Below are positions 1-64,000 of a stretch of 64,000 nt of DNA, in pieces (the stretch's first letter is position 1; each line of letters opens with the position of its first letter). The notes under the pieces were generated by a model that saw only the letters and a list, made by a program, of their open reading frames with translations, was not told the origin of the DNA and made no database searches. The stretch spans positions 160,001 through 224,000 of the forward strand of contig JBMNFY010000017.1 of NCBI GenBank assembly GCA_050949565.1, given 5' to 3'. The position numbers and the translations under genes were made by a program. This DNA comes from Kiritimatiellia bacterium (GTDB lineage Bacteria; Verrucomicrobiota; Kiritimatiellia; RFP12; UBA1067).

Positions 1-658
1 TGCGGTGCGGCAACGGGGTGGTTTCCGTGACCCCGATGCAGTACGGATCCCGTTGCCACTGGTCCTTGGGCAGCAACCGCACCGGACGTTCGCTGAAGGC
101 GCTGAACGGTACGCGGTAAACCCCACCAAGATTCTTATCCTTAAGGTCGAAGAAGGTCTCGGTGAAGTAGATGGCATTGCCGCGCACGCGCACCGCGTTG
201 GCGAGCTTGATATTTTCAACCACCGGCTCAATGCGCTGCGGCTCGCCCTTCTTGTCGATCACCACGCGCATGATGCGCGACTTGTAGTTCTTGTTGTTGA
301 AGTACTGGTTGTCGCAGTAGTAGAGCGTGCCGTCCTCCGCGAACTCAATGCCCATCGGCGCACCGCGCCCGGTCTCGGGATGGACCAGTGCCGTCATGAA
401 GATCGACCATTTCCCGGTCCGCTTGTCCATCTTCATGATGGCCCCCGGATAGGACGGATCCACAAAATTGGGTGCCGACATGTAGATGTTGCCGTGCCGG
501 TCTTGCGTCAATCCGTCCGGCGTGTTGACATGATCGCCGAACTGCTTGAAGAGCTTGGGCCGATACCGTTCATTCACCATCTCTGCGGCCTCTGCCGTCT
601 GCATCGACGTCGCCACCACCAGCCCACAAACCAAACCCGCCCACACCATACGCTTCAT
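1..658 (-). CDS. Secreted SMP-30/gluconolactonase-like beta-propeller protein (3' end runs off window)
   Basis: Manual minus-strand translation MKRMVWAGLVCGLVVATS...NTPDGLTQDRHGNIYMSAPN...APMGIEFAEDGTLYYCDNQ. Signal peptide, propeller-type blades, AAGGA RBS. Absent from the ORF track because no stop lies in the window. Confidence 0.7.
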   Translation of the reverse strand, partial: MKRMVWAGLVCGLVVATSMQTAEAAEMVNERYRPKLFKQFGDHVNTPDGLTQDRHGNIYMSAPNFVDPSYPGAIMKMDKRTGKWSIFMTALVHPETGRGAPMGIEFAEDGTLYYCDNQYFNNKNYKSRIMRVVIDKKGEPQRIEPVVENIKLANAVRVRGNAIYFTETFFDLKDKNLGGVYRVPFSAFSERPVRLLPKDQWQRDPYCIGVTETTPLPHR

Positions 659-906
659 GATGGATTCCTTTCTTTTAACCTGTACCCGGACGTTGATAAG
701 CCCACACAGGGTCACCCTCGACCCCAGTCGAGCGCATGTTTTAGATCGTACCATGCCATCGCCTTTTTGGCAACGCCAACTCTCCGATTTTTTTATTTTA
801 TTTTTCGTATTGCTTTCGAAATCATTATTTATTACTTTGTGGTCTGGATCGGAGGTAATCAGGTTGTTGCGGTTCTGTCGGCCCCGGGAACACTTTTGAG
901 CATTCA

Positions 907-2397
907 ATGATGACGGTAAAAAAACATACACGCATCCTGCCGGTGCTGATGTGCGCCGTATGGACATGCGCAGCCGAACAAAAAGCGGCGCTCACCTGTG
1001 ATGTCGCTGTCATCGGCGGTGGCAGCGCCGGATTCGCGGCAGCGTGGTCCGCCGCACATCTCGGCTCCTCTGTCATCCTCGTCGAAAAGGAGTCGATGCT
1101 GGGCGGGACCTCCACCCTCGGCGGCGTCAACAACTGGGAGCCGGGCATGGGCGGAACAGGTGTGCCCTATCGTGTCTATCAGCGTTTGCGGCAGATTCCC
1201 GGCGTTGCCGGCGTCTATCGCTTTGACCGTCACCTCGCCTGGCGCAAGCCGTGGGAGAAGTACACCTTCCCCGGCGGCATGATCGAAACCGATCCCTGCG
1301 TCTCCTACGCCCACACCCTGCGCCGCCACGGCCCCGGCATGGGCAACGAGGCGTGGTTCCGCGAACACTGCCGCGGCGTGATCTTCGAGCCGGACGCCAT
1401 GGCGGAAACCATGCTGGCCATGTTAAATGAAACCGGGCGCTGCCGCGTGCTGCTCAACACGGCTTTCTGCGAGGCGCGCCACGCGGACGGCACGGTCAGC
1501 GCGGTCTCGCTCAGCGACGGCACGGTCGTGCGCGCGAAAATCTTCATCGACGCTACGGACGCCGCGCTCTGCGCCCAACTCGGTTGCGAACTGATGACTG
1601 GACGCGACCGCCGTGCCGACTTCAACGAGCCCGGCGCACCACCGGAGCCGCTCATGCGTCTCAACGGCGCCACCCTCATGTATCGCATTACGCCGCTCGC
1701 GAAAAATGAGCCCGACCTGATTGAACCGCTGCCCGAGGGCATTCCCGAAAAATGCTGGTGGCAAGGTGGCTTCCCGGTTGCGTTCGTCGGTCAATATCCG
1801 AAGGGCGGCCGCTTTGTCAACATGCTGCCGACCATGCGCGGCGAAGAGTATCTCGAGCTAGGTCCCGAGAAAGCGTATGCGGAGTGCCGCCGCCGCGTGT
1901 TGGCGCACTGGCATTGGTATCAGAAGAACTACGACGAGTTCCGGCGCTTCCGGCTGAAATCGATCTTTCCGGTCATGGGCGTGCGCGAGACCCGCCGTGT
2001 GCGTGGCGAATATGTGCTCAACCAGCGCGACCTGATCGCGACGCTTGCCAATCAAAAACACGACGACATCATCGCCATCGCCGACCACCCGATGGACAAC
2101 CACGGCGGCGGCGGACCGAGCGGTGAGTTGAAAGGCCCCTACGGCATTCCGTATCGTTGTCTGTTGCCGTTGAAAACCACGAATGTCCTGATTGCCGGAC
2201 GCGCTGCCAGTTTCAGTGCCATCGCAGCTTCAAGCTGCCGCCTTTCCCGCACCATGATGCAACTCGGGCAGGCAGCCGGTACAGCCGCGCATCTGTCGTG
2301 TTCGGGCAGTGTCCCGCTGCGCGAGGTACAGGCTTCTGAGATCCGCCGCGTGATGGCGGAGCGCATCGACCAATTTGTGAAAGAACTCGCTGAATGA
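907..2397 (+). CDS. FAD-dependent oxidoreductase (FAD_oxidored type), probably exported
   Basis: DVAVIGGGSAG Rossmann motif, FIDATD, RETRRVRG, YGIPYRCL, C-terminal MQLGQAAG; N-terminal signal peptide. Confidence 0.85.
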   Translation: MMTVKKHTRILPVLMCAVWTCAAEQKAALTCDVAVIGGGSAGFAAAWSAAHLGSSVILVEKESMLGGTSTLGGVNNWEPGMGGTGVPYRVYQRLRQIPGVAGVYRFDRHLAWRKPWEKYTFPGGMIETDPCVSYAHTLRRHGPGMGNEAWFREHCRGVIFEPDAMAETMLAMLNETGRCRVLLNTAFCEARHADGTVSAVSLSDGTVVRAKIFIDATDAALCAQLGCELMTGRDRRADFNEPGAPPEPLMRLNGATLMYRITPLAKNEPDLIEPLPEGIPEKCWWQGGFPVAFVGQYPKGGRFVNMLPTMRGEEYLELGPEKAYAECRRRVLAHWHWYQKNYDEFRRFRLKSIFPVMGVRETRRVRGEYVLNQRDLIATLANQKHDDIIAIADHPMDNHGGGGPSGELKGPYGIPYRCLLPLKTTNVLIAGRAASFSAIAASSCRLSRTMMQLGQAAGTAAHLSCSGSVPLREVQASEIRRVMAERIDQFVKELAE

Positions 2398-3146
2398 CCA
2401 AAAAACGCAATCGGAAACAGCAGATCCTTGAACTGCTGATGGAGCAGCCTGAACTCTCCGTCAGTGAGCTGAGCCGCCACTTCGGTGTATCGGAGGTCAC
2501 GATCCGCAGTGACCTAAGGGAACTTGAGGCTCAAGGCCATCTGGTGCGCCAGCACGGCGGCGGCCTGCCGACCCTGCACACCAATGTGGCCGAGCGCCAG
2601 CGCGCGCGCATCGACGAGAAGACCCGTATCGCGCGCGCGGCCGCCGACCTGATCAGCGATCTCGACGACGTGATGATCACCGCGGGCACCACCACCTCGT
2701 TGATTCCCCGCTTCCTGATCGGCCGACAGGGCGTAAACATCGTGACCAACTCCACCCTGCTGCTGCCCTTCGTGCGCCACACCCCCGGTCTCTCAGTGAC
2801 CCTCACCGGCGGCGAGTTCCGTCCCGCGATCGAAGCACTGACCGGACCGGCCACGATCCGTGAACTTGAGCAATTTCATGTCGGCAAAGCGTTTCTGGGA
2901 TCAGACGGCATCACCGCCGACAAAGGCACCACTGCGGACGGCGCGGATATTGCCGACGTCTGCCGCCGCATGTCACAGCAGGCACGTCAGACCATCGTGC
3001 TGGCCGATGCCTCCAAACTCGGGCGCGAAGGTTTCGCTCACATCATGCCTGCATCCGAAATCGACATCCTGATCACCGACACCGCCGCCCCGCAAGACGA
3101 AGTCGAACGTCTCCGCAAGAAGGGTGTCGATGTCCGAATGGTGTGA
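2394..3146 (+). CDS. DeoR/GlpR family transcriptional regulator
   Basis: HTH SVSELSRHFGVSEVTIRSDL, GTTT and LADASKLG sugar-binding motifs; ATGA overlap with the upstream gene. Confidence 0.95.
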   Translation: MTKKRNRKQQILELLMEQPELSVSELSRHFGVSEVTIRSDLRELEAQGHLVRQHGGGLPTLHTNVAERQRARIDEKTRIARAAADLISDLDDVMITAGTTTSLIPRFLIGRQGVNIVTNSTLLLPFVRHTPGLSVTLTGGEFRPAIEALTGPATIRELEQFHVGKAFLGSDGITADKGTTADGADIADVCRRMSQQARQTIVLADASKLGREGFAHIMPASEIDILITDTAAPQDEVERLRKKGVDVRMV

Positions 3147-3289
3147 GGTTCCTAGCCCCTCCCTTTTCGTGTCGAGAAAACGGAAGCTTTCAACTCCCCC
3201 CCTGATGGTGTAACATAACTGCGTTTTTATTCCATCGCAAAGCAGTCTTTGTGAACCGGCCGTGAAACTGTGCCGACAAGGAGCGAAAC

Positions 3290-3880
3290 ATGAAGCATGC
3301 ATCAACACGTCGTGCGTTTCTGGTGCAAGCTGGCAAGGCGGGAACCCTGCTGGCTGGGGCAGCCGCCCTGACCGGACACGCCAACAACCCAAAAACGGAG
3401 GCAAAGCAAAAAATGGCAGATAACAAGAAAATCTTGGTTGCGGCGGATCCCTTCGCCGTGTCGCTTAAAGATCAGATCGTCGCGTTCTTGAAAGAGAAAG
3501 GGTATGAGGTAACGGACTACAGCAAGGCGCAAGGTCAGGACCGCCCGTACTACGACAGCGCAGTCGCGGTCTGCGAAGCCATGCAGGCGGGAGCGGCTCC
3601 GCGTGCCATCCTCTTCTGCGGCACGGGCATGGGCATGTCGATCGTGGCCAACCGTTTCAAAGGCGTGACCGCCGCCGTCGTCGAGTCGGTTTTCGCCGCT
3701 AAGATGTGCCGCGCCATCAACAACGCCAATGTGCTCTGTCTCGGCCAGATGATCTGGGGTCCGGACATGGCCAAAGCTGCGGTCGAAACATTCCTGAACA
3801 CGAAATTCACGGAAGGTCTTGAGGGCCTCTCCGAATTCCTGCACGGTGCCTGCAAGAAGGTCGAATCCATCCGGCCCTAA
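3290..3880 (+). CDS. RpiB/LacA/LacB family sugar-phosphate isomerase with N-terminal Tat-like leader
   Basis: ILFCGTGMGMSIVANRFKGV and NNANVLCLG motifs; leader STRRAFL; AAGGAG RBS before 3290; alternative in-frame ATG at 3413. Confidence 0.85.
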   Translation: MKHASTRRAFLVQAGKAGTLLAGAAALTGHANNPKTEAKQKMADNKKILVAADPFAVSLKDQIVAFLKEKGYEVTDYSKAQGQDRPYYDSAVAVCEAMQAGAAPRAILFCGTGMGMSIVANRFKGVTAAVVESVFAAKMCRAINNANVLCLGQMIWGPDMAKAAVETFLNTKFTEGLEGLSEFLHGACKKVESIRP

Positions 3881-3921
3881 TGCCCTCGGATAGTGCTTAA
3901 ATAACTAAAAGGTGACTCAAT

Positions 3922-4998
3922 ATGGATCAACACGCTCTTGACCTCTTGCAGGCCTTGGTGGCCTTGCCGACGCCGACCGGATTCGAGTACGACGGCATGG
4001 CCTTGCTCTCTCAGTATCTGAAGAAGGCTGCGGTGCCCAATCTCGCCATCGACGTCCACGGCAATCTGCGCGCCTGCCTCAACCCCGACGCGCCGCTGCG
4101 AGTCATGATCGAAGGCCACTGCGATGAAATCGGCTTCATGGTGCAGTACATCGACGACGACGGGTTCCTCTACATGTGCCCGCTCGGCGGAGTGACCGTG
4201 CCGCTGGTCGCGGCCGAGCGTATTGTGATCCAAGGCCGGAACGGCAACGTGTTCGGCGTGTTCGGGGTGCGTCCGCCCCACCTGATGTCTGCCAAAGACA
4301 GGGAAAAGGTCGCGCCGCAGGAGTTCAAGGACATCGCCGTCGATATCGGCGCGCGCACACGCGAAGAGGCGCTGGAGCTTGTTGATCTCGGCAGTCCCGC
4401 GGTCGTCGATGCCGGCTGGCGTCCGCTCGCAAACAACCGCGTGGCGTGCCGCGGCTTTGACAACCGCATCGGCGCGTTCATTGTGACCGAAGCCATGCGC
4501 CGCCTGGCCGGCGAGAAACTTCCGGTCGCGTTGCACATGGTCGCCAGCGTGCAGGAAGAGATCGGCTTGGTCGGTGGCATCACCACCGCGTATGACATCA
4601 ATCCCCATATCGGCCTGTGCGTGGACGTGACCTTTGCCGCCGATGCCCAGAAAGATGACCGCAAGGTCGTGGGCGACATCCGTTTGGGCGGCGGCCCCGT
4701 CATCGGCGTGGGGCCCACCTACCACACAACCTTGAACCGTCTGATCACCGACGCGGCCGCAGCCGCCAAACTGACTGTGCAGCGTCAAGTGCGCGGACGC
4801 GGCACCGGCACCTGTGCCTGGGCCATGCGTCTCTCGCGCTCCGGCGCGGCGGTGGCGCAACTCAGCATCCCGCTGCGTTACATGCACAGCCCGGTCGAGG
4901 TCCTCAGCTTGGACGACGCATCCCAGACGATCGACCTGCTTTGCGCGGCGATCCGCGCCATCCCGGCCGACATCGACCTGCGCCCCCCGCAGCCGTAA
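3922..4998 (+). CDS. M42 family aminopeptidase
   Basis: GHCDEIG, FDNRIG, QEEIG, DVT and RYMHSPVE metal-binding motifs. Confidence 0.92.
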   Translation: MDQHALDLLQALVALPTPTGFEYDGMALLSQYLKKAAVPNLAIDVHGNLRACLNPDAPLRVMIEGHCDEIGFMVQYIDDDGFLYMCPLGGVTVPLVAAERIVIQGRNGNVFGVFGVRPPHLMSAKDREKVAPQEFKDIAVDIGARTREEALELVDLGSPAVVDAGWRPLANNRVACRGFDNRIGAFIVTEAMRRLAGEKLPVALHMVASVQEEIGLVGGITTAYDINPHIGLCVDVTFAADAQKDDRKVVGDIRLGGGPVIGVGPTYHTTLNRLITDAAAAAKLTVQRQVRGRGTGTCAWAMRLSRSGAAVAQLSIPLRYMHSPVEVLSLDDASQTIDLLCAAIRAIPADIDLRPPQP

Positions 4999-5007
4999 CT
5001 GCTGCCT

Positions 5008-6161
5008 ATGCCGTCCTTCCCGATCACCTGCCTGCTCGATCAGCCCGCGCCCAGCGAGACCTTTATCCGGCGCGAGTTGGATCTGCTCAGGCAGCGTGGT
5101 TGGCCGTTGACGGTGCGCCTGTTAAAGGGGCAGCCCGGAGCATTGCCGTTTGTCTGGCGGACGCTCCCCGCCGCAGACCGCAGGGCGCTGCTCCGTGCCG
5201 CTGGCCGCCGTCTGCGTGAGGAACTGCCGCGCGCATCGGTAACGGCGGCCCGTCTGTTGCGCCGCCTGCCCCAGGGTGCCGCCCTGCTTCACGCGGTACA
5301 GCACGACGGCACCCGTTTGCTTCACGCGCAGTTCGCCGGCATCACCGCCGATCTGGCCGGTCTCGCGGCACAGGCCGCCGGTCTGCCGTGGAGCTGCGCC
5401 GTCCACGCGCGTGACGTTTTCGCGGTGTCGCCTCCCCTGCTCTACCGACGTCTACGCAGCGCCGCCGCTGTGACCGCCTGCTCGCAACAAGCCGCAAATG
5501 CCGTGATCGCTTGCGGTATTCCGGCTGCAAACGTTCACGTCATCCACCACGGCCTGCCGCTGGCACACTTCCCGTTTGACCCCGCACGCGAAGGTCCTAC
5601 GCTCTTTTTACCGCCTGCCGACTGGAAGAAAAAAAGGGGCTCGACACCCTGCTGCACGCTTGCGCATGCCTTGCCCGGCGCGACATACAAGGTTCACCTG
5701 TGTGATCGCCGGTAGCGGCCCGCTCGAACGCGACCTGCATGCCCTCGTGCGACGGCTATCGCTCGATACCGCCGTCACCTTCACCGGCTGGCTCACGCAA
5801 GAGGAGATCCGTGCCCATCTGCTGGCCGCACGCGCCGTGGCGTTACCGTCACGTCGTACCGCCGATGGCGACCGCGACGGCATCGCCAACATCCTGCTGG
5901 AGGCGATGGCGCTCGGCACGCCAGTCGTCACGACCGAAGCCGGTGCCGCCGGTGAAGTGCATCGAGGATCGCGTGAACGGCCGTCTGGTGCCGCCCGACG
6001 ATCCGGATGCGCTGGCCGACGCGCTTGAGGAACTGCTGCGCGAGGAAGACGCCGCACGTGTGCTGACACAAGCCGCGCGGACAACAATCGAGTCACGCTT
6101 CGACGCTGAAAAAAACATCACGGCACTCGAAGCGTTCTTTGCGCAAGCGCAAAGAAAATAA
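5008..6161 (+). pseudogene. GT4-type glycosyltransferase split by about three frameshifts (or sequencing error)
   Basis: SETFIRREL and HARDVF in one frame, RLEEKKGLDTLL in another, then VIAGSGP...DGDRDGIANILLEAMALGTPVV, then IEDRVNGRLVPPDD. Shifts near 5605, 5690 and 5960. Confidence 0.8.
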
Positions 6162-6231
6162 GCGGTCGATAGAATCGAGCGAAAGTTCGAAAGATTCGAT
6201 TCCGTCGATTCTTTCGATTCCCTCGACTACT

Positions 6232-7167
6232 CTACCCCTGCGTCCACGCTCGCCGCACGAAGCCCAGAGATTTGGTGAGTTCGGTTGTTTTGACCTGCGG
6301 CGAAGGCTCGAACACCTTAAGAACCGCGTCCACCGCGTAGAAATTGAAATCAGCAAAATCGATCGCGCCCTGTCCCGGCGGCAAATGGTCATGCGTGGGT
6401 GGTAGCGCGTCATGGATATGGATGCCACGCGTGAATGGCAGAAGCGCGCGCGCCGCATCAACATGACGGATCAGGCCCAAGTTGGCGCGCACCTGCCCGT
6501 GGCCCATGTCATGCCAATAGGCCAACGCCGGCGTATCGAAGCGCCGCTTCAGCATCGCCATCTCGCCCTCATCAGGAAACGCTTCGATCGATGGCAGATT
6601 CTCGAGACACAATGCAAGACCGGCTTTCTCAAACTCCGGCAGCAGCGTGTTGAGCGACAAGCAGAAGCGATCAAAAATTTTACGGACACGCGCCGTACGC
6701 CGACGCCGTGCCTTGGCTAACAGTCGCTGATACGCAGGAGCCTCGATCGCGCCCTCATTCTCAAGCGCGTTGACCAGTGTACCGGTGTGCAGCTTACTAT
6801 ACCAGGCGTCCAAGAAAACACGTCCTGCATGCAGCACCACGGCTCGCGCACCGATTGAGGCCCCAAACTCCAGCGTACGGCGCAACATGATCGCGGCCAT
6901 GGCCCGGTCGTCATCGTCCTTCGATGCCAGCAGATAGAGTTCGGGATAGCCGTGCGGCGCACCCAACGGCACCGGACAGAAGGCATGTACGCTATCCACC
7001 ACCACCTCGCCGGCCTCGACTTTCCGGCGCACACCGGCAGCCAGTTCCTCCGTCGTGAGGTAGCCCAATTCTAGAGCGTCAAACCCCATGCCGAGGATTT
7101 CATCGACCAGCAACTCGCCCGCCTCATGGCGCGCGGCATTCCAGTTGGTTGAAAGCGCGATCCGCAT
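6232..7167 (-). CDS. Sugar-phosphate isomerase/epimerase (AP endonuclease-2 TIM barrel)
   Basis: SVHA, LENLP, WHDMGH, HIHD...DHLPPGQG and terminal FE metal motifs. Confidence 0.85.
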   Translation of the reverse strand: MRIALSTNWNAARHEAGELLVDEILGMGFDALELGYLTTEELAAGVRRKVEAGEVVVDSVHAFCPVPLGAPHGYPELYLLASKDDDDRAMAAIMLRRTLEFGASIGARAVVLHAGRVFLDAWYSKLHTGTLVNALENEGAIEAPAYQRLLAKARRRRTARVRKIFDRFCLSLNTLLPEFEKAGLALCLENLPSIEAFPDEGEMAMLKRRFDTPALAYWHDMGHGQVRANLGLIRHVDAARALLPFTRGIHIHDALPPTHDHLPPGQGAIDFADFNFYAVDAVLKVFEPSPQVKTTELTKSLGFVRRAWTQG

Positions 7168-7173
7168 GGCAGA

Positions 7174-7755
7174 CTACCGGTTAATCAGTGTCATGAACTC
7201 CTGGCGCGTGGCGGGGTCGTTCCTGAACGACCCCAACACCACGGAGGTCGTCATCACCGAATTTTGTTTTTCGACGCCGCGCATCATCATGCACAGATGG
7301 TGACACTCCATCACCACGCCGACCCCTTCCGCCTGCACCTCCGTCATAACCGACTGGGCGACCTGCTCTGTCAGGCGTTCCTGTATCTGAAGACGGCGCG
7401 CAAAACAGTCGACGATGCGGGCGATCTTGCTGACGCCCATCACCTTGTCCTTGGCGATGTAGCCGACATGGCAACGTCCGTAGAACGGCAGGAGATGATG
7501 TTCACACAGACTATAAACCTCGATGTCACGCACAATGATCATGTGGTTCAAGTACGCTTGGAACACCGCTCCATTGAGCACCTGTCGTGCGGTCTGACCG
7601 TAGCCCTCCGTCAAGAAGGCCAGCGCCTTCGCCACGCGCTCGGGCGTTCGCTGGAGCCCTTCGCGCGCGGGATCCTCGCCGAGTTCCACCAGCAGCTCGC
7701 GCACCAGCGCGGCCACACGGTCGGCATTAATCGTTTTTTTATCGGTCTCAGTCAT
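7174..7755 (-). CDS. folE: GTP cyclohydrolase I
   Basis: [46 protein letters not shown]. Confidence 0.97.
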
Positions 7756-7813
7756 TGTGTGCATCACCACCCACGGCATGCCGTGGGTGGTATGAGTATG
7801 GAAGGTAGTCTGG

Positions 7814-8953
7814 TCAGGCCAGCTCTTTCATGGTCACGACCGGCACGTCCTTGGCCGCAGCCGGTTTCAACTCGGAGAGGTGCTTCGGATCGAACCACCA
7901 GCCCTTCTCAGCATCGAGCGTCCAGATCGCCGGTGCCATCGACAGCACGGTTGCAGCGAAGCCCTGTAACGTTGCGGCGGCATTACCGGTGTGCGACGAA
8001 TTATCGGCCTCGTTCTCAATCACGAACGGGCGGGAGAAGCCTTTGTCCATCAGGATCTTGAAGAAGGCTGTCCAGTCGATGCTGTCCGATCCGCCGTAAC
8101 CCGGCAGCCTCGGCTCGTAATGGTGGCGATCCCACTCGTTCGCCGGCTGACAAACGCCCGCGCGCTTTGCCAGATCGGCATCGACCTGCTGCATCGGATA
8201 GAGACGGCCCCACTGGATCGCGGCCAGGCTCTTCGCGTGGTTGCGCGTGCCCTTGATGTGTACGCGGTGCAGACGCGAGAAATCGGTATTCGCGATGACG
8301 TCCACCGGGTCGATATTCTGCCAAGCATCGTGCGACGGATCATAGGTCTCGCCGTGGGCCTTGCTCGGGATCAGCGCGTACATCAGCTTGCGCGCTGCCA
8401 GCGTGCAGGGCAGGTTGTTGTAGGTTGTGGGCGCCGAAGCCGGCCGCCATCCCTCCATCGGGCAGTTCTCGTAGACCAGTGTCACGCCCAGACTCTCGGC
8501 ATATTTGACAATCGGCGTGAAGACCTTGGCGTACAGATCGAGGTTCTTCGCGAAACCGCCATCCTCTTTTCCGAGTTCATGGTTGTAGCCAACGAACGTA
8601 CCGACACACACGTCATTGGCGTCGCCACCCAACAGATGCGCGATACGGATCAACTTCAGGATGTGATTCTGGTTCGCCTCACGCTCGGCAGGATCGCCCG
8701 CCAGCAAGTTGTCGTAGGCGCCGACCGAAACGCGGATCTCCTTTTTCGCGCAGGTGTCGAGCACGCACTTGGCGTCTTCCAGCGAAAAGGTCTCGTAATC
8801 CAGGTGCGTAGCCACATGGTCGCGGCGCGTGCCGTCGCGCCGGAAGACGCACAGTTCAGCGCCTTGAGCACCGACACGCTTGACACGCTCGACCACCTCG
8901 TCGAACGTGAGTTTCGGAAAAGCGGATGTCATCAGCCAAATCGGATTGTTCAT
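7814..8953 (-). CDS. Sugar-phosphate isomerase/epimerase family protein
   Basis: YENCPM, YDPSH, VHIKG, IENE motifs. Start placed at MNNPIW behind GAGGAG; the ORF-track extension to 9190 overlaps the serC promoter. Confidence 0.8.
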
Positions 8954-9081
8954 ACGTACTTTACTCCTCATGTTTTCTATCCCCCATTGCACGTGCAAAT
9001 AGGATATGAATGAACGGTATGAGCATGATGGTTTTTTTAGGGCGGGTTGTCCAGTACAAAGGGTTTTCAAAAGTTCCCTTA

Positions 9082-9110
9082 TTGACAATGTTCGAACGCC
9101 AAGGCATGAT
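9082..9110 (+). promoter_or_regulatory. Sigma70-type promoter for serC
   Basis: TTGACA (9082-9087), 17 nt spacer, CATGAT (9105-9110). Confidence 0.6.
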
Positions 9111-9183
9111 AAGGAGCGTTTTGACAACCGGGGAAGGCAGCCCTTGAGGGCACACCGGTAGCAAACAGATAAGGAGCAAATGT

Positions 9184-10260
9184 ATGGCACGTGTGTATAA
9201 TTTCGGAGCGGGACCTGCGACTCTGCCGTTAGAGGTTCTGCATGAAGCCCAAGCGGATCTGGTGGACTACAAGGGAGCGGGTATGTCCGTCATGGAGATG
9301 TCGCACCGGGGCAAGGAGTATGATGCAATCCACAACGAGGCGATCGCGAACGTCAAAGAGTTGCTGGGCTTGAATGACGATTACGCGATCCTGTTCCTGC
9401 AGGGCGGCGCGAGTATGCAATTCGCCATGCTACCCCTGAACTTTCTGGGCGAGAGGCAGACCGCCGACTACGTCAACGCCGGCTCTTGGGGCGCGGCGGC
9501 TGTCAAGCAGGCGCGCCTGATCGGCAACGTCAACATCGCGGCCGACTGTCAGAAGGACATCCCCACGCGCATGCCGGAAGCCTCCGAGATGAAATGGACG
9601 CCAGGTGCAGTCTATAGCCACATCACCACCAACGAGACCATCTCTGGCGCTCAGATCAAGGAACTGCCCGAGACCGGTTCGCCGCTGGTCGCCGACATGT
9701 CGTCGGACATCCTTTCCCGTCCGCTGGACTACACCCGCTGCACGATGATCTACGCGGGTGCGCAGAAGAACCTCGGGCCATCCGGTGTCGCGCTGGTCGC
9801 GATCCGCAAGGACTTTGCCGAAACGGGGAACATCTCGCTGCCGGCGATGCTGCGCTACCAGACGCATATCGAGAGCAACTCGCTCTACAACACGCCGCCC
9901 TGCTTCAGCATCTATATGCTCTGCCTGACGACGCGCTGGCTGAAAAAGGTTGGGCTGGAGAATCTCTTCAAGCAGAACCGCGATAAGGCACAGTTGATCT
10001 ACGACGTCATCGACGCATCGAGCTTCTACCGCGGCACCGCCAAGAAAGAGTGCCGCTCCGACATGAACGTCACCTTCCGTCTGCCGACCGAAGAACTGGA
10101 AACGCTCTTCATCAAGCAGGCGTCCGACGCGGGCATGAAGCAACTCAAGGGACATCGTTCCGTGGGCGGCATCCGCGCTTCGATCTACAACGCCTTTCCG
10201 GTCGAAGGTGTCCAAGCGCTGGCCGCCTTCATGAGGGACTTCGAAGCACGCAACGGCTGA
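9184..10260 (+). CDS. serC: Phosphoserine aminotransferase
   Basis: YNFGAGPA, EMSHRG, AGAQKNLGPSG (PLP lysine), GHRSVGGIRASIYNA. Confidence 0.98.
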   Translation: MARVYNFGAGPATLPLEVLHEAQADLVDYKGAGMSVMEMSHRGKEYDAIHNEAIANVKELLGLNDDYAILFLQGGASMQFAMLPLNFLGERQTADYVNAGSWGAAAVKQARLIGNVNIAADCQKDIPTRMPEASEMKWTPGAVYSHITTNETISGAQIKELPETGSPLVADMSSDILSRPLDYTRCTMIYAGAQKNLGPSGVALVAIRKDFAETGNISLPAMLRYQTHIESNSLYNTPPCFSIYMLCLTTRWLKKVGLENLFKQNRDKAQLIYDVIDASSFYRGTAKKECRSDMNVTFRLPTEELETLFIKQASDAGMKQLKGHRSVGGIRASIYNAFPVEGVQALAAFMRDFEARNG

Positions 10261-10270
10261 TCTGATTACT

Positions 10271-10353
10271 GCACTTAGTCGGTTACACTTCGTCGCGTAC
10301 ACTTCGTCCAAAACTTTTCGTCGAAACTCTTCGTCGCGTACACTTCGTCGCTG
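10271..10353. repeat. Tandem array of six ~14-bp units (ACACTTCGTCGCGT-like)
   Basis: Units start at 10271, 10285, 10299, 10313, 10326 and 10340; degenerate inverted units follow at about 10358-10383. Confidence 0.8.
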
Positions 10354-10423
10354 GTACAATCGACCAAGTGTTGAGATTAAGTGTGTCTCCGCGCACAGCA
10401 CGGAGAGAAAGCAGTGCCGCGAC

Positions 10424-10706
10424 CCGCGCACAGCGCGGCTCTTGTCACCGCACTCCAGATTTCGCAGTGCTCTGCGAGGGAACCTGAGACCAACCTTCCG
10501 CGCAGCGGAAGGCGGCTCGTGGGGACACTCGCCCTTCAACCTTCGCGTCTTCGCGCCGTCGCTTGAAACAACCGAGCAGCGCTTTTACTCTCAAGATTGC
10601 GAGCCACTACGTGGTCGCAATAGGAGATGTTGACTCGCGCCCCGCGACATGCGACTTGCGGCCAGCCCAGCTCTCCAAAAAATCTGTGCTAATCTGTGGA
10701 TAAAAA
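10424..10706. repeat. Composite cluster of dispersed REP-like repeats
   Basis: 10424-10453 matches reverse complement of 38183-38212 (29/30). 10511-10538 matches 38215-38242 (26/28). 10597-10634 matches 15850-15887 (34/38). Short 9-10-mer triplets at 10541 and 10682. Confidence 0.8.
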
Positions 10707-10710
10707 ACGC

Positions 10711-11643
10711 TCAATTTTCAGCGGGCAGGGACGGCCGTTGCTTCTCGCCCACCACGCGATGCGCCACACGCTGCAACACCTTGGCATCTGCGGCTGACAC
10801 ACCTTTGGGCACGAAGGTGTTGCCGACCACGCTCTCGCCGTAAAAGAACTCGAACCAGACACAGCCCAGCAGATACTCGCCCTGCGCGTTCGCGTGAAAC
10901 TTGTCGGCCCCCAACCGGAATGTGCCGCTCTTGGGATCTTTGCGCCAACTGTAACCGCAGTGTAGCGCACGCTTCTCGGCCGGCAACGTAGGATAAACTG
11001 CCGTCTTGGGATCAAATGCCGGATCGGGCACGAACGGCCCCCATGCCGGATCACGCCGTGCTGCCTCCATCGCATCGCCGCTCGGAATCAACCGGAACCC
11101 CTTAGCCTGACCAAACGCATCGTAAGCCGTGCGCACCTTGCGGTACATGTCATCCGTCGAAACGAATCTTTTTGTCCCGCCGACCGGGTGGTCATCGCGA
11201 TAGGCCCAGGTCTGATGCACCACGATCTCGGCATCCGGCGCGTATTTGCGGATGATCGCAATCAGCCGGTCAGCCCCCGGCTGGTAACTTTCTGGAATCG
11301 GTGCTTTGTGGCTCACCTGCTGGATGGTCACGTACGCCCACTTCTCTTGCTGCAACAGTTCCTGCAAGCTCTTCTTGCCGGCGTAAGGGCGTCCCTGAGG
11401 ATCGGCGGGATCCTTTTCAAAAGCCTCCGCATGCCGCACGTGGCGGTCGAAATCGCATCCGCCGATCATGGCGTGCCCCACTATTGCTTCATGACCTGCC
11501 GCCGTCACAATCTCCTTGAAGTACCGCAGCGCGTTGTTTGAAAAGCTGTTGCCGACTGCCAACAGCTTCACGCTCTTGGCGTCAGCCGTCCCACAGACCA
11601 ACCCCACCAACACTGCAATCACCGCTATGCCATATCGTCGCAT
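10711..11643 (-). CDS. DUF4886-like SGNH-fold secreted protein
   Basis: Signal peptide MRRYGIAVIAVLVGLVCGTADA; LAVGNSFS, TIQQVSH, HQTWAY, DKFHAN motifs. Confidence 0.8.
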   Translation of the reverse strand: MRRYGIAVIAVLVGLVCGTADAKSVKLLAVGNSFSNNALRYFKEIVTAAGHEAIVGHAMIGGCDFDRHVRHAEAFEKDPADPQGRPYAGKKSLQELLQQEKWAYVTIQQVSHKAPIPESYQPGADRLIAIIRKYAPDAEIVVHQTWAYRDDHPVGGTKRFVSTDDMYRKVRTAYDAFGQAKGFRLIPSGDAMEAARRDPAWGPFVPDPAFDPKTAVYPTLPAEKRALHCGYSWRKDPKSGTFRLGADKFHANAQGEYLLGCVWFEFFYGESVVGNTFVPKGVSAADAKVLQRVAHRVVGEKQRPSLPAEN

Positions 11644-11672
11644 CGTCCCCATCCCTCCGTTTTTAGCGCATC

Positions 11673-13994
11673 TCAAGTGAGGTTGCGCTTGGCCGCTGCC
11701 ATCATCTGCCGCATCAATGCGCGCCGGTCCTGCCAAGTATCGCGCAACGAGCCGATCCGGATTCGCTGACGGAACTGGTCGAGTTTCATCCGCGCCACGG
11801 GTGTGACGCGCACGCGGACAGGCCGTCCCGGCTCGAGGCAAAAGAAGTTGTCATCGTACCACGCATCCAGGCCACCCAGCGAGATCCAGACCCAGAGCGC
11901 CGGGTGACGGCTCGTGAGAATCACGGCAAAGCTGTTGTCATCCCACACGCGGATCTCAGCCCGTATCCGCGGCGACTGCGAATTCAATTCGCGCCACGCA
12001 CAGAAAGGCACGACCTGCCACGCCACAGGATTGCCCTGCTCGTCGGCCAGGTAGAGCCAGAGCAAAAGATTGGCCGCACCGTGCTTACGCAGCGTCTCGC
12101 CGACTTTGACCGTCACCGGCTTCGTACGTGAAGTCGCCTTGAGCGTGACTTTTTTGGTGCCTTCGAGAACCGTGGAGCCTTCCATTTGCGTCATGCGCCA
12201 CTGCACCTCACCCTTGAAAGGCTTGGCGCCATCATTGAAAGCGAACACCTCCACCGTCGCCCCCTGACGACGCCCTGCAAGGGTCAACGGGGCAAAAAAG
12301 CGACGTGCCGCAAAGTGTAGGGCCTTCCACCGACCGCCTGCGTCCACCGACGAGCAACTCGCCGTGGGCCAGCAGTCATTGAGATGCCAAAAGATCGCCC
12401 CGCCCTGTCCGTCATCCGTCTCGCAACGCCCACGCATGACCTGCTGCTCGACGGCCAGCGCCTGCTGGATTTGGCTCAGCCACAGTGTGTTTTCAAAACC
12501 GAACGGCATCAGGAACTCATCCACGCAGGTAGCGAAAATGCGCTTGGCACCGTCCGCCGGCGACATGTGAAACAGGCTGGTGGGATGCGACACATTACGT
12601 TCGGGCTCGCTGAGATAAGCGGCTGCGGCGCGCGGCTCAGGAAATGCGGGGAGGCTTTGAAAGTCCGGGCACCCGCCCATAGAAAACGGATCGTGCGCTA
12701 TCGGTGGCAGGCATGGCCGACTGGAATCCTCGCGCTTCACCGCTTCCTCGACCGTCTTAACATACGCGGCGTGTATACCCTTCCCGCCGTCATCCCCACA
12801 GCACCACATCACCACCGCGGGATGGTGGTGCAGTCGCTGGATCACACCGGCCACCTCACGCGCACAGGCAGCAAGCGTCTCGTCGTCCGGCTTTTCCGAC
12901 TGCGCCTCGCAGAGCATCATGTCTTGCCAAACGCAGACACCGTATTCATCACACAAATCGTAAAAGGCTTCATTCTCATAGATACCGCCGCCCCAAACGC
13001 GCAGGCAGTTCATGTTGCCGACCGCCGCCGCCTTGACGAGGCGCGCATACTCCACGCGCGTCAGGCGCGCAACGTAAAGGTCGGCCGGCATCCAACTCGC
13101 GCCTTTCAGAAACATCGGCATCCCATTGATGAAAAAGCGCCGCACGACCTCGCCCCGCACTTTCTTTTCTTCCATGCGGAAGTCGCGCAACCCGATACGT
13201 CTCGGGATGTGCTCGTGGCATGTGCGTCCCGTCAGCACATCGACCGTGACCTCATATAACGGCTGATCACCCATGCCGACCGGCCACCAAAGCTGTGGGT
13301 TTTTGACCGGAACATTCAACGACAGACGGTCCACATTTAGAATGTCTCGCGCCTCGTGAAGGATATTGCCCTTGTAGCAGACACGGACCAAAACCTCAAG
13401 GTGCATCTCAGGACGGAAGCGCTCCGCTTCCACCGCCACAGTCAGGCCGACCTCCCCCGTAACGGAGTGATCTTGCAGAATGGTCACTTGATGCACACGC
13501 ACGTTGGAGAACGCCATCACGGAGACATCGCCACAGATTCCGACCGTCTCCGATTTGGGCTGCCAAAGGCCGAGCGATGACGACACTTGGCGACGCAAGG
13601 GTTGGTCTGTAGCGGCTGCAAACACCACGGTCAGCTTGTTTTTACCGGGCTTGATGATCGTCTTCACATCGTACTCCAGCGGCTCGAAAGCACTCGCCGA
13701 ACATCCAAGCTCCGTATCGTTAAGCGACACCACCGCGCGCCCGTCAAGCCCTTCAAACCGCAGCACCACGCTGTCGTAGTCCGAAAAATCCTCAGACACG
13801 AAAACTTTTTCGTAAACCCACGCGCTTTCGCACACGCGCGACATGTTCTCAAGCGCCATGCCCGGAATCGGGTCTTCAATCTCTTGCGCTGTCAGAAGGT
13901 CAGCGTGTATACAGCCCGGCACCAACGCCGACAGGCTCTTCTTCGAACCTTCCTTTCGCACACTCCAGTCGCCTGTCAAATCAATTCGTCTCAT
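11673..13994 (-). CDS. GH2 beta-mannosidase-like protein, catalytic motifs degenerate
   Basis: VPGCIHADL, FEGLD, LWWPVGMGDQPLY, NCLRVWGGGIYE, WHLNDCWP. WxGNNE is replaced by WCCGDDG. Confidence 0.85.
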   Translation of the reverse strand: MRRIDLTGDWSVRKEGSKKSLSALVPGCIHADLLTAQEIEDPIPGMALENMSRVCESAWVYEKVFVSEDFSDYDSVVLRFEGLDGRAVVSLNDTELGCSASAFEPLEYDVKTIIKPGKNKLTVVFAAATDQPLRRQVSSSLGLWQPKSETVGICGDVSVMAFSNVRVHQVTILQDHSVTGEVGLTVAVEAERFRPEMHLEVLVRVCYKGNILHEARDILNVDRLSLNVPVKNPQLWWPVGMGDQPLYEVTVDVLTGRTCHEHIPRRIGLRDFRMEEKKVRGEVVRRFFINGMPMFLKGASWMPADLYVARLTRVEYARLVKAAAVGNMNCLRVWGGGIYENEAFYDLCDEYGVCVWQDMMLCEAQSEKPDDETLAACAREVAGVIQRLHHHPAVVMWCCGDDGGKGIHAAYVKTVEEAVKREDSSRPCLPPIAHDPFSMGGCPDFQSLPAFPEPRAAAAYLSEPERNVSHPTSLFHMSPADGAKRIFATCVDEFLMPFGFENTLWLSQIQQALAVEQQVMRGRCETDDGQGGAIFWHLNDCWPTASCSSVDAGGRWKALHFAARRFFAPLTLAGRRQGATVEVFAFNDGAKPFKGEVQWRMTQMEGSTVLEGTKKVTLKATSRTKPVTVKVGETLRKHGAANLLLWLYLADEQGNPVAWQVVPFCAWRELNSQSPRIRAEIRVWDDNSFAVILTSRHPALWVWISLGGLDAWYDDNFFCLEPGRPVRVRVTPVARMKLDQFRQRIRIGSLRDTWQDRRALMRQMMAAAKRNLT

Positions 13995-14124
13995 CGCACC
14001 ATCCCATCTGTGCCACATTTGATACTCATAGGTGCATTGTCGCAGACCCCATTGCTAAAGTCAATCCATCAACCAAAACCAGATTGCGGTGGATATTTCG
14101 AAACGAGAGCGGTATCATGCAAAC

Positions 14125-14694
14125 ATGAATCTGACAGAAAAGACACTTGGCACGCGGCGTGTGTTTGAAGGGCGTGCACTGGTCATTGATGTGGTGGACA
14201 TCGAGCTTCCTGATGGACGGCGGTCGATACGCGAGATTGTACGGCATCGTGGTGCCGCCGTCGTCTTGGGCCAGCGCCCGGACGGTTGCTATGTGCTGGT
14301 CCGACAATACCGCAAGGCCATCGAACAGGCGTTGCTGGAAGTGGTAGCGGGCGGCCTAGAGGAAGGTGAAGATCCCGACACGGCTGCACGACGCGAAATG
14401 GAGGAGGAGAGCGGATACGAAGTGATCTCGCTGAAAAAAATCGGGATGATTGTTCCGTGTCCCGGTTATTCGGAAGAGCACCTGCATCTGTACTACGCGC
14501 GCCTTTCGCAAGAGCCGCGCACACAACGTCTGGATTCCGATGAAAACCTCGAACCTGTAGTAATGACCGCTGAAGCGCTTGACGCGGCCTTGGACGCAGG
14601 TGAGTTGATCGATGGCAAAAGTGTTGCGATCTGGCTGATGTGGCGTCGCATGTGCGCGATGGAAGACGGAGCACAAGAGGTTAGGGCGGAATGA
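14125..14694 (+). CDS. NUDIX hydrolase (ADP-ribose pyrophosphatase-like)
   Basis: Nudix box GGLEEGEDPDTAARREMEEESG; LVRQYR; DGKS. Confidence 0.92.
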   Translation: MNLTEKTLGTRRVFEGRALVIDVVDIELPDGRRSIREIVRHRGAAVVLGQRPDGCYVLVRQYRKAIEQALLEVVAGGLEEGEDPDTAARREMEEESGYEVISLKKIGMIVPCPGYSEEHLHLYYARLSQEPRTQRLDSDENLEPVVMTAEALDAALDAGELIDGKSVAIWLMWRRMCAMEDGAQEVRAE

Positions 14695-15806
14695 ATACGA
14701 CGCGCTCACCCCTACTCACGTTGGCGTTGCTCGCCATGGTTCTGTTTCTGGTGTTTCAACTCCGCGAAGCACGACACATGCGTGTCGTACAGAAGACGTC
14801 TCCGACCGCTGACGCGCGCACCGAGCCGTCCAGCCGGAGCAACCGCGAAACCGAGGCTACCCTTGTCTACAAGCGTGTCTCGCCCTCGGTGGTCGCGGTC
14901 GCTAACAACGCATTGGTGCGGCGCGGATTCTTCTTCGATTTCCAAATTTACGAGGTGCCGCAAGGCGCTGGGTCCGGCTTCGTATGGGACAAGAAGGGAC
15001 ATATCGTCAGCAACTACCACGTAGTACATCAGGCCAACAGGCTGACCGTCACCTTCCCGGACGGCACGCAGTACGACGCGAAATTGGTGGGCATCGCACC
15101 AGACTATGACTTGGCCGTACTCAAAATTGATGCGCCGCCCGACCGGCTCGTGCCTGTGGAAGTGGTGGCATCGCGCGACCTTGAGGTCGGCCAGCAGGTC
15201 TACGCCATCGGCAATCCCTTCGGTCTCGACACCACCCTCTCCTCCGGTATTGTCAGCGCATTGGGGCGCACCATCACTTCGATGACCGACCGTAAGATCC
15301 ACGACGTGATCCAGACCGATGCGGCGATCAACCCCGGCAATTCGGGCGGGCCGCTACTCGCCTGCTGCGGGCGGCTGATCGGCGTCAACACCGCGATCCT
15401 GAGTCCGAGCGGCGCCTACGCCGGAATTGGGTTCGCGGTGCCGTCCGATACCGTTTCGCGTGTCGTGCCGCAACTGATCGAAAAAGGGCGGGTCACGCGG
15501 GCGGGACTCGGCGTCCGGCTCCTGCCCGATCACGTCACCGCACGCGCGGGCCTGAGAGGTGTTGCGGTCTACGCGGTGTTTGAGCAGACCCCCGCCGCAC
15601 ACGCGGGCCTCGCGGGTGTCGGGCTCAACCGTTTCGGCGAATTGGTTTTCGGCGACATCATCGTCGCGGTGGACGGGCAGGCCGTCACGACGATCGAGGA
15701 TGTGCAGGCCATACTGGATCCGCGCCAGCCTGGCGACAGCGTGGAACTCACGGTCGCGCGCGCGGGCAAATCGCGCAAGATCACCCTCACGTTAATTGAG
15801 GAATAG
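14691..15806 (+). CDS. HtrA/DegP-like serine protease with one PDZ domain
   Basis: N-terminal membrane anchor, NYHVV, DLAVLK, IQTDAAINPGNSGGPL, C-terminal PDZ. Confidence 0.93.
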   Translation: MNTTRSPLLTLALLAMVLFLVFQLREARHMRVVQKTSPTADARTEPSSRSNRETEATLVYKRVSPSVVAVANNALVRRGFFFDFQIYEVPQGAGSGFVWDKKGHIVSNYHVVHQANRLTVTFPDGTQYDAKLVGIAPDYDLAVLKIDAPPDRLVPVEVVASRDLEVGQQVYAIGNPFGLDTTLSSGIVSALGRTITSMTDRKIHDVIQTDAAINPGNSGGPLLACCGRLIGVNTAILSPSGAYAGIGFAVPSDTVSRVVPQLIEKGRVTRAGLGVRLLPDHVTARAGLRGVAVYAVFEQTPAAHAGLAGVGLNRFGELVFGDIIVAVDGQAVTTIEDVQAILDPRQPGDSVELTVARAGKSRKITLTLIEE

Positions 15807-15939
15807 ACGGAATACTCGAAAAGGCACAGCACTGCTTTCATTCTCACGGTTGCGGGCCACTGCGTGGTCGCAACAAGAGATGTTGACCGGCGACGTTCGA
15901 CCCGCGACCTGCAGTTGGAGCAGCCTCCCCAAAAACCTT

Positions 15940-15988
15940 GTGGCATGGGCGTCCCGCCCATGGAACACGGGCAAGATGCCCGTGCCAC
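15940..15988. repeat. Inverted REP doublet (REPIN-like)
   Basis: GTGG-CATGGGCGTCCCGCCCATG, a GAA spacer, then the reverse complement of GTGG-CACGGGCATCTTGCCCGTG. Confidence 0.8.
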
Positions 15989-15990
15989 AC

Positions 15991-16211
15991 CTCTGCGTCT
16001 CCGCGTCTCTGCGTTAAACAAGCCCGAACCATGAAACACATGAAACTTCATGAAAATCAGTGCCCTCCTTTTCGTGTGTTCCGTGTGTTTCGTGGTAAAA
16101 AAACCGAGCAGCCCCCAAAAAACTTCGTGCTCTTCGTGTCTTCGTGGTGAAATAAACCCGAGCCGTGCCACCCCAAAAAACTCTTACTTATTACCTCTTA
16201 CCTACTACCTA
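15991..16211. repeat. Cluster of short 9-10-mer triplet and 7-mer repeats
   Basis: 15991-16018 matches 38354-38381 (27/28). TTTCGTG-type triplets at about 16070 and 16123, an inverted one at about 16028, and TTACCT-type heptamers at 16184-16211. Confidence 0.75.
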
Positions 16212-16216
16212 TCCCC

Positions 16217-16750
16217 CTACCATTCCACGCCGGGCTGGGCGGGGCACCCCTGCTCGTAGGCATGTTTCTCGCAGCTCACGATACAGACGGTGTCGGCCAG
16301 TTCGAGCAGTTCCGGCGGGGCGTCACGTCCGGTCAACACCACGACCGTTCCGGGCGCGGCCTCCGCGAGCACTCCGACAACCGCCTGCGCATCCAGCAGC
16401 CCGAGCGAAACCGCACCGCACACCTCATCGAGCACTACCATACCGCAAGCAGGATCGCATAACCGTTCGGCGGCTTGCGCCAACCCTGCGCGTGCGGCCT
16501 GCGCATGTGCTTCGAACGCCTCTCCCGTGCATTCCCGCACGAAGCCTTTGCCACAGACGAGATGCTCCACGCCGGGGAGCAGACGTAACGCTTGCGCCTC
16601 TCCGGTGTCCGTGCATTGTTTGATGAACTGCACCACGCAGACGCGCAGACCGTGGCCCACGGCACGCAACACCATGCCCAGCGCCGAGGTGGTTTTACCC
16701 TTGCCGTCGCCGGTCAACAAGATCACGCGGTTTGTGTGGTGTGGGCCCAT
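16217..16750 (-). CDS. cobO: Cob(I)yrinic acid a,c-diamide adenosyltransferase (CobO/BtuR)
   Basis: TGDGKGKTTSALG, VQFIK, VLDEV, VLTGR, ELADTV, KHAY...GVEW. Confidence 0.93.
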   Translation of the reverse strand: MGPHHTNRVILLTGDGKGKTTSALGMVLRAVGHGLRVCVVQFIKQCTDTGEAQALRLLPGVEHLVCGKGFVRECTGEAFEAHAQAARAGLAQAAERLCDPACGMVVLDEVCGAVSLGLLDAQAVVGVLAEAAPGTVVVLTGRDAPPELLELADTVCIVSCEKHAYEQGCPAQPGVEW

Positions 16751-16918
16751 CGTTTTTCTGAGCACTTGGAACAACGCTCCAATTATGATAAAGATAGTGG
16801 GGTTTTCGGCAGGGACAGGAATAGCCCCGGCCGGCACCCATTCACTGTAACATGACAATATCGTATCGATTTAGCGTCTGCCCGTCACGAACGGATTTAT
16901 GGAGGACCGCGCACCGCG

Positions 16919-18073
16919 ATGCAGAGTAACCATACACTGCTCTTCGACGCCCGCGCGGCGACCCGCGACTTTCCAGGTATCAACCGTTACATCCGCGAAC
17001 TGCTGGCCGCTTTGTTGCCGGAGTTGCAGCCGGATGAACGGCTACATGTGATCCTGCCCAAAGAGACGGAAATCCCGTGCCTGGATCATCCGAGCGTGAC
17101 GATCCACCGTGTCGACGCGGACCCCACCACCTTCCGCAGCCACTGGCAAACGTTTCGGCTGGTGCGTGCGGTCCGGCCGCAGGTCATTCATGCCCCCTAC
17201 CTCCTGACCCCGCTGCGTGTGCCCGGCAAACTGGTGCTGACGGTGCATGACGTCATTCCGCTCTCGCACCCGCAATACAGCTCTCTGGCGACCCGCCTGT
17301 TCTGGCGTCTGGCGGGGCGGCGCGCACTGCGCCATTGCCGCAAACTGATCGGTGTTTCCGAAGACGCACTGAAAACCTGCGCCCGCTTCTTCGGCACCCG
17401 TGCCGTACGGCGCAGCGTGGTGATCCGCCACGGGGTCTCCCCCGCTTTCCAGCCGCAGCCCAAAGAGGCCGTTGAGACAGTCCGGCAAGCCTATGGCCTG
17501 CCCGAACGCTTTCTGTTGTATGTCGGTTCCGACCGGCCCTACAAGAACGTGACCACTCTGCTGCATGCTCTGGCGCTGATGGACCCGACCGCCTCAATGC
17601 CGTTGGCGCTGGCCGGCTTCGACAGCGACAATAGCCCGCTGCGGCGGGAGGCCGAGGAACTGGGGTTGGGACAGCGTGTGCTGTGGCTAGGGTGGGTCCC
17701 CGAGGCTGACCTGCCGGCACTCTACAGTGCAGCGCACGCGCTGCTCTTCCCGAGCTTAGTCGAGGGATTCGGCTTCCCGGTATTGGAAGCCATGGCCTGC
17801 GGCACGCCGGTCGTCTGCTCCGCGCTCGGGGTACACAAAGAGATCACGGACGGAGCCGCGAAGCTGGTACACCCGATTGACCGCCAGGAGTGGCGTCGCG
17901 CGATCCACGCCGCCATCATTTCGCTCGACTGGCACGATGCCTACCGGGATAAAGGATTGGCGCGCGCCGCCCGCTTTTCGTGGACTGAAACCGCGCGCGC
18001 AACGCTGGAGATTTACCGCCAGCTTTATCCCAAACCATTCCCGCACTCGACAAACCCGCCCCCTGCCGAGTAA
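16919..18073 (+). CDS. GT4 glycosyltransferase (MtfB-like)
   Basis: GINRY, TVHDVIP, YVGSDRPYKN, PSLVEGFGFPVLEAMACG, RFSW. Confidence 0.92.
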   Translation: MQSNHTLLFDARAATRDFPGINRYIRELLAALLPELQPDERLHVILPKETEIPCLDHPSVTIHRVDADPTTFRSHWQTFRLVRAVRPQVIHAPYLLTPLRVPGKLVLTVHDVIPLSHPQYSSLATRLFWRLAGRRALRHCRKLIGVSEDALKTCARFFGTRAVRRSVVIRHGVSPAFQPQPKEAVETVRQAYGLPERFLLYVGSDRPYKNVTTLLHALALMDPTASMPLALAGFDSDNSPLRREAEELGLGQRVLWLGWVPEADLPALYSAAHALLFPSLVEGFGFPVLEAMACGTPVVCSALGVHKEITDGAAKLVHPIDRQEWRRAIHAAIISLDWHDAYRDKGLARAARFSWTETARATLEIYRQLYPKPFPHSTNPPPAE

Positions 18074-18103
18074 ACTGGGCACCTTTATTGGAGTAAGACC
18101 ACT

Positions 18104-18685
18104 ATGACAAAAGCGTGCGATCTCAAGAAAGGCAGTCTCGTCGGCATTCGCGGGCTGCCTCATGTGCTTGAAAATCTGAGTATCACAACCCCCAGTGCCC
18201 GCGGTGCGGCATCGATCTACCATTTCCGCTTCCGCAACCTGATCACCAAAGCCAAACAGGACATCTCCTGCAAGGGCGAAGAGCCGTTCGATGATATCGA
18301 TTTCGAGCGTCGTCCGGTGCAATACCTGTATCGGGAGGACGACCTCTACACCTTCATGGACACCGAGGACTTCTCGCAGTTCACCCTTCCTGCATCGGCC
18401 ATCGAAGAGCAACTCGATTACTTGGTCGAAGACATGGAGGGCATTGCCGCGCTGATTTCCGACGGCAAGATCCTTACGATCGAAGTGCCGCACAAGGTGG
18501 TGCTGACCATCGAATCCTGCGATCCGGTGATGAAGGGTGCCTCGGTAACGGCGCGCACCAAGCCCGCCAAATGCCAAACCGGCCTGGTGGTTCAGGTGCC
18601 CGAGTATCTGGAAGCCGGAGAAGCGATCATCGTGGACACCACGACCGGCACCTACCTCTCGCGCGCCACAACCGCAAAGCTTTAA
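18104..18685 (+). CDS. efpL: Elongation factor P-like protein EfpL/YeiP
   Basis: Loop TPSARGAAS (Arg tip, YeiP type), FMDTEDFSQ, SVTARTKPA, VQVPEYL. Confidence 0.85.
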   Translation: MTKACDLKKGSLVGIRGLPHVLENLSITTPSARGAASIYHFRFRNLITKAKQDISCKGEEPFDDIDFERRPVQYLYREDDLYTFMDTEDFSQFTLPASAIEEQLDYLVEDMEGIAALISDGKILTIEVPHKVVLTIESCDPVMKGASVTARTKPAKCQTGLVVQVPEYLEAGEAIIVDTTTGTYLSRATTAKL

Positions 18686-18690
18686 CCACC

Positions 18691-18727
18691 AATTCTTAAC
18701 TCCTAACTCCTAACTCCTAACTCCTAA
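18691..18727. repeat. Heptamer tandem repeat (TAACTCC)x4
   Basis: Directly visible; a related reverse-complement tract lies at about 39510-39538. Confidence 0.85.
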
Positions 18728-18741
18728 ATTCCGAGGCTCCT

Positions 18742-20406
18742 ATGAACAGCGACCAAGTCAAAACCGGATTCCAACGCGCCCCCCACCGCAGCCTCTTCAT
18801 GGCCACCGGCATCAAGCGGGACGATTTCAAAAAACCGTTCATCGGTGTCTGCAACTCCTACACGGACGTCATTCCGGGCCACTGCCACCTCAACAAGGTC
18901 GCGGAGCAGGTCAAGCAGTGTATCCGTGAAGCGGGCGGAGTACCTTTCGAATTCAACACGATCGGCATCTGCGATGGCATCGCGATGGGACATAGCGGCA
19001 TGAAATACTCGCTACCCAGCCGTGAACTGATCGCGGACTGCGTGGAGTCCATGGTCAAGGCGCACTGTTTTGACGCCATGATCTGCATCCCCAACTGCGA
19101 CAAGATCACCCCCGGCATGATCCTCGGTGCGATCCGCGCCAACATCCCTACGATCTTCGCCAGCGGCGGGCCGATGCGCGCCGGAAAGTTTGACGGACGG
19201 GCGATGGACCTGATCTCAGTCTTTGAAGGCGTGGCCCAGTACAAGAGCGGCGCCATCAGCGAAGAACAACTGACGCAGATCGAAGAGGCGAGCTGCCCCG
19301 GTTGCGGCTCCTGCTCCGGCATGTTCACCGCCAACTCAATGAACTGCCTCTGCGAGGCGATCGGTCTGGCGCTGCCCGGCAACGGCTCGATCCTGGCCGA
19401 CGACCCAGCCCGCAAAGACCTCTGGCGGCGCGCGGCACAGCGCGTCGTCGAGATGGCGCGGAACGAATCCCCGCGCCCGCGCGATCTCATCACACGCGCC
19501 TCGATCGACAACGCCTTCGCGCTAGATATGGCCATGGGCGGCAGTTCCAACACCGTGCTGCACACCCTCGCCATCGCGCATGAAGCGGGCATCGACTACG
19601 ATCTCGACCGCATCAACGCCATTTCGCAACGCTGCCCGAACGTCTGCAAGGTCGCGCCCTCCTGTGCCTACCACATGGAGGATGTCGACGCCGCAGGCGG
19701 CATCCCGGCGATCCTCAAACGCATCGCCGACATTCCGGGCCTGCTCGACACCACCTGCCTGACTGTCAGCGGCCAGACTATCGGCGAGATCATCGCCGCC
19801 GCCGAGGTCAAGAACGCACAGGTCATCCGCACGCTGGACAACGCCTACTCGCAAGACGGCGGGCTGACCATCTTGCGCGGCAATCTGGCCGAGCAAGGGG
19901 CGGTAGTCAAAAAGGCCGGCGTCTCTGCTGCCATGCTGACCTTCGAGGGAACGGCCATCTGCTTCGACTCTGAGGAAGAGGCGTGCGAAGGCATCCTCGC
20001 CGGCAAGGTCAAGCCCGGCCATGTGGTGGTCATCCGCTACGAAGGTCCGCGCGGCGGCCCCGGCATGCAAGAGATGCTGGGCCCGACCTCCTACATCATG
20101 GGTGCGGGGCTCGGCGAATCCGTGGCGTTGATCACCGACGGACGCTTCTCCGGCGGCACGCGTGGTGCCTGCATCGGCCACGTCTCGCCCGAAGCGGCCG
20201 AAGGCGGTCTGATCGGGCTGCTGCGTAACGGCGACCGCATCCGCATCGACATTCCAGGCCGCCGCTTGGAAGCGCTGCTTGACGACTCCGAGATTGAGAG
20301 CCGCCGTGCCGCTGCACCGGCTTGGCAGCCGCGCGACATGGGCGGATGGCTACGCCGCTACGCCCTGATGGTGGGCAACGCCAGCTCCGGTGCTTCTCTT
20401 TGCTGA
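18742..20406 (+). CDS. ilvD: Dihydroxy-acid dehydratase
   Basis: [37 protein letters not shown]. Confidence 0.98.
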
Positions 20407-20626
20407 AGGTTAGGCGGTCATAGTACGGCGCCGAAAAGAGGTCGGACGTCTGACACGCATGGGCAGTCCGAGACGTCCTGCCCCACTATGCCGTTCCCAA
20501 TCCGTTCATCAGGCTTGAGAATGCCGGAAAAAGATATTTCGCTGCATTCAGCATAGCCACCCTCCTCACAGTAATCTGGTGCCAACCGCCCGTATAGCGA
20601 TGTCGCACCTCCACGAACACACTGAT

Positions 20627-20655
20627 ACTCTACCACGCACCACATCGTCCCGCAA
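20627..20655 (-). promoter_or_regulatory. Putative sigma70 promoter, orphan copy
   Basis: Minus strand TTGCGG-17 nt-TAGAGT with extended -10 TG; 26/29 identical to 22516-22544. Confidence 0.5.
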
Positions 20656-20715
20656 CACGGGAATAGGGAGCAAAGCAAGAACTTGAAGTAAGAAGTAATA
20701 AGAATGCGCGCGGAG

Positions 20716-22446
20716 TCAGATCTCACCCGCACGCATTTTTTTGATCATGTTGCTGTAATCGTCCCATTCGCGGTACGTGCTGCAACGGTATTTCTTGCCA
20801 AGCTCTTCTAAGCGGTCGATGAGTGCGACACGTTCGGGGATCTGCCGTTTTTCCGCTTGGGCATGCGCCAGCAGATCCTTGTAGCGGTAAACCATCGCGC
20901 AGAGCATCGCGGCGGAAAGCTTCTCCACCTGCGCGTGAGTGCGCACATCCCTGATCGTCGCCGCGATCGCGCGATTCTGCAAGTCGTAACATTCGAGCAT
21001 CGCCTCAGGCGTGAGCCATTTGGCGGTGTCACAGCCGTAAGGCCCGATCCCTTTGCGTATTTTCAGCAACTTGTCCCAATAGGCCTTCATCAACGGCGCG
21101 CCCGCGCCGCAGGCACCGGCGATCCATTCATCAATCAACTGCTCCGAATCCAAATCGGGGTTCCAGGCGGTCCGTCCCCACAGCCAGCAACGCAGATCCA
21201 CCCAGTCGGCAAGAGTGCCCCACGGCAACTGAGCAACCAATCCTGCAACGCCGTGGTCGCGATACACCCGCATATTCGGGCCGATCGTATCCGCCGCAGG
21301 CGCAGGTAAAATGAAGTTGGAAAATCGCGCGTTGTAGTCCCAAATATACAGTGGATTATGCGCGAGCTTTTTCCATCCAAGCAGAGCATTCATGTAAGGC
21401 TCGTTCTGCGCGATGGGTGTCGTGAAGTCCCGCAATTTCGCGAAACACACGGTTACGTTCGGCTCAAGCGTCATCGTTTTTGGCGGTCTTTCGGTCGTCC
21501 AATAAGCCAGCATCACAATACGCACATCGGGATACTCTTCCGCCACCAATCTGGCGACACGGTTCACGGCGATCATCAGTAGCGCACTGTCTGACTGCTC
21601 CGTGGCGCGCACCTTTTTGCAGGCCTCGCACTGGCAATACCGATCAGAATCATTGCCGGAGATCGAGAGCGTTTTCGTATCGGGATGTGACTTCAAAAAC
21701 GTCAACACCTCCTTCTCAAGCTGTGCCAGCATTTCTGGATTGGAGGTGCAGAGTTGCTCCGGGACCCGCTTGGCCTCTTTGTCCCGCCACGCATACCATT
21801 CAGGGTGATCCTTGAAAAAAACACTCGCCTTGACCCACCGCCGCGTCAGCGTTTCCCCGACATCCACCTCAACTTTGCCGCCCCAGTTGTCGGGCATTTT
21901 AGGCTGGCCCCAGTAGGTCCCGTTCAGCCGGTTTTTGACGGCCCAACGGTAATCCGCGCAACTGCTCTCGCCGTATGCCTGACGCCAGGCGAACGGCGGC
22001 GCGTAGACCTTAGCGAAACTCCGATCCACCGCGAGCGTCTTGAGTTGCGGCACGGTTTCATTCGCCGGTGCCCAGGAGCGGCAACCGAACCGTTCCAGAA
22101 GCTCGTAAACCGCATACAACGTTCCGCGCGGCTGGTCGCCGGTCAGTTCAAGCGTCGTGTCGTCCCGGAAACGGATGCACACTTCATCGGTCTTAACCGC
22201 CTTGTAGTCAGTGCCGAGCATCACGACATGCAACCCCGGTACCGGAGTTGCGGAAACCTGCATTTTCACGCCGGTCATTTGATAAACGTAGTTGGTGAGT
22301 TCATTCGCGGCGGTGAGCGTGGTCGGGGCGGGATGCTCACCCACCACCGCCACCGCCTGCGCCTGGCTATTTCTGACGAGATCAAACGCCCCTACTGAAA
22401 ACACCGCGCAGATCATCGGCACCGACACATACACACGTCTGCTCAT
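20716..22446 (-). CDS. DUF4838 domain secreted protein (glycosidase-like)
   Basis: Signal peptide, AANEL, RGTLYAVYELLE, HPEWYA...QLCTSNPE, CQCEAC, LYIWDY, WNP. Confidence 0.8.
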   Translation of the reverse strand: MSRRVYVSVPMICAVFSVGAFDLVRNSQAQAVAVVGEHPAPTTLTAANELTNYVYQMTGVKMQVSATPVPGLHVVMLGTDYKAVKTDEVCIRFRDDTTLELTGDQPRGTLYAVYELLERFGCRSWAPANETVPQLKTLAVDRSFAKVYAPPFAWRQAYGESSCADYRWAVKNRLNGTYWGQPKMPDNWGGKVEVDVGETLTRRWVKASVFFKDHPEWYAWRDKEAKRVPEQLCTSNPEMLAQLEKEVLTFLKSHPDTKTLSISGNDSDRYCQCEACKKVRATEQSDSALLMIAVNRVARLVAEEYPDVRIVMLAYWTTERPPKTMTLEPNVTVCFAKLRDFTTPIAQNEPYMNALLGWKKLAHNPLYIWDYNARFSNFILPAPAADTIGPNMRVYRDHGVAGLVAQLPWGTLADWVDLRCWLWGRTAWNPDLDSEQLIDEWIAGACGAGAPLMKAYWDKLLKIRKGIGPYGCDTAKWLTPEAMLECYDLQNRAIAATIRDVRTHAQVEKLSAAMLCAMVYRYKDLLAHAQAEKRQIPERVALIDRLEELGKKYRCSTYREWDDYSNMIKKMRAGEI

Positions 22447-22515
22447 GTTCTTCTTATCCTCTTCCTTCTGATACCTCCCCACATGGCGATATCTCAACTC
22501 TATGAACACGCCGGT

Positions 22516-22544
22516 ACTCTACCACGCGACACACCGTCCCGCAA
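22516..22544 (-). promoter_or_regulatory. Putative sigma70 promoter of the DUF4838 gene
   Basis: TTGCGG-17 nt-TAGAGT with extended TG, about 70 nt upstream of the ATG. A tandem ATGCGGGAGYGTGAC x2 (22544-22573) abuts the -35 and may be an operator. Confidence 0.55.
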
Positions 22545-22749
22545 TGCGGGAGTGTGACATGCGGGAGCGTGACCCTGTTTTTTCTTTTTTTCCGTGTTCC
22601 CGGTAGACAAAACGGCGGCCTACCGATACAATGCGGGTGTGAAAGCGAAACCACGCCTTGTGCGGGTTTTATCACGGCTGTCGGCATTAGCGGTCGGCAG
22701 CGTTGATTGAAAACAGATCTTTACAACTAAAGGAAAGGAGCGTTCGGCT

Positions 22750-24012
22750 ATGAAAGACCATGATCAACCGGGCAAAGTGGCGCTGGATACTCATGTCACG
22801 GATCTCTCCATCACGCCGACAGAACGGGATGTGCTGCGGCGTTTGGGCGAGCGTGTCATGGAGTTATCCACGCGCCAAATCGAGGCGGAGAAAAAGGTGC
22901 TGTGGACGCGCACCAACATGCTGCAACCCGCGCGTCCGTTGATTTTGTGTGACCCGGAGTTCAGTTGGCGTGAAATCATTCCGGACTCCTCGCTGGAGTG
23001 CACGCACAGCTTGGCGCGGCATTGGGAACGCCGGCTACGCAAAGAGATTTTCTGGGGTGAGAAAATGGGGGACGACCGGGTGGTCGAAAGCCGTTTCAAG
23101 GTAGGGTGGATCTATAAGCGGACGTATTGGGGGCCGGATACGTCGTCGATCACACCACAGCCGATGCTGACCGACTTGAATGATTTGAGCGGACTTCAGT
23201 TTCAGACGATCACAGTGGATCGTGAGGCGACAACCGAGGTCGTGCATCTGGCGCGCGAGATTTTCGACAGGGTGCTGCCGGTCAAGTTGCGCGAACAGTG
23301 GTATTGGTCGTTAGGCCTGACGCGCGAGTTGATCAAACTGCGCGGTTTTGACCGGTATATGCGGGACATCAAAGAGAACCCCCAAGGCGTACACAACCTG
23401 ATGGCGTTTCTGCGGGACGGCACGCTGGACCTGATTACCTTTTTGGAAAATGCGGGGCTTTACAGCTTGAACAACGAGGGCGACTACATCGGCTCCGGCG
23501 GATTTGGCTGGACCACGCAGTTGCCGGCTAAAGACTATCAGGGCACGGCACGCGCCAAAGACCTGTGGGCGTTGTTTGAGAGTCAAGACACCAAGGAATT
23601 GGCGCCTGAGTTGTTCGACGAGTTTGTGCTGCAATATCAGAAGCCGGTGATGGAGCGTTTCGGGCTGGTGTGCTACGGTTGCTGCGAACCGATCAGCGAG
23701 CGCTGGCATCTGCTCAAAGACATCCCGAACATCCGCCGCGTCAGCGTGTCACCGACATGCGACCGTGCCAAAATGGTGGATGCGCTGCAAGACAAGTATG
23801 TTTACTCCTGCCGCCCGAACCCCGAGATCCTCACGGCCAGCACCTTTGACGAGGATGCCGCCCGCAAGGATATCCGGGACATCCTCGAGAAAGCACGAGG
23901 GTGCTGTCTCGAGATCATCATGAAGGATCACGACACGATCCACAATGATCCGTCGCGTGCGGTAGCATGGTGCAAGATCGCCAAAGAGGAGATTGGACGC
24001 TATTACAAATAA
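22750..24012 (+). CDS. Uroporphyrinogen-decarboxylase/MtaA-like TIM-barrel protein of unknown function
   Basis: KLRGFDRYM...NPQGVH, FDEFVLQYQKP, YGCCEP, RRVSVSP, EIIMKD; AAGGAG RBS. Confidence 0.6.
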   Translation: MKDHDQPGKVALDTHVTDLSITPTERDVLRRLGERVMELSTRQIEAEKKVLWTRTNMLQPARPLILCDPEFSWREIIPDSSLECTHSLARHWERRLRKEIFWGEKMGDDRVVESRFKVGWIYKRTYWGPDTSSITPQPMLTDLNDLSGLQFQTITVDREATTEVVHLAREIFDRVLPVKLREQWYWSLGLTRELIKLRGFDRYMRDIKENPQGVHNLMAFLRDGTLDLITFLENAGLYSLNNEGDYIGSGGFGWTTQLPAKDYQGTARAKDLWALFESQDTKELAPELFDEFVLQYQKPVMERFGLVCYGCCEPISERWHLLKDIPNIRRVSVSPTCDRAKMVDALQDKYVYSCRPNPEILTASTFDEDAARKDIRDILEKARGCCLEIIMKDHDTIHNDPSRAVAWCKIAKEEIGRYYK

Positions 24013-24018
24013 GGCGTG

Positions 24019-24066
24019 GTTTGTAGGTGTCACGTCGTTGACACCTACAAACAATTCAGTCACAAT
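24019..24066 (+). promoter_or_regulatory. Perfect 14-bp inverted repeat overlapping a putative promoter
   Basis: GTTTGTAGGTGTCA-6 nt-TGACACCTACAAAC (24019-24052); TTGACA (24038)-17 nt-CACAAT (24061). Confidence 0.65.
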
Positions 24067-24146
24067 ACTCTCACAAATTGGGATAATCGCAGGACGGGTG
24101 TTGGCGGGTGCCTTCCCCCGAGTTTCTTGCCGTTTGAAAGGACAGT

Positions 24147-24980
24147 ATGCAAAGCCTAATCAACCATTTGAACCAGCTTCAAGAATTGGTTTTAATACGT
24201 GATGAGCATCGGACCACCGGCGACGGACGGCACATGGAAAGCCTAAACACCTCGATCGACCAATTGACCGACAAGCTGCCGCCGGAAATCAAGTCGCTCT
24301 ATCAGCGCCTCTACAAAAAAGACCACATCGTGATGGCACCGATGTATAACGGGTGCTGCGCGATTTGCGGCATGCGCATGCCGATCAGTCAGGTGCAGGC
24401 GGTGCGTCTCTGCAAGCAGATCCAGAACTGCCCGAGCTGCGCGCGCATTCTGTTCGAGGAAAGTGATGCGCCGCGTTGGGTCGGAGAGACGCCCAGCCGC
24501 ACAGCGCCCCGCAAGGTGGGTATCTCGCGTTTTTCGGCCGAATCGCTGATGGCGCCGGATCTCAAAGGAACCGACCGGGCTGAGGTGATCGCTGAATTGG
24601 CGACGCTGATGGAACAAAAAAACTTTGTTTCCGGCGCGGACAAGTTGATCAAGTCGGCCTTGGAGCGTGAGGCGGTGTTGAGCACGGCGATGGAAAACGG
24701 CTTGGCCTTCCCTCACGTACGCGGTGTGGAAGGCGGCGGCCTGACGTTGGCGCTCGGTGTCTCGAAGAAGGGTGTGACGTTCGATGAGACCGGCACGGTC
24801 TGCAACATCATCTTCTTTATCACGATTCCCACAGCGGTCAGTGCGTTTTATCTGCGCCTCATGTCGGGCCTCACCGAGACGTTCTTGAAGGAGCAAAACC
24901 GCGAGGCGATCTTGGCGGCCGAGACACCTGAACAACTCTGGAAAGCGCTGACCAAAGCGACCCGTTACTCGATCAAGTAG
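24147..24980 (+). CDS. PTS EIIA (Fru/Ntr-type) domain protein with N-terminal C4 zinc ribbon
   Basis: CAICGM...CPSCARIL zinc ribbon; EREAVLSTAMENGLAFPHVR with phospho-His. Confidence 0.85.
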   Translation: MQSLINHLNQLQELVLIRDEHRTTGDGRHMESLNTSIDQLTDKLPPEIKSLYQRLYKKDHIVMAPMYNGCCAICGMRMPISQVQAVRLCKQIQNCPSCARILFEESDAPRWVGETPSRTAPRKVGISRFSAESLMAPDLKGTDRAEVIAELATLMEQKNFVSGADKLIKSALEREAVLSTAMENGLAFPHVRGVEGGGLTLALGVSKKGVTFDETGTVCNIIFFITIPTAVSAFYLRLMSGLTETFLKEQNREAILAAETPEQLWKALTKATRYSIK

Positions 24981-25019
24981 CGGAGCGGTCCGCCGCGTAC
25001 GCGGCGAGAGAGAAGGTGT

Positions 25020-26360
25020 ATGCGAGAAATCCGGATCATGGCGAGGGGGGTGTTGTGCGCCGTGCTCGTCGGCGCGGCGTACGCACAACAGGGACCGCGC
25101 GAAGGTCGGCGTAGCGGTGCGCGCGCGCCGCGTGAAATGGCTGCGGACAAACGGATGTCCGTAGCCCCGATCGGGGACGTGCCTGCTGGAGAGCGCACGG
25201 ATGACACGCCTGTATCGCCCGCCGCCGAACGTTCCGCCGCCGAGACCACCGACTATACGCGACTGCTCGAACAGTTCTTGCGGCGCGATGATGAGCAATT
25301 GGAGGTGGTCTTCTATCGCTGCAAATATGTCAGCGCTGAGACCATGCGGCGGCTGCTGGAGAACTTCCTTACACCAGCCGGCACGGTGGGACGCAGCGAC
25401 GAAGATGATGTCGTGGTCGTTTCCGACGTGCCATCACGTCTGCCCCAACTCAAGCAGATTCTGGAACAGACCGACCACCCGGTGGGCCAAGTACTGGTCG
25501 AGGCGCGCATCGTCGAGCTGGAGATCAGCGACGATCTGGTGCGTGACATCCACATGGGCATCGCGAAGATGGGCGAATCGGATTCGGTCCGCAAAATCTT
25601 TCAGGAGCTACTGATCCCCAACTCCGCCGGTGCGGGCGTTGAGGATCTTAAGCACTCGTTCTCCGCAGGCAAAGGCTCGGACGGACGGCTCTGGTCATTC
25701 GTCGGTTTTGATCAGGTCAAGATCTGGGCGATGATCAATTTTCTGGAGGAGCGGGGACGCGCGCGTATTCTCTCATCGCCGAATCTCGTGATCCGGCGCG
25801 GCGCTGACGGCAACATCATGACCGGTGAGAAGGTGCCGGTGTTGTCGCGTACGATCACCGGTAGTAGCGAGAGCATTTCGACGCGCTTTGAGAACGTCGG
25901 CGTCAAACTGATCGTGCGGCCATTGATGATCTCTGGCAACCGTATCCACGTGAAGGTCAATCCTGAAGTATCGAGTTCGTCGCGTACTGTCGATACTGGC
26001 GGCTTCGAAACCCCAGTCATCGTGGTGCGCAGTGCCAGCACAGAACTGGAGGCGAATGACGGCGAACTGATCACCATCGGTGGTCTGATGCGCCAAGAGC
26101 AGCGCGAAACCGAAAAGCGCATCCCCTATTTGGCGGACATCCCTTACTTGGGTTGGCTGTTTCAGTACAAGAAGACCAAGGCGTTCACGTCACAGATCGT
26201 GATCTTCATGACGATGCGCCTGGTCGAGCCGGGCGCATTTGATCAGGTGAGCGGTACGCAGACGACCGGCATGAATGAGGAACTCCGCGCACGTGTCCAG
26301 ACGATCGAAGATGAGGTCACCCGCGAGAATCAGGCGATCTGGGATAGTATGAAGAAGTGA
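25020..26360 (+). CDS. Minimal secretin (GspD/PilQ-like; one N domain plus secretin domain)
   Basis: QVLVEARIVE, ARILSSPNL, GEKVP, GVKLIVRP, IGGL, IPYLADIPYLGWLF. Confidence 0.88.
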   Translation: MREIRIMARGVLCAVLVGAAYAQQGPREGRRSGARAPREMAADKRMSVAPIGDVPAGERTDDTPVSPAAERSAAETTDYTRLLEQFLRRDDEQLEVVFYRCKYVSAETMRRLLENFLTPAGTVGRSDEDDVVVVSDVPSRLPQLKQILEQTDHPVGQVLVEARIVELEISDDLVRDIHMGIAKMGESDSVRKIFQELLIPNSAGAGVEDLKHSFSAGKGSDGRLWSFVGFDQVKIWAMINFLEERGRARILSSPNLVIRRGADGNIMTGEKVPVLSRTITGSSESISTRFENVGVKLIVRPLMISGNRIHVKVNPEVSSSSRTVDTGGFETPVIVVRSASTELEANDGELITIGGLMRQEQRETEKRIPYLADIPYLGWLFQYKKTKAFTSQIVIFMTMRLVEPGAFDQVSGTQTTGMNEELRARVQTIEDEVTRENQAIWDSMKK

Positions 26361-26411
26361 GCGCCGCAAAGGCGCACCGCATGTGCGGCAGATGAAAGGT
26401 AGAAGCGATCC

Positions 26412-27881
26412 GTGTTCTATCGTATTCAAGTGTATGTGATGCTAGCGGCGTTGGTGCTGTTGTCCGGGTGTGCGGAGCGTGCGAAAAAGCCGTCGGGCGA
26501 AAGCATGGACCGTTTCTACACGGTGCGGCGCGGAAGTTTCAACGTCGCGTTCCGGCTTGAGGGCCAGCTTGACGCCATCAGTAGCCAGCAACTGCGGTTT
26601 GACGGCAAGCGCGGTCACGGGCAACTCAAGCTGGTGGAGTTGGTGCCGGACCGTACGATGGTCGCTTCGAATGATGTGATCTTCAAGCTGTCGGACGAAT
26701 GGTTTGTCGAACAGGAGAAGGATCTCACCCGCAAACTACAACTGGCGGAAGAGGATTACAAACTGGCACTGCAAGATCTGGAGATGATCCGGGCGGACAA
26801 TCTGACCGAGTTGAAATCGACGGTAGATGCGCTTCGCGACGCCCAGGAACAATATGAAAAATATAAGGACGAGGATGCGCCGCGCAAGAAGAAGGATCTG
26901 GTACAGGCCACGCAGGACGCCTCGACCGTATACGATAGCGCCAAACTAGCGCTGGACGATGCCAAAAAAACGCTGACGGATGCAATTTCTCAGGAGCCCG
27001 AGGCAGTCGCGGCCGCTGAGAAAAAAGTAGCCGACGCTGAAAAAGCTCTGTCCACGGCGGAGCAGGCGATGGACAAAGCCTTTTATACACTGCGCATCTT
27101 CAAACGTTACGAATATCCGCAACAGATCTCGAAGTTGGAAGAGACGGTGACAAAGAGCCAACTGGCCGTGCAGCGCATGATCGTGAACAACAATGCCAAA
27201 GTCAGCAAGAAGCGCATCGAAATCGCTAACCGAGAAACGTTGATTAACGATTACCGCAGTGAATTGCGGGATGTGCGGGAAGATATGGAAAAACTGGTGA
27301 TCCGTGCGCAGGCCGATGGCATGTTGATCCACGGCGAAAATCGGCGCAACCGTTGGGACACACCGAAGGAGATCAAGGTCGGCACAGATGTGAGCATCGG
27401 CGAAGCGATCGGCCTCATTCCGGATGTCAGTAAGTTCAAGGTTCAGGTCAATATCCCCGAGGAGTACCGCTCGCATGTCAAGATCGGCCTACCGGTGATG
27501 ATCCGCGCCAAGGCTGTACCGGACTTGACGTTGACCGGCGAGATCGTACGCATCTCGGGTGCCTCGACGCCGATTATTCCGTGGGATCAAAGCAGCCCCA
27601 AAGTCTATGCATCGGACATCTCCACGAACGAGGCAGATGAACGGCTCACGCCGGGCATGACGGTACAGGTCGAGATCGTTGTCGAGAAGGTTGAGAACGT
27701 GCTCTATGTGCCGGTCGAAGGCATCTACAACCGCGACGGCAAGAGCTTCTGCAAGGTGCTGGCGGGCGACGTGCAGGTCGAGCGGGAGGTCAAAACCGGG
27801 CGCTTTTCAACGGATTACGTCGAGGTGACAGGCGGCGTCGAAGAGAACGATCAAGTGCTGCTCGATCGGCCTGCGGCGTAA
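26412..27881 (+). CDS. HlyD/MacA-like periplasmic adaptor lipoprotein
   Basis: Lipobox LLSGC, long coiled coil, IRAQADG, LTPGMTVQVEI, VLYVPVEGI, YVEVTGG. Confidence 0.85.
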   Translation: MFYRIQVYVMLAALVLLSGCAERAKKPSGESMDRFYTVRRGSFNVAFRLEGQLDAISSQQLRFDGKRGHGQLKLVELVPDRTMVASNDVIFKLSDEWFVEQEKDLTRKLQLAEEDYKLALQDLEMIRADNLTELKSTVDALRDAQEQYEKYKDEDAPRKKKDLVQATQDASTVYDSAKLALDDAKKTLTDAISQEPEAVAAAEKKVADAEKALSTAEQAMDKAFYTLRIFKRYEYPQQISKLEETVTKSQLAVQRMIVNNNAKVSKKRIEIANRETLINDYRSELRDVREDMEKLVIRAQADGMLIHGENRRNRWDTPKEIKVGTDVSIGEAIGLIPDVSKFKVQVNIPEEYRSHVKIGLPVMIRAKAVPDLTLTGEIVRISGASTPIIPWDQSSPKVYASDISTNEADERLTPGMTVQVEIVVEKVENVLYVPVEGIYNRDGKSFCKVLAGDVQVEREVKTGRFSTDYVEVTGGVEENDQVLLDRPAA

Positions 27882-28610
27882 TCAAACAATGAGCCCGCGC
27901 TGGCGGAAAATCGTGCGGGCTGCGTCCATCTGTTCGTCGGTCGGCGGTTGGACATCAGTCAAGACATAGGGACAGCCGAGCGCCTTCCACTTGTACTCGC
28001 CCATCTTGTGAAACGGCAGCAGTTCGATCTTGCAGATGCAACTGAAGCGTAGCAGATAGTCGGCGAGCCGTTCCAACCGCGCGCTGTCCAATGTGTATCC
28101 GGGCACCAGCACATGCCGGATCCAGACCGCCTTGTGCGTGGTCTCACAATACTCCAGCGTCGCCAGCGTATTGGCGGAACTGCGGCCGGTCAGCGGCTCA
28201 CAGAGGTCATCCTCAAGTGCCTTGATATCCAGCAACACCAGATCCGCACGATCAATCGCCGGGGCGGCGCGCACCAGCGGCACAGCACCGGAGGTGTCCA
28301 ACGCGCTGTGCAGCAGATGCTCGCGACAGCCGTCGAGCACCTCGCAGGCGAACGCGGGCTGCAACAACGGTTCGCCGCCGGAGAGCGTGACACCGCCACG
28401 CGCGATAAAGGCGCGATAAGTAAGGATGTCGTCCATCACCTCGCCAGCACTCATGATGGTGCCGCCCGATTCGCTGCGTGCATCGGGATTATGGCAATAG
28501 AGACAACGCAGCGGGCAGCCCTGCAAGAAAAGCACATACCGGATGCCGGGGCCATCCAAGGTCCCGAACGATTCAATCGAATGGATACGGCCAGTGACAG
28601 AGGGATTCAT
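27882..28610 (-). CDS. pflA: Pyruvate formate-lyase activating enzyme (radical SAM)
   Basis: IHSIESFGTLDGPGIR, GCPLRCLYCHNPD, SGGEPLLQ, ELLPFHKMGEYKW. Confidence 0.92.
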   Translation of the reverse strand: MNPSVTGRIHSIESFGTLDGPGIRYVLFLQGCPLRCLYCHNPDARSESGGTIMSAGEVMDDILTYRAFIARGGVTLSGGEPLLQPAFACEVLDGCREHLLHSALDTSGAVPLVRAAPAIDRADLVLLDIKALEDDLCEPLTGRSSANTLATLEYCETTHKAVWIRHVLVPGYTLDSARLERLADYLLRFSCICKIELLPFHKMGEYKWKALGCPYVLTDVQPPTDEQMDAARTIFRQRGLIV

Positions 28611-28630
28611 GAGAAGTCGTCGGCGGTCGG

Positions 28631-29473
28631 TCAGCGTTGTTTCGGTGCGCAGCAACGCCGGATAAAATTCCGGAGCGGGATCAAGCCACCCTCGCCGACC
28701 GTGCCGTGATCAAGGCCACCCATTTCGTAAAATTCGACATGGGGATGACCAAGGTTTTTGAGACTGACAGCCAGCAAGGCGTTTTCCTCCACGCGGTTTT
28801 TGTACTCCAGCGCACGGTCACCGAGAATCAGGCAGATCGGCGGCAGATTGCCAGCACTGTGGTAGAGCGGGGCGAATTCATCAATCAGTGGACGCAACTC
28901 AGGACCGCTGTCGCCCAGCAGTTTTTTGACATGGAAGTGTGTAGTGACCTGACCGCTGATCGGGGCGATACCGGCGAGTTGCAGGTTTGAAAAACCGTGC
29001 GGCCTGAGCCAACGCGCATCCATGCCGATCATCGCCGAGAGGTAGCCGCCGGCCGAATGGCCTGAGACAAAAACTTTGTTGCTGTCGCCGCCATACTGCG
29101 CGATGTTGGACAAAACCCAAGCGGTAGCTGCGGCCGCGTCCTCCAGATAACCGGGATGCTTAACCTTGGGCGAAAGACGGTAACCCACGGCTGCAACCGC
29201 AATCGAGGGATCTTTCAGTTCGATGAAATGGCGGCGTCCGTGCTGCAAGCCGCCGCCGTGGAACCACACCACCGTGGCGAATCCTTTGCGATCAACGGGA
29301 TAGCGCAGATCAAGCCGGCATTGTGCGCGGCAATAATCGTCAGCTTTAGCCAGCATTTGCTCACTGTAATAGGCGATATTCGTAAGCGTGACCCTCTGGG
29401 GTGACGATTGCGCGACAGCAATAGAGAACGGCAAAACGAGTAGCCAGCAGAACAGCGTGATTAGGTTTCTCAT
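28631..29473 (-). CDS. Secreted alpha/beta hydrolase (esterase/lipase, HSL-like)
   Basis: WFHGGG oxyanion motif, GHSAG nucleophile, C-terminal DH; signal peptide. Confidence 0.9.
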   Translation of the reverse strand: MRNLITLFCWLLVLPFSIAVAQSSPQRVTLTNIAYYSEQMLAKADDYCRAQCRLDLRYPVDRKGFATVVWFHGGGLQHGRRHFIELKDPSIAVAAVGYRLSPKVKHPGYLEDAAAATAWVLSNIAQYGGDSNKVFVSGHSAGGYLSAMIGMDARWLRPHGFSNLQLAGIAPISGQVTTHFHVKKLLGDSGPELRPLIDEFAPLYHSAGNLPPICLILGDRALEYKNRVEENALLAVSLKNLGHPHVEFYEMGGLDHGTVGEGGLIPLRNFIRRCCAPKQR

Positions 29474-29499
29474 GGTGGTGCTACAATAACATGCTCTCC

Positions 29500-30156
29500 C
29501 TACCGACGTCGAACAAATAGGTTATCGTCGACAACTACCTGATGAACACAAATTGTCATACACAAGAGCCCTAGTATGTCATGATCTTGATACTTTTCCG
29601 CCATGGACAAATAACCTGGAAGAAAACGACCGATGAAGTTCCTGCCAAACCCGAACTTCGACTGAAGTATCTCACTTAACTCCGCGCTCTTATACCGCCA
29701 ATCAACCAATTCAACCAGCTTTACTCCGTCATTGCGGACACAATCCGCGAGATAAACATAGCGGGTTTGCGACTCCCAACGAACAATCATCCTGTATCGA
29801 GGAGTCGTACACACGACCTTTGAATCGTCTGAATTCCGATGACATTCAATCGAAATGTTTTCGGGACCGAGCACCGTCTGGCCAGCGAAATCCGCCGCCT
29901 GAAAAACTTGATTGTCTTGGACCGGATTTATGAAGAACCTGATATCGGTTCCAGCAGAAGACACTTGGAAGTCATACACTTCTCGCTTCATCAGCGCGCA
30001 CTGTGAAAGGCATACCAAGGGTGCATCACGTCGTTCCGAGCCGACGAACAAGGCGATTTTTACGATCATATTCCCTTGTTTGAGAGCCCATCTGGTCTTC
30101 TGAAAAAGGGGCGTATTGCTCTCAATGTTAACGCGTGCTTCGATTTTGAGAGCCAT
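29500..30156 (-). CDS. Hypothetical protein (AT-richer than neighbours)
   Basis: 218-aa ORF filling the gap, GGAG RBS at the end of the upstream gene; no motif recognised. Confidence 0.55.
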   Translation of the reverse strand: MALKIEARVNIESNTPLFQKTRWALKQGNMIVKIALFVGSERRDAPLVCLSQCALMKREVYDFQVSSAGTDIRFFINPVQDNQVFQAADFAGQTVLGPENISIECHRNSDDSKVVCTTPRYRMIVRWESQTRYVYLADCVRNDGVKLVELVDWRYKSAELSEILQSKFGFGRNFIGRFLPGYLSMAEKYQDHDILGLLCMTICVHQVVVDDNLFVRRR

Positions 30157-30168
30157 AAGAACGGTCTC

Positions 30169-33100
30169 CTACCGCACGAAGAGCACCGTGCCCTGGCTGG
30201 ATATCCAGTAACCGTCTGAACGCATGGACACGCGAGCATTGCCGGCACCCTGACCGCCCGAAACATGCCAAGTGGGCGTTGTGAGCGCCATGCCTGTAAA
30301 GCCAATCAGCTTCGCCTGTGAAGGAACAGGATCCAGCGCAAGGTTCACCGTGCCAAGCGCCACATCACCGTTCACATTGAAGAGCGTGCAGGAATCGGCA
30401 TTTGCATCATTCCATACGCGCGTCCAGTCCACCGTTCCCTCCGTGGCAAGGCCGCCGAGTGTCACCGTGTCCGCCGCATGGTCGAGGGTGGTGCCGTCCG
30501 CCATCGTCAGTATGGTTTCAGCGCCCAGCGTGGGCGCGGCAGCATAACCCGTGAGCCATGCGGGAGGCGTGGCGCTGCCCGTGCCCTTGTTCAACCACTT
30601 CTTGCGCAAGTAGGCGAAGAGTTCTGCCTCCTGATCGTGCGTGAGCGGCTGCGTGGTGGCGATGAGTTCGCCGATCTGGCCGTACCACATGCGATTTCTG
30701 GGGTCATCGTCTCCGTACCACTGCGGAGCACCATCCTTCATCAGGCGTCCGCCAAGTTGCACGAGATCGATATCGAGAGGTTCGCGGCCGCCCAAAACCA
30801 CTCCCCTCGGCACAGACGTCACGCTTGTTCCATTCGTCTCGTAGGCGACCAGCGCCGCATCGGCAACCGTATGAACCACGAAGAGGTATGGATCCCCTGT
30901 GATCGGGTTGCTAGTCCCCGGAGAACCGCCTGCGCCCTGTCCGTCATCCACGGTCATGTTCAACTCGTTATTCTCGGAGCAAAAACACACGCCCGGCTGC
31001 GCCTCCTCGGAAGCCGCCAACGTCGTGCGGGCGAAGGAGAAGGCACCACCCCATTTGCCGTATCCCCCGCCGCTATATCCTGTGGGGTGCAATGTCCATT
31101 GCGTCCGTTTGGCCGCCATGTAGATGTGGAGGGAGCGCGGCGAGGTCCGGTTCGTGTAGCTGTCGAGCGCGAGCGCCTGAGCGCCGCTGAACTGGAAGGT
31201 CGCGTTCCCGTTGATGCCGTCCGCTACGAGGGAGGGAGCGCCCGGCACCGTGGCCGTACTGCGTCCATTGATCGTAAAGCGACCTCCCGCAGCACCTTTG
31301 TTCACAAGGTTCGTCACAAGGTTGTTCGCATCAAGCGTATATGTGGAAGCGTCCGTCGCATCCACCCAGATGTCCACCTGAGGCGGCATCGCGTCCCGCG
31401 CGAACGCAATTCCACCGGCCGCGACATCCACATAGCCCGCGCCGGTAATCGCCCCGCCGAGGCGGAGCGTGCCCGCACCCGTTTTTGCGACATCCAGCGC
31501 CACGCCTTCCGTCGTCGTCCCCGCATTGAACGCGAGATGCGCCGTGGCGTTCTCCGGCACTTCCACGGCGAGCGTGCTCGCGAGCGCCTTTGCCTGCTCA
31601 TCCGACAGCGTGCCCGCACCGAACCACTTGCTCTGTAAGTAGGCGTAGATCGTCGCCGTCTCCTCCGCCGTCAGATCACGCGAAAACACGAGCACCTCGC
31701 CAATCTGACCGATGTACGCGCGATTGGACGTGTGGCCGGCTCCCAAAATCTGCGGCGCACCCGCACGTAAGCGCGCGCCGATGGCCGTAGCGTCGATGTC
31801 ACAGTTGCCCAAGCCCGCAGGCGTGTTCGTTGCGATCACATATCCGCCATCGCGCCACACGCCCGTATAGATGATCTTCCGCCCGCCATCACGTCCGGAG
31901 TGCGTGATGTAAGGCTCGCCCACCGTCAAGCCGGTGTTCAAGCTGGAGACACTGCCATCTTGAGAGTACGTGCTGAGAATAGAGAAATTCGCTGTATTGT
32001 CGTGCTGGTAACTGAGCGCCCCAGCACACTGGTTGTCGTCTCTGGTGGGATCGGAGTACACCAACGGGTCTTTAGCGGTCATCGAGAAGGGGCCGCCCCA
32101 CCGGCCTGCGCCGCCGGTGCCGCTCCAACTTGTCCATTTCGAAACAAGGAACACGGTCGCGCGCGCATCGCGGTTCGTGTAGGCCGTGGTGACGAGTCCT
32201 TGGCTACCGTTGAAGAAGAGCGTACCGCGGCCGTTGATGCCGTCCGCCACGTAGGTCGGCGGCATAGGCATGTAGCTACCCAGGCCCCTCACGTTGTCAA
32301 ACGTACCGCCCGCCGTGCCGAGGTTCGGTACACTGCTCACCGCAGCGCCGTCCTCAAGACCAAGGCGCGAAGCATCGAACCACACGTCCGCCGTACCGCA
32401 GAGGGCAGAGGCAAGATCGGTGGCATTGACAATCTGCGCCTCGTCATCCAGCACGATCTTCGCCCGAGGCGATACGTTAAGCTTCAGCTGATCGTCGAGG
32501 TGTCCCTTCGGACCTAACGCCACCGTGCCGTCCTGAATATCGAACGTGCCGCGCGTGCCGACCGGACGTAGCAGCTTCAACGTGCCGCCGCCTGTCTTCA
32601 CAAGCCCCGCGTAGTTGGGGTTCAGCGTGTTGGCGGACCATCCAAACTGGAGCATCGTATCCACCTCAAGCGTCGCGCCGTCCTTGACGTCGAACACCGT
32701 CCTGCGCGTCCCGTGCGCGAGGTGGCATTGGTGCGCCTCAATGCGCGCGGGACGGCCGTCCACGGACGGTATCACCGTGATGGGACCGTTCAGACCGAAT
32801 CCCTTCCACTTGGCTCCGCTTTCAAGCTCATGCGAATTGCTCCTGAGCTGGGCGTAATAAGCGAACATCCGTCCACCGCGCAACACCACGTTGCAGAGGG
32901 GCGTGTGGGTATCCCGCTGAGAGATTTCGATTCTGCCCTCTTCATGCACTTCAAGCGTGAGCACATATTGGGCCGTGTGACCGCCGAACACATCGCCGTT
33001 ATACAGTTTGATGCGGCCTTCGTGGATCACCCAGGTCGTTCCCCTGAGATCCGCCAGCGGGGAGTAGAACTGGGTGTTCAGCCGCCACTCCCCCGCGCCC

Positions 33101-34581
33101 GTCTTCGTGACACGGGCACCGGCCGAGTAGAAGTAGTTGGAGTGGGTGCCGAATTGGATGCCCTCCGGCACGTTGAATGACGAAGCGTCCTTGAAGGTGA
33201 TGCGCGTGCGCCCTTGGTTGAAAGAGCCCGTGATGCCGAGCCCGGCACCGCCCAGCACCGTCACGCCTCCCGAACCGAAGCAGCTTTCCGCCGCGACGTT
33301 CACAAGGCCTTCTTGGATCGTGAGGGAATCATATCTCGTCTCGTTCCCGGTGGGCAGGACGAGCGTGCCGCTCCCCGTTTTGATGATATCCGTGTAGGGC
33401 CCCACACCCGGCGCCGCTTCCACGAGCGAGGTGATCTCCACCGTCTGGCCCGCAGCCACGTTGACCGTCACGTCGCCACCCGTCAGATAGAGAACGCCGT
33501 CGTTTAAGGGCGAACCGATCGTGCCTTGCTCGGCCACCGTCACCGTCACACCCGCCGCCACATCCGGGAACGCCGCCACGCCCGCCCCCGTTTTCGTGAT
33601 CGTGCCCGAACCCGACACCGGCGGACACGTAAACGTCACGCCCGGCATCACCTGAAGCGTCACGTTACCCGACACCACCAACGCCCCCGTCCCGAGCGCC
33701 CGCGCGTCGCCGATCACGATCGTGCCGCCTTCAATGTAGGTACCGCCCGTCCAGCCACCCGGCTTAAGGAAAACGAGTTCACCCGCCCCGCGCTTCGTGA
33801 GCCGATTCGGAACGCCTCCATTCGAAAAACCATTCGTGAGAGTGCCATCGATAATCAACCGCGCCCCCGCCTCCACGTTCATCACACAGTTCGTGCGGCC
33901 GCAGTGGCCAAGGAAGCCCCGAGTCATGAAATACATGTAACTGTCCGTCGCGCAGGCATGCGCCGTCACGCCGCCATCAAGCGAAGCGTCCGTCCACTGG
34001 TAGTCAACCATCCCATTGCGGCTCAGGAACGTCCCGCCCGTGAGTTCAACCGGACCTACCACGCCATGGGCGGTACCGTGGTCGTAGATGGCACCCTCGC
34101 GCACGTCGATCGTCACGTTCGTGTCCGCTGTGGTGTGCCCGCCCCAGAAGTCGCCGTTGTTGCACTGCCATTTGCCTTCCGCGATAATGAAGCGCGTCTG
34201 CACACCAGCCGCCCTGCCGAGCCCCTGCGCCCGGAGTGTCCCCGCGCCCTGCTTGACGAACGTGTGGCCCAAGAGGCCCTGCGCGAATTTCGCTCCGCTG
34301 CTGAAGAACACTTCCTTGCCTTCGGCCACTTCGATCACACCCGTGGCATTCAATCCGTCGCCGGCAATGGAATAGGATTTGGCACACGTCATGGAGGCAC
34401 CAAAAGCAACACCGCCGCCATTCATCATCACCACGTTCGTCACGGATCCAAGATCCGCTTCGGCCGTAACGTTCGTTACGAGTCCATCAAGCGTCAGAAT
34501 TCCATCGGTCACAGTTGCCGTACCTGCAACCAGTGCAGTGGTTGCACAAGCGGACATCATCGCGAGCAGGATTTTCTTCAT
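30169..34581 (-). CDS. Large secreted protein with autotransporter-associated beta-strand repeats and two LamG-like domains
   Basis: GAGGAG RBS, signal peptide MKKILLAMM, repeated KxGxGTL motifs, two W-x-DA...GQIGE...YLxxKW modules; ends GTVLFVR with no beta-barrel. Confidence 0.85.
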   Translation of the reverse strand: MKKILLAMMSACATTALVAGTATVTDGILTLDGLVTNVTAEADLGSVTNVVMMNGGGVAFGASMTCAKSYSIAGDGLNATGVIEVAEGKEVFFSSGAKFAQGLLGHTFVKQGAGTLRAQGLGRAAGVQTRFIIAEGKWQCNNGDFWGGHTTADTNVTIDVREGAIYDHGTAHGVVGPVELTGGTFLSRNGMVDYQWTDASLDGGVTAHACATDSYMYFMTRGFLGHCGRTNCVMNVEAGARLIIDGTLTNGFSNGGVPNRLTKRGAGELVFLKPGGWTGGTYIEGGTIVIGDARALGTGALVVSGNVTLQVMPGVTFTCPPVSGSGTITKTGAGVAAFPDVAAGVTVTVAEQGTIGSPLNDGVLYLTGGDVTVNVAAGQTVEITSLVEAAPGVGPYTDIIKTGSGTLVLPTGNETRYDSLTIQEGLVNVAAESCFGSGGVTVLGGAGLGITGSFNQGRTRITFKDASSFNVPEGIQFGTHSNYFYSAGARVTKTGAGEWRLNTQFYSPLADLRGTTWVIHEGRIKLYNGDVFGGHTAQYVLTLEVHEEGRIEISQRDTHTPLCNVVLRGGRMFAYYAQLRSNSHELESGAKWKGFGLNGPITVIPSVDGRPARIEAHQCHLAHGTRRTVFDVKDGATLEVDTMLQFGWSANTLNPNYAGLVKTGGGTLKLLRPVGTRGTFDIQDGTVALGPKGHLDDQLKLNVSPRAKIVLDDEAQIVNATDLASALCGTADVWFDASRLGLEDGAAVSSVPNLGTAGGTFDNVRGLGSYMPMPPTYVADGINGRGTLFFNGSQGLVTTAYTNRDARATVFLVSKWTSWSGTGGAGRWGGPFSMTAKDPLVYSDPTRDDNQCAGALSYQHDNTANFSILSTYSQDGSVSSLNTGLTVGEPYITHSGRDGGRKIIYTGVWRDGGYVIATNTPAGLGNCDIDATAIGARLRAGAPQILGAGHTSNRAYIGQIGEVLVFSRDLTAEETATIYAYLQSKWFGAGTLSDEQAKALASTLAVEVPENATAHLAFNAGTTTEGVALDVAKTGAGTLRLGGAITGAGYVDVAAGGIAFARDAMPPQVDIWVDATDASTYTLDANNLVTNLVNKGAAGGRFTINGRSTATVPGAPSLVADGINGNATFQFSGAQALALDSYTNRTSPRSLHIYMAAKRTQWTLHPTGYSGGGYGKWGGAFSFARTTLAASEEAQPGVCFCSENNELNMTVDDGQGAGGSPGTSNPITGDPYLFVVHTVADAALVAYETNGTSVTSVPRGVVLGGREPLDIDLVQLGGRLMKDGAPQWYGDDDPRNRMWYGQIGELIATTQPLTHDQEAELFAYLRKKWLNKGTGSATPPAWLTGYAAAPTLGAETILTMADGTTLDHAADTVTLGGLATEGTVDWTRVWNDANADSCTLFNVNGDVALGTVNLALDPVPSQAKLIGFTGMALTTPTWHVSGGQGAGNARVSMRSDGYWISSQGTVLFVR

Positions 34582-34736
34582 AGCAAGCACTCCTCTAAGG
34601 TCTTTCAGGGACATCTTAACATGCATCCTCTTCAACCTTCAACGAAAATACCCAAAAAAACGTGTGAATCTGCTTGCGGATACCCGTGCCACCCGATAAG
34701 ATTGTACTTTTTTTAACGGAAAGCAGAAAACATCAG

Positions 34737-35105
34737 ATGCGAACAGTAGCCTGTCCCACCAAAACGTCTTGCCATCTACACACGACACTTAAGATACGCT
34801 TGATCTTGTTGCGCGGTGTGATGCGTCGTTTTTTCCTGAACGTTTTCAACCCGCGTTATGTTCGCGAAAGCTTGGCGTTGCGGCAAGGCGAGTGCCGTCG
34901 CTGCGGCGTCTGCTGCCATCTGACCGCCAGCACCTGCGGCGCTCTGCGCTCTGATAAGGACGGGCACTCCTCATGCCGCCTTTACAAACTTTACAGGCTG
35001 CCGAACTGCTGCACCTTTCCGATCGACGCGCGCGACCTCGCCGACCGCAACCTCGTCGCGCCGGACATCCCCTGCGGTTATTTTTGGCCTTCCCTTGAAC
35101 GTTGA
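34737..35105 (+). CDS. Small cysteine-cluster protein (YkgJ/CxxCxxCC-like)
   Basis: CRRCGVCC...C...CRLY...RLPNCCTFP...CGYF; start uncertain. Confidence 0.7.
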   Translation: MRTVACPTKTSCHLHTTLKIRLILLRGVMRRFFLNVFNPRYVRESLALRQGECRRCGVCCHLTASTCGALRSDKDGHSSCRLYKLYRLPNCCTFPIDARDLADRNLVAPDIPCGYFWPSLER

Positions 35106-35118
35106 GCGTTGAACGTTC

Positions 35119-38112
35119 TCACATCGAGAGCGGTACGCGGAAAGTCACACAGGTTCCGCGACCGGGCGCGCTCTGGATGTCGAGCGTCCCGCCAGCTTCT
35201 TTCATGCGCCGCGCCATATTCCCGAGACCGTCATGCCCGACACCGCCCGGCTGGGAAGGGTCGAAGCCGACACCGTCATCCTCGACCCGCGCCTCCAGGA
35301 TATCGCCATCAAGGCGCAACGCGATGCGCACCTGCTTGGCTGATGCGTGCTTGAGCACATTTCCAACGGCCTCGCGTACCGCCAACAACAGGTGGTGGCG
35401 CGTCTTGGAAGCGATGGGACGTTCGACCAACTCTGCCGGACGCGTGAAATGAAAACGCAGGCCGGAATTACCTAGAAAATACTCGGTGTATTGCTCGAAA
35501 TAACTGATGAACGGCTCCCATCCGTCATTGGCCGGATTCACCGCCCAGACGGTCTCGTCCACGTTGCGCGCCAATTCATTGGCCACTTCGTAGATCTGAT
35601 CGAGCCGCTTGTGGACGGTCCCGTTTTCCACGTCGTTGTGCGCCAGTTCACTCAGCGTGGCCACGACCGAAAGACCGTTGCCCAGTTCATCATGAATGTC
35701 CCGCGAAATGCGTGCACGTTCCAACGCCAACGCCTCCTCGCGCTTGAGCAACGCCATCTGCAACTGATACCGGTGCCAGAGTATCCAGCGGGCAATCAGA
35801 AAGACCACGACCGCCAATCCGGTGGAGAGCAACAGATAGAACCACACCGTCTGCCAGAAATAGGCGCGCACCGTAAAGGGCTGAGAGATGCCGTCCAGAT
35901 TCCAGATGCCGCCAGCCTCTGCCACAACCTGCAACACATAATCGCCGGGCGGCAACCACTCGAAAACCGCTGTGCTTTCCGCCTGTACCGGCGACCAGCC
36001 TTGCCGCACGCCATCGACCCTATACCGGAAACGCACGGAGTCGGATTCGCCCGGTGCCAGTGCGGCGAATTTAAAAACAATGTTGCGCGCGCCCGGTGCC
36101 AACATCAGCGCGCGCGGATGGGACACCGCATTGTCAAAGATCGGTTGTCCGTTGACGCTCACGCCCTCCAGCGCCACGACCGGCGGCCGTCCGGAAAAAT
36201 CGATCTTGGCCGGGTCCACCACCGCAACACCATTTTCAAACGGGAACCAGATGCTGCTACGACGCGGCCCGCCGAGCGAAGCCGCACCACCCATGCAGCG
36301 CTTGCCCAGCAAGCCGTCCGAACTCCCCAGATGCAACATGCGCACTGCGATCGCCTGATCGCTCGCGGTCGTTCGCGCCAACCGCACAAGGTCTTCGAGG
36401 TACACGCAGAGCAACCCCTGGGTGGTGCCGAGCCAGAGACGGCCAAACGCATCCTCTGTGATCTGCAGCACGGCGTCATTGAAGCCACCCGCATGCCGCC
36501 CGATCGCAATCACAGCGTCACGCGCCACCAGAAACAGGCCGGCGGTGGTTCCGACCCAAAGATTGCCGGTCGTGTCGCGCATGACCACACGCGGATAACC
36601 GGCCAGCCCGGCCTCCTGACCGATCACCAGTTTGCCGCCGTCCGGAGCGATGCGCAGCAGGCCGAGCCGTTCACTGCAAAGCCAGAGCGCCCCGTCTGGA
36701 TCGCGATGCAAACCATGTACCGGCTCCGACACATGCGAACCGTAGACCACGGCTGTCTCCAACTCGCCGCTGACGGAGACGCGCATCAGCCCCTGCGGCG
36801 TGCCGGCCAGGATGCCCAGCGCGGCATCCTCAAACAGCGTGTATACCGTGTGTACCACCGGCATGCTGTAATCGCTCTGCGTGACCAGCGTCAGCGCCCC
36901 GTCGCGATACATAAAGAGTCCACCGCCCAACGTGCCCATCCAGACGCGCCCCGCCGTGTCCTGCAGTAACGCGCTCACCGGCACGTCAGCATCCAAGTAG
37001 AGTGTCTGCAACAAACGGCCTTCCTTACCGGTCAACCGTACCGCACGCCCCTTGTACCCCACCCACACGCTGTCATCCGCCATGCGGCGCAAGGCATAGG
37101 CGGTACCCGCCGTGGCGCGCCCTTCTGCGACAAGCGTACCGACGCTCTTCTTGCGGATGCGCAGCAACCCGCCGTCGCAAGCCGCCCAGATAGTGCCGTC
37201 GCGATCCTCGATCAGCGTGTTGACAGATAGGCTGCCCGGCGTGTCCTGCTCTTCGATCCGCTCCCAGCGCCCCGCCTCCCAGCGGAACATGCCAGTCGGA
37301 TTGCCGATCCACAGCCCGCCGTCCGAAACCTCCAGCATCACAGTGGCCATGCCCGCGTTTTCGGGAAAACCGATCGGCGTCCAGATGTTCTTCTCGCGGT
37401 ATGCCACCCCGTTGGGGCCGTAGACCCAGAGGCGACCCGAACGCCCCGCATGCACGCCATCGGCCGCCTCGACCAAGAAGTCGGGCAGGCGCATGCTCTG
37501 ATCGTCAAACCGTCCGTCACGGTATTCGACAAGCCCGTTCCACGCGGTCATCCAGATGCTGCCCGACTGATCCGAAGCGGCGCCGGTCACCGCGCCCAGC
37601 GTCGCGCGGTCATCCGGCGGCACCGGACAACGTTTGACGACAAACTGCGTGGTCACGTCGTCTGCTGCCGTTACCGCCTCAAGCAGACCGCGCTCAGCCA
37701 CGGCACGTATCACGCCATCCGGCGTCTCGACCATGCCCAGTATGTTTCCGACGGTTCCGGGCAGCGCCGCGGCCGACCAGACCTGCCACTCGCCAGTCAG
37801 ATAACGCGCCACGCCATTCTCGCCGTAGACCCACACGCCCTGCGCCTGTCCGCAAAAGACACCGGCCAACTCGCCCGTCTTTTCGCGCACGGCGACCGGT
37901 ACCGGCACGTCATAAAACTCAACGCCGTTGAAGCGGATCAACTGCACATGCGTCGCTAACCACAGGTAACCGTCCTCGGCCTGTGCCAGCCCCACGACCG
38001 GACTGCCCGGCAGTCGGTCCTCCACCGTCCACAGCTTGAGGGCATACGCCGTCGTCACGGCAGGCGCGGCCCGCAGAAGGCCCACCGCCAGCAACGCGGT
38101 CGCCAACACCAT
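35119..38112 (-). CDS. Sensor histidine kinase (beta-propeller + Y_Y_Y + HisKA_3 + HATPase)
   Basis: Repeated DxxGxLW blades, FRYRVDG...W...LPPGDY, TM helix, ERARISRDIHDELG, NVLKHA, DDGVGF, GLGNM, GRGT. Start uncertain. Confidence 0.92.
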   Translation of the reverse strand: MVLATALLAVGLLRAAPAVTTAYALKLWTVEDRLPGSPVVGLAQAEDGYLWLATHVQLIRFNGVEFYDVPVPVAVREKTGELAGVFCGQAQGVWVYGENGVARYLTGEWQVWSAAALPGTVGNILGMVETPDGVIRAVAERGLLEAVTAADDVTTQFVVKRCPVPPDDRATLGAVTGAASDQSGSIWMTAWNGLVEYRDGRFDDQSMRLPDFLVEAADGVHAGRSGRLWVYGPNGVAYREKNIWTPIGFPENAGMATVMLEVSDGGLWIGNPTGMFRWEAGRWERIEEQDTPGSLSVNTLIEDRDGTIWAACDGGLLRIRKKSVGTLVAEGRATAGTAYALRRMADDSVWVGYKGRAVRLTGKEGRLLQTLYLDADVPVSALLQDTAGRVWMGTLGGGLFMYRDGALTLVTQSDYSMPVVHTVYTLFEDAALGILAGTPQGLMRVSVSGELETAVVYGSHVSEPVHGLHRDPDGALWLCSERLGLLRIAPDGGKLVIGQEAGLAGYPRVVMRDTTGNLWVGTTAGLFLVARDAVIAIGRHAGGFNDAVLQITEDAFGRLWLGTTQGLLCVYLEDLVRLARTTASDQAIAVRMLHLGSSDGLLGKRCMGGAASLGGPRRSSIWFPFENGVAVVDPAKIDFSGRPPVVALEGVSVNGQPIFDNAVSHPRALMLAPGARNIVFKFAALAPGESDSVRFRYRVDGVRQGWSPVQAESTAVFEWLPPGDYVLQVVAEAGGIWNLDGISQPFTVRAYFWQTVWFYLLLSTGLAVVVFLIARWILWHRYQLQMALLKREEALALERARISRDIHDELGNGLSVVATLSELAHNDVENGTVHKRLDQIYEVANELARNVDETVWAVNPANDGWEPFISYFEQYTEYFLGNSGLRFHFTRPAELVERPIASKTRHHLLLAVREAVGNVLKHASAKQVRIALRLDGDILEARVEDDGVGFDPSQPGGVGHDGLGNMARRMKEAGGTLDIQSAPGRGTCVTFRVPLSM

Positions 38113-38136
38113 GCGGCGGCACCAATGCCGCCCTCC

Positions 38137-38420
38137 AATCCTGTCAATCACGTCAATCACGTCAATCCTGTCAAAAATTGGTGTGCGGTGACAAGAGCCG
38201 CACTGTGCGCGGACGGCGGCTCGTGAGGACACTCGCCCTCCAGTGCTATGTCTGGGCTCGCGGAACGCCGGGAGGGACAAGTGTCACTTGTCCGCGGACG
38301 AGCAGACGCTCGTCCCTCCCCAGCGGTGGCCACGCCGCCACCCCGTAAAAAATCTCTGCGTCTCCGCGCCTCTGCGTTAAAAAACTCTCAACTCTCAACG
38401 CTCAACTCCCAACGCTCAAC
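38137..38420. repeat. Composite intergenic repeat hub
   Basis: (AATCMYGTC)x4 at about 38137-38173; REP-like units at 38183-38242 shared with the 10.4-10.5 kb hub; inverted doublet GGAGGGACAAGTGTCACTTGTCC / GGACGAGCAGACGCTCGTCCCTCC at 38271-38319; CTCAACK heptamers at 38385-38420. Confidence 0.8.
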
Positions 38421-39440
38421 TTTTTGCGGGCGGGAACGCCCACCTCCGGCTGCAACCCGCGCAACGCCTCATCCGGCACAAACCCCGGGAACGCGGCGAA
38501 CGCCGCATCCACCACGCGCCGATACTCATGCACCGTGCGGCACACGCGCACGCCCTTCCAGAGCCGCTCACCGCCGACCAGCGCTTGATGCAGATAACTC
38601 CACAGTTCCTTCATGCGCCCCAGTACCGCGGCCGGTCCGTAAAGCTCCTCCTCGCACGCGGCCAGATAGTCATCCAGAAAACCTTTGAGCCGCATCGCAT
38701 CACGCGGCGGCGGCGTGTCCGTCGTCAGACGCGCAAAGACAAAGGGATCGATCGCCGCAGCGCGTCCGACCATCCAGCGCGTGATCTGCGGGAAGCGCGC
38801 TTTAAGCTGCAGGAAATCCGCGCGCGTGCGCAGATCGCCATTGTAGACCACGGGATGGCGACATGTGGCGAGCGCTGCGGCGAACGCCTCCACATCCACC
38901 GTCCCCTCATACATCTGCCGCGCGGTGCGCGCGTGGATCGTGACCTCCCGCAACGGGAAAGCCATTGATCACCGCCATACGCGCCAACAACAAGTCAGGA
39001 CGGTCAATGCCCAGCCGCACCTTCACTGAAAAGCCCTGCGGCAGTTCCTCGCAGCCGACCTCCAGCATACGCGAAAAAGCCGCTTCATCCCGCATCAAAC
39101 CGGCACCGCGCCCTTTGCGGACAATGAACGGATACGGGCACCCGGCATTGAGATCGGCGCGGGTATATCCCATCGCCTTAAACGCCCGCAATAGCGTACG
39201 CAACTGATCGGGATCTTTACCGATGACCTGCGGCACAACCGGCACGGACTGTCCTAATTCGGGATCGACATCCTTCAGCAGCAGCGGCTTGATTTTCGCG
39301 CCCGCGAAAGTCGGAATGAACGGCGCCACCGCACAGTCAGGCGGCGTAAACCAAGACGCCTGCAGATTGCGAAACGTCCTGACCGTGACCCCGCGCAGCG
39401 GTGCCAAGCAAAAGATATCGGGCTGTACAAGGTCAGACAT
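38402..39440 (-). CDS. tRNA-dihydrouridine synthase family protein, one frameshift near 38955-38960
   Basis: LAPLRGVT, DLNAGCP, GAGL, SVKVRLG in the first frame; TIHARTARQMYEG, YNGD, MVGR in the second. Confidence 0.85.
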
Positions 39441-39550
39441 GGGGTCAGCATATCAAACCGACCGCAGGGAACCAAGGCTGCAGCGCAAACGGCCGCTGGC
39501 CGTTGCGCTGAGTTAGGATTTAGGATTTAGGAGTTAGGTGCATTGTCCGG

Positions 39551-39578
39551 ACGGACGTGAACGTCCGTGGCCCGCCAC
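39551..39578 (-). repeat. REP element downstream of RAYT
   Basis: Minus strand GTGG-CGGGCC-ACGGACG TTCA CGTCCGT hairpin. Confidence 0.8.
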
Positions 39579-39617
39579 GCCAACGCTTGACGGAGTGGGT
39601 TGTATACAGTTCGCGTT

Positions 39618-40538
39618 TCAGTTTGAGCCGGAGGCACGCGGCGATGTTAAAGCAATGGCTTGAGCCCAGCGGTTGTTGCACAAGCAGTTCTCGCGGCGCG
39701 GTACCGCCTCCTCTGTATCGGGGAAGCCACTGAGTGCAAGCGTCAGGCCGGATGCGAGCCGTTCTGCCGCCGCGTGACCATGTGGCTTGTAACGCGACAG
39801 CCCCCACGGGTGCAGGTAGATAAGCCGACTGCGGGAGATCGCCGCTGCTTCGCGCGCCACCCGACGCTCGCCCGGCGAAATGAAACCGCCGATCAGCACT
39901 GCGCCCTCGCGAGCCAGCTCAAGAAACCGCGCAACCACCGCCTCCAGTTCTTCGCCTTCCAGCCGTCGGGAGATGATGACCGGCTCCAGCCAAGGGTAGT
40001 CTAACAGGGTGCGGTCGCCGTAGGCCGTCCACCGTGTTTCAGGTGGCAGACGCGGATGGACGACATCCGTTTGCTTGGCGAACCACTGCGGATTATCTTG
40101 CCGGAGTTGCCAGCGGCGCGGATTGTCACGCACGTAGTCGGCAAAGACGTTGAATGTCGCGGAAGTGAAGGCGACAAAGTCATGAAAGCCGGCCTCCCAT
40201 ACGCTGAGTGCCGGTGCGTTTTTCAGTCGCCGGATGGCCTGGCGGGAGCGGGCCTTCATCCGTTCGACGATCTGCGAAAGCGAGTAACGGGCACCGCCTT
40301 TGCAAACCAAGATGCCGTGAAAGTGGTCGGGCATCACCACGTTTATACGGAGGCTATAAGCTGGATCGTCAGCGGGTATGCGCTGCCACGCCTCTACCAC
40401 CGCCCGGCCTTCTGGGAAAAGCTGGATACGCCCATCTCGAATTTCTGACAGCAGCGCACGGCGCGGCGCAGTGGCAAACGTGATAAAGTAGTAGCCTTCA
40501 CCACGGTAGCCATGGGTTTTGAGGCGGGCAAAGTGCAT
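39618..40538 (-). mobile_element. REP-associated tyrosine transposase (HUH/Y1) fused to a DprA/SLOG-like C-terminal domain
   Basis: GYYFITF, VVMPDHFH (HUH), VWEAGFHD, DYVRDNP (catalytic Tyr). C-terminal YGDRTLL...GAVLIGGFISPGE...NCLCNN resembles the DprA Rossmann-like fold. Confidence 0.85.
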
Positions 40539-40553
40539 GGTTTCGGCTCCTGT

Positions 40554-40581
40554 TCAGACGTGAACGTCTGTGTTCCGCTAC
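40554..40581 (-). repeat. REP element upstream of RAYT
   Basis: Minus strand GTAG-CGGAAC-ACAGACG TTCA CGTCTG hairpin, same orientation as 39551-39578. Confidence 0.8.
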
Positions 40582-40633
40582 ATAAAGGGCTCAGTTTGGC
40601 GTCGCGGATCGTGGCGGCTCACCGCCGCCATCT

Positions 40634-41746
40634 CTACAGCCCGCCCATGATCAGGCTGGCGAAGGCGCTGATCGGCGTCGTGTCGCGGAAATTGTCGACG
40701 GTCTGGCGAACGTCCTTGATCAGCCCTTGGACATCGGTGTAAAGCTCATCCTCTTTCGAGAGCTTGCCGAGCGTGCCCTCGCCTTGGACCAGCCGGTCGG
40801 TCACCTCTTTCAGGTTGGCGACCGTCGCCTGCAAGTCGTTGTAAACCGCGTTGTCGTCTTTAAGTAGCTTGGCCAGCGAACCTTCGCCGCTCTCCAGACG
40901 CTCCGAGACCTTTTTCAGATTTTCTACAGCCACCTGAAGGTCGGCATAGATCGTATCGTCTGAGGAGAGCAACCGACCGAGCGTGCCTTCGCCTTTTTCA
41001 AGCCGATCGGAGATGGATTTCAAATTCGCGATCGAGGCGCTAAGATTGGTGTAAACGTTGCCGTCGTCGTTAAGCAGACGCCCCAGCGAATTTTCGCCGG
41101 TGTCGACCTTGACCGCCACGGAACGCAGGCTTGCGACCGCGTTTGACAGATCGTTGTAAAGCGTCATGTCGTCGGAAAACAGTTTTCCAAGCGTACCTTC
41201 ACCCCGCTCGACACGCTCGACCGCAACCTTGATCGAAACGACCGCCGCATCCAGATTGGTCAAAATGTTTTTAATGTGGTTCCCTTCGGTCGCATCACGC
41301 AGGTTGGCCACGATCTCGCCCAGGTCGCGCATCCAGTCGGTCGGAGTCTCGCCTCGCAGGTCGGTTCCGGGCGGCACCTCGTCGCCCGTGCCCTCTTCGA
41401 TCAGCAGATAGTTGCCGCCCAGCAACGAGCCGCTGTTCACCGTGATACGGTAGCCTTCCCTAAAGCGTACATCGCCCTGGATCATCATCGTGACCCGTAC
41501 GCCGCTGTTTTCCAGGTCTAGTTCACTCACCGATCCGATCGTCATACCGCGCAAGACCACCGAGTCGCGCACCTTCAGTCCACCGACATCATGAAACAGC
41601 ACGGTGACCGGCACCTTGCTCTTACCGCCCAGAACATCGATCCCCGAAATGATGATCGTGAAATAGACCAGCAAGCCCAGCACAGCGACCATGAACAGGC
41701 CGACGATTACTTCGGAAAAAACCTCTCTATTCTTCTTCAGACTCAT
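40634..41746 (-). CDS. mlaD: MCE/MlaD family protein with repetitive helical extension
   Basis: TM anchor, DVGGLK..V.LRGMTIGSV, LLGGNYL, five GE-G-[TS]-L-G-[KR]-L type repeats. Confidence 0.88.
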   Translation of the reverse strand: MSLKKNREVFSEVIVGLFMVAVLGLLVYFTIIISGIDVLGGKSKVPVTVLFHDVGGLKVRDSVVLRGMTIGSVSELDLENSGVRVTMMIQGDVRFREGYRITVNSGSLLGGNYLLIEEGTGDEVPPGTDLRGETPTDWMRDLGEIVANLRDATEGNHIKNILTNLDAAVVSIKVAVERVERGEGTLGKLFSDDMTLYNDLSNAVASLRSVAVKVDTGENSLGRLLNDDGNVYTNLSASIANLKSISDRLEKGEGTLGRLLSSDDTIYADLQVAVENLKKVSERLESGEGSLAKLLKDDNAVYNDLQATVANLKEVTDRLVQGEGTLGKLSKEDELYTDVQGLIKDVRQTVDNFRDTTPISAFASLIMGGL

Positions 41747-41795
41747 ACGTCTCCCCTCTTCCATTCACTAGCCGCGATATGCATTAACTCCGCGT

Positions 41796-42548
41796 TCAAA
41801 ATCCCTCTAATCCCTTTTTTGAAATGAACTGGGCGTCCAAAAACTTACGGACATCCGGTTGATCCGTGGCGACAAACGTTTTAGGCGGGCTGACCTCCAC
41901 GAATCGTCCGCCCGTCAACATCGCGATGCGATCGGCGATCAGCAACGCCCCTTGCAGGTCGTGCGTCACCACCACGCTGGTGATGCCCAATTCTTCGTTT
42001 AGGCGGCGAATCAACTGGTCGATCGTGCGCGCGGTGACGGGATCAAGGCCCGAGGTCGGTTCATCATAGAGCACGATCTCCGGCTCACGAATAATCGCGC
42101 GCGCCAGCCCGGCTCGCTTTTGCATACCGCCGGAAATCTCGCTGGGATACTTGTCGCCGTCTTGCTCCATGCCCACCGCGCTCAACACCTGCATCACGCG
42201 CTCTTCGATCTCATCCTCGGTCATACGCGTCCGTTCGCGTAGCGGCAAGGCGATGTTCTCCGCGACCGTCATCCAGCCCAGTAGCGCGCCGCCTTGGAAC
42301 AGGTAGCCGAAGCGTTCGCGCGCACGCGCCAGTTCGTCGCCGTTCACCGCGCTCATCTCGACATCGCCGACCCACACCGCGCCGCTCGTGGGCGTGAGCA
42401 ACCGCACCATGTGCTTGAGCGTCACGCTCTTACCGGTTCCGGATGGACCGACAATCGCGAAGATCTCGCCCTTATTGATGTCGCAGGAGAGATCATCTAG
42501 GACGTTACGTCCGCCCAATTGCTTGGTGACATGGTCAAAACGAATCAT
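41796..42548 (-). CDS. mlaF: ABC transporter ATPase, MlaF type
   Basis: GPSGTGKS, FQGGAL, ISGGMQKRAGLARA, YDEPTSGLDP, VTHD. Confidence 0.92.
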   Translation of the reverse strand: MIRFDHVTKQLGGRNVLDDLSCDINKGEIFAIVGPSGTGKSVTLKHMVRLLTPTSGAVWVGDVEMSAVNGDELARARERFGYLFQGGALLGWMTVAENIALPLRERTRMTEDEIEERVMQVLSAVGMEQDGDKYPSEISGGMQKRAGLARAIIREPEIVLYDEPTSGLDPVTARTIDQLIRRLNEELGITSVVVTHDLQGALLIADRIAMLTGGRFVEVSPPKTFVATDQPDVRKFLDAQFISKKGLEGF

Positions 42549-43363
42549 AGGTCATAAAACATACGCGTAATAATATACCCGACAACCAAAACCAACAGGA
42601 AGGAGGTGATAACCGAACGCCGCGTAGCCTGGCCCACCCCTACCGCGCCCTGCCGCGTGGTGAACCCCTCGTAACAGGAGACGCCCGTGATGATGATCCC
42701 GAAAACCATGGCTTTGAACAGCCCGACATAGAGATCGCGCATCCGCGCAAAGTCCATGGCCATCGTCATGTACTTATCCCACGCCACATTAAGCTGGGTC
42801 AGCCCGACGATCCCGCCGCCAATCACGCCCAGGACGCAGGTATAAAAAGAGAGCAATGGTGTCATGACAACCATCGCCGCCATACGCGGCGTCATCAGAA
42901 AACGCACTGGATCGATCGACATGATCTCCAGCGCCGCGATCTCGTCATTGACCGTCATGGTGCCGATCTGCGCGGCCATCGAAGAGCCGACACAAGCGGC
43001 AAGGATCAGCGCCGACATGAACGGCCCCATTTCGCGCAGCATCGAGACCATGACCGCCGGGCCGATATAAATCTCTTGATTGAACCGACGCAGTTCCAGC
43101 CCCACCTGCAACCCGAGGATCATACCGGTAAACATGCCCACTACCGAGATGATAGGCAGACTCTTGATACCCATCTGGTACATCTGGCGCACCCACTCGC
43201 GACGTTGGCGACGGGAAAAGAGCATGGCCGGTATGCCCGCCAGCGCCTGCATCGTGAGCACACCCAAGCGGCCGACGTCCGCCAGACCCATCAACACCAT
43301 GCGCCACAGGCCCTCCCACGCCGTCGCCGGTGCATCCGTATAGACCGGTTCACGTGTGATCAC
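42545..43363 (-). CDS. mlaE: ABC transporter permease, MlaE type
   Basis: LREMGP, GSSMAAQIGTM, EIAALEIM..DP, GAVGVGQAT; GTG start inferred. Confidence 0.92.
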   Translation of the reverse strand: MITREPVYTDAPATAWEGLWRMVLMGLADVGRLGVLTMQALAGIPAMLFSRRQRREWVRQMYQMGIKSLPIISVVGMFTGMILGLQVGLELRRFNQEIYIGPAVMVSMLREMGPFMSALILAACVGSSMAAQIGTMTVNDEIAALEIMSIDPVRFLMTPRMAAMVVMTPLLSFYTCVLGVIGGGIVGLTQLNVAWDKYMTMAMDFARMRDLYVGLFKAMVFGIIITGVSCYEGFTTRQGAVGVGQATRRSVITSFLLVLVVGYIITRMFYDL

Positions 43364-43464
43364 CGCTCGCCCCCTATGTGATTCTCTATTGTCATGAAAC
43401 CCTGCGCAGGCCCTTTTTGTGGAGTGAAATATAACAGAGATCGCGGGGGGGAGCAAGACGGGCT

Positions 43465-43630
43465 GGTTTCTGGTTCCAAGGTTTCAAGGTTCCATGGTTT
43501 CATGGTTTCATCCAAATCGGCATCGTATCGGGATCGAAATCGACCGTCGTACCCACGCAGTGGCTCGTAACGGCGAGTGTAAAGGCGGGGCGGTGATTCC
43601 GATCCCGATCCTGATGGCGATAGCGATGGC
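43465..43630. repeat. Short degenerate tandem repeats (GGTTYCA 8-9-mers; CGATNN 6-mers)
   Basis: GGTTCCAAGGTTTCAAGGTTCCATGGTTTCATGGTTTCA and GATTCCGATCCCGATCCTGATGGCGATAGCGAT. Confidence 0.65.
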
Positions 43631-43734
43631 ACCGCAACGGAACCCTGAAACGCATGATCCTCGCCCATCCCTGTCACTAACCGATTACCTGTGCTACAAT
43701 ACCGACCATCAGTCATCAGTAAAGGAGGTCCCAT

Positions 43735-44568
43735 ATGCCTGAGTTGCCTGAAGTCGAGACGGTTGTGCGCGATCTGCGCGCGCATGGTCTGCCGGGTTCC
43801 GTAATCCGGAGCGTCGCCGTGCGCTGGCCGCGCACCATCGCCGAGTTGCCGCCCGACGCTTTTTGCCGCGCGCTGGCCGGAAAAACTATCACCGATGTCT
43901 CGCGCCGCGCTAAATTCATCGTCGTGAATCTTGATTCCGGCGACCGCCTGTTGATCCACCTGCGCATGACCGGCAAACTGCGATTCGCGGCGCCCGGCGA
44001 ACGCCCGGGACCGCACGACCATGTGAGCCTCCATCTGACCGACGGACGGGAACTCATCTTCAATGACACGCGGAAATTCGGGCGCTTCCGGCTGACGCAA
44101 CCCGGCGACGATCCGTTCGCCGCGCTCGGTCCGGAACCGCTGGAAGCGGACTTCACGCCGACGCTATTCAAGCAGCGCCTGAAAGGCAAGACGCGCCAGA
44201 TCAAGCCGCTGCTACTCGATCAGACCACGGTGGCGGGGCTGGGCAATATCTACGTGGACGAAGCACTATGGCAGGCGCGCATCCATCCAGAACGCCGCGC
44301 CGACACCCTCACCGCCGCCGAAATCCGTCGCCTGCACGCGGCGATACGCACGGTCTTGCAACGCGCGATCGACAACGCCGGCACCACGCTCGGCAGCGGC
44401 GAGGCGAACTTCTACAGCGTCGCCGGACGTCGCGGTCGCAACGCCGACGCGCTCAAGGTCTTTCGCCGCGACGGCATGCCCTGTCCGCGCTGCGGCACCG
44501 TGATCGACCGCATTGTCGTTGCCCAGCGCGGCACACATTTCTGTCCGCGCTGTCAAAAGTGCCCCTAG
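43735..44568 (+). CDS. mutM: Formamidopyrimidine-DNA glycosylase (Fpg)
   Basis: MPELPEVET, HLRMTG, DTRKFG, GLGNIYVDE, C-terminal CPRC/CPRC zinc finger; AAGGAGG RBS. Confidence 0.97.
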   Translation: MPELPEVETVVRDLRAHGLPGSVIRSVAVRWPRTIAELPPDAFCRALAGKTITDVSRRAKFIVVNLDSGDRLLIHLRMTGKLRFAAPGERPGPHDHVSLHLTDGRELIFNDTRKFGRFRLTQPGDDPFAALGPEPLEADFTPTLFKQRLKGKTRQIKPLLLDQTTVAGLGNIYVDEALWQARIHPERRADTLTAAEIRRLHAAIRTVLQRAIDNAGTTLGSGEANFYSVAGRRGRNADALKVFRRDGMPCPRCGTVIDRIVVAQRGTHFCPRCQKCP

Positions 44569-46214
44569 TGGATCACAAAAGGCACGCACTGCGTGACAGC
44601 CAGCGGTTTTCGCTTGGCATCGTCTTGCTTGATGCAACCCAACACGAGCACCCCGGTGGCACCGGGCTTCAACACGGCGGGATCGCATTTCAAAAGAACG
44701 GCGGCACGCTCCTGCTTGTTGGTGCGCTGCACGCCCTCCACGGTAAAACCGCGCGGCGGATAGATCACTACCGGCTCGTAAAGTCCACCCAGATGCGTGG
44801 CCAGGCTGGAACTGAACAGCGTCAAGCGGAGCGCTTCCGCAGACGGCACGACCAGCGGCTTTTTCGGTGCTATGTTGATCCGCAACGGATTCAGTCCGGC
44901 ATTTGACCGCGCCATCGGTTCGGCAAAGACCTGTTCATGCTCGGCATCCGTAACGCGGTACCGGCGGACCGGCAACACCGCCCTTTTCACCGTTTGTCCG
45001 CCCACCTCGGCCGTGGCCGTCAGCGCCAGCCCAAAGACAACACGCGGAAAGCGCACCCCATCGGTAGAGACCGTGAGCACACCCTCGGTCGCATCGGCAG
45101 GAATCACACCGCCTTCACTCGCGATGCTGAGCGGCGGAAAATCGAGCGCGACACGGACCTCGCCCGCAAACCCATTGATTCTCTGCACATGCAGTTTTAC
45201 CAGCGTGCTACCGTCCGCCGGGATATTCAGCGAAGCGGGTGTCATCGTCACCCTGAAATCAGGCGCGGCGGACTCGGCATCCAGCGCGAACCGAAGGCCC
45301 GGCACAACGCAGGCGCCCTCAGTGATCGTTTGCAGACAGAGCGCGCTATTCTTACCGCCGGTGAAGAGGCGGACTCTTTTGCGTGGCAGATTGACTCCCT
45401 CCAAACGGACATTCAGGCTCTCACCCTCAGCCGCGCGCACCGGCGTAAAGCTCGTAATCAGCGGCAACTCCCCTACCCGAATCCGGTAGACACAGTCGTC
45501 GCCCGACCGCGTCGGCACGGCGGAACTCACCGCCAGCGTATACGTGCCGTCTTGCGGCACCTCGAACACGGCAACCGGCGCACGGTCAGCCGCATACACG
45601 GAAACACCTTCGCAAGGCTTGCCTGCCGCATCGCAAAACGTCAGGGACGGCAAGAAGCCCGTCGGCGGCAATGTCTCCGGCTGCGTCACAGCAACGATCA
45701 CCATGCCTTGCCGCGCTTCAAACCGATACCGGTCCGCCGCTTCGTGTGCCACCCGGCCATTCACACAGACCGGAAAAGACGACAATGTGTACTCACCGGC
45801 TTCTGTCCGATTCGTGGTCGGCTCGCTCACCTCCGGCAGTTCCGCCTGAATCTCGAACCCGACCGGCTCACTCAACCGATAGGGCGCACTGGCGCACAGG
45901 GCGCGCACACCCAGCGCGGCGTCCTTGTCAACCACCACCCTAAAGCGCAAACGGTTCGGCACCACGGTTGAAACGGGACGCCCCTTCTTGTTCAGCGTCT
46001 CCGTTCTGACCGGGCCGAGAAAAGTCAGTTTGACTCCTTCACCACTGGCGACCGCTTGATTGACATTCGCCAACGAACTGCCGCCGATCTCGATCTCGCA
46101 TTCGCTCCCCCGCGCAACGCCCGCCGGATAGACATATTCAAGCGTCGGAGCCCCGAACGAGCACCAGACCATGCACCCGATCATCCCTCCGACCAGCCTC
46201 TGCCATCGCATCAT
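44565..46214 (-). CDS. Secreted PPC (pre-peptidase C-terminal)-like domain protein
   Basis: Signal peptide, PTLEYVYPAGVARG, VNGRV...DRYRF, DGTYTL, YRIRVGELP. Confidence 0.65.
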   Translation of the reverse strand: MMRWQRLVGGMIGCMVWCSFGAPTLEYVYPAGVARGSECEIEIGGSSLANVNQAVASGEGVKLTFLGPVRTETLNKKGRPVSTVVPNRLRFRVVVDKDAALGVRALCASAPYRLSEPVGFEIQAELPEVSEPTTNRTEAGEYTLSSFPVCVNGRVAHEAADRYRFEARQGMVIVAVTQPETLPPTGFLPSLTFCDAAGKPCEGVSVYAADRAPVAVFEVPQDGTYTLAVSSAVPTRSGDDCVYRIRVGELPLITSFTPVRAAEGESLNVRLEGVNLPRKRVRLFTGGKNSALCLQTITEGACVVPGLRFALDAESAAPDFRVTMTPASLNIPADGSTLVKLHVQRINGFAGEVRVALDFPPLSIASEGGVIPADATEGVLTVSTDGVRFPRVVFGLALTATAEVGGQTVKRAVLPVRRYRVTDAEHEQVFAEPMARSNAGLNPLRINIAPKKPLVVPSAEALRLTLFSSSLATHLGGLYEPVVIYPPRGFTVEGVQRTNKQERAAVLLKCDPAVLKPGATGVLVLGCIKQDDAKRKPLAVTQCVPFVIH

Positions 46215-46265
46215 GCGAAATCCCCCTATCACGGGCAAAACACGCAACCCAAGTTAACGCACGAA

Positions 46266-49136
46266 TTAACTGCCAATCTTACCACTCCACGTGAACTTGC
46301 CGGAAGCCTGCTCGCGCGTCTCCCCATTCGGCAGGATGACGGTCGCGGAGGTGTTCGCGGGTATTTCCGCCCGGAAGTGCCAAGTGCCGTTTTTGTTGAA
46401 CTCCCAAGAACTTTTGATCGCCCCGTACGGTGACTCGTAGGTTGCGTTTACGTTGCCGATACGCTTGTCCGGGATCGGTGCCAGAATGAAGTGCTTCCAA
46501 CCGGGGGACTTCGGATCGAGCCGGATTCCGGCCATAGTGCCGTACATCCAATCGAGCACAGCCCCGTAGGCGTAGTGGTTGAAGCTGTTCATGCCCGCCC
46601 GGCCGAAACCATCCGCCTTCGTGTAGGAGTTCCAGCGCTCCCAGATCGTGGTGGCACCCTGCTCGACCGAGTAGAGCCAGCTCGGATTCTTGCGCTGGAG
46701 CATGAGCGTGTACGCCGTTTCTGGCGATACGGCATCGTAGGTCAAGGTGTCCATGATGATGGAAGTGCCCAAGAAACCGGTCTGCAGGCAGCCCCCGTGA
46801 TCCGCGATGTTCTTCAGCAGCCCCGCGCGCGTCTTGTCGGCGGCCGCGCCTTCTACGAGTCCGAACTTGAGCGCGAACAGCGCCGGTGTCTGCATGTCGC
46901 GGAAGCACTGTTTGATCATGCCGTCCTTCTCAAAGAAGTCGCTCTTGAGATACGCGACGGTGTCTTTCACGATCGCGCGGTACTTCGTCGCAGCTTCGGT
47001 CTTGCCCAAAGCTTCGGACATCGCGGCCATCATCTGCGCGTCCCAAAGCAGATAGCAACCGCCCAGATAGTGCCAATAGTCCAACGCTTCCTTGCGCGGC
47101 GCTCTCTTGCCGTCCGCGCCCGTCTCGTAAGCGGGTATCTGGTTCGGGTTGGCGCCGCCGCCGGCGGATTCATAGTTTTCGTACGAAAGCCAATCCGCCC
47201 ACTGGTGGCCATTGGCGACCGGCGAGTTGAACCGGTTCTTCGCCGTCAACGCCATGTACTTCTCCATCGACTCGAAGTTGTCCGCGACAATGGAGAGGTC
47301 GCCGTAGCGCTGCCACATGGTGTACGGGATGATGATACCGGCATCGGCCCAACCGAGCTGCTCCGCCAGATCACCGTATTGCGCTGTCGGCGCGACACCA
47401 GTGAAGGAACCGTTATCGTGCTGCGAGTCGCGCATGTCGCGCATGAACTTGTACAGGAAGCCGTAGACATCCGCGCTGCGGCTGGCCGCCGCACAGAACA
47501 CCTGCGTGTCCGCCGTCCAGCCGAGACGTTCGTCGCGTTGCGGGCAATCCGTCGGCACGGAAAGATAGTTCGAATACTGTCCCCAGAGGACATTCAAAAC
47601 CAGCCTGTTTACGTCCGCCACGTCGGTCTCAATCGAACCGCACTCCGACCACTTCGGGATCGAGGTCACCGGCACGGAGGCAATCGCCTTGAACACGACA
47701 TCGCCACTTGCGGTCACGGAAATGTAGCGATAGCCGAAGAACGTGAACTCTGGACGATAGGACTCCTCGCCATTACCGGCGAACGTGTATTTGACCTCTG
47801 CGCCGTGCTCCTGCAATTTACGGAGATTGCGACGGTAGACGCTTCCCTCCGGACCGTCGTTACCGCGCTTCTTGAGCCCGTTTTCGTCATTGAGCATCTC
47901 TGCAGGTTTCACGCTGAGTTCCGTCCCTGCTGCCGCCGAGAAGGTGAACTCTGGCACCGCAGCGGCGTTCTGACCGAAGTCGACGACAAGTGTTTCGCCC
48001 GCAGCGAGTTTCACTGTAGCGTTCGGCTCGTAACGGCGGAGAACCTTCACCTTGCCGTAAGCATCCTCCCCTGCGCCTTCGACCCCGCTCCACACGTAAG
48101 TCTCTTTGGGTGCCAGCCGGAGATCCTCGCGCAAGCCAATCGGCGCGCCTTCCATCGGCACGATCACGCCCCTGAATTCGTTGATGGTCTTGACCGGCTT
48201 GAACGCCGTGTCCACACCGGTCATCATCCAAGGCGTCTTCACCCGCGCGTCGTACGTTTCGCCGTCAAAGATGCCGGCGGCCTTCACCGGCCCCGCCACC
48301 GCGCCAGACCAGCTTGCATCTGTGCCGAAACGCGCCTTGGAACCGTCCGCGTAGCGCATGATCAACTGCGCACGGAACGCGGACTCCTTGCCGCGATAGT
48401 GGACAATCTTGTCGCGCCACCAGCCGGCAGAGACCATCGCCGAAAAGACGTTCACGCCATCCGCGCCCTTATCAAGCATGTCGGTGATGTCATAGGTGAA
48501 CGAGTGGCGCGTCTTGAAGACGTGGGTGAAGCCCGGCTTGAGCACGTCGGGCAACGGCTTGCCATTCACATACGCCTGGAACGCGCCCTGTCCCGTGACG
48601 GTCCAGTAGGCCTCCTTCACGGTCTTGCCGTTCGCGATTTTCTTGAAGAAGCACGAGGTCCCAGGCGCAGCGAAATGCGTCTTAGGCACGTTGTTGGAAG
48701 TAATGATCTCGCAACCCGGCACAGCGATCCAGTCCGAGCCGTTCCAGTCGTCCGCACGGATCAATCCCGTGATGAACGTCGCCGGTTTCGCTGTGTACGT
48801 CCGCCCTTTTTCATCCGTCACCTTAACCGTCCAGCGGTATTTCGTGGCGCTGTCCAGTGCGGGGCCGGAATAAGTAGCTGCGTGGGAATCGCCGGTTTCG
48901 ATCGTACCGGAATTCCAGACCTCGTTGCCGTCAGCCGTGCGGAGCGTGATCGCATACGCCTTCTGGCTGGCGCCCGCACGGCTGCTCTTCATTTGCCAAG
49001 AGAACACCGGCTTCACAATGTTCGACGGTTCGTGAAGCCGACATGTCCGCAACCCTTCCACCTGCACAGCGGGGCTCCAGAACCATCCCGCCGCCAGCAA
49101 CGCCACAGGAACAATCAACAGGTTTATTTTTTTCAT
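46266..49136 (-). CDS. Alpha-L-rhamnosidase (GH78)
   Basis: VDFGQN, FTFFGYRY, PTDCPQRDERLGWTAD, GATTIWERWN, MNSFNHYAYG. Confidence 0.93.
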   Translation of the reverse strand: MKKINLLIVPVALLAAGWFWSPAVQVEGLRTCRLHEPSNIVKPVFSWQMKSSRAGASQKAYAITLRTADGNEVWNSGTIETGDSHAATYSGPALDSATKYRWTVKVTDEKGRTYTAKPATFITGLIRADDWNGSDWIAVPGCEIITSNNVPKTHFAAPGTSCFFKKIANGKTVKEAYWTVTGQGAFQAYVNGKPLPDVLKPGFTHVFKTRHSFTYDITDMLDKGADGVNVFSAMVSAGWWRDKIVHYRGKESAFRAQLIMRYADGSKARFGTDASWSGAVAGPVKAAGIFDGETYDARVKTPWMMTGVDTAFKPVKTINEFRGVIVPMEGAPIGLREDLRLAPKETYVWSGVEGAGEDAYGKVKVLRRYEPNATVKLAAGETLVVDFGQNAAAVPEFTFSAAAGTELSVKPAEMLNDENGLKKRGNDGPEGSVYRRNLRKLQEHGAEVKYTFAGNGEESYRPEFTFFGYRYISVTASGDVVFKAIASVPVTSIPKWSECGSIETDVADVNRLVLNVLWGQYSNYLSVPTDCPQRDERLGWTADTQVFCAAASRSADVYGFLYKFMRDMRDSQHDNGSFTGVAPTAQYGDLAEQLGWADAGIIIPYTMWQRYGDLSIVADNFESMEKYMALTAKNRFNSPVANGHQWADWLSYENYESAGGGANPNQIPAYETGADGKRAPRKEALDYWHYLGGCYLLWDAQMMAAMSEALGKTEAATKYRAIVKDTVAYLKSDFFEKDGMIKQCFRDMQTPALFALKFGLVEGAAADKTRAGLLKNIADHGGCLQTGFLGTSIIMDTLTYDAVSPETAYTLMLQRKNPSWLYSVEQGATTIWERWNSYTKADGFGRAGMNSFNHYAYGAVLDWMYGTMAGIRLDPKSPGWKHFILAPIPDKRIGNVNATYESPYGAIKSSWEFNKNGTWHFRAEIPANTSATVILPNGETREQASGKFTWSGKIGS

Positions 49137-49160
49137 TGTCCAATCCCTTTCTTTATCGAC

Positions 49161-50390
49161 TTACTTGACACGACCGGTGTAGGCATCGGCGCCGGATCTA
49201 TCGATCGCGTACTTGAAAAATTTCTCTTCCGCCGCTGCGCGCTCTTTGTCCCAAGGACGCGGCGAGCCGCAAAGCTGAACGGCCCACAGCTTCAGTTCCT
49301 TGCGATGCCAATTGACCATGCAGTTCGTGCCCCACGCGCCGCCATGCCCGAACCAAGAGTCCTCCTTGTCCTCCTCCGGCGCGGAGAGTCCGAGCGAATA
49401 GCCACCCATGCCCTGCGGACGCGTTGTCTTCGCGAGAATCTCCTTCACGGTCTCCTCCTTGAGGATCCGCACGCCGTTCTCGCCCACGCCGAGATTCATA
49501 AGCATCTTGTAGAACTTGAGCTGGTCGTTCGCGGTCGTCCAGAGTCCCGCGCCAGCCGACGCAAAGACGTTATCGCCGTTGTAGGGGCGCTGCTGCATAT
49601 CATTCTGCAGACGGTATTTCGCGGGGGCGTCCTTCACGCAGTCATACATCTCCACCTGCGTCTTAAGTTGCTTGTCGGTCGGCTTGATCGAGGTTGACGC
49701 CATGCCGAGCGGACCAAGAACGCGCTCCTTGAGGAAATCTTCCCAGCGCTGCTCGGTGATGACCTCAATGATCGCCGCGCCGATGTCGATACCGGTATTG
49801 GAATACTGCACCTTCGTGCCGGGCTCGAAGAGCAGCGGGCACGCCGCCGCAATCGCCGCAGTCTGACGCAACGGCGCACCGCCGGCCCAGCCGCCGCCTT
49901 TGATGTTGCCCTGTTTCGCGCAAATCTCGAACGGGAAGCCGCCGGTGTGGTTCATAACCATGCGCACGGTAAGCGCATTTTTCGCTTTGACCAACTTCTT
50001 AACGCCGTTGGTGTTGGATTCGAGAACCCAAAGCTCCTTAAATTCCGGCAGATATTTTGAAACGGGATCATCCAGCGAGAGCTTACCCTCCTCGACGAGG
50101 ATCGCGATCGTCACGCCGCAGAAGCCCTTCGTCTGCGAACACTGCATAAAAACGTCGTCCATCGTGATCAGCCGTTTCGCCGCGACATCCGCGTAGCCGA
50201 TACAGGTGGTTTCCTGCACGCCGTCCTTGTAAAAGACATTGATCGCGCCCGGGAGTTGTCCATTCTCAACAAAGGGAGCAAGCGCATCCCTCGCAAAAGT
50301 CGTCCCCGAATCTTTCGGCCCGTCACAGACCGTACAGCACCCCGAAATGATCGCCGCCCCGGCGATGAAAACCATCATCAATTTCTTCAT
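49161..50390 (-). CDS. Serine hydrolase (beta-lactamase/class C-like) lipoprotein
   Basis: Lipobox IISGC, SQTK (SxxK), YSN, GHGG. Confidence 0.88.
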   Translation of the reverse strand: MKKLMMVFIAGAAIISGCCTVCDGPKDSGTTFARDALAPFVENGQLPGAINVFYKDGVQETTCIGYADVAAKRLITMDDVFMQCSQTKGFCGVTIAILVEEGKLSLDDPVSKYLPEFKELWVLESNTNGVKKLVKAKNALTVRMVMNHTGGFPFEICAKQGNIKGGGWAGGAPLRQTAAIAAACPLLFEPGTKVQYSNTGIDIGAAIIEVITEQRWEDFLKERVLGPLGMASTSIKPTDKQLKTQVEMYDCVKDAPAKYRLQNDMQQRPYNGDNVFASAGAGLWTTANDQLKFYKMLMNLGVGENGVRILKEETVKEILAKTTRPQGMGGYSLGLSAPEEDKEDSWFGHGGAWGTNCMVNWHRKELKLWAVQLCGSPRPWDKERAAAEEKFFKYAIDRSGADAYTGRVK

Positions 50391-50588
50391 ATTCAGCTAA
50401 CGCCTCCTTCTTCCACGAATGTGGATTGGGTTATGGTATGCTTTTTGGGAGAGAAATCAAGCGTAACCCTTCCTCCAGGAGCCCAATGACCAACGCCGCA
50501 GTAATCCATCGTTTTGTCTTGATAGTCTTCATTCTGCGTTTCTAGCGCGTAACAATTATAAACTTCCTGCCTCGAAACTCAAGACTAG

Positions 50589-50611
50589 GCGCGAATGAAC
50601 TTCATTCGCGC
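50589..50611. promoter_or_regulatory. Perfect palindrome, candidate operator
   Basis: GCGCGAATGAA-C-TTCATTCGCGC between divergent genes. Confidence 0.5.
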
Positions 50612-50724
50612 TTTACTCAAATCCCCCGCTCGGATATACTGCCCTTTGTACTCTGTTCCGTGTGTGGTTCAGGTTGCGAAGTGTACATGTGGTGTCCCGC
50701 TTTCAACGCAAAGGAGTCTCAATT

Positions 50725-53700
50725 ATGAAAATTAGGCGTCTCGAAGTGGTTGCGTGGGTATTAATCGGAACGGCGACGACACTGCTGGCCGCAGACGGCA
50801 CGTGGATCGCGCCGGGAGGCGGCGCATGGAGTGACACGTCGAAATGGCAGAATCAGACGGTAGCCGAAGGCAGCGGAGCAACCGCCACCTTCGACGCGGC
50901 CGGCAGCGGCACGGTGAACAATGACATGACCGCGCTCGCGTTGCGCGGCGTGCTGCTCGGCGGCGCGGGTTACACCCTGGCCGGCAACACGCTGGCGCTC
51001 GACGCGGCGGGGTTCATTACGGTGCTAGGAGGCAGCCACACCGTCGGGCTGCCGCTGACGCTGGGCGGCGACACGACCGTCACGGCGGCGTCGGGTGCCG
51101 CGCTCGCGCTGGATGGCGACATCGATGGCGCAGGAGGCCTCACCCTCTCAGTCGGCAATGTGGCGCTCGGTGGAGCCAACACCTTTTCCGGTCCCTTCAA
51201 CCATGTCCGAGGCATCATTTCGTTCGCAGACCCTGCCGCGCTCGGCGCGAGCACCGCGCCTGCCATCCTCGGCGAGGGTGCCTACCGCTACACCGGTCCC
51301 TCCGCCACCTTTGCCCGCGGCCTCACACTGCGCGCTGGCGTGCAGGCCGCTACGAATCGTGCTGCGGTCATAGACATTACCGATCCCGATACCACGCTCA
51401 CCGTCTCCGGCCGGGTCCGCACGGAAGGAGGCGCGTTCGTCAAGACCGGTCCCGGCACCGTCGCCTTCACATATCCCGGCGCGCAGACCATCGGCCTGAA
51501 CAGCTATGGCACGGCTAACGGTGTCCTTGCTTTTGATGAAGACGGCATCCTCACGAATGGCAACAACCGTTTCACCATTGAACGCGGTACCATGCGCCTT
51601 GGAGCACCCGGCCAGACCAACGTCATCCAGGCCGGCTGGGTCGGTTGCCGCAGTCTCTACTCACCGACGCTCGAAATCAACGGCGGCTACCACCGCTTCG
51701 TCAACGACTACTTCACCATCGCCCGTGGCACCGGCACCATCGCATCGCCACAGTCGCCCGGCATGATCGTGGACGGCGGAGCGACGGTCGTCATGGAAGG
51801 TTCGGGGTTTGTCATGGACAATGCGCATGGGCAATCGAATCATCGCGGACGCCCCCTGGCTGCGTGTCGACGGCGGTTCCACCTTTAAAGTCAACGGGCA
51901 CGTCTTTCTCGGCGAGAACGACAGAGCCACCGGCACCGTCGATATCGTCAACGGCTCCACCTTCATCTCTGACAATCAGACTCACAACCGCGGCATGATC
52001 GTCTCGCCCGCGACCGGTGCGGACATGACGATCACATTTGATTCAGTTTCCACCAACCAGACCTATTTGATGCGCGTAGGGCGCGGCGGTAAAGTCACCT
52101 ACAAAGGCGGCAGCGTGCTTGAACTTGACGGTTCGCCAACCACCGCCACCGCAGGGGGCAACACCGAAGGTTCCGTAACCTTCGACAATGCGACGCTCAG
52201 ACAGCGTACCCCCTCACGCTCATCCGATTGGTTTCCCGGAAGCCACGATCTATCCGTTGGTCCCGGCGGACTGACTGTCGATGTCAGTAAATACGCTTGG
52301 ATCGGTCCGGCTTTAAAAGCGGCGGGGACAGGCGGCGCGATCACCAAAACCGGACCGGGCATGCTGGCCATTTCGTCACCGCAGGTTCCGGTCACGGTCG
52401 CCGAGGGTACGCTCGCGCTCGTGGCCGATGCCGTGAATGTCGCGCCGGCATCCTCCGCGTCGGTCACCGCGCTGCCCGGCGCAGCCGTCGAAGTTTCCGG
52501 CGCCAACGCACTCGCCGTCACGCCCGTCACGACGGATGCGCTTTTGCTGAAGGCACCGTCGCTTACAGCCTATCCCGATGAGTGGGTCTTCCAAAAAGCC
52601 GCCCAAGCCGGACGAAACGACGGCCATCTGCGTCTTACGCCAGACCACAGCGCAGGCAACGGCTACGCCTGGCTGGCACGCAAACGCGCCGTCACCGGCC
52701 CCTGGACCGCCCGCTTCACGTACCGGGTCTTTGCTCAGATGACCCAGCCTGCCGACGGTGTGGCGCTCATCATCCAGAACGACGCGCGCGGCACATCTGT
52801 ATCTGAAGGCGGCGCCCAGAACGTAGGCTATCAAGCCGATACCGGTGTGCCGGGCATCACCAATTCCGTCGCCATCGGTCTGCTCGGCTACGCCGGCTAC
52901 CGCTGGCTCACTCTCGGGCAAGCCGGACTCTGGACGGTGACCAACACCGTGCTACCCGTTTTGGACAACAGCGGTGCCCCATGGCATGTCACGGTCCGAT
53001 ACGACGGAGCCGGAACACTCGGCGTTGAGGTCGAGCGTCCCGACCGCCTGTTCCGGCACGCGCAAACCTATGCCGTGAACCTCGCCGATGAGGTCGGCGC
53101 TGACGAGGCGTATGTCGGGTTCGCCGCCGGAACCGGCGGATCCTGGGGTGCACACACCATCACCGATTTCACGTTCGAGAGCGACGTAGACAGCCCGCGT
53201 TCCGCCGCCATTCCGTATCGTCTCGGCGGTGCCTTCACCCTCGGCGCGGACGAGACGCTAGCGGTCTCGCTACGTCTCTCTACCATGCACTCTGCCTTCG
53301 CGCTTGGCTCGCTGACCTATTCGGCCGGTGCCGCGCTCGACATCTCGACCACCGCCGCCGACGCCATTCCCGTGCCTGCGCCCCTACCCGCGATTACGTT
53401 GGCCGACCAGCCCCTGTGGTCCCTCTCGGGATCGGCACGCTGGCTCCCGGACGGCACACTCGCCCATACCATCGCCGCCTCCGGTCAACCCGGGGGCGGG
53501 TCGCTGACCACCAACCGATATCCCGTCGCCGGTTCGTGGACCGCACAGATCGGTTACGCGTTCGGCGAGGCGAGCCCCTGGCCGGCTGATTACATCCAGT
53601 TCCGTTTCGTGAACGGCAGCAGAAATTTCGCCGTTCAATGGCGCTACTACGACGGCAACATCCGCTCCACCCGCCTCAAGATTGTCAAAAACAACGACAC

Positions 53701-55411
53701 ACAGGTCATCACCGATGACATCGCGCCGGTCACCCTGACCAACCGCATCCCTGCGACCTTCATCGTGAACTACGATTCACCCGCGAAGGTGCTGACCGTC
53801 ACCTCCGTTCAGGACGGCGTCGGCACGAATGTCACCGCTATTTCCGACATCGACATCGCTGCCGTCCTCGGCACCACCGAAGCCCAGATCGGCTTCGACG
53901 GCGCGACCGGAGGACAGTGGACCGAGAACATCATCACCGACTTCTCGTTCACGCCCCTATCGCTACCCGATCTCGCGCCGACGCCATCATCAAGCGCCCC
54001 CGCATCTCTTGCCTTCGACAGTTACAGCGGCACAGGGCCTCTCACCGTACGCGGCGGCACGCTCAACCTGCCGGGTAATATCGACCGTCCGACCGCAAAC
54101 CTCGCCATTAAACTGGAGGATGGCGCGGGCCTGCTGCTCGGCAAGACCTCCCTCGCCCCGCTCGACTCCACGCTGAACCCGCGTTCGGACTGGCTGTTCA
54201 GCGCCATCGGCTCCTGGGCATCCGGCGGCGCCATGCAGTTCTGCGCGGCCGTCAACAGTACCAACGGCACGGTCACATCGACACGCCGCGTCCGCGTTTC
54301 AGATGCCTGGACATGTTCATTCGACTACACCTGGGGCAAGGGCATGAACAGCCCCGCCGACGCCTTCTGCATGTTCCTGCACAATGACCCACGTGGACCA
54401 GGTTACTCCAGAGGCAACACCACAGGAGCCGGCTTCGAGGGGATGCAGAACAGTGTCGGTGTGCGTTGGTACTTCTATCCCTATAACACCACCGGATACA
54501 AGAACCGCGTAACGATCGGCTATGGCGGTGTATTCCCCGTGGCCTCTATGCAACTGCATGAACCTGTCATCTTTTACAGCAATGCCGTCACGCGCGTCAC
54601 CGTGCAATACGACCCCATCGCCAAGACACTCACGAGTATCATCGGCAACGACGGCCCCCGTTCCGACACGCTCAATCCGTCGCGTGAGTTCCGCGCCGTT
54701 ACCAACGTTTTCACCGACGTGGACATTGCCCAGCGCGTTGGCGGCGATTATGCGTATGTCGGTTTCGGCGGGGGCACCGGCGGCGTGAACGCCGAAATGC
54801 GCGCCTGCGGTGTACACTTTGCCTCTGACACACCGTACGACGCCATGTCCGACGTCGACTCGCTCGCGTCACTGGAACTGCCCGCCGGAGCGACCGGCCA
54901 TGTCACGCTCGACTCTCCCGTGCCGGACGCCACGTTCAACATTCCGGCGCTCACGCTGGGTGACGGCGCGACATTCGCGCTCGCTGCTTGCGACACCTCC
55001 ATCCCAACCCTCGCGCTCAGCGCGGTGACACTCAACGGCGATGGGACCCTCGACGTGGCAGCCACCGCCCGTTGCGAAGCGGGGACCGTCACCGGGACGG
55101 GATCGCTCGCTAAGCGCGGTGCAGGCACGTTGGCGCTCGCCGACATAGCCGCCTACACCGGCGACACACAACTCGAAGCCGGCACGCTGGCACTCGACGC
55201 GGCGCGGCTGCCGCGTACCGACCTGCACGTCACCTCCGGCGCGACGCTCAACCTGGCCTTTACCGGCAAGCAGCATGTGCACGCGCTCTTTGTGGACGGT
55301 GCGCCGATGCCCGGCGGGCGCTACACGGCAGCGAACGCCGCATGGATCACCGGCCCTGGTACGCTAATCGTAACCTATCCACCAAGCGGCTCGATTCTCT
55401 TCCTGAGGTAG
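50725..55411 (+). CDS. Large secreted beta-strand-repeat protein with three legume-lectin-like domains; +1 frameshift at C5 51852-51856
   Basis: AAGGAG RBS, signal peptide, KTGPG/KRGAGTL repeats, PADG..YVGF...TGG lectin-like modules. Removing one C joins the two ORFs (HRGRPWLRVDGG). Ends GSILFLR. Confidence 0.8.
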
Positions 55412-55420
55412 AGGCGGTGC

Positions 55421-57136
55421 CTACTCGGCCCACGTGAACGTCAGTCCGCCGAACTGGAAGGGCGAGGCCTCGAACATGACGCGCAGCACATGACGTCCGG
55501 CGGTGAGAAAAACCGTTTTTTCGGGCAGGGGCTTGAAGTCGGCCCACCAGTTCTTGCCTGTCGTGAAGTCCGTGCCGAAGATAAAGTCCGCCAGCGGTTT
55601 GCCGTCGCACTCGATAATGATTTTGTCTTTTTTGTCGGACGGGAAGGCCTGATCGGCAACACGGGCAAGACAGGGCGCAACCCGGTAGCGGCCTGTTTTT
55701 TCAACGTCCACCGTATAGATGACCCACATGCTGCGGAACGCGCCGATCCCGTTTTCATTCGGCGCATTGATGCCTTCGTCCGTGCGGAAGGTGAGATCCC
55801 ACGCGGGCTTACGGAATATGTTCTGCTTCAGATAGGTGAAATACGCCACGCCCTGGCCGCCTTCGTCATAGTATCCGGGCGTGATATGGCCGGGAATGAC
55901 TTGCGCTTTGTTCCTATACGGGCGGTGGTTGTCAGCCTCGGAACTTTTGACCTCCAGCATCACGGGTGCCGACTGTCCGATCAGCCCCTTGGAATCGCAG
56001 GCCATAGCAATGAGAATGTTCTCGCCGGTATAGAGCCGCTTAGCCGGCAACGTAAACAACGCCGACGGCGCGGCTTTTTCGGCGCGGATACGTCCATTGC
56101 TGAACAGGCAGAGGTTGGTCACTGCCGCACCGTCTGCCGAGGCTGTCACGCGGAAGGTCACATCGTCGTCCGGACGAACCACGCGCACAGACGGCTCCAG
56201 TTGCAGGGTGACGCTCGGTCTGGCCCTCCCATCCGTGTCCTCCTCGTAAACGCGGACATAATCCACCATCAATGAGTCGGGCCATTGCCCGTCGGCATAG
56301 TCACCCATCCAGTCCTTGGAGCGGTTCGGATCGCGGAAACAGCCGGAGATCCAGATGCACATCGGCTGCGTCGTTACGGGGACCTCTCGGTAGTTCAGCC
56401 GCAAGGTCTCTTTGCCGTCGCAGTAGAAAACATACTCCAGCGGCGTCCACTCCACGCCGATGACGTGAAAGGCATTCCAGTCGTCCACCGCGACGTGCTT
56501 GCCGCGTGAGATGCTGTGAAGGCTGTTGCCTTCCAGTTCGCCGACGCGCTTGTCGTTCTCACTGGCATAACCCAACTGCGAGTCGAAATGGATGTTGTGC
56601 GTGAATTCGGGGCTTTTCTTTGGCTTGGGGTAGTCTTCGAACATATCGATTTCCTGTCCCATGACGAAAGGGTTCGGTCCGACCTCAACGCCGTAAAGCC
56701 AAACGGCACCCCACCAGCCCGGTTCGCGGGTGAACCGGGCGCGCGTTTCAAAGTAACCGTACGTGCGCTGGAATTTCCCTTTGGTTCGGGCACCTGCATG
56801 ATAGCGGTAGGCACCGTCCGCATCGCAGGTGACCTTGACGACGAAGTGGCCGTTCCCGTCCACTCCGGCATGGTCATTGTCCCAGATGCCCTTCGCACCG
56901 TTCCAACAGAACGCCATGCCGGGCCGAGGGGGGCAGAACGACCACTTCGTCGTATCCAGCGTTTTCCCGTCGAACTCGTCTTGGAAGACCAGCTTCCATT
57001 TCTTATGCGGCGGCAGCAGCGACTCGGCCGCAGCGACAGACTGAGGACAAGTGGAAAACAATGTCCCCGAGAACAGCACAAGCGTTGTACAGAGAACCGG
57101 TAAGCGACTGCCCGCCCATTTCGATATACCTTCCAT
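55421..57136 (-). CDS. GH16 glycoside hydrolase with Ig-like and C-terminal CBM6/35-like domains
   Basis: WKLVFQDEFDG, YGYFETR, EIDMFE catalytic motif, FHVIGVEW, VDYVRVY; YDEGGQGVAY in the C-terminal module. Confidence 0.88.
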   Translation of the reverse strand: MEGISKWAGSRLPVLCTTLVLFSGTLFSTCPQSVAAAESLLPPHKKWKLVFQDEFDGKTLDTTKWSFCPPRPGMAFCWNGAKGIWDNDHAGVDGNGHFVVKVTCDADGAYRYHAGARTKGKFQRTYGYFETRARFTREPGWWGAVWLYGVEVGPNPFVMGQEIDMFEDYPKPKKSPEFTHNIHFDSQLGYASENDKRVGELEGNSLHSISRGKHVAVDDWNAFHVIGVEWTPLEYVFYCDGKETLRLNYREVPVTTQPMCIWISGCFRDPNRSKDWMGDYADGQWPDSLMVDYVRVYEEDTDGRARPSVTLQLEPSVRVVRPDDDVTFRVTASADGAAVTNLCLFSNGRIRAEKAAPSALFTLPAKRLYTGENILIAMACDSKGLIGQSAPVMLEVKSSEADNHRPYRNKAQVIPGHITPGYYDEGGQGVAYFTYLKQNIFRKPAWDLTFRTDEGINAPNENGIGAFRSMWVIYTVDVEKTGRYRVAPCLARVADQAFPSDKKDKIIIECDGKPLADFIFGTDFTTGKNWWADFKPLPEKTVFLTAGRHVLRVMFEASPFQFGGLTFTWAE

Positions 57137-57513
57137 CACGGCAACACCTCCCATTGTCCGCCTTCAGCTAGACCAACACATCCATGTTTTGAAACTTATC
57201 ACAACAGAGAGTTGAACGCCAGAGGAACAACTGGATGAGAAAAAGCCATCTGGCAGAAATCAGAAACATGGCCGCACAGCCGGGATCGCGTTGAGGCCAG
57301 AGCAAAAACAACGCAGTGCTTTTCGTTTATTTCGTGCCGTTCGTGGTTCAAGAAAAACCAAAAACCATCGTGATCTTTGCGCCTTTGTGTGAGAAATAAT
57401 TCCGTAACGGCTAAAAACCAAAAAATTACGGTTGAAAAGCCGCCCGGTTTTGCTATCTTGGCGGTTCTACATCGGACAGACCGGAGCGGTTACGAAGAGG
57501 AGAAGAAGGTCAC

Positions 57514-57669
57514 ATGAGTCAGCATAGCAGTTTGAAGGGTTCGGGTAAAATCACGGCGAAGCGCAATGTGTTGAAGCGTTTCGAGCGTGTCAACCTGTTG
57601 AAAAAGCGCGGCCAGTGGAAAGACGGCGATCGCGGCCTGGGCCTGCCCAAGACCAAGCCGGAAGAATAA
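57514..57669 (+). CDS. PVC-superphylum small basic protein
   Basis: Manual translation MSQHSSLKGSGKITAKRNVLKRFERVNLLKKRGQWKDGDRGLGLPKTKPEE; GAGGAG upstream; below the ORF-track size cutoff. Confidence 0.92.
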   Translation: MSQHSSLKGSGKITAKRNVLKRFERVNLLKKRGQWKDGDRGLGLPKTKPEE

Positions 57670-57852
57670 TCGTCCCGGCGGACTACGCGTTTTTACATCG
57701 TCAACCGCTTGTGTAACGGTATCCCGCACGGGGTTCGTATGCAGGCGGTTTTTCTGTTTCGACCGCAATCGGTTAATGACAGGGATACGCGAGTCCAGCG
57801 CGTGTTTTGTGCGTACGCATTTTCTTGAACGTTGAACGTTGGGTGTTGAAAG

Positions 57853-58818
57853 TTGAGCGTTTTCGCAAGCCAGGCGAACGGATTTGCAAGCCTACACCTG
57901 CTGGCGCTTCTATTGGCGTTGGCAGGCGGAACGGTCTGTGCCGAAACGGACGGTGGCGGCAGCGTACGTGGCATCCAAGGGCGTTTCGCGCTCTATGCCA
58001 CGACCAATCCTCCGCTCGAAGCGATCACTTGGCTGCCCGCCGAGACCGTGCTCGCCGTCGTGGGCGAATTGACCGACGCCCCTTGGACGCCGGTCAGGGC
58101 ACCTGACACGCTCTCGGTGTGGATCTATCGCGACCTCGTCCGTGACGGCAAAGTGCTGGCCGACAAGAGTTTGGTACGGGCTGGCGCAGGCACAGCCTTC
58201 CGTCCGCTCGCCAGCCTCGACCGCGGCACGCCCGTTGAGGTACGCGGCCCGTACGGTGACTGGCTCAAGATCGCCCCGCCGCCCAGCATGACGTTCTGGG
58301 TGTTGCGCGATCAGGTCGAGCCGCTCGCCGAACAGCCCCGCGAGATCGACGCGGCACAGGCACGGGCCGACTTGTACAGCGCACTGCTCGACGCATTCTC
58401 CGGTCCGTCGTCTGCGCAACCGCCTGATCCGGACGCATCGCCCGACCTGAACGCATTACCTGATCCGGCTGTGCCTGTCCCCGATCTCCCCTCCCCGCCC
58501 AAACCGCCCCGTGCGGTGCCGCGCCCGCCGGAGTTGGCCGATTATGCCTTGGATGAGACTGCCATCCAAGGCGAACGTGTCACGCTGCGCGGCACGCTGG
58601 ACTGGGGCGGCGTGGATCCGATATCCGCTCCCTTCTGCCTCGTCGCCCGTGAACCGGACGGTGATGCCGTGCCGCTTTGCAACCTGCTGGCCCCGGAAAT
58701 CACATACGGTCCGCACATCGGCGCCGAGGCCACCGTTGAGGGCACACGCTGGTTTGTCAAGGGTGCCCGCCTGCCCTTTGTCATTCCGTTGGCTGTGCGG
58801 ATTTCCCCGCGAAAATGA
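57853..58818 (+). CDS. Secreted SH3-like domain protein with Pro-rich linker
   Basis: Hydrophobic leader, VRAGAGTAF...GTPVEVRGPYGDWLKIAPP bacterial SH3 motif. Start uncertain; it overlaps a heptamer repeat. Confidence 0.7.
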   Translation: MSVFASQANGFASLHLLALLLALAGGTVCAETDGGGSVRGIQGRFALYATTNPPLEAITWLPAETVLAVVGELTDAPWTPVRAPDTLSVWIYRDLVRDGKVLADKSLVRAGAGTAFRPLASLDRGTPVEVRGPYGDWLKIAPPPSMTFWVLRDQVEPLAEQPREIDAAQARADLYSALLDAFSGPSSAQPPDPDASPDLNALPDPAVPVPDLPSPPKPPRAVPRPPELADYALDETAIQGERVTLRGTLDWGGVDPISAPFCLVAREPDGDAVPLCNLLAPEITYGPHIGAEATVEGTRWFVKGARLPFVIPLAVRISPRK

Positions 58819-58866
58819 GATTGGCGTCTCGCCAACCGACACCCCATTTATTATACTGGTCGGCTT

Positions 58867-60009
58867 ATGGAAGGAAAATTATATCTTATCTGCGGTGATG
58901 ACGATTATCTCGTCGATACGGCTGCGCGCGAGCGGATCAATCAGCTCGTGCCGGAGGCGGATCGGGAGTTCGGCGTTGAAATCGTGGACGGTCAGCGAGA
59001 CACCGCAGATGAGATCACCGAGGCCGTAAACGCCTGCATGGAATCGGTGCAGACTCCCGGCTTTTTCGGCGCCACCAAAGTCACTTGGTTTCGCGACGTC
59101 ACCTTCCTCACCGGCGGCGGTCGCAGTGCCGGAACGATAGCCGCCAAAGAGGCGGTCCAGAAGCTCACAACGTGGCTTAAAGGCGGCTTGCTCAGCGGTC
59201 AAACCTTGATCATCACGACGACCAAGGTGTTGCGCAACTCCACATTTTTCAAAACCTGCCAGCAACAGGGCGAGGTTCAAGACTTCGGGAGCGGACACAA
59301 GGCTTGGGAGCTTGAGAAGTTGGCCGGCGAACGTGTGGATGCCCTGTTCAAGCAAGCAGGACTCACCGTCGACGCGAAAGCACGCGACGAGTTTCTCAAA
59401 CGCGTCGGTCACGACACGCGGCTCTTGGTGAGCGAGGTTGAAAAGTTGCGTCTCTACGTAGGTGTCGGCAAACGTGTGACCGTTGAAGACGTGCGCGAGA
59501 TCACCTCCATCGGCCGCGAGGCTGAAGCGTGGGACCTTCTTGATGCCTTCGGCGAACGTAACGCACTAGGCGTCCTGACCACTCTCAACCGCTTGAGCGG
59601 CCAGCGCGGTATCGGCGTCATGCTTGCCACGATGCTGGAAAGAACCGTGCGCGACCTGTTGATCCTGCGTGAGGCCCATGACCGCAAATGGGTCTACGGC
59701 GGCACGGGCGGTGCCTGCGGCTGGAATAAGAATCTGCCGCCAGAAACCGCCGCGCTACTCAGCACACTGCCAGTCAACCCGACTGCGACAGGCACATGGA
59801 TGCTGAAAAAAAAGCTGCCCCATGCCCTCAACTTTACGCTGATGGAGCTTCGTGTAGCGCGCCACCGCATCTTGGACTTGCGCGAAAAGCTCGTGTCGTG
59901 CGCACTGCCCGAAATGTTTCTGCTGGAAACCACCCTGTTGCGGATTATCGGTAACCCCCGTCGGACAGCGGCTGGCCCCAAGCGCCCGGCCGCAGCAGGA
60001 GCGCGATGA
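58867..60009 (+). CDS. holA: DNA polymerase III delta subunit
   Basis: YLICGDDDYL, TPGFFG, SEVEKLRLY, VTVEDV, WDLLDA. Confidence 0.85.
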   Translation: MEGKLYLICGDDDYLVDTAARERINQLVPEADREFGVEIVDGQRDTADEITEAVNACMESVQTPGFFGATKVTWFRDVTFLTGGGRSAGTIAAKEAVQKLTTWLKGGLLSGQTLIITTTKVLRNSTFFKTCQQQGEVQDFGSGHKAWELEKLAGERVDALFKQAGLTVDAKARDEFLKRVGHDTRLLVSEVEKLRLYVGVGKRVTVEDVREITSIGREAEAWDLLDAFGERNALGVLTTLNRLSGQRGIGVMLATMLERTVRDLLILREAHDRKWVYGGTGGACGWNKNLPPETAALLSTLPVNPTATGTWMLKKKLPHALNFTLMELRVARHRILDLREKLVSCALPEMFLLETTLLRIIGNPRRTAAGPKRPAAAGAR

Positions 60010-62456
60010 CTCTGAGGCGGTGGATACAGATCGGATGGCTGGCCGCTCTAGCGGTCATAGCCATGCCGCGCCCAGCGCAGGCGTCGGTGTCTGACCTCGA
60101 CCACAATGACGACGGTGTCATCCGCATTGCCTGGCTCTCTACGCCGCAACAAGCTGGTGATATCGACGCCGCCGAAATCTGCTCGGATCTCGAGAGCATG
60201 CTTAAAGCCGCAAAACCCGGCAAGCCGGTGCGGGTCGCCCTCGTTCCGATCACACTCACCCGCACACTGATGGGCTGGTGGTACCATCCAGACGCCCAAA
60301 CCGAGCGCACGCAGCTTTTCAGCGGCGGATATGATGTGCTCGTGCTCGCGGAGCACGACGCGTGCGTCAGTGACTATCCCGAGTTTTTCTTTGAAGGCGT
60401 CCGCGCGATCAACGCGCAGGCGCGTACAGCCGGGCTGCGCACGGTGCTGGCCGTCATGAGCAAACCCGGTCTCTCATTTCGCGACAAGCGCCTGTCCGCC
60501 ATCGCTGAAACGGTCTACCGCGTGGGCGACGGTTGCAACGTGGAGGTGATCCCCGCTGCCTTTGCCTGGCACGAGACTCTGGCGCGCAACCGCCTGCCCG
60601 GCACCTCGCCAATACGCGCCCGTGCCTGCGCCTACCTGACCGCCGCCGCCGTCTATGTTCAACTCGCCAACGAGCGCGTCCCCAAGGGCGCGTTCGATAC
60701 CTACTGGACCACGCGGCGCACGACCGAGGTGCTGGCGCGCTCCGCACGCGATGCCGTCGCCAACGCGCGCACGACCCGCCACTACCGCGGCCCCTTCTCA
60801 GGTGTCGTGCGCATTGAGCCGCGCATCAAACAGCAGCTCAAGATCTACGTGCCCAACACCTTCTCCGATGATCCGCTGCGCCAGAATCTCCAATTCATTC
60901 TGGACGCCGCTTTTCAAGAGTGGTTTTGGAAGACCCCCTCCGAATGGTACACCGACGGCTTCGACCGCTATGCGTCGGCTTTTGATCTGGTGTACGGCGA
61001 TGTGCAGCAGATGAGCCTCTACGCCGACCCACAGCTTTACACATCGCTGAGTCTGCCCCCGACGAATCAGCCGCCGCCTTGTACGGCCGTCTTCAGTCGC
61101 ACACCGACAGAAGACCCCGACGGGCTCGCCACACTGCGCCGCCTTGAGACCATCTTGATCGAGGGCTACGATTTCGCCAAATCGCGCGGCATGGTCTATG
61201 TCCCCTACCCGCTCGCCTGGGCACGCGCGTACCGGGCCGACGCCGCGCTCGTCCGCCCGCCCCAGCCCGGACGCGTCAACGACTGGCTGACCTACATGCT
61301 CGCCAACATGCTGTACACCACGGTAACCGACCGCTTCCTGCCGCCTCCCGAAAAGGTGAAGCCGCAACACGCCAACACGGACCACCCGCGAGGCTGGCAC
61401 GACCTCTGTGCCCGCATCGGCTTCGACACCCTGCGCCAGCTCTCCACGCTACACGAACCGGTCAACGCCCTGCTCCTGAGCAGCGGCACCTATCGGATCG
61501 ACACCGACCGGCCCGGCTTTGTCAGTATCCGCCTGCTCGATCGCCCCGAGCGCGAGACCCGCGTCTTCTGCGCCACCGACCTCCCGGGCGTCGCCCAGCT
61601 CTCGCGCGAGTCGCTGGTCTTCACGCCGGACAACTACGACATCGAGCAGACCATCCGCATCCTGCCCGCCACCAACGCGCCTTCGCTTTTCTTCCACATC
61701 ATGGCCAGCGCCCAGTCCGAGGACAAGAGCATTGACGGCGCCAACGACCTGCGCCCCTTCCTGCTCAATCTCGACGATGATTCGCCGGGGTCGCTCGTCT
61801 TCGACCGAACGGTGGTCTCGCCCCGTACCGGCTACACCGTAATGCTGCGACCGACCACGCGCCCGTGTGAAATTGTGCGCGCACGCATCGCGCAAAACGG
61901 ACGCTTCACGCAAGAGGTCTATTTCTCGCCCGACCATGACAGTGGCAGTCCCGTGCAACTCGCGCCAACGGCCGACGACTATGCCAAAGGCACGTTGTCG
62001 GTCACCGTGACCACCACCTCGGACGATCGCCGGTTCCATGACAAGAGTGTGGCCGTCACGTTTCGTGTTTCAGCCGATGGCATCCGGCTCCCGAACGTGC
62101 GTGTCACCGCGCCCGTGACGAACAGCGTGATCGAAGGCCCCGCCTTCGTGACCGCGCGGGCCGAGGCCGATGCCTCTGTCGACATCGGTACCCTCGCGCT
62201 GTTTCTCGACCACAAACGCCTCGGCCTTTCCGCGACGCCTGTCTGCACGGCTGCCGTCGAAAAAGGCCCGCCGCAGTCGCGCCTCAGTGCTGGCAGCTAC
62301 ACGCTCTGGGCCGCCGCCACCACGACGAACGGCCTCGTGGTAGGATCCGCGCCCGTGACCTTCTCGGTGCGTGAACCCCTGACTCACGACACCCCCGCTG
62401 CCCGCGTCGCCGGCCCCGTGCCATCAACCCCCAACGATAACAAGGTGAATCCATGA
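60006..62456 (+). CDS. Hypothetical secreted protein (SGNH-like N-terminal part, Ig-like C-terminal domains)
   Basis: 816-aa ORF translationally coupled on both sides; signal peptide; LVFTPDNYDIEQTI and VTAP...GSYTLWA Ig-like segments. Confidence 0.65.
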   Translation: MTLRRWIQIGWLAALAVIAMPRPAQASVSDLDHNDDGVIRIAWLSTPQQAGDIDAAEICSDLESMLKAAKPGKPVRVALVPITLTRTLMGWWYHPDAQTERTQLFSGGYDVLVLAEHDACVSDYPEFFFEGVRAINAQARTAGLRTVLAVMSKPGLSFRDKRLSAIAETVYRVGDGCNVEVIPAAFAWHETLARNRLPGTSPIRARACAYLTAAAVYVQLANERVPKGAFDTYWTTRRTTEVLARSARDAVANARTTRHYRGPFSGVVRIEPRIKQQLKIYVPNTFSDDPLRQNLQFILDAAFQEWFWKTPSEWYTDGFDRYASAFDLVYGDVQQMSLYADPQLYTSLSLPPTNQPPPCTAVFSRTPTEDPDGLATLRRLETILIEGYDFAKSRGMVYVPYPLAWARAYRADAALVRPPQPGRVNDWLTYMLANMLYTTVTDRFLPPPEKVKPQHANTDHPRGWHDLCARIGFDTLRQLSTLHEPVNALLLSSGTYRIDTDRPGFVSIRLLDRPERETRVFCATDLPGVAQLSRESLVFTPDNYDIEQTIRILPATNAPSLFFHIMASAQSEDKSIDGANDLRPFLLNLDDDSPGSLVFDRTVVSPRTGYTVMLRPTTRPCEIVRARIAQNGRFTQEVYFSPDHDSGSPVQLAPTADDYAKGTLSVTVTTTSDDRRFHDKSVAVTFRVSADGIRLPNVRVTAPVTNSVIEGPAFVTARAEADASVDIGTLALFLDHKRLGLSATPVCTAAVEKGPPQSRLSAGSYTLWAAATTTNGLVVGSAPVTFSVREPLTHDTPAARVAGPVPSTPNDNKVNP

Positions 62457-63640
62457 TCGGTATTTCCAAGCTCTACATGGGACAAGTGGAAGCGTCGGAC
62501 CCGTTGCGCTACGGCCGCCACTCCGCCAAACTGCCCAGCCATCTGCTGCAATTTTCCGCCGACAAGAAGCCGGTGGTGGTCTGGAATGTCACCTCCGCCT
62601 GCAATCTGGCCTGCACCCATTGCTACGCCGCGACCAAGGGTACGCCTGATGAACTCGACACCAGCGAGGCGCTCGCCCTGATCGACGACCTCGCCGACTT
62701 CGGCTGCCCCGTCCTGCTCTTCTCGGGCGGCGAGCCTTTTATGCGTCCCGGCATTCTGGACCTCGCGCACCACGCCGTCAGCAAAGGCCTGCGCGTCGTC
62801 TTCTCGACGAACGGCACCTTGATCGATGACGCGCTCACCGAGCAGATCAAGGAGATCGGCGTCTCCTATGTCGGGATCAGCATCGACGGCAGCGAAGCCA
62901 CGCACGACCGTTTCCGCGCCTCTCCCGGCGCATACCGCCGCTCGCTGGCTGGCATCCGCGCCTGCCGCGAGGCCGGCATCAAGGTCGGCTTGCGCGTGAC
63001 CATGACCCGCGACAACATCGCCGACATCCCGGCGATCTTCGACCTGATGGAGGCCGAACACATCCCGCGCATCTGCCTCTACCACTTGGTCTACTGCGGT
63101 CGCGGCGCCGATATCACCTCGCGCGACCTTACGCCCGAGCAGCGCCGCGCCACGCTGGACCTGATCATCGACCGCACCGCGCAACTGCACGCGAACGGCT
63201 TCCCAGCGGAAGTGCTCACCGTGGACAACCACTGCGACGGCCCCTACCTCTATCTGCGCATGCAGCGCGAAGGCAATCCCCGCGCCGACGAAGTAATGGC
63301 GCTGCTGCGCATGAACGGCGGCAACAGCACCGGCCACGGCATCGGTTGCGTCAGTTGGGACGGCACCGTTTACCCCGATCAGTTCTGGCGCAACCAGCCG
63401 GTCGGCAACGTGCGGCAAACCCCCTTCAGCAAAATCTGGGGCGAGCCCGCGCCCGGCAGCCTGCTTGCGCAGTTACGCACCAAAAAAGAGCGCGTCACCG
63501 GACGCTGCGAGAACTGCCGCTTTCTCGATGTCTGCGGCGGCAACTTCCGCGCGCGCGCCGAAGCCGCCACCGGCGACATCTGGGGCGTCGATCCGGCCTG
63601 CTACTTGACCGACGAAGAAATCGCGCCGACCCGCTCATGA
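62453..63640 (+). CDS. ahbC: Radical SAM/SPASM Fe-coproporphyrin synthase AhbC
   Basis: MIGISKLY...LRYGR..KLPSHLLQFS.DKKPVVVWN, CNLACTHCY, TVDNH.DG, C-terminal CENC...CGGNFRARA...DPACYL. Confidence 0.9.
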   Translation: MIGISKLYMGQVEASDPLRYGRHSAKLPSHLLQFSADKKPVVVWNVTSACNLACTHCYAATKGTPDELDTSEALALIDDLADFGCPVLLFSGGEPFMRPGILDLAHHAVSKGLRVVFSTNGTLIDDALTEQIKEIGVSYVGISIDGSEATHDRFRASPGAYRRSLAGIRACREAGIKVGLRVTMTRDNIADIPAIFDLMEAEHIPRICLYHLVYCGRGADITSRDLTPEQRRATLDLIIDRTAQLHANGFPAEVLTVDNHCDGPYLYLRMQREGNPRADEVMALLRMNGGNSTGHGIGCVSWDGTVYPDQFWRNQPVGNVRQTPFSKIWGEPAPGSLLAQLRTKKERVTGRCENCRFLDVCGGNFRARAEAATGDIWGVDPACYLTDEEIAPTRS

Positions 63641-64000
63641 ACGCGCATCCCGCCCACCGTCCCGACACCGCCGACGCGTCCGCCGCCACGCCCCGGGTGA
63701 TCGCGTGGGAGGTCACGCGCCGCTGCCCGCTGGCCTGCCGCCACTGCCGCGCCGGTGCCCAAGACCGTGCCTACGACCACGAACTGACGACCGACGAGTG
63801 CCTGCGCGTACTGGACTCCCTCGCCGCGTTCGGTCGGCCGATGATCATCTGGACCGGCGGGGAACCGATGGCGCGACCCGACATCCTCGACCTCGTCCGC
63901 GCCGCCACAGCACACGGTCTGCGTTCGGTCATGGCGCCGTGCGGCACGCTGGTCACCCGCGACCGGCTGCTGGCGCTCCAAGACGCCGGTGTCATGGCGT
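63637..64000 (+). CDS. ahbD: Radical SAM heme synthase AhbD-like (partial)
   Basis: Manual translation ...VIAWEVTRRCPLACRHCRA...ELTTDE...WTGGEPM; ATGA overlap with ahbC; runs off the window. Confidence 0.75.
   Translation, partial: MNAHPAHRPDTADASAATPRVIAWEVTRRCPLACRHCRAGAQDRAYDHELTTDECLRVLDSLAAFGRPMIIWTGGEPMARPDILDLVRAATAHGLRSVMAPCGTLVTRDRLLALQDAGVMA

Follow-up and report, generated by a model that had tools for sequence, protein, structure and literature searches.

A RAYT-type HUH nuclease domain joined to a shortened DprA-like domain in a hairpin-flanked gene family of Kiritimatiellia and related bacteria

The window, a 64,000-nt stretch of a Kiritimatiellia bacterium contig (JBMNFY010000017.1), carries on its minus strand a gene for a two-domain protein of 306 aa. 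Its neighbours are a Mla transporter operon and a Dus gene. The features of the locus, in window positions, are as follows.

39618..40538, minus strand: two-domain protein ORF P0001, 306 aa, HUH/Y1 plus DprA-like (AlphaFold2 whole-protein model with mean pLDDT 93.5 and pTM 0.85)
40089..40538, minus strand: HUH/Y1 nuclease domain (TnpA_REP/RAYT-like), residues 1-150, from NF047646, Y1_Tnp and structure matches
40317..40334, minus strand: codons of the HUH metal-binding motif M69-P-D-H72-F-H74, from the alignment of homologues
40119..40136, minus strand: codons of the catalytic tyrosine motif Y135-V-R-D-N139-P140, class-2 signature Y---NP as in PMC6006769
39648..40091, minus strand: shortened DprA-like Rossmann domain, residues 150-297, from structure and profile searches
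39551..39568, minus strand: 3' (downstream) hairpin ACGGACGTTCACGTCCGT on the gene strand, inside the 25-nt repeat 39554-39578
40555..40570, minus strand: 5' proximal (upstream) hairpin CAGACGTTCACGTCTG on the gene strand, inside the 25-nt repeat 40557-40581
40571..40582, minus strand: conserved single-stranded 5' extension GT(R)GCGG-N, preceding the upstream hairpin on the gene strand (4-copy alignment)
40612..40630, minus strand: distal upstream hairpin TGGCGGCGGTGAGCCGCCA with an oppositely oriented apex, kept in the relocated G016 and G010 copies
39513..39538, no strand: heptamer tract of CCTAAAT type, 3.7 units, beginning 14 nt past the 3' hairpin
39478..40632, no strand: segment whose syntenic site in the same-genus genomes G001, G003 and G006 holds unrelated sequence instead

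The first-pass annotation had described intact RAYT motifs in the first ~145 aa, and all of the motifs it quoted were located in the ORF. MPDHFH occupies residues 69-74, WEAGFHD 114-120 and YVRDNP 135-140; in the second half, YGDRTLL occupies residues 173-179, GAVLIGGFISPGE 212-224 and LIYLHPWG 239-246. The NxxxNN motif is N284-C-L-C-N288-N289 and sits in the last helix of the model (residues 282-297). Among 54 aligned homologues, M69, P70, D71, H72, H74, Y135 and N139 are invariant in the N-terminal half, and G174, L179, G212, S221, E224, L267, C285 and N289 in the C-terminal half. H72, H74, Y135 and N139 were each kept in 237 of 240 two-domain relatives, many of them at only 27-40% identity. 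This invariance and wide retention show that the motifs are not chance occurrences.

Curated models place the N-terminal domain as a distant member of the RAYT and Y1_Tnp families. The NCBIfam model REP_Tyr_transpos (NF047646) matched residues 13-152 with E=1.6e-15 and 57.3 bits, below its cut-off of 80 bits, and Pfam Y1_Tnp (PF01797) matched with E=0.0038 and 17.8 bits, below its cut-off of 23 bits. Structural alignment by VIA-align gave Z 12.8 with IS608 TnpA (2a6m_B, rmsd 2.2, 103 aligned residues) and Z 12.4 with E. coli TnpA_REP (4er8_A, rmsd 5.6, 135 aligned residues). ISDra2 TnpA was also matched by the fusion-family profile (E=1.9e-6). These results indicated that the N-terminal half is a RAYT-type HUH/Y1 nuclease domain with predicted activity.

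The C-terminal half was modelled separately with a pLDDT of 93.7. The SLOG superfamily comprises DprA, LOG, YpsA, the MoCo carrier protein and the TRPM N-domain, which share a Rossmann-like fold and a glycine-rich nucleotide-binding loop. When 48,161 chains were searched by structure, only four reached Z>=8, and all of them belong to the DprA family: ShosA as the best match (Z 13.0, rmsd 2.9, 139 aligned), HpDprA (Z 11.0, rmsd 3.5, 138 aligned), SpDprA (Z 10.7) and RpDprA (Z 9.3). Below this tier came 2iz5 (Z 5.6), 1rcu and 1t35 (5.2), LOG 5ajt (5.0), YpsA 2nx2 (4.8) and TRPM5 (4.8), values in the range of common arrangements. The profile of the C-terminal domain also matched HpDprA (E=6e-7, spanning both DprA motifs) and SpDprA (E=4.2e-5) among the PDB sequences. 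Pfam PF02481 gave no match to the 306-aa protein at E<=1, and it touched one of the 31 family C-domains (E=0.068). In the ESM Atlas the domain found only unnamed clusters at 0.88-0.90 and, at 0.80, one cluster with PF02481 in 19% of its members, which serves as a lead only. In conclusion, among the SLOG-type folds the C-terminal half resembles DprA specifically. The architecture proposed for the protein, a RAYT joined to a DprA-like domain, was thus confirmed, with an HUH fold in its N-terminal half (Z 12-13).

Residues 150-297 correspond to the first ~145 residues of the ~205-residue DprA fold, and the ssDNA motifs within this part are partly kept. The G-S/T/A-R motif of DprA (HpDprA G50-R52, PMC3950713) aligns to I189-S190-R191, so that the Gly is lost and the Arg is kept. 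R191, the equivalent of R52, was present in 31 of 31 diverged C-domains and in 169 of the broad set of 240. The second motif, F/L/Y-x-x-R-N/D (HpDprA F140-N144), aligns to C285-L-C-N288-N289. N289, the equivalent of N144, was kept in 238 of 240 two-domain relatives, and C285 in 197 of 240; the position of R143 was replaced, by N in 97, L in 85 and M in 41 of the 240. The basic ssDNA-binding residues of DprA and ShosA are R52, R143 and R170 (PMC12961424). The R170 region is missing from the C-domain, and among the three only the R52 equivalent is retained. The family also has an invariant loop of its own, S221-x-x-E224, in which S221 was found in 233 and E224 in 239 of 240 relatives. With R143 replaced and the R170 region absent, the C-domain is only a putative ssDNA-binding domain.

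Another reading, also considered in the first-pass annotation, makes the C-domain a sensor of small molecules (nucleotides or bases), or even a SLOG-type enzyme, that gates or complements the HUH nuclease. Its most conserved residues (S221, E224, N289 and C285) are polar and not basic, it retains only one of the three basic ssDNA residues of DprA, and the next structural tier (Z ~5) consists of LOG, the MoCo carrier protein, YpsA and the TRPM N-domain, which bind nucleotides or cofactors. However, its structure resembles DprA and ShosA (Z 9.3-13.0) much more than the LOG-type proteins (Z ~5), and its sequence alignment to DprA runs over both ssDNA motifs with the R52 and N144 equivalents kept. 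We therefore regard a sensor or enzyme role as unlikely.

Two copies of a ~45-nt element, in direct orientation, enclose the gene; the element consists of the 5' GTRGCGG extension and a hairpin with a CGTTCACG apex. The 25-nt direct repeats of the two flanks are 84% identical, and GT.GCGG and CGTTCACGTC were invariant in the 4-copy alignment of the hairpin element. The proximal upstream hairpin ends 16 nt ahead of the ATG, and the counterpart of the extension lies beside the downstream hairpin at 39569-39580. The gene had been called REP-associated. This description stood as far as the gene is bracketed by two hairpin copies of its own, but not for a dispersed repeat, as no further copy of this hairpin was found in the 4.66-Mb genome. 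The heptamer tract is a genome-wide repeat (94 loci) and is not specific to the element.

Several other properties of the flanks were considered. The flank hairpins are small and their folding energies unexceptional (z -0.5 to -2.2), and hairpin stability was dropped as an argument on this account. Five sites in the window match a 12-mer of the element with one mismatch; they share only the core, and thus are not parts of the element. The hairpins were not accounted for as promoters, terminators or known RNAs, and these explanations were discarded: promoter-like sites were absent, the two terminator-like sites lay off the hairpins and were no more than in shuffled sequences, and Rfam gave no match to a known RNA at E<=1.

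The locus was then compared among related genomes. At the syntenic site in G001 the gene is absent, and its distribution within the genus is patchy. The right edge of the replaced segment, 40632, is the end of the block common to the relocated copies. In G016 and G010, which belong to two other genera, the common part consists of the gene and ~95 nt upstream with 83-84% nucleotide identity, and the flanks are unrelated. The fusion protein is 90% and 89% identical to those of G016 and G010, compared with 82% and 81% for the ABC ATPase and 72% and 76% for MlaD. These results show that the gene changed its genomic location between genera. A conserved target sequence was not found at the 5' boundary, where the bases before the shared block differ in this genome (G000), G016 and G010. 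No excised or joined forms were seen in three RNA-library runs and one DNA run, for which contigs only were searched, so that rare forms are dropped. The downstream hairpin is absent from the G016 and G010 copies and the proximal upstream hairpin from the G002 copy. Since each of these copies is without one hairpin, the two-hairpin arrangement is dispensable for retention of the gene. In close strains the gene has decayed by a deletion (G004) and by a frameshift at codon 70 (a variant strain). RNA-library contigs from three studies span the gene, and one of them bridges into the upstream MlaD gene. This would fit ordinary read-through expression, and DNA carry-over is also possible.

The fusion is widespread. 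At E<=1e-10 the family counts 1,918 cluster representatives, which come mainly from uncultured Kiritimatiellia, Lentisphaerae and Verrucomicrobia. Of 41 related genomes, 34 carry diverged paralogues, and a single genome can have as many as 12 diverged copies. Four pairwise comparisons gave dN/dS of 0.08-0.15 for the N-domain and 0.12-0.19 for the C-domain, showing purifying selection on both halves. The fusion is thus not an assembly chimera. The first-pass annotation had named two findings against its proposal, a C-terminal region with no DprA/SLOG fold and a fusion absent from other genomes; as the DprA fold is present and the fusion is widespread, neither refutes it. Pairs of copies from the same genome share 23-68% identity, and none is near-identical; judged by these identities, the copies are old paralogues. 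L099 and L115 were dropped as ambiguous from a quick tree of the family.

Matching flanks recur in the family. In a permutation test on 35 family loci, 10 had a same-locus flank match higher than the 99th percentile of the 1,190 cross-locus pairs, where ~0.35 would be expected; the other 25 had no above-background flank match within 200 nt. Conserved flanking hairpins had been suggested as a check on homologous fusions; as a rule, members of the family have matching hairpins of their own on their flanks. Short tandem repeats, in contrast, were not family-specific (within 150 nt at 11 of 35 loci versus 149 of 600 control ORFs, Fisher p=0.42). L025 (a duplicate of L050) and the truncated ORFs L039 and L049 were left out of the flank-permutation, tandem-repeat and conservation counts.

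A dispersed repeat was observed with one paralogue of this genome, L004. It is enclosed by two copies of a hairpin that was found at 20 distinct sites, spread over 8 contigs. Within 5.5 kb around the orthologous gene of G014 there are four L004-type hairpins, three of that orthologue's own compensatory stem variant and one of the variant of this genome. REPa, a 50-nt palindrome with 181 copies, is a candidate cognate repeat of paralogue L002. It occurs in abundance in G000, G002 and G004 and was also detected in G035. In G029 a 97%-identical L002 protein occurs without REPa, and in G004 (78% complete) REPa is present and the L002 gene was not found.

The age of the paralogues, the hairpin of this gene without dispersed copies, the decay in close strains, the orthologues missing one or the other hairpin and the coverage by RNA-library contigs would all suit a domesticated or relic host gene. 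Its product would no longer move anything at this locus; it would process ssDNA for the host or be about to disappear, and the hairpins would be leftovers. The same pattern of old paralogues is known from class-2 TnpA_REP genes (Quentin et al., PMC6006769). On the other hand, the gene is patchy within its genus and lies at another locus in other genera, where it is more conserved than the flanking housekeeping genes; the flank repeats are strongly enriched across the family, and both domains are under purifying selection. We regard a domesticated or relic gene as unlikely.

It had also been suggested that the DprA-like domain could shield ssDNA after nicking and pass it to RecA. The closest folds, DprA (PMC3950713) and ShosA (PMC12961424), both bind RecA. 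Both require dimerisation, through an interface located within the last third of the fold (in HpDprA around beta8-alpha8 and Leu186, PMC3950713). In HpDprA this beta8-alpha8 interface overlaps the RecA-binding surface (PMC3950713). The structural alignment covers residues 8-153 of HpDprA and 70-218 of SpDprA, and the protein finishes 9 residues later. The C-domain thus stops at about residue 152 of ~218 of HpDprA, short of the dimer interface. The genome also encodes a separate full DprA (C10, 250.8 bits to PF02481). Because the C-domain ends before the dimer interface and keeps only part of the ssDNA motifs, RecA loading, and with it the proposed hand-off of ssDNA to RecA, is unsupported, and we consider a recombination mediator very improbable. 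A component of anti-phage defence, by analogy with the DprA-like antitoxin ShosA (the top structural match, Z 13.0), is hardly credible, as PADLOC gave no match with the whole protein or the C-domain, the neighbours are those of the Mla operon and Dus, and no neighbouring gene recurs across 37 family loci, so that there is no ShosT-like partner. PHROGs gave only a transposase family (E=0.29).

Taken together, we consider it rather likely that the gene product is a hairpin-directed ssDNA nuclease and strand-transferase of the TnpA_Y1 class-2 (RAYT/TnpA_REP) type with a built-in DprA-like ssDNA grip. A shortened DprA-type Rossmann domain replaces the short C-terminal tail of classical RAYTs. In E. 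coli TnpA_REP an inhibitory, guide-contacting tail starts after G152 (PMC3479197), and the DprA-like domain starts at the same place, at about residue 150. In such a hairpin-directed reaction the flanks would turn single-stranded, for example at a replication fork, and the HUH domain would bind the hairpin and cut close by through a 5'-phosphotyrosine link at Y135. The DprA-like domain would grip the adjacent single strand, with a base inserted into its conserved pocket, and might assume the guide-contacting and regulatory role of the E. coli tail. From time to time the gene would then be excised or relocated together with its hairpins, and some paralogues would also spread REP-like hairpins.

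More tentatively, the family may form an ancient subclass of the Y1 HUH transposases that has not been classified before, with an ssDNA clamp derived from DprA in place of the inhibitory C-terminal tail. If so, one polypeptide would hold both the hairpin (by the HUH domain) and a second single strand (by the DprA pocket). This would answer how the one active site of monomeric RAYTs achieves strand transfer, and would explain the seeding and spread of private REP families across PVC-group bacteria. The family is apparently undescribed: we found no paper describing the RAYT-DprA fusion family, in agreement with the earlier statement that no functional description was known.

REP and REPIN sequences are among the most abundant bacterial repeats. 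To our knowledge, RAYTs are the sole candidate engine for them, and a RAYT structure is available only for the small E. coli enzyme. A large family whose core is permanently fused to an ssDNA-binding fold offers a natural test of the additional DNA contact that the reaction requires. It would also give the DprA fold a further use besides RecA loading and ShosTA defence. As each copy pairs a compact protein of ~300 aa with its own short hairpin, the family could supply orthogonal sequence-specific ssDNA-tagging enzymes (HUH tags).

Among known systems, RAYT/TnpA_REP (4er8; class 2 of TnpA_Y1, PMC6006769) shares with the fusion the HUH motif, the Y-x-x-x-N-P signature and the Y1 fold, as well as low copy number, diverged paralogues per genome, patchy spread and gene-adjacent hairpin repeats. 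The fusion is, however, twice as long (306 aa versus 151-194 aa in the REP-associated subclasses, Table 1 of PMC6006769), and its ~150-aa DprA-fold domain is mentioned neither in the main text of PMC6006769 nor in two of its text supplement files. RAYT REPtrons have inverted REPs, whereas the flank repeats here are direct; this gene is also without a dispersed REP population and scores below the NF047646 cut-off.

The TnpA of IS200/IS605 elements (IS608, ISDra2) gives the best structure matches to the N-domain (Z 11.3-12.8), and there too similar subterminal hairpins bracket the gene in direct orientation on one strand. IS200/IS605 TnpA is an obligate dimer with active sites in trans. TnpA of this class (1.1) has the motif Y-x-x-x-Q, high copy number with near-identical copies and a frequent tnpB partner (PMC6006769). 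In contrast, the fusion has Y---NP in place of Y---Q, lacks near-identical multiple copies and a conserved tnpB-like neighbour, and carries an extra domain.

With DprA/Smf (PF02481) and ShosA the fusion shares the first ~145 Rossmann residues, the 'GD..LL' lead-in and the equivalents of R52 and N144. It differs from them in the missing last third of the fold, the non-conserved R143, the absent R170 region, the lack of SAM or winged-helix accessory domains and the joining to a nuclease.

Finally, TnpA_Y1 2.1 (HTH/DnaA_C tails, TIRYT) and 2.3 (61-aa distal domain) likewise combine a class-2 HUH core with a conserved C-terminal module, and these modules are thought to mediate DNA or protein contacts (PMC6006769). 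Both have N-H-x-H motifs and no REP-like flanks, whereas the fusion has D-H-F-H, a different added fold and hairpin flanks.

The minus-strand ORF at 39618-40538 encodes a class-2 Y1 HUH transposase (RAYT) joined to a truncated DprA fold, an architecture that is common in uncultured PVC-group bacteria. The ORF (306 aa) lies where the first-pass annotation had placed it, and all of the motifs quoted there were found in the protein:

Residues 69-74, MPDHFH
Residues 114-120, WEAGFHD
Residues 135-140, YVRDNP
Residues 173-179, YGDRTLL
Residues 212-224, GAVLIGGFISPGE
Residues 239-246, LIYLHPWG
Residues 284, 288 and 289, N284xxxN288N289

Pfam reported Y1_Tnp alone (E=0.0038, 17.8 bits, under the cut-off of 23), NCBIfam reported REP_Tyr_transpos (E=1.6e-15, 57.3 bits, under the cut-off of 80), and residues 151-306 had no match in either scan. 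By themselves, the library scans would have left the fusion question open.

The whole protein was modelled with AlphaFold2 (pLDDT 93.5, pTM 0.85). The model was superposed on IS608 TnpA (2a6m_B; Z 12.8, rmsd 2.2, 103 residues) and on REP-bound E. coli TnpA_REP (4er8; Z 12.4), and the family profile matched ISDra2 TnpA in a sequence search (E=1.9e-6). M69, P70, D71, H72, H74, Y135 and N139 are invariant in 54 homologues; H72, H74, Y135 and N139 are each kept in 237 of 240 two-domain proteins. The signature of all class-2 (TnpA_REP-like) TnpA_Y1 members is Y-x-x-x-N-P, and that of IS200-type class 1 is Y---Q, according to Quentin et al. 2018 (PMC6006769). Y135-x-x-x-N139-P140 of the fusion protein is the class-2 signature.

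For the C-terminal domain, a Foldseek search with the whole model ranked H. pylori DprA first (4ljr; E=9e-7, 24% identity, 151 columns). An alignment of 31 diverged locus-encoded proteins (A4), which avoids reliance on Foldseek and on the N-domain, was used to fold the C-domain separately (pLDDT 93.7, pTM 0.89), and this model was structurally aligned against all 48,161 PDB representatives. Only 4 chains reached Z>=8: the DprA-like antitoxin ShosA (13.0) and the DprA structures HpDprA (11.0), SpDprA (10.7) and RpDprA (9.3). The next tier (Z 4.8-5.6) comprised the MoCo carrier protein, LOG-type proteins, YpsA and TRPM N-domains. The C-domain sequence profile matched HpDprA (E=6e-7) and SpDprA (E=4.2e-5), with further matches at E>=0.3, and the whole-protein profile matched DprA at E=1.8e-5; PF02481 of Pfam was touched by 1 of the 31 family C-domains (E=0.068). 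Since the structure search and the independent sequence profile agree, the domain belongs to the DprA branch specifically, which bears out the DprA/SLOG call made from the sequence. The SLOG superfamily paper is reportedly that of Burroughs et al. 2015.

The structural alignments end at residue 152/153 of HpDprA (of ~218) and 218 of SpDprA, and the fusion protein stops 9 residues past the end of the DprA alignment. The C-domain is therefore without the last third of DprA, where the beta8-alpha8 dimer interface around Leu186 sits. The SpRecA-binding residues of DprA overlap this interface (PMC3950713), and ShosA, for which dimerisation is required, binds RecA (PMC12961424). The DprA ssDNA motif G-S/T/A-R aligns with I189-S190-R191, and R191 is Arg in 31/31 sequences of A4 and in 169/240 of the broad two-domain set. 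The motif F/L/Y-x-x-R-N/D aligns with C285-L-C-N288-N289; N289 is Asn in 238/240, and the preceding DprA-Arg position is N, L or M in the family. The third basic residue of DprA/ShosA (R170/R261) falls in the missing part. Near-invariant residues specific to the family line the same pocket: S221 (233/240), E224 (239/240), K251 (200/240), P252 (228/240) and C285 (197/240). The C-domain probably retains a base-binding pocket of DprA type, whose contents could be DNA or a free ligand. A pocket with a ligand-sensing or enzymatic function is in our view unlikely.

The fusion is widespread. Of 8,000 candidates scored in a word-indexed search, 128 proteins reached E<=1e-3, and many of these have ~300 aa, 94-100% query coverage and 41-97% identity; the few named matches bear 'REP element-mobilizing transposase RayT' or 'hypothetical protein'. 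When phmmer was run against 1.84 billion cluster representatives, 10,290 matched at E<=1e-3; at the stricter threshold of E<=1e-10, 1,918 did. When 269 relatives were compared, 206 had two domains, 30 the N-domain only and 7 the C-domain only. An assembly chimera, which the first-pass annotation had considered, does not fit these data, as matches at E<=1e-5 occur in 34 of 41 related genomes, and a single genome has as many as 12. The genome carrying the window (G000) has four additional family copies. Within-genome copies share 23-68% identity, so they are old paralogues rather than products of recent transposition. Two loci of one Lentisphaerales MAG contig (L059 and L060) are 3.4 kb apart, each ~60% identical to the query. 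A G000 paralogue (L002, contig C9) is 97% identical in protein to L019 on contig C8 of G029; G029 belongs to the same order but to another family, and this similarity suggests a recent horizontal transfer.

The taxon survey had 601 pattern matches, at least 487 of which could be confirmed. Among the matches listed, two-domain proteins in named genomes came from Lentisphaerales, Victivallales, Kiritimatiellia and Verrucomicrobia MAGs, others from one Neomarinimicrobiota MAG and some unnamed bacteria, and the HUH domain alone was matched in Pseudomonas, Xanthomonas, cyanobacteria, Bacteroidota and others. The HUH domain only was used for a quick maximum-likelihood tree (91 rows, 63 two-domain and 28 single-domain; SH-aLRT support only; L099 and L115 dropped as ambiguous), which required 2 changes of the two-domain label versus a shuffled mean of 24.1, and 0 of 500 shuffles were as low. 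Its starred branches force 1 change only and its backbone is unresolved; a single old fusion event is possible.

The 12-mer GACGTGAACGTC has exact copies on both sides of the gene, at 39554 and 40557, and is found at 7 sites when one mismatch is allowed (0.57 expected); the other five sites were ruled out as element copies, being unrelated beyond the match. The two exact copies grow into a 25-nt direct repeat (84% identical). Both copies and the upstream regions of the orthologues in two other genera (G016 and G010) form a ~45-nt alignment, which on the gene strand has an invariant 5' extension GT.GCGG and then a hairpin with CGTTCACGTC. A second upstream hairpin is also present:

40612-40630, distal upstream hairpin, kept in the G016 and G010 orthologues

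The flank hairpins are short, with folding energy that is not exceptional; they are not terminator-like, and no Rfam family matched them. The proposed REP association holds for this gene in a narrow sense: hairpin repeats bracket the gene, but no further copies of either flank element were found in the 4.66-Mb assembly. A heptamer tract of CCTAAAT/CCTAACT type (39513-39538) starts 14 nt past the 3' hairpin, and tracts of this type occur at 94 places in G000 and at dozens in each same-genus genome. About 11 copies of another small REP-like element, in which CTGTGG-GCGGCGTTCACGCCGCC precedes a second hairpin, lie on contigs C8, C10 and C17 of G000 (for example C17:682222, 880748 and 1170104); this element has only the CGTTCACG apex in common with the gene's flank hairpins.

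For 35 family loci (without the duplicate L025 and the truncated L039 and L049), we scored the best ungapped match, direct or inverted, between the 200 nt on either side of the gene; all 1,190 cross-locus pairs served as control (99th percentile, 12). The score was >=13 at 10 loci, with direct repeats at L001 (the gene under study), L004, L017, L040 and L047 and inverted repeats at L013, L022, L044, L048 and L055; 25 loci were at background. The repeat sequence varies between loci. The paralogue L004 of G000 is bracketed by a 142-nt direct repeat, and 20 distinct sites, spread over 8 contigs, carry its hairpin (reversed-pattern control, 0). Around its orthologue in the related genome G014 (76% identical), four hairpins of this type lie within 5.5 kb, three with their own stem variant (compensatory changes) and one with the G000 variant. 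From the flank-repeat counts and these hairpins, the family includes REP-associated members, and hairpin proliferation spans two private copies, for the gene under study, to about twenty and possibly many more. REPa, a perfect-palindrome-like sequence of 50 nt with a predicted hairpin of -36.8 kcal/mol, lies 56 nt from L002 and 299 nt from another paralogue, L003. One copy is in the window:

15940-15989, REPa copy (C17:175940 of G000)

REPa has 181 copies in G000 by BLAST (137 at <=3 mismatches), 74 in G002 and 130 in G004, and is absent or nearly so in the remaining genomes of the genus that were searched. REPa is at best a candidate partner of L002, because G029 has the 97%-identical protein and no REPa.

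The locus is syntenic in the same-genus genome G002 (93% identity over 3.6 kb), whose copy is without the proximal upstream hairpin. In G016 and G010, similarity is limited to 39652-40632 (L001 1532-2512), namely the gene and ~95 nt upstream including both upstream hairpins, and the flanks are unrelated. There the fusion protein is 90% and 89% identical, the neighbouring ABC ATPase 82% and 81%, and MlaD 72% and 76%, and the contigs that hold the latter two genes are separate from that of the fusion gene. In G001, ~100 nt of unrelated sequence takes the place of the gene at the syntenic site, where G003 (L029, C187) and G006 (L031, C59) have a small unrelated gene for a hydrophobic protein of ~125 aa, presumably a CrcB-like fluoride channel. 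The intergenic slot 39478-40632 is a hot spot for gene turnover. Similarity picks up again at the MlaD stop codon (~40632), and because the shared block and the syntenic gap end at this same point, the alignments suggest that a unit beginning there was relocated or transferred horizontally. No joined forms of the flanks were seen in the run contigs examined. Downstream, the tRNA-dihydrouridine synthase gene (38402-39440, minus strand) is split into two overlapping ORFs covering Pfam Dus positions 2-135 and 154-259; a frameshift or an error in sequencing appears to be the cause.

Intact copies have dN/dS of 0.10-0.16 overall (0.08-0.15 for residues 1-150, 0.12-0.19 for the remainder). In G004 (L012/L028, C61), a ~455-bp deletion (equivalent to ~39533-39988), whose junction falls within the heptamer tract, removed the 3' hairpin together with ~120 residues of the C-terminus (from ~185), leaving a 191-codon frame with the HUH domain. 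Contigs of the RNA-library runs X15 and X16, from different studies, are one base short at 40329, within the P70 codon of the HUH motif, so the gene is frameshifted in this variant strain; in DNA run X6 the gene is intact. At least 8 studies have DNA runs that contain the locus (digesters, biogas, landfill, sludge, litter, bioreactor), and its source may be among them. RNA-library contigs of 3 studies cover the gene, which is only a hint of transcription. A domesticated or relic gene that does not act on its own flanks is an explanation we regard as improbable.

E. coli TnpA_REP is a monomer in which the residues after G152 form a tail that touches the 5' GTAG guide bases and is inhibitory to cleavage; its study leaves strand transfer by the monomer open (PMC3479197). 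The DprA-like domain starts at the position where this tail starts, and a conserved single-stranded 5' extension is part of the gene's flank elements. On these two grounds we propose that the HUH domain would bind the hairpin and cut via Y135, and that the DprA-derived module would grip the adjacent ssDNA by its conserved pocket (R191, S221, E224, K251, C285, N289), either setting specificity or holding a second strand. We consider this combination of cutting and gripping reasonably probable. The first-pass annotation was right about the RAYT and DprA-like architecture but over-reached in giving it a RecA role: RecA loading is very doubtful, because the last third with the dimer/RecA surface and two basic ssDNA residues are missing and a regular DprA is encoded elsewhere in G000 (contig C10, 250.8 bits). 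A defence role is the least credible of all.

Full-text literature searches, which miss most subscription journals, gave no description of a HUH/RAYT and DprA fusion, and the words DprA, Rossmann, Lentisphaerae and Verrucomicrobia are absent from the main text and two supplement files of PMC6006769. In that study, REP-associated TnpA_Y1 subclasses have 151-213 aa; subclass 2.1 (238 aa, HTH/DnaA_C tails, NHxH) and subclass 2.3 (325 aa, NHYH, core insertions) are not REP-flanked. The fusion protein is like subclasses 2.2 and 2.5 in its DHFH, W-E and YVRDNP motifs, but unlike them it has 306 aa and carries a DprA fold.
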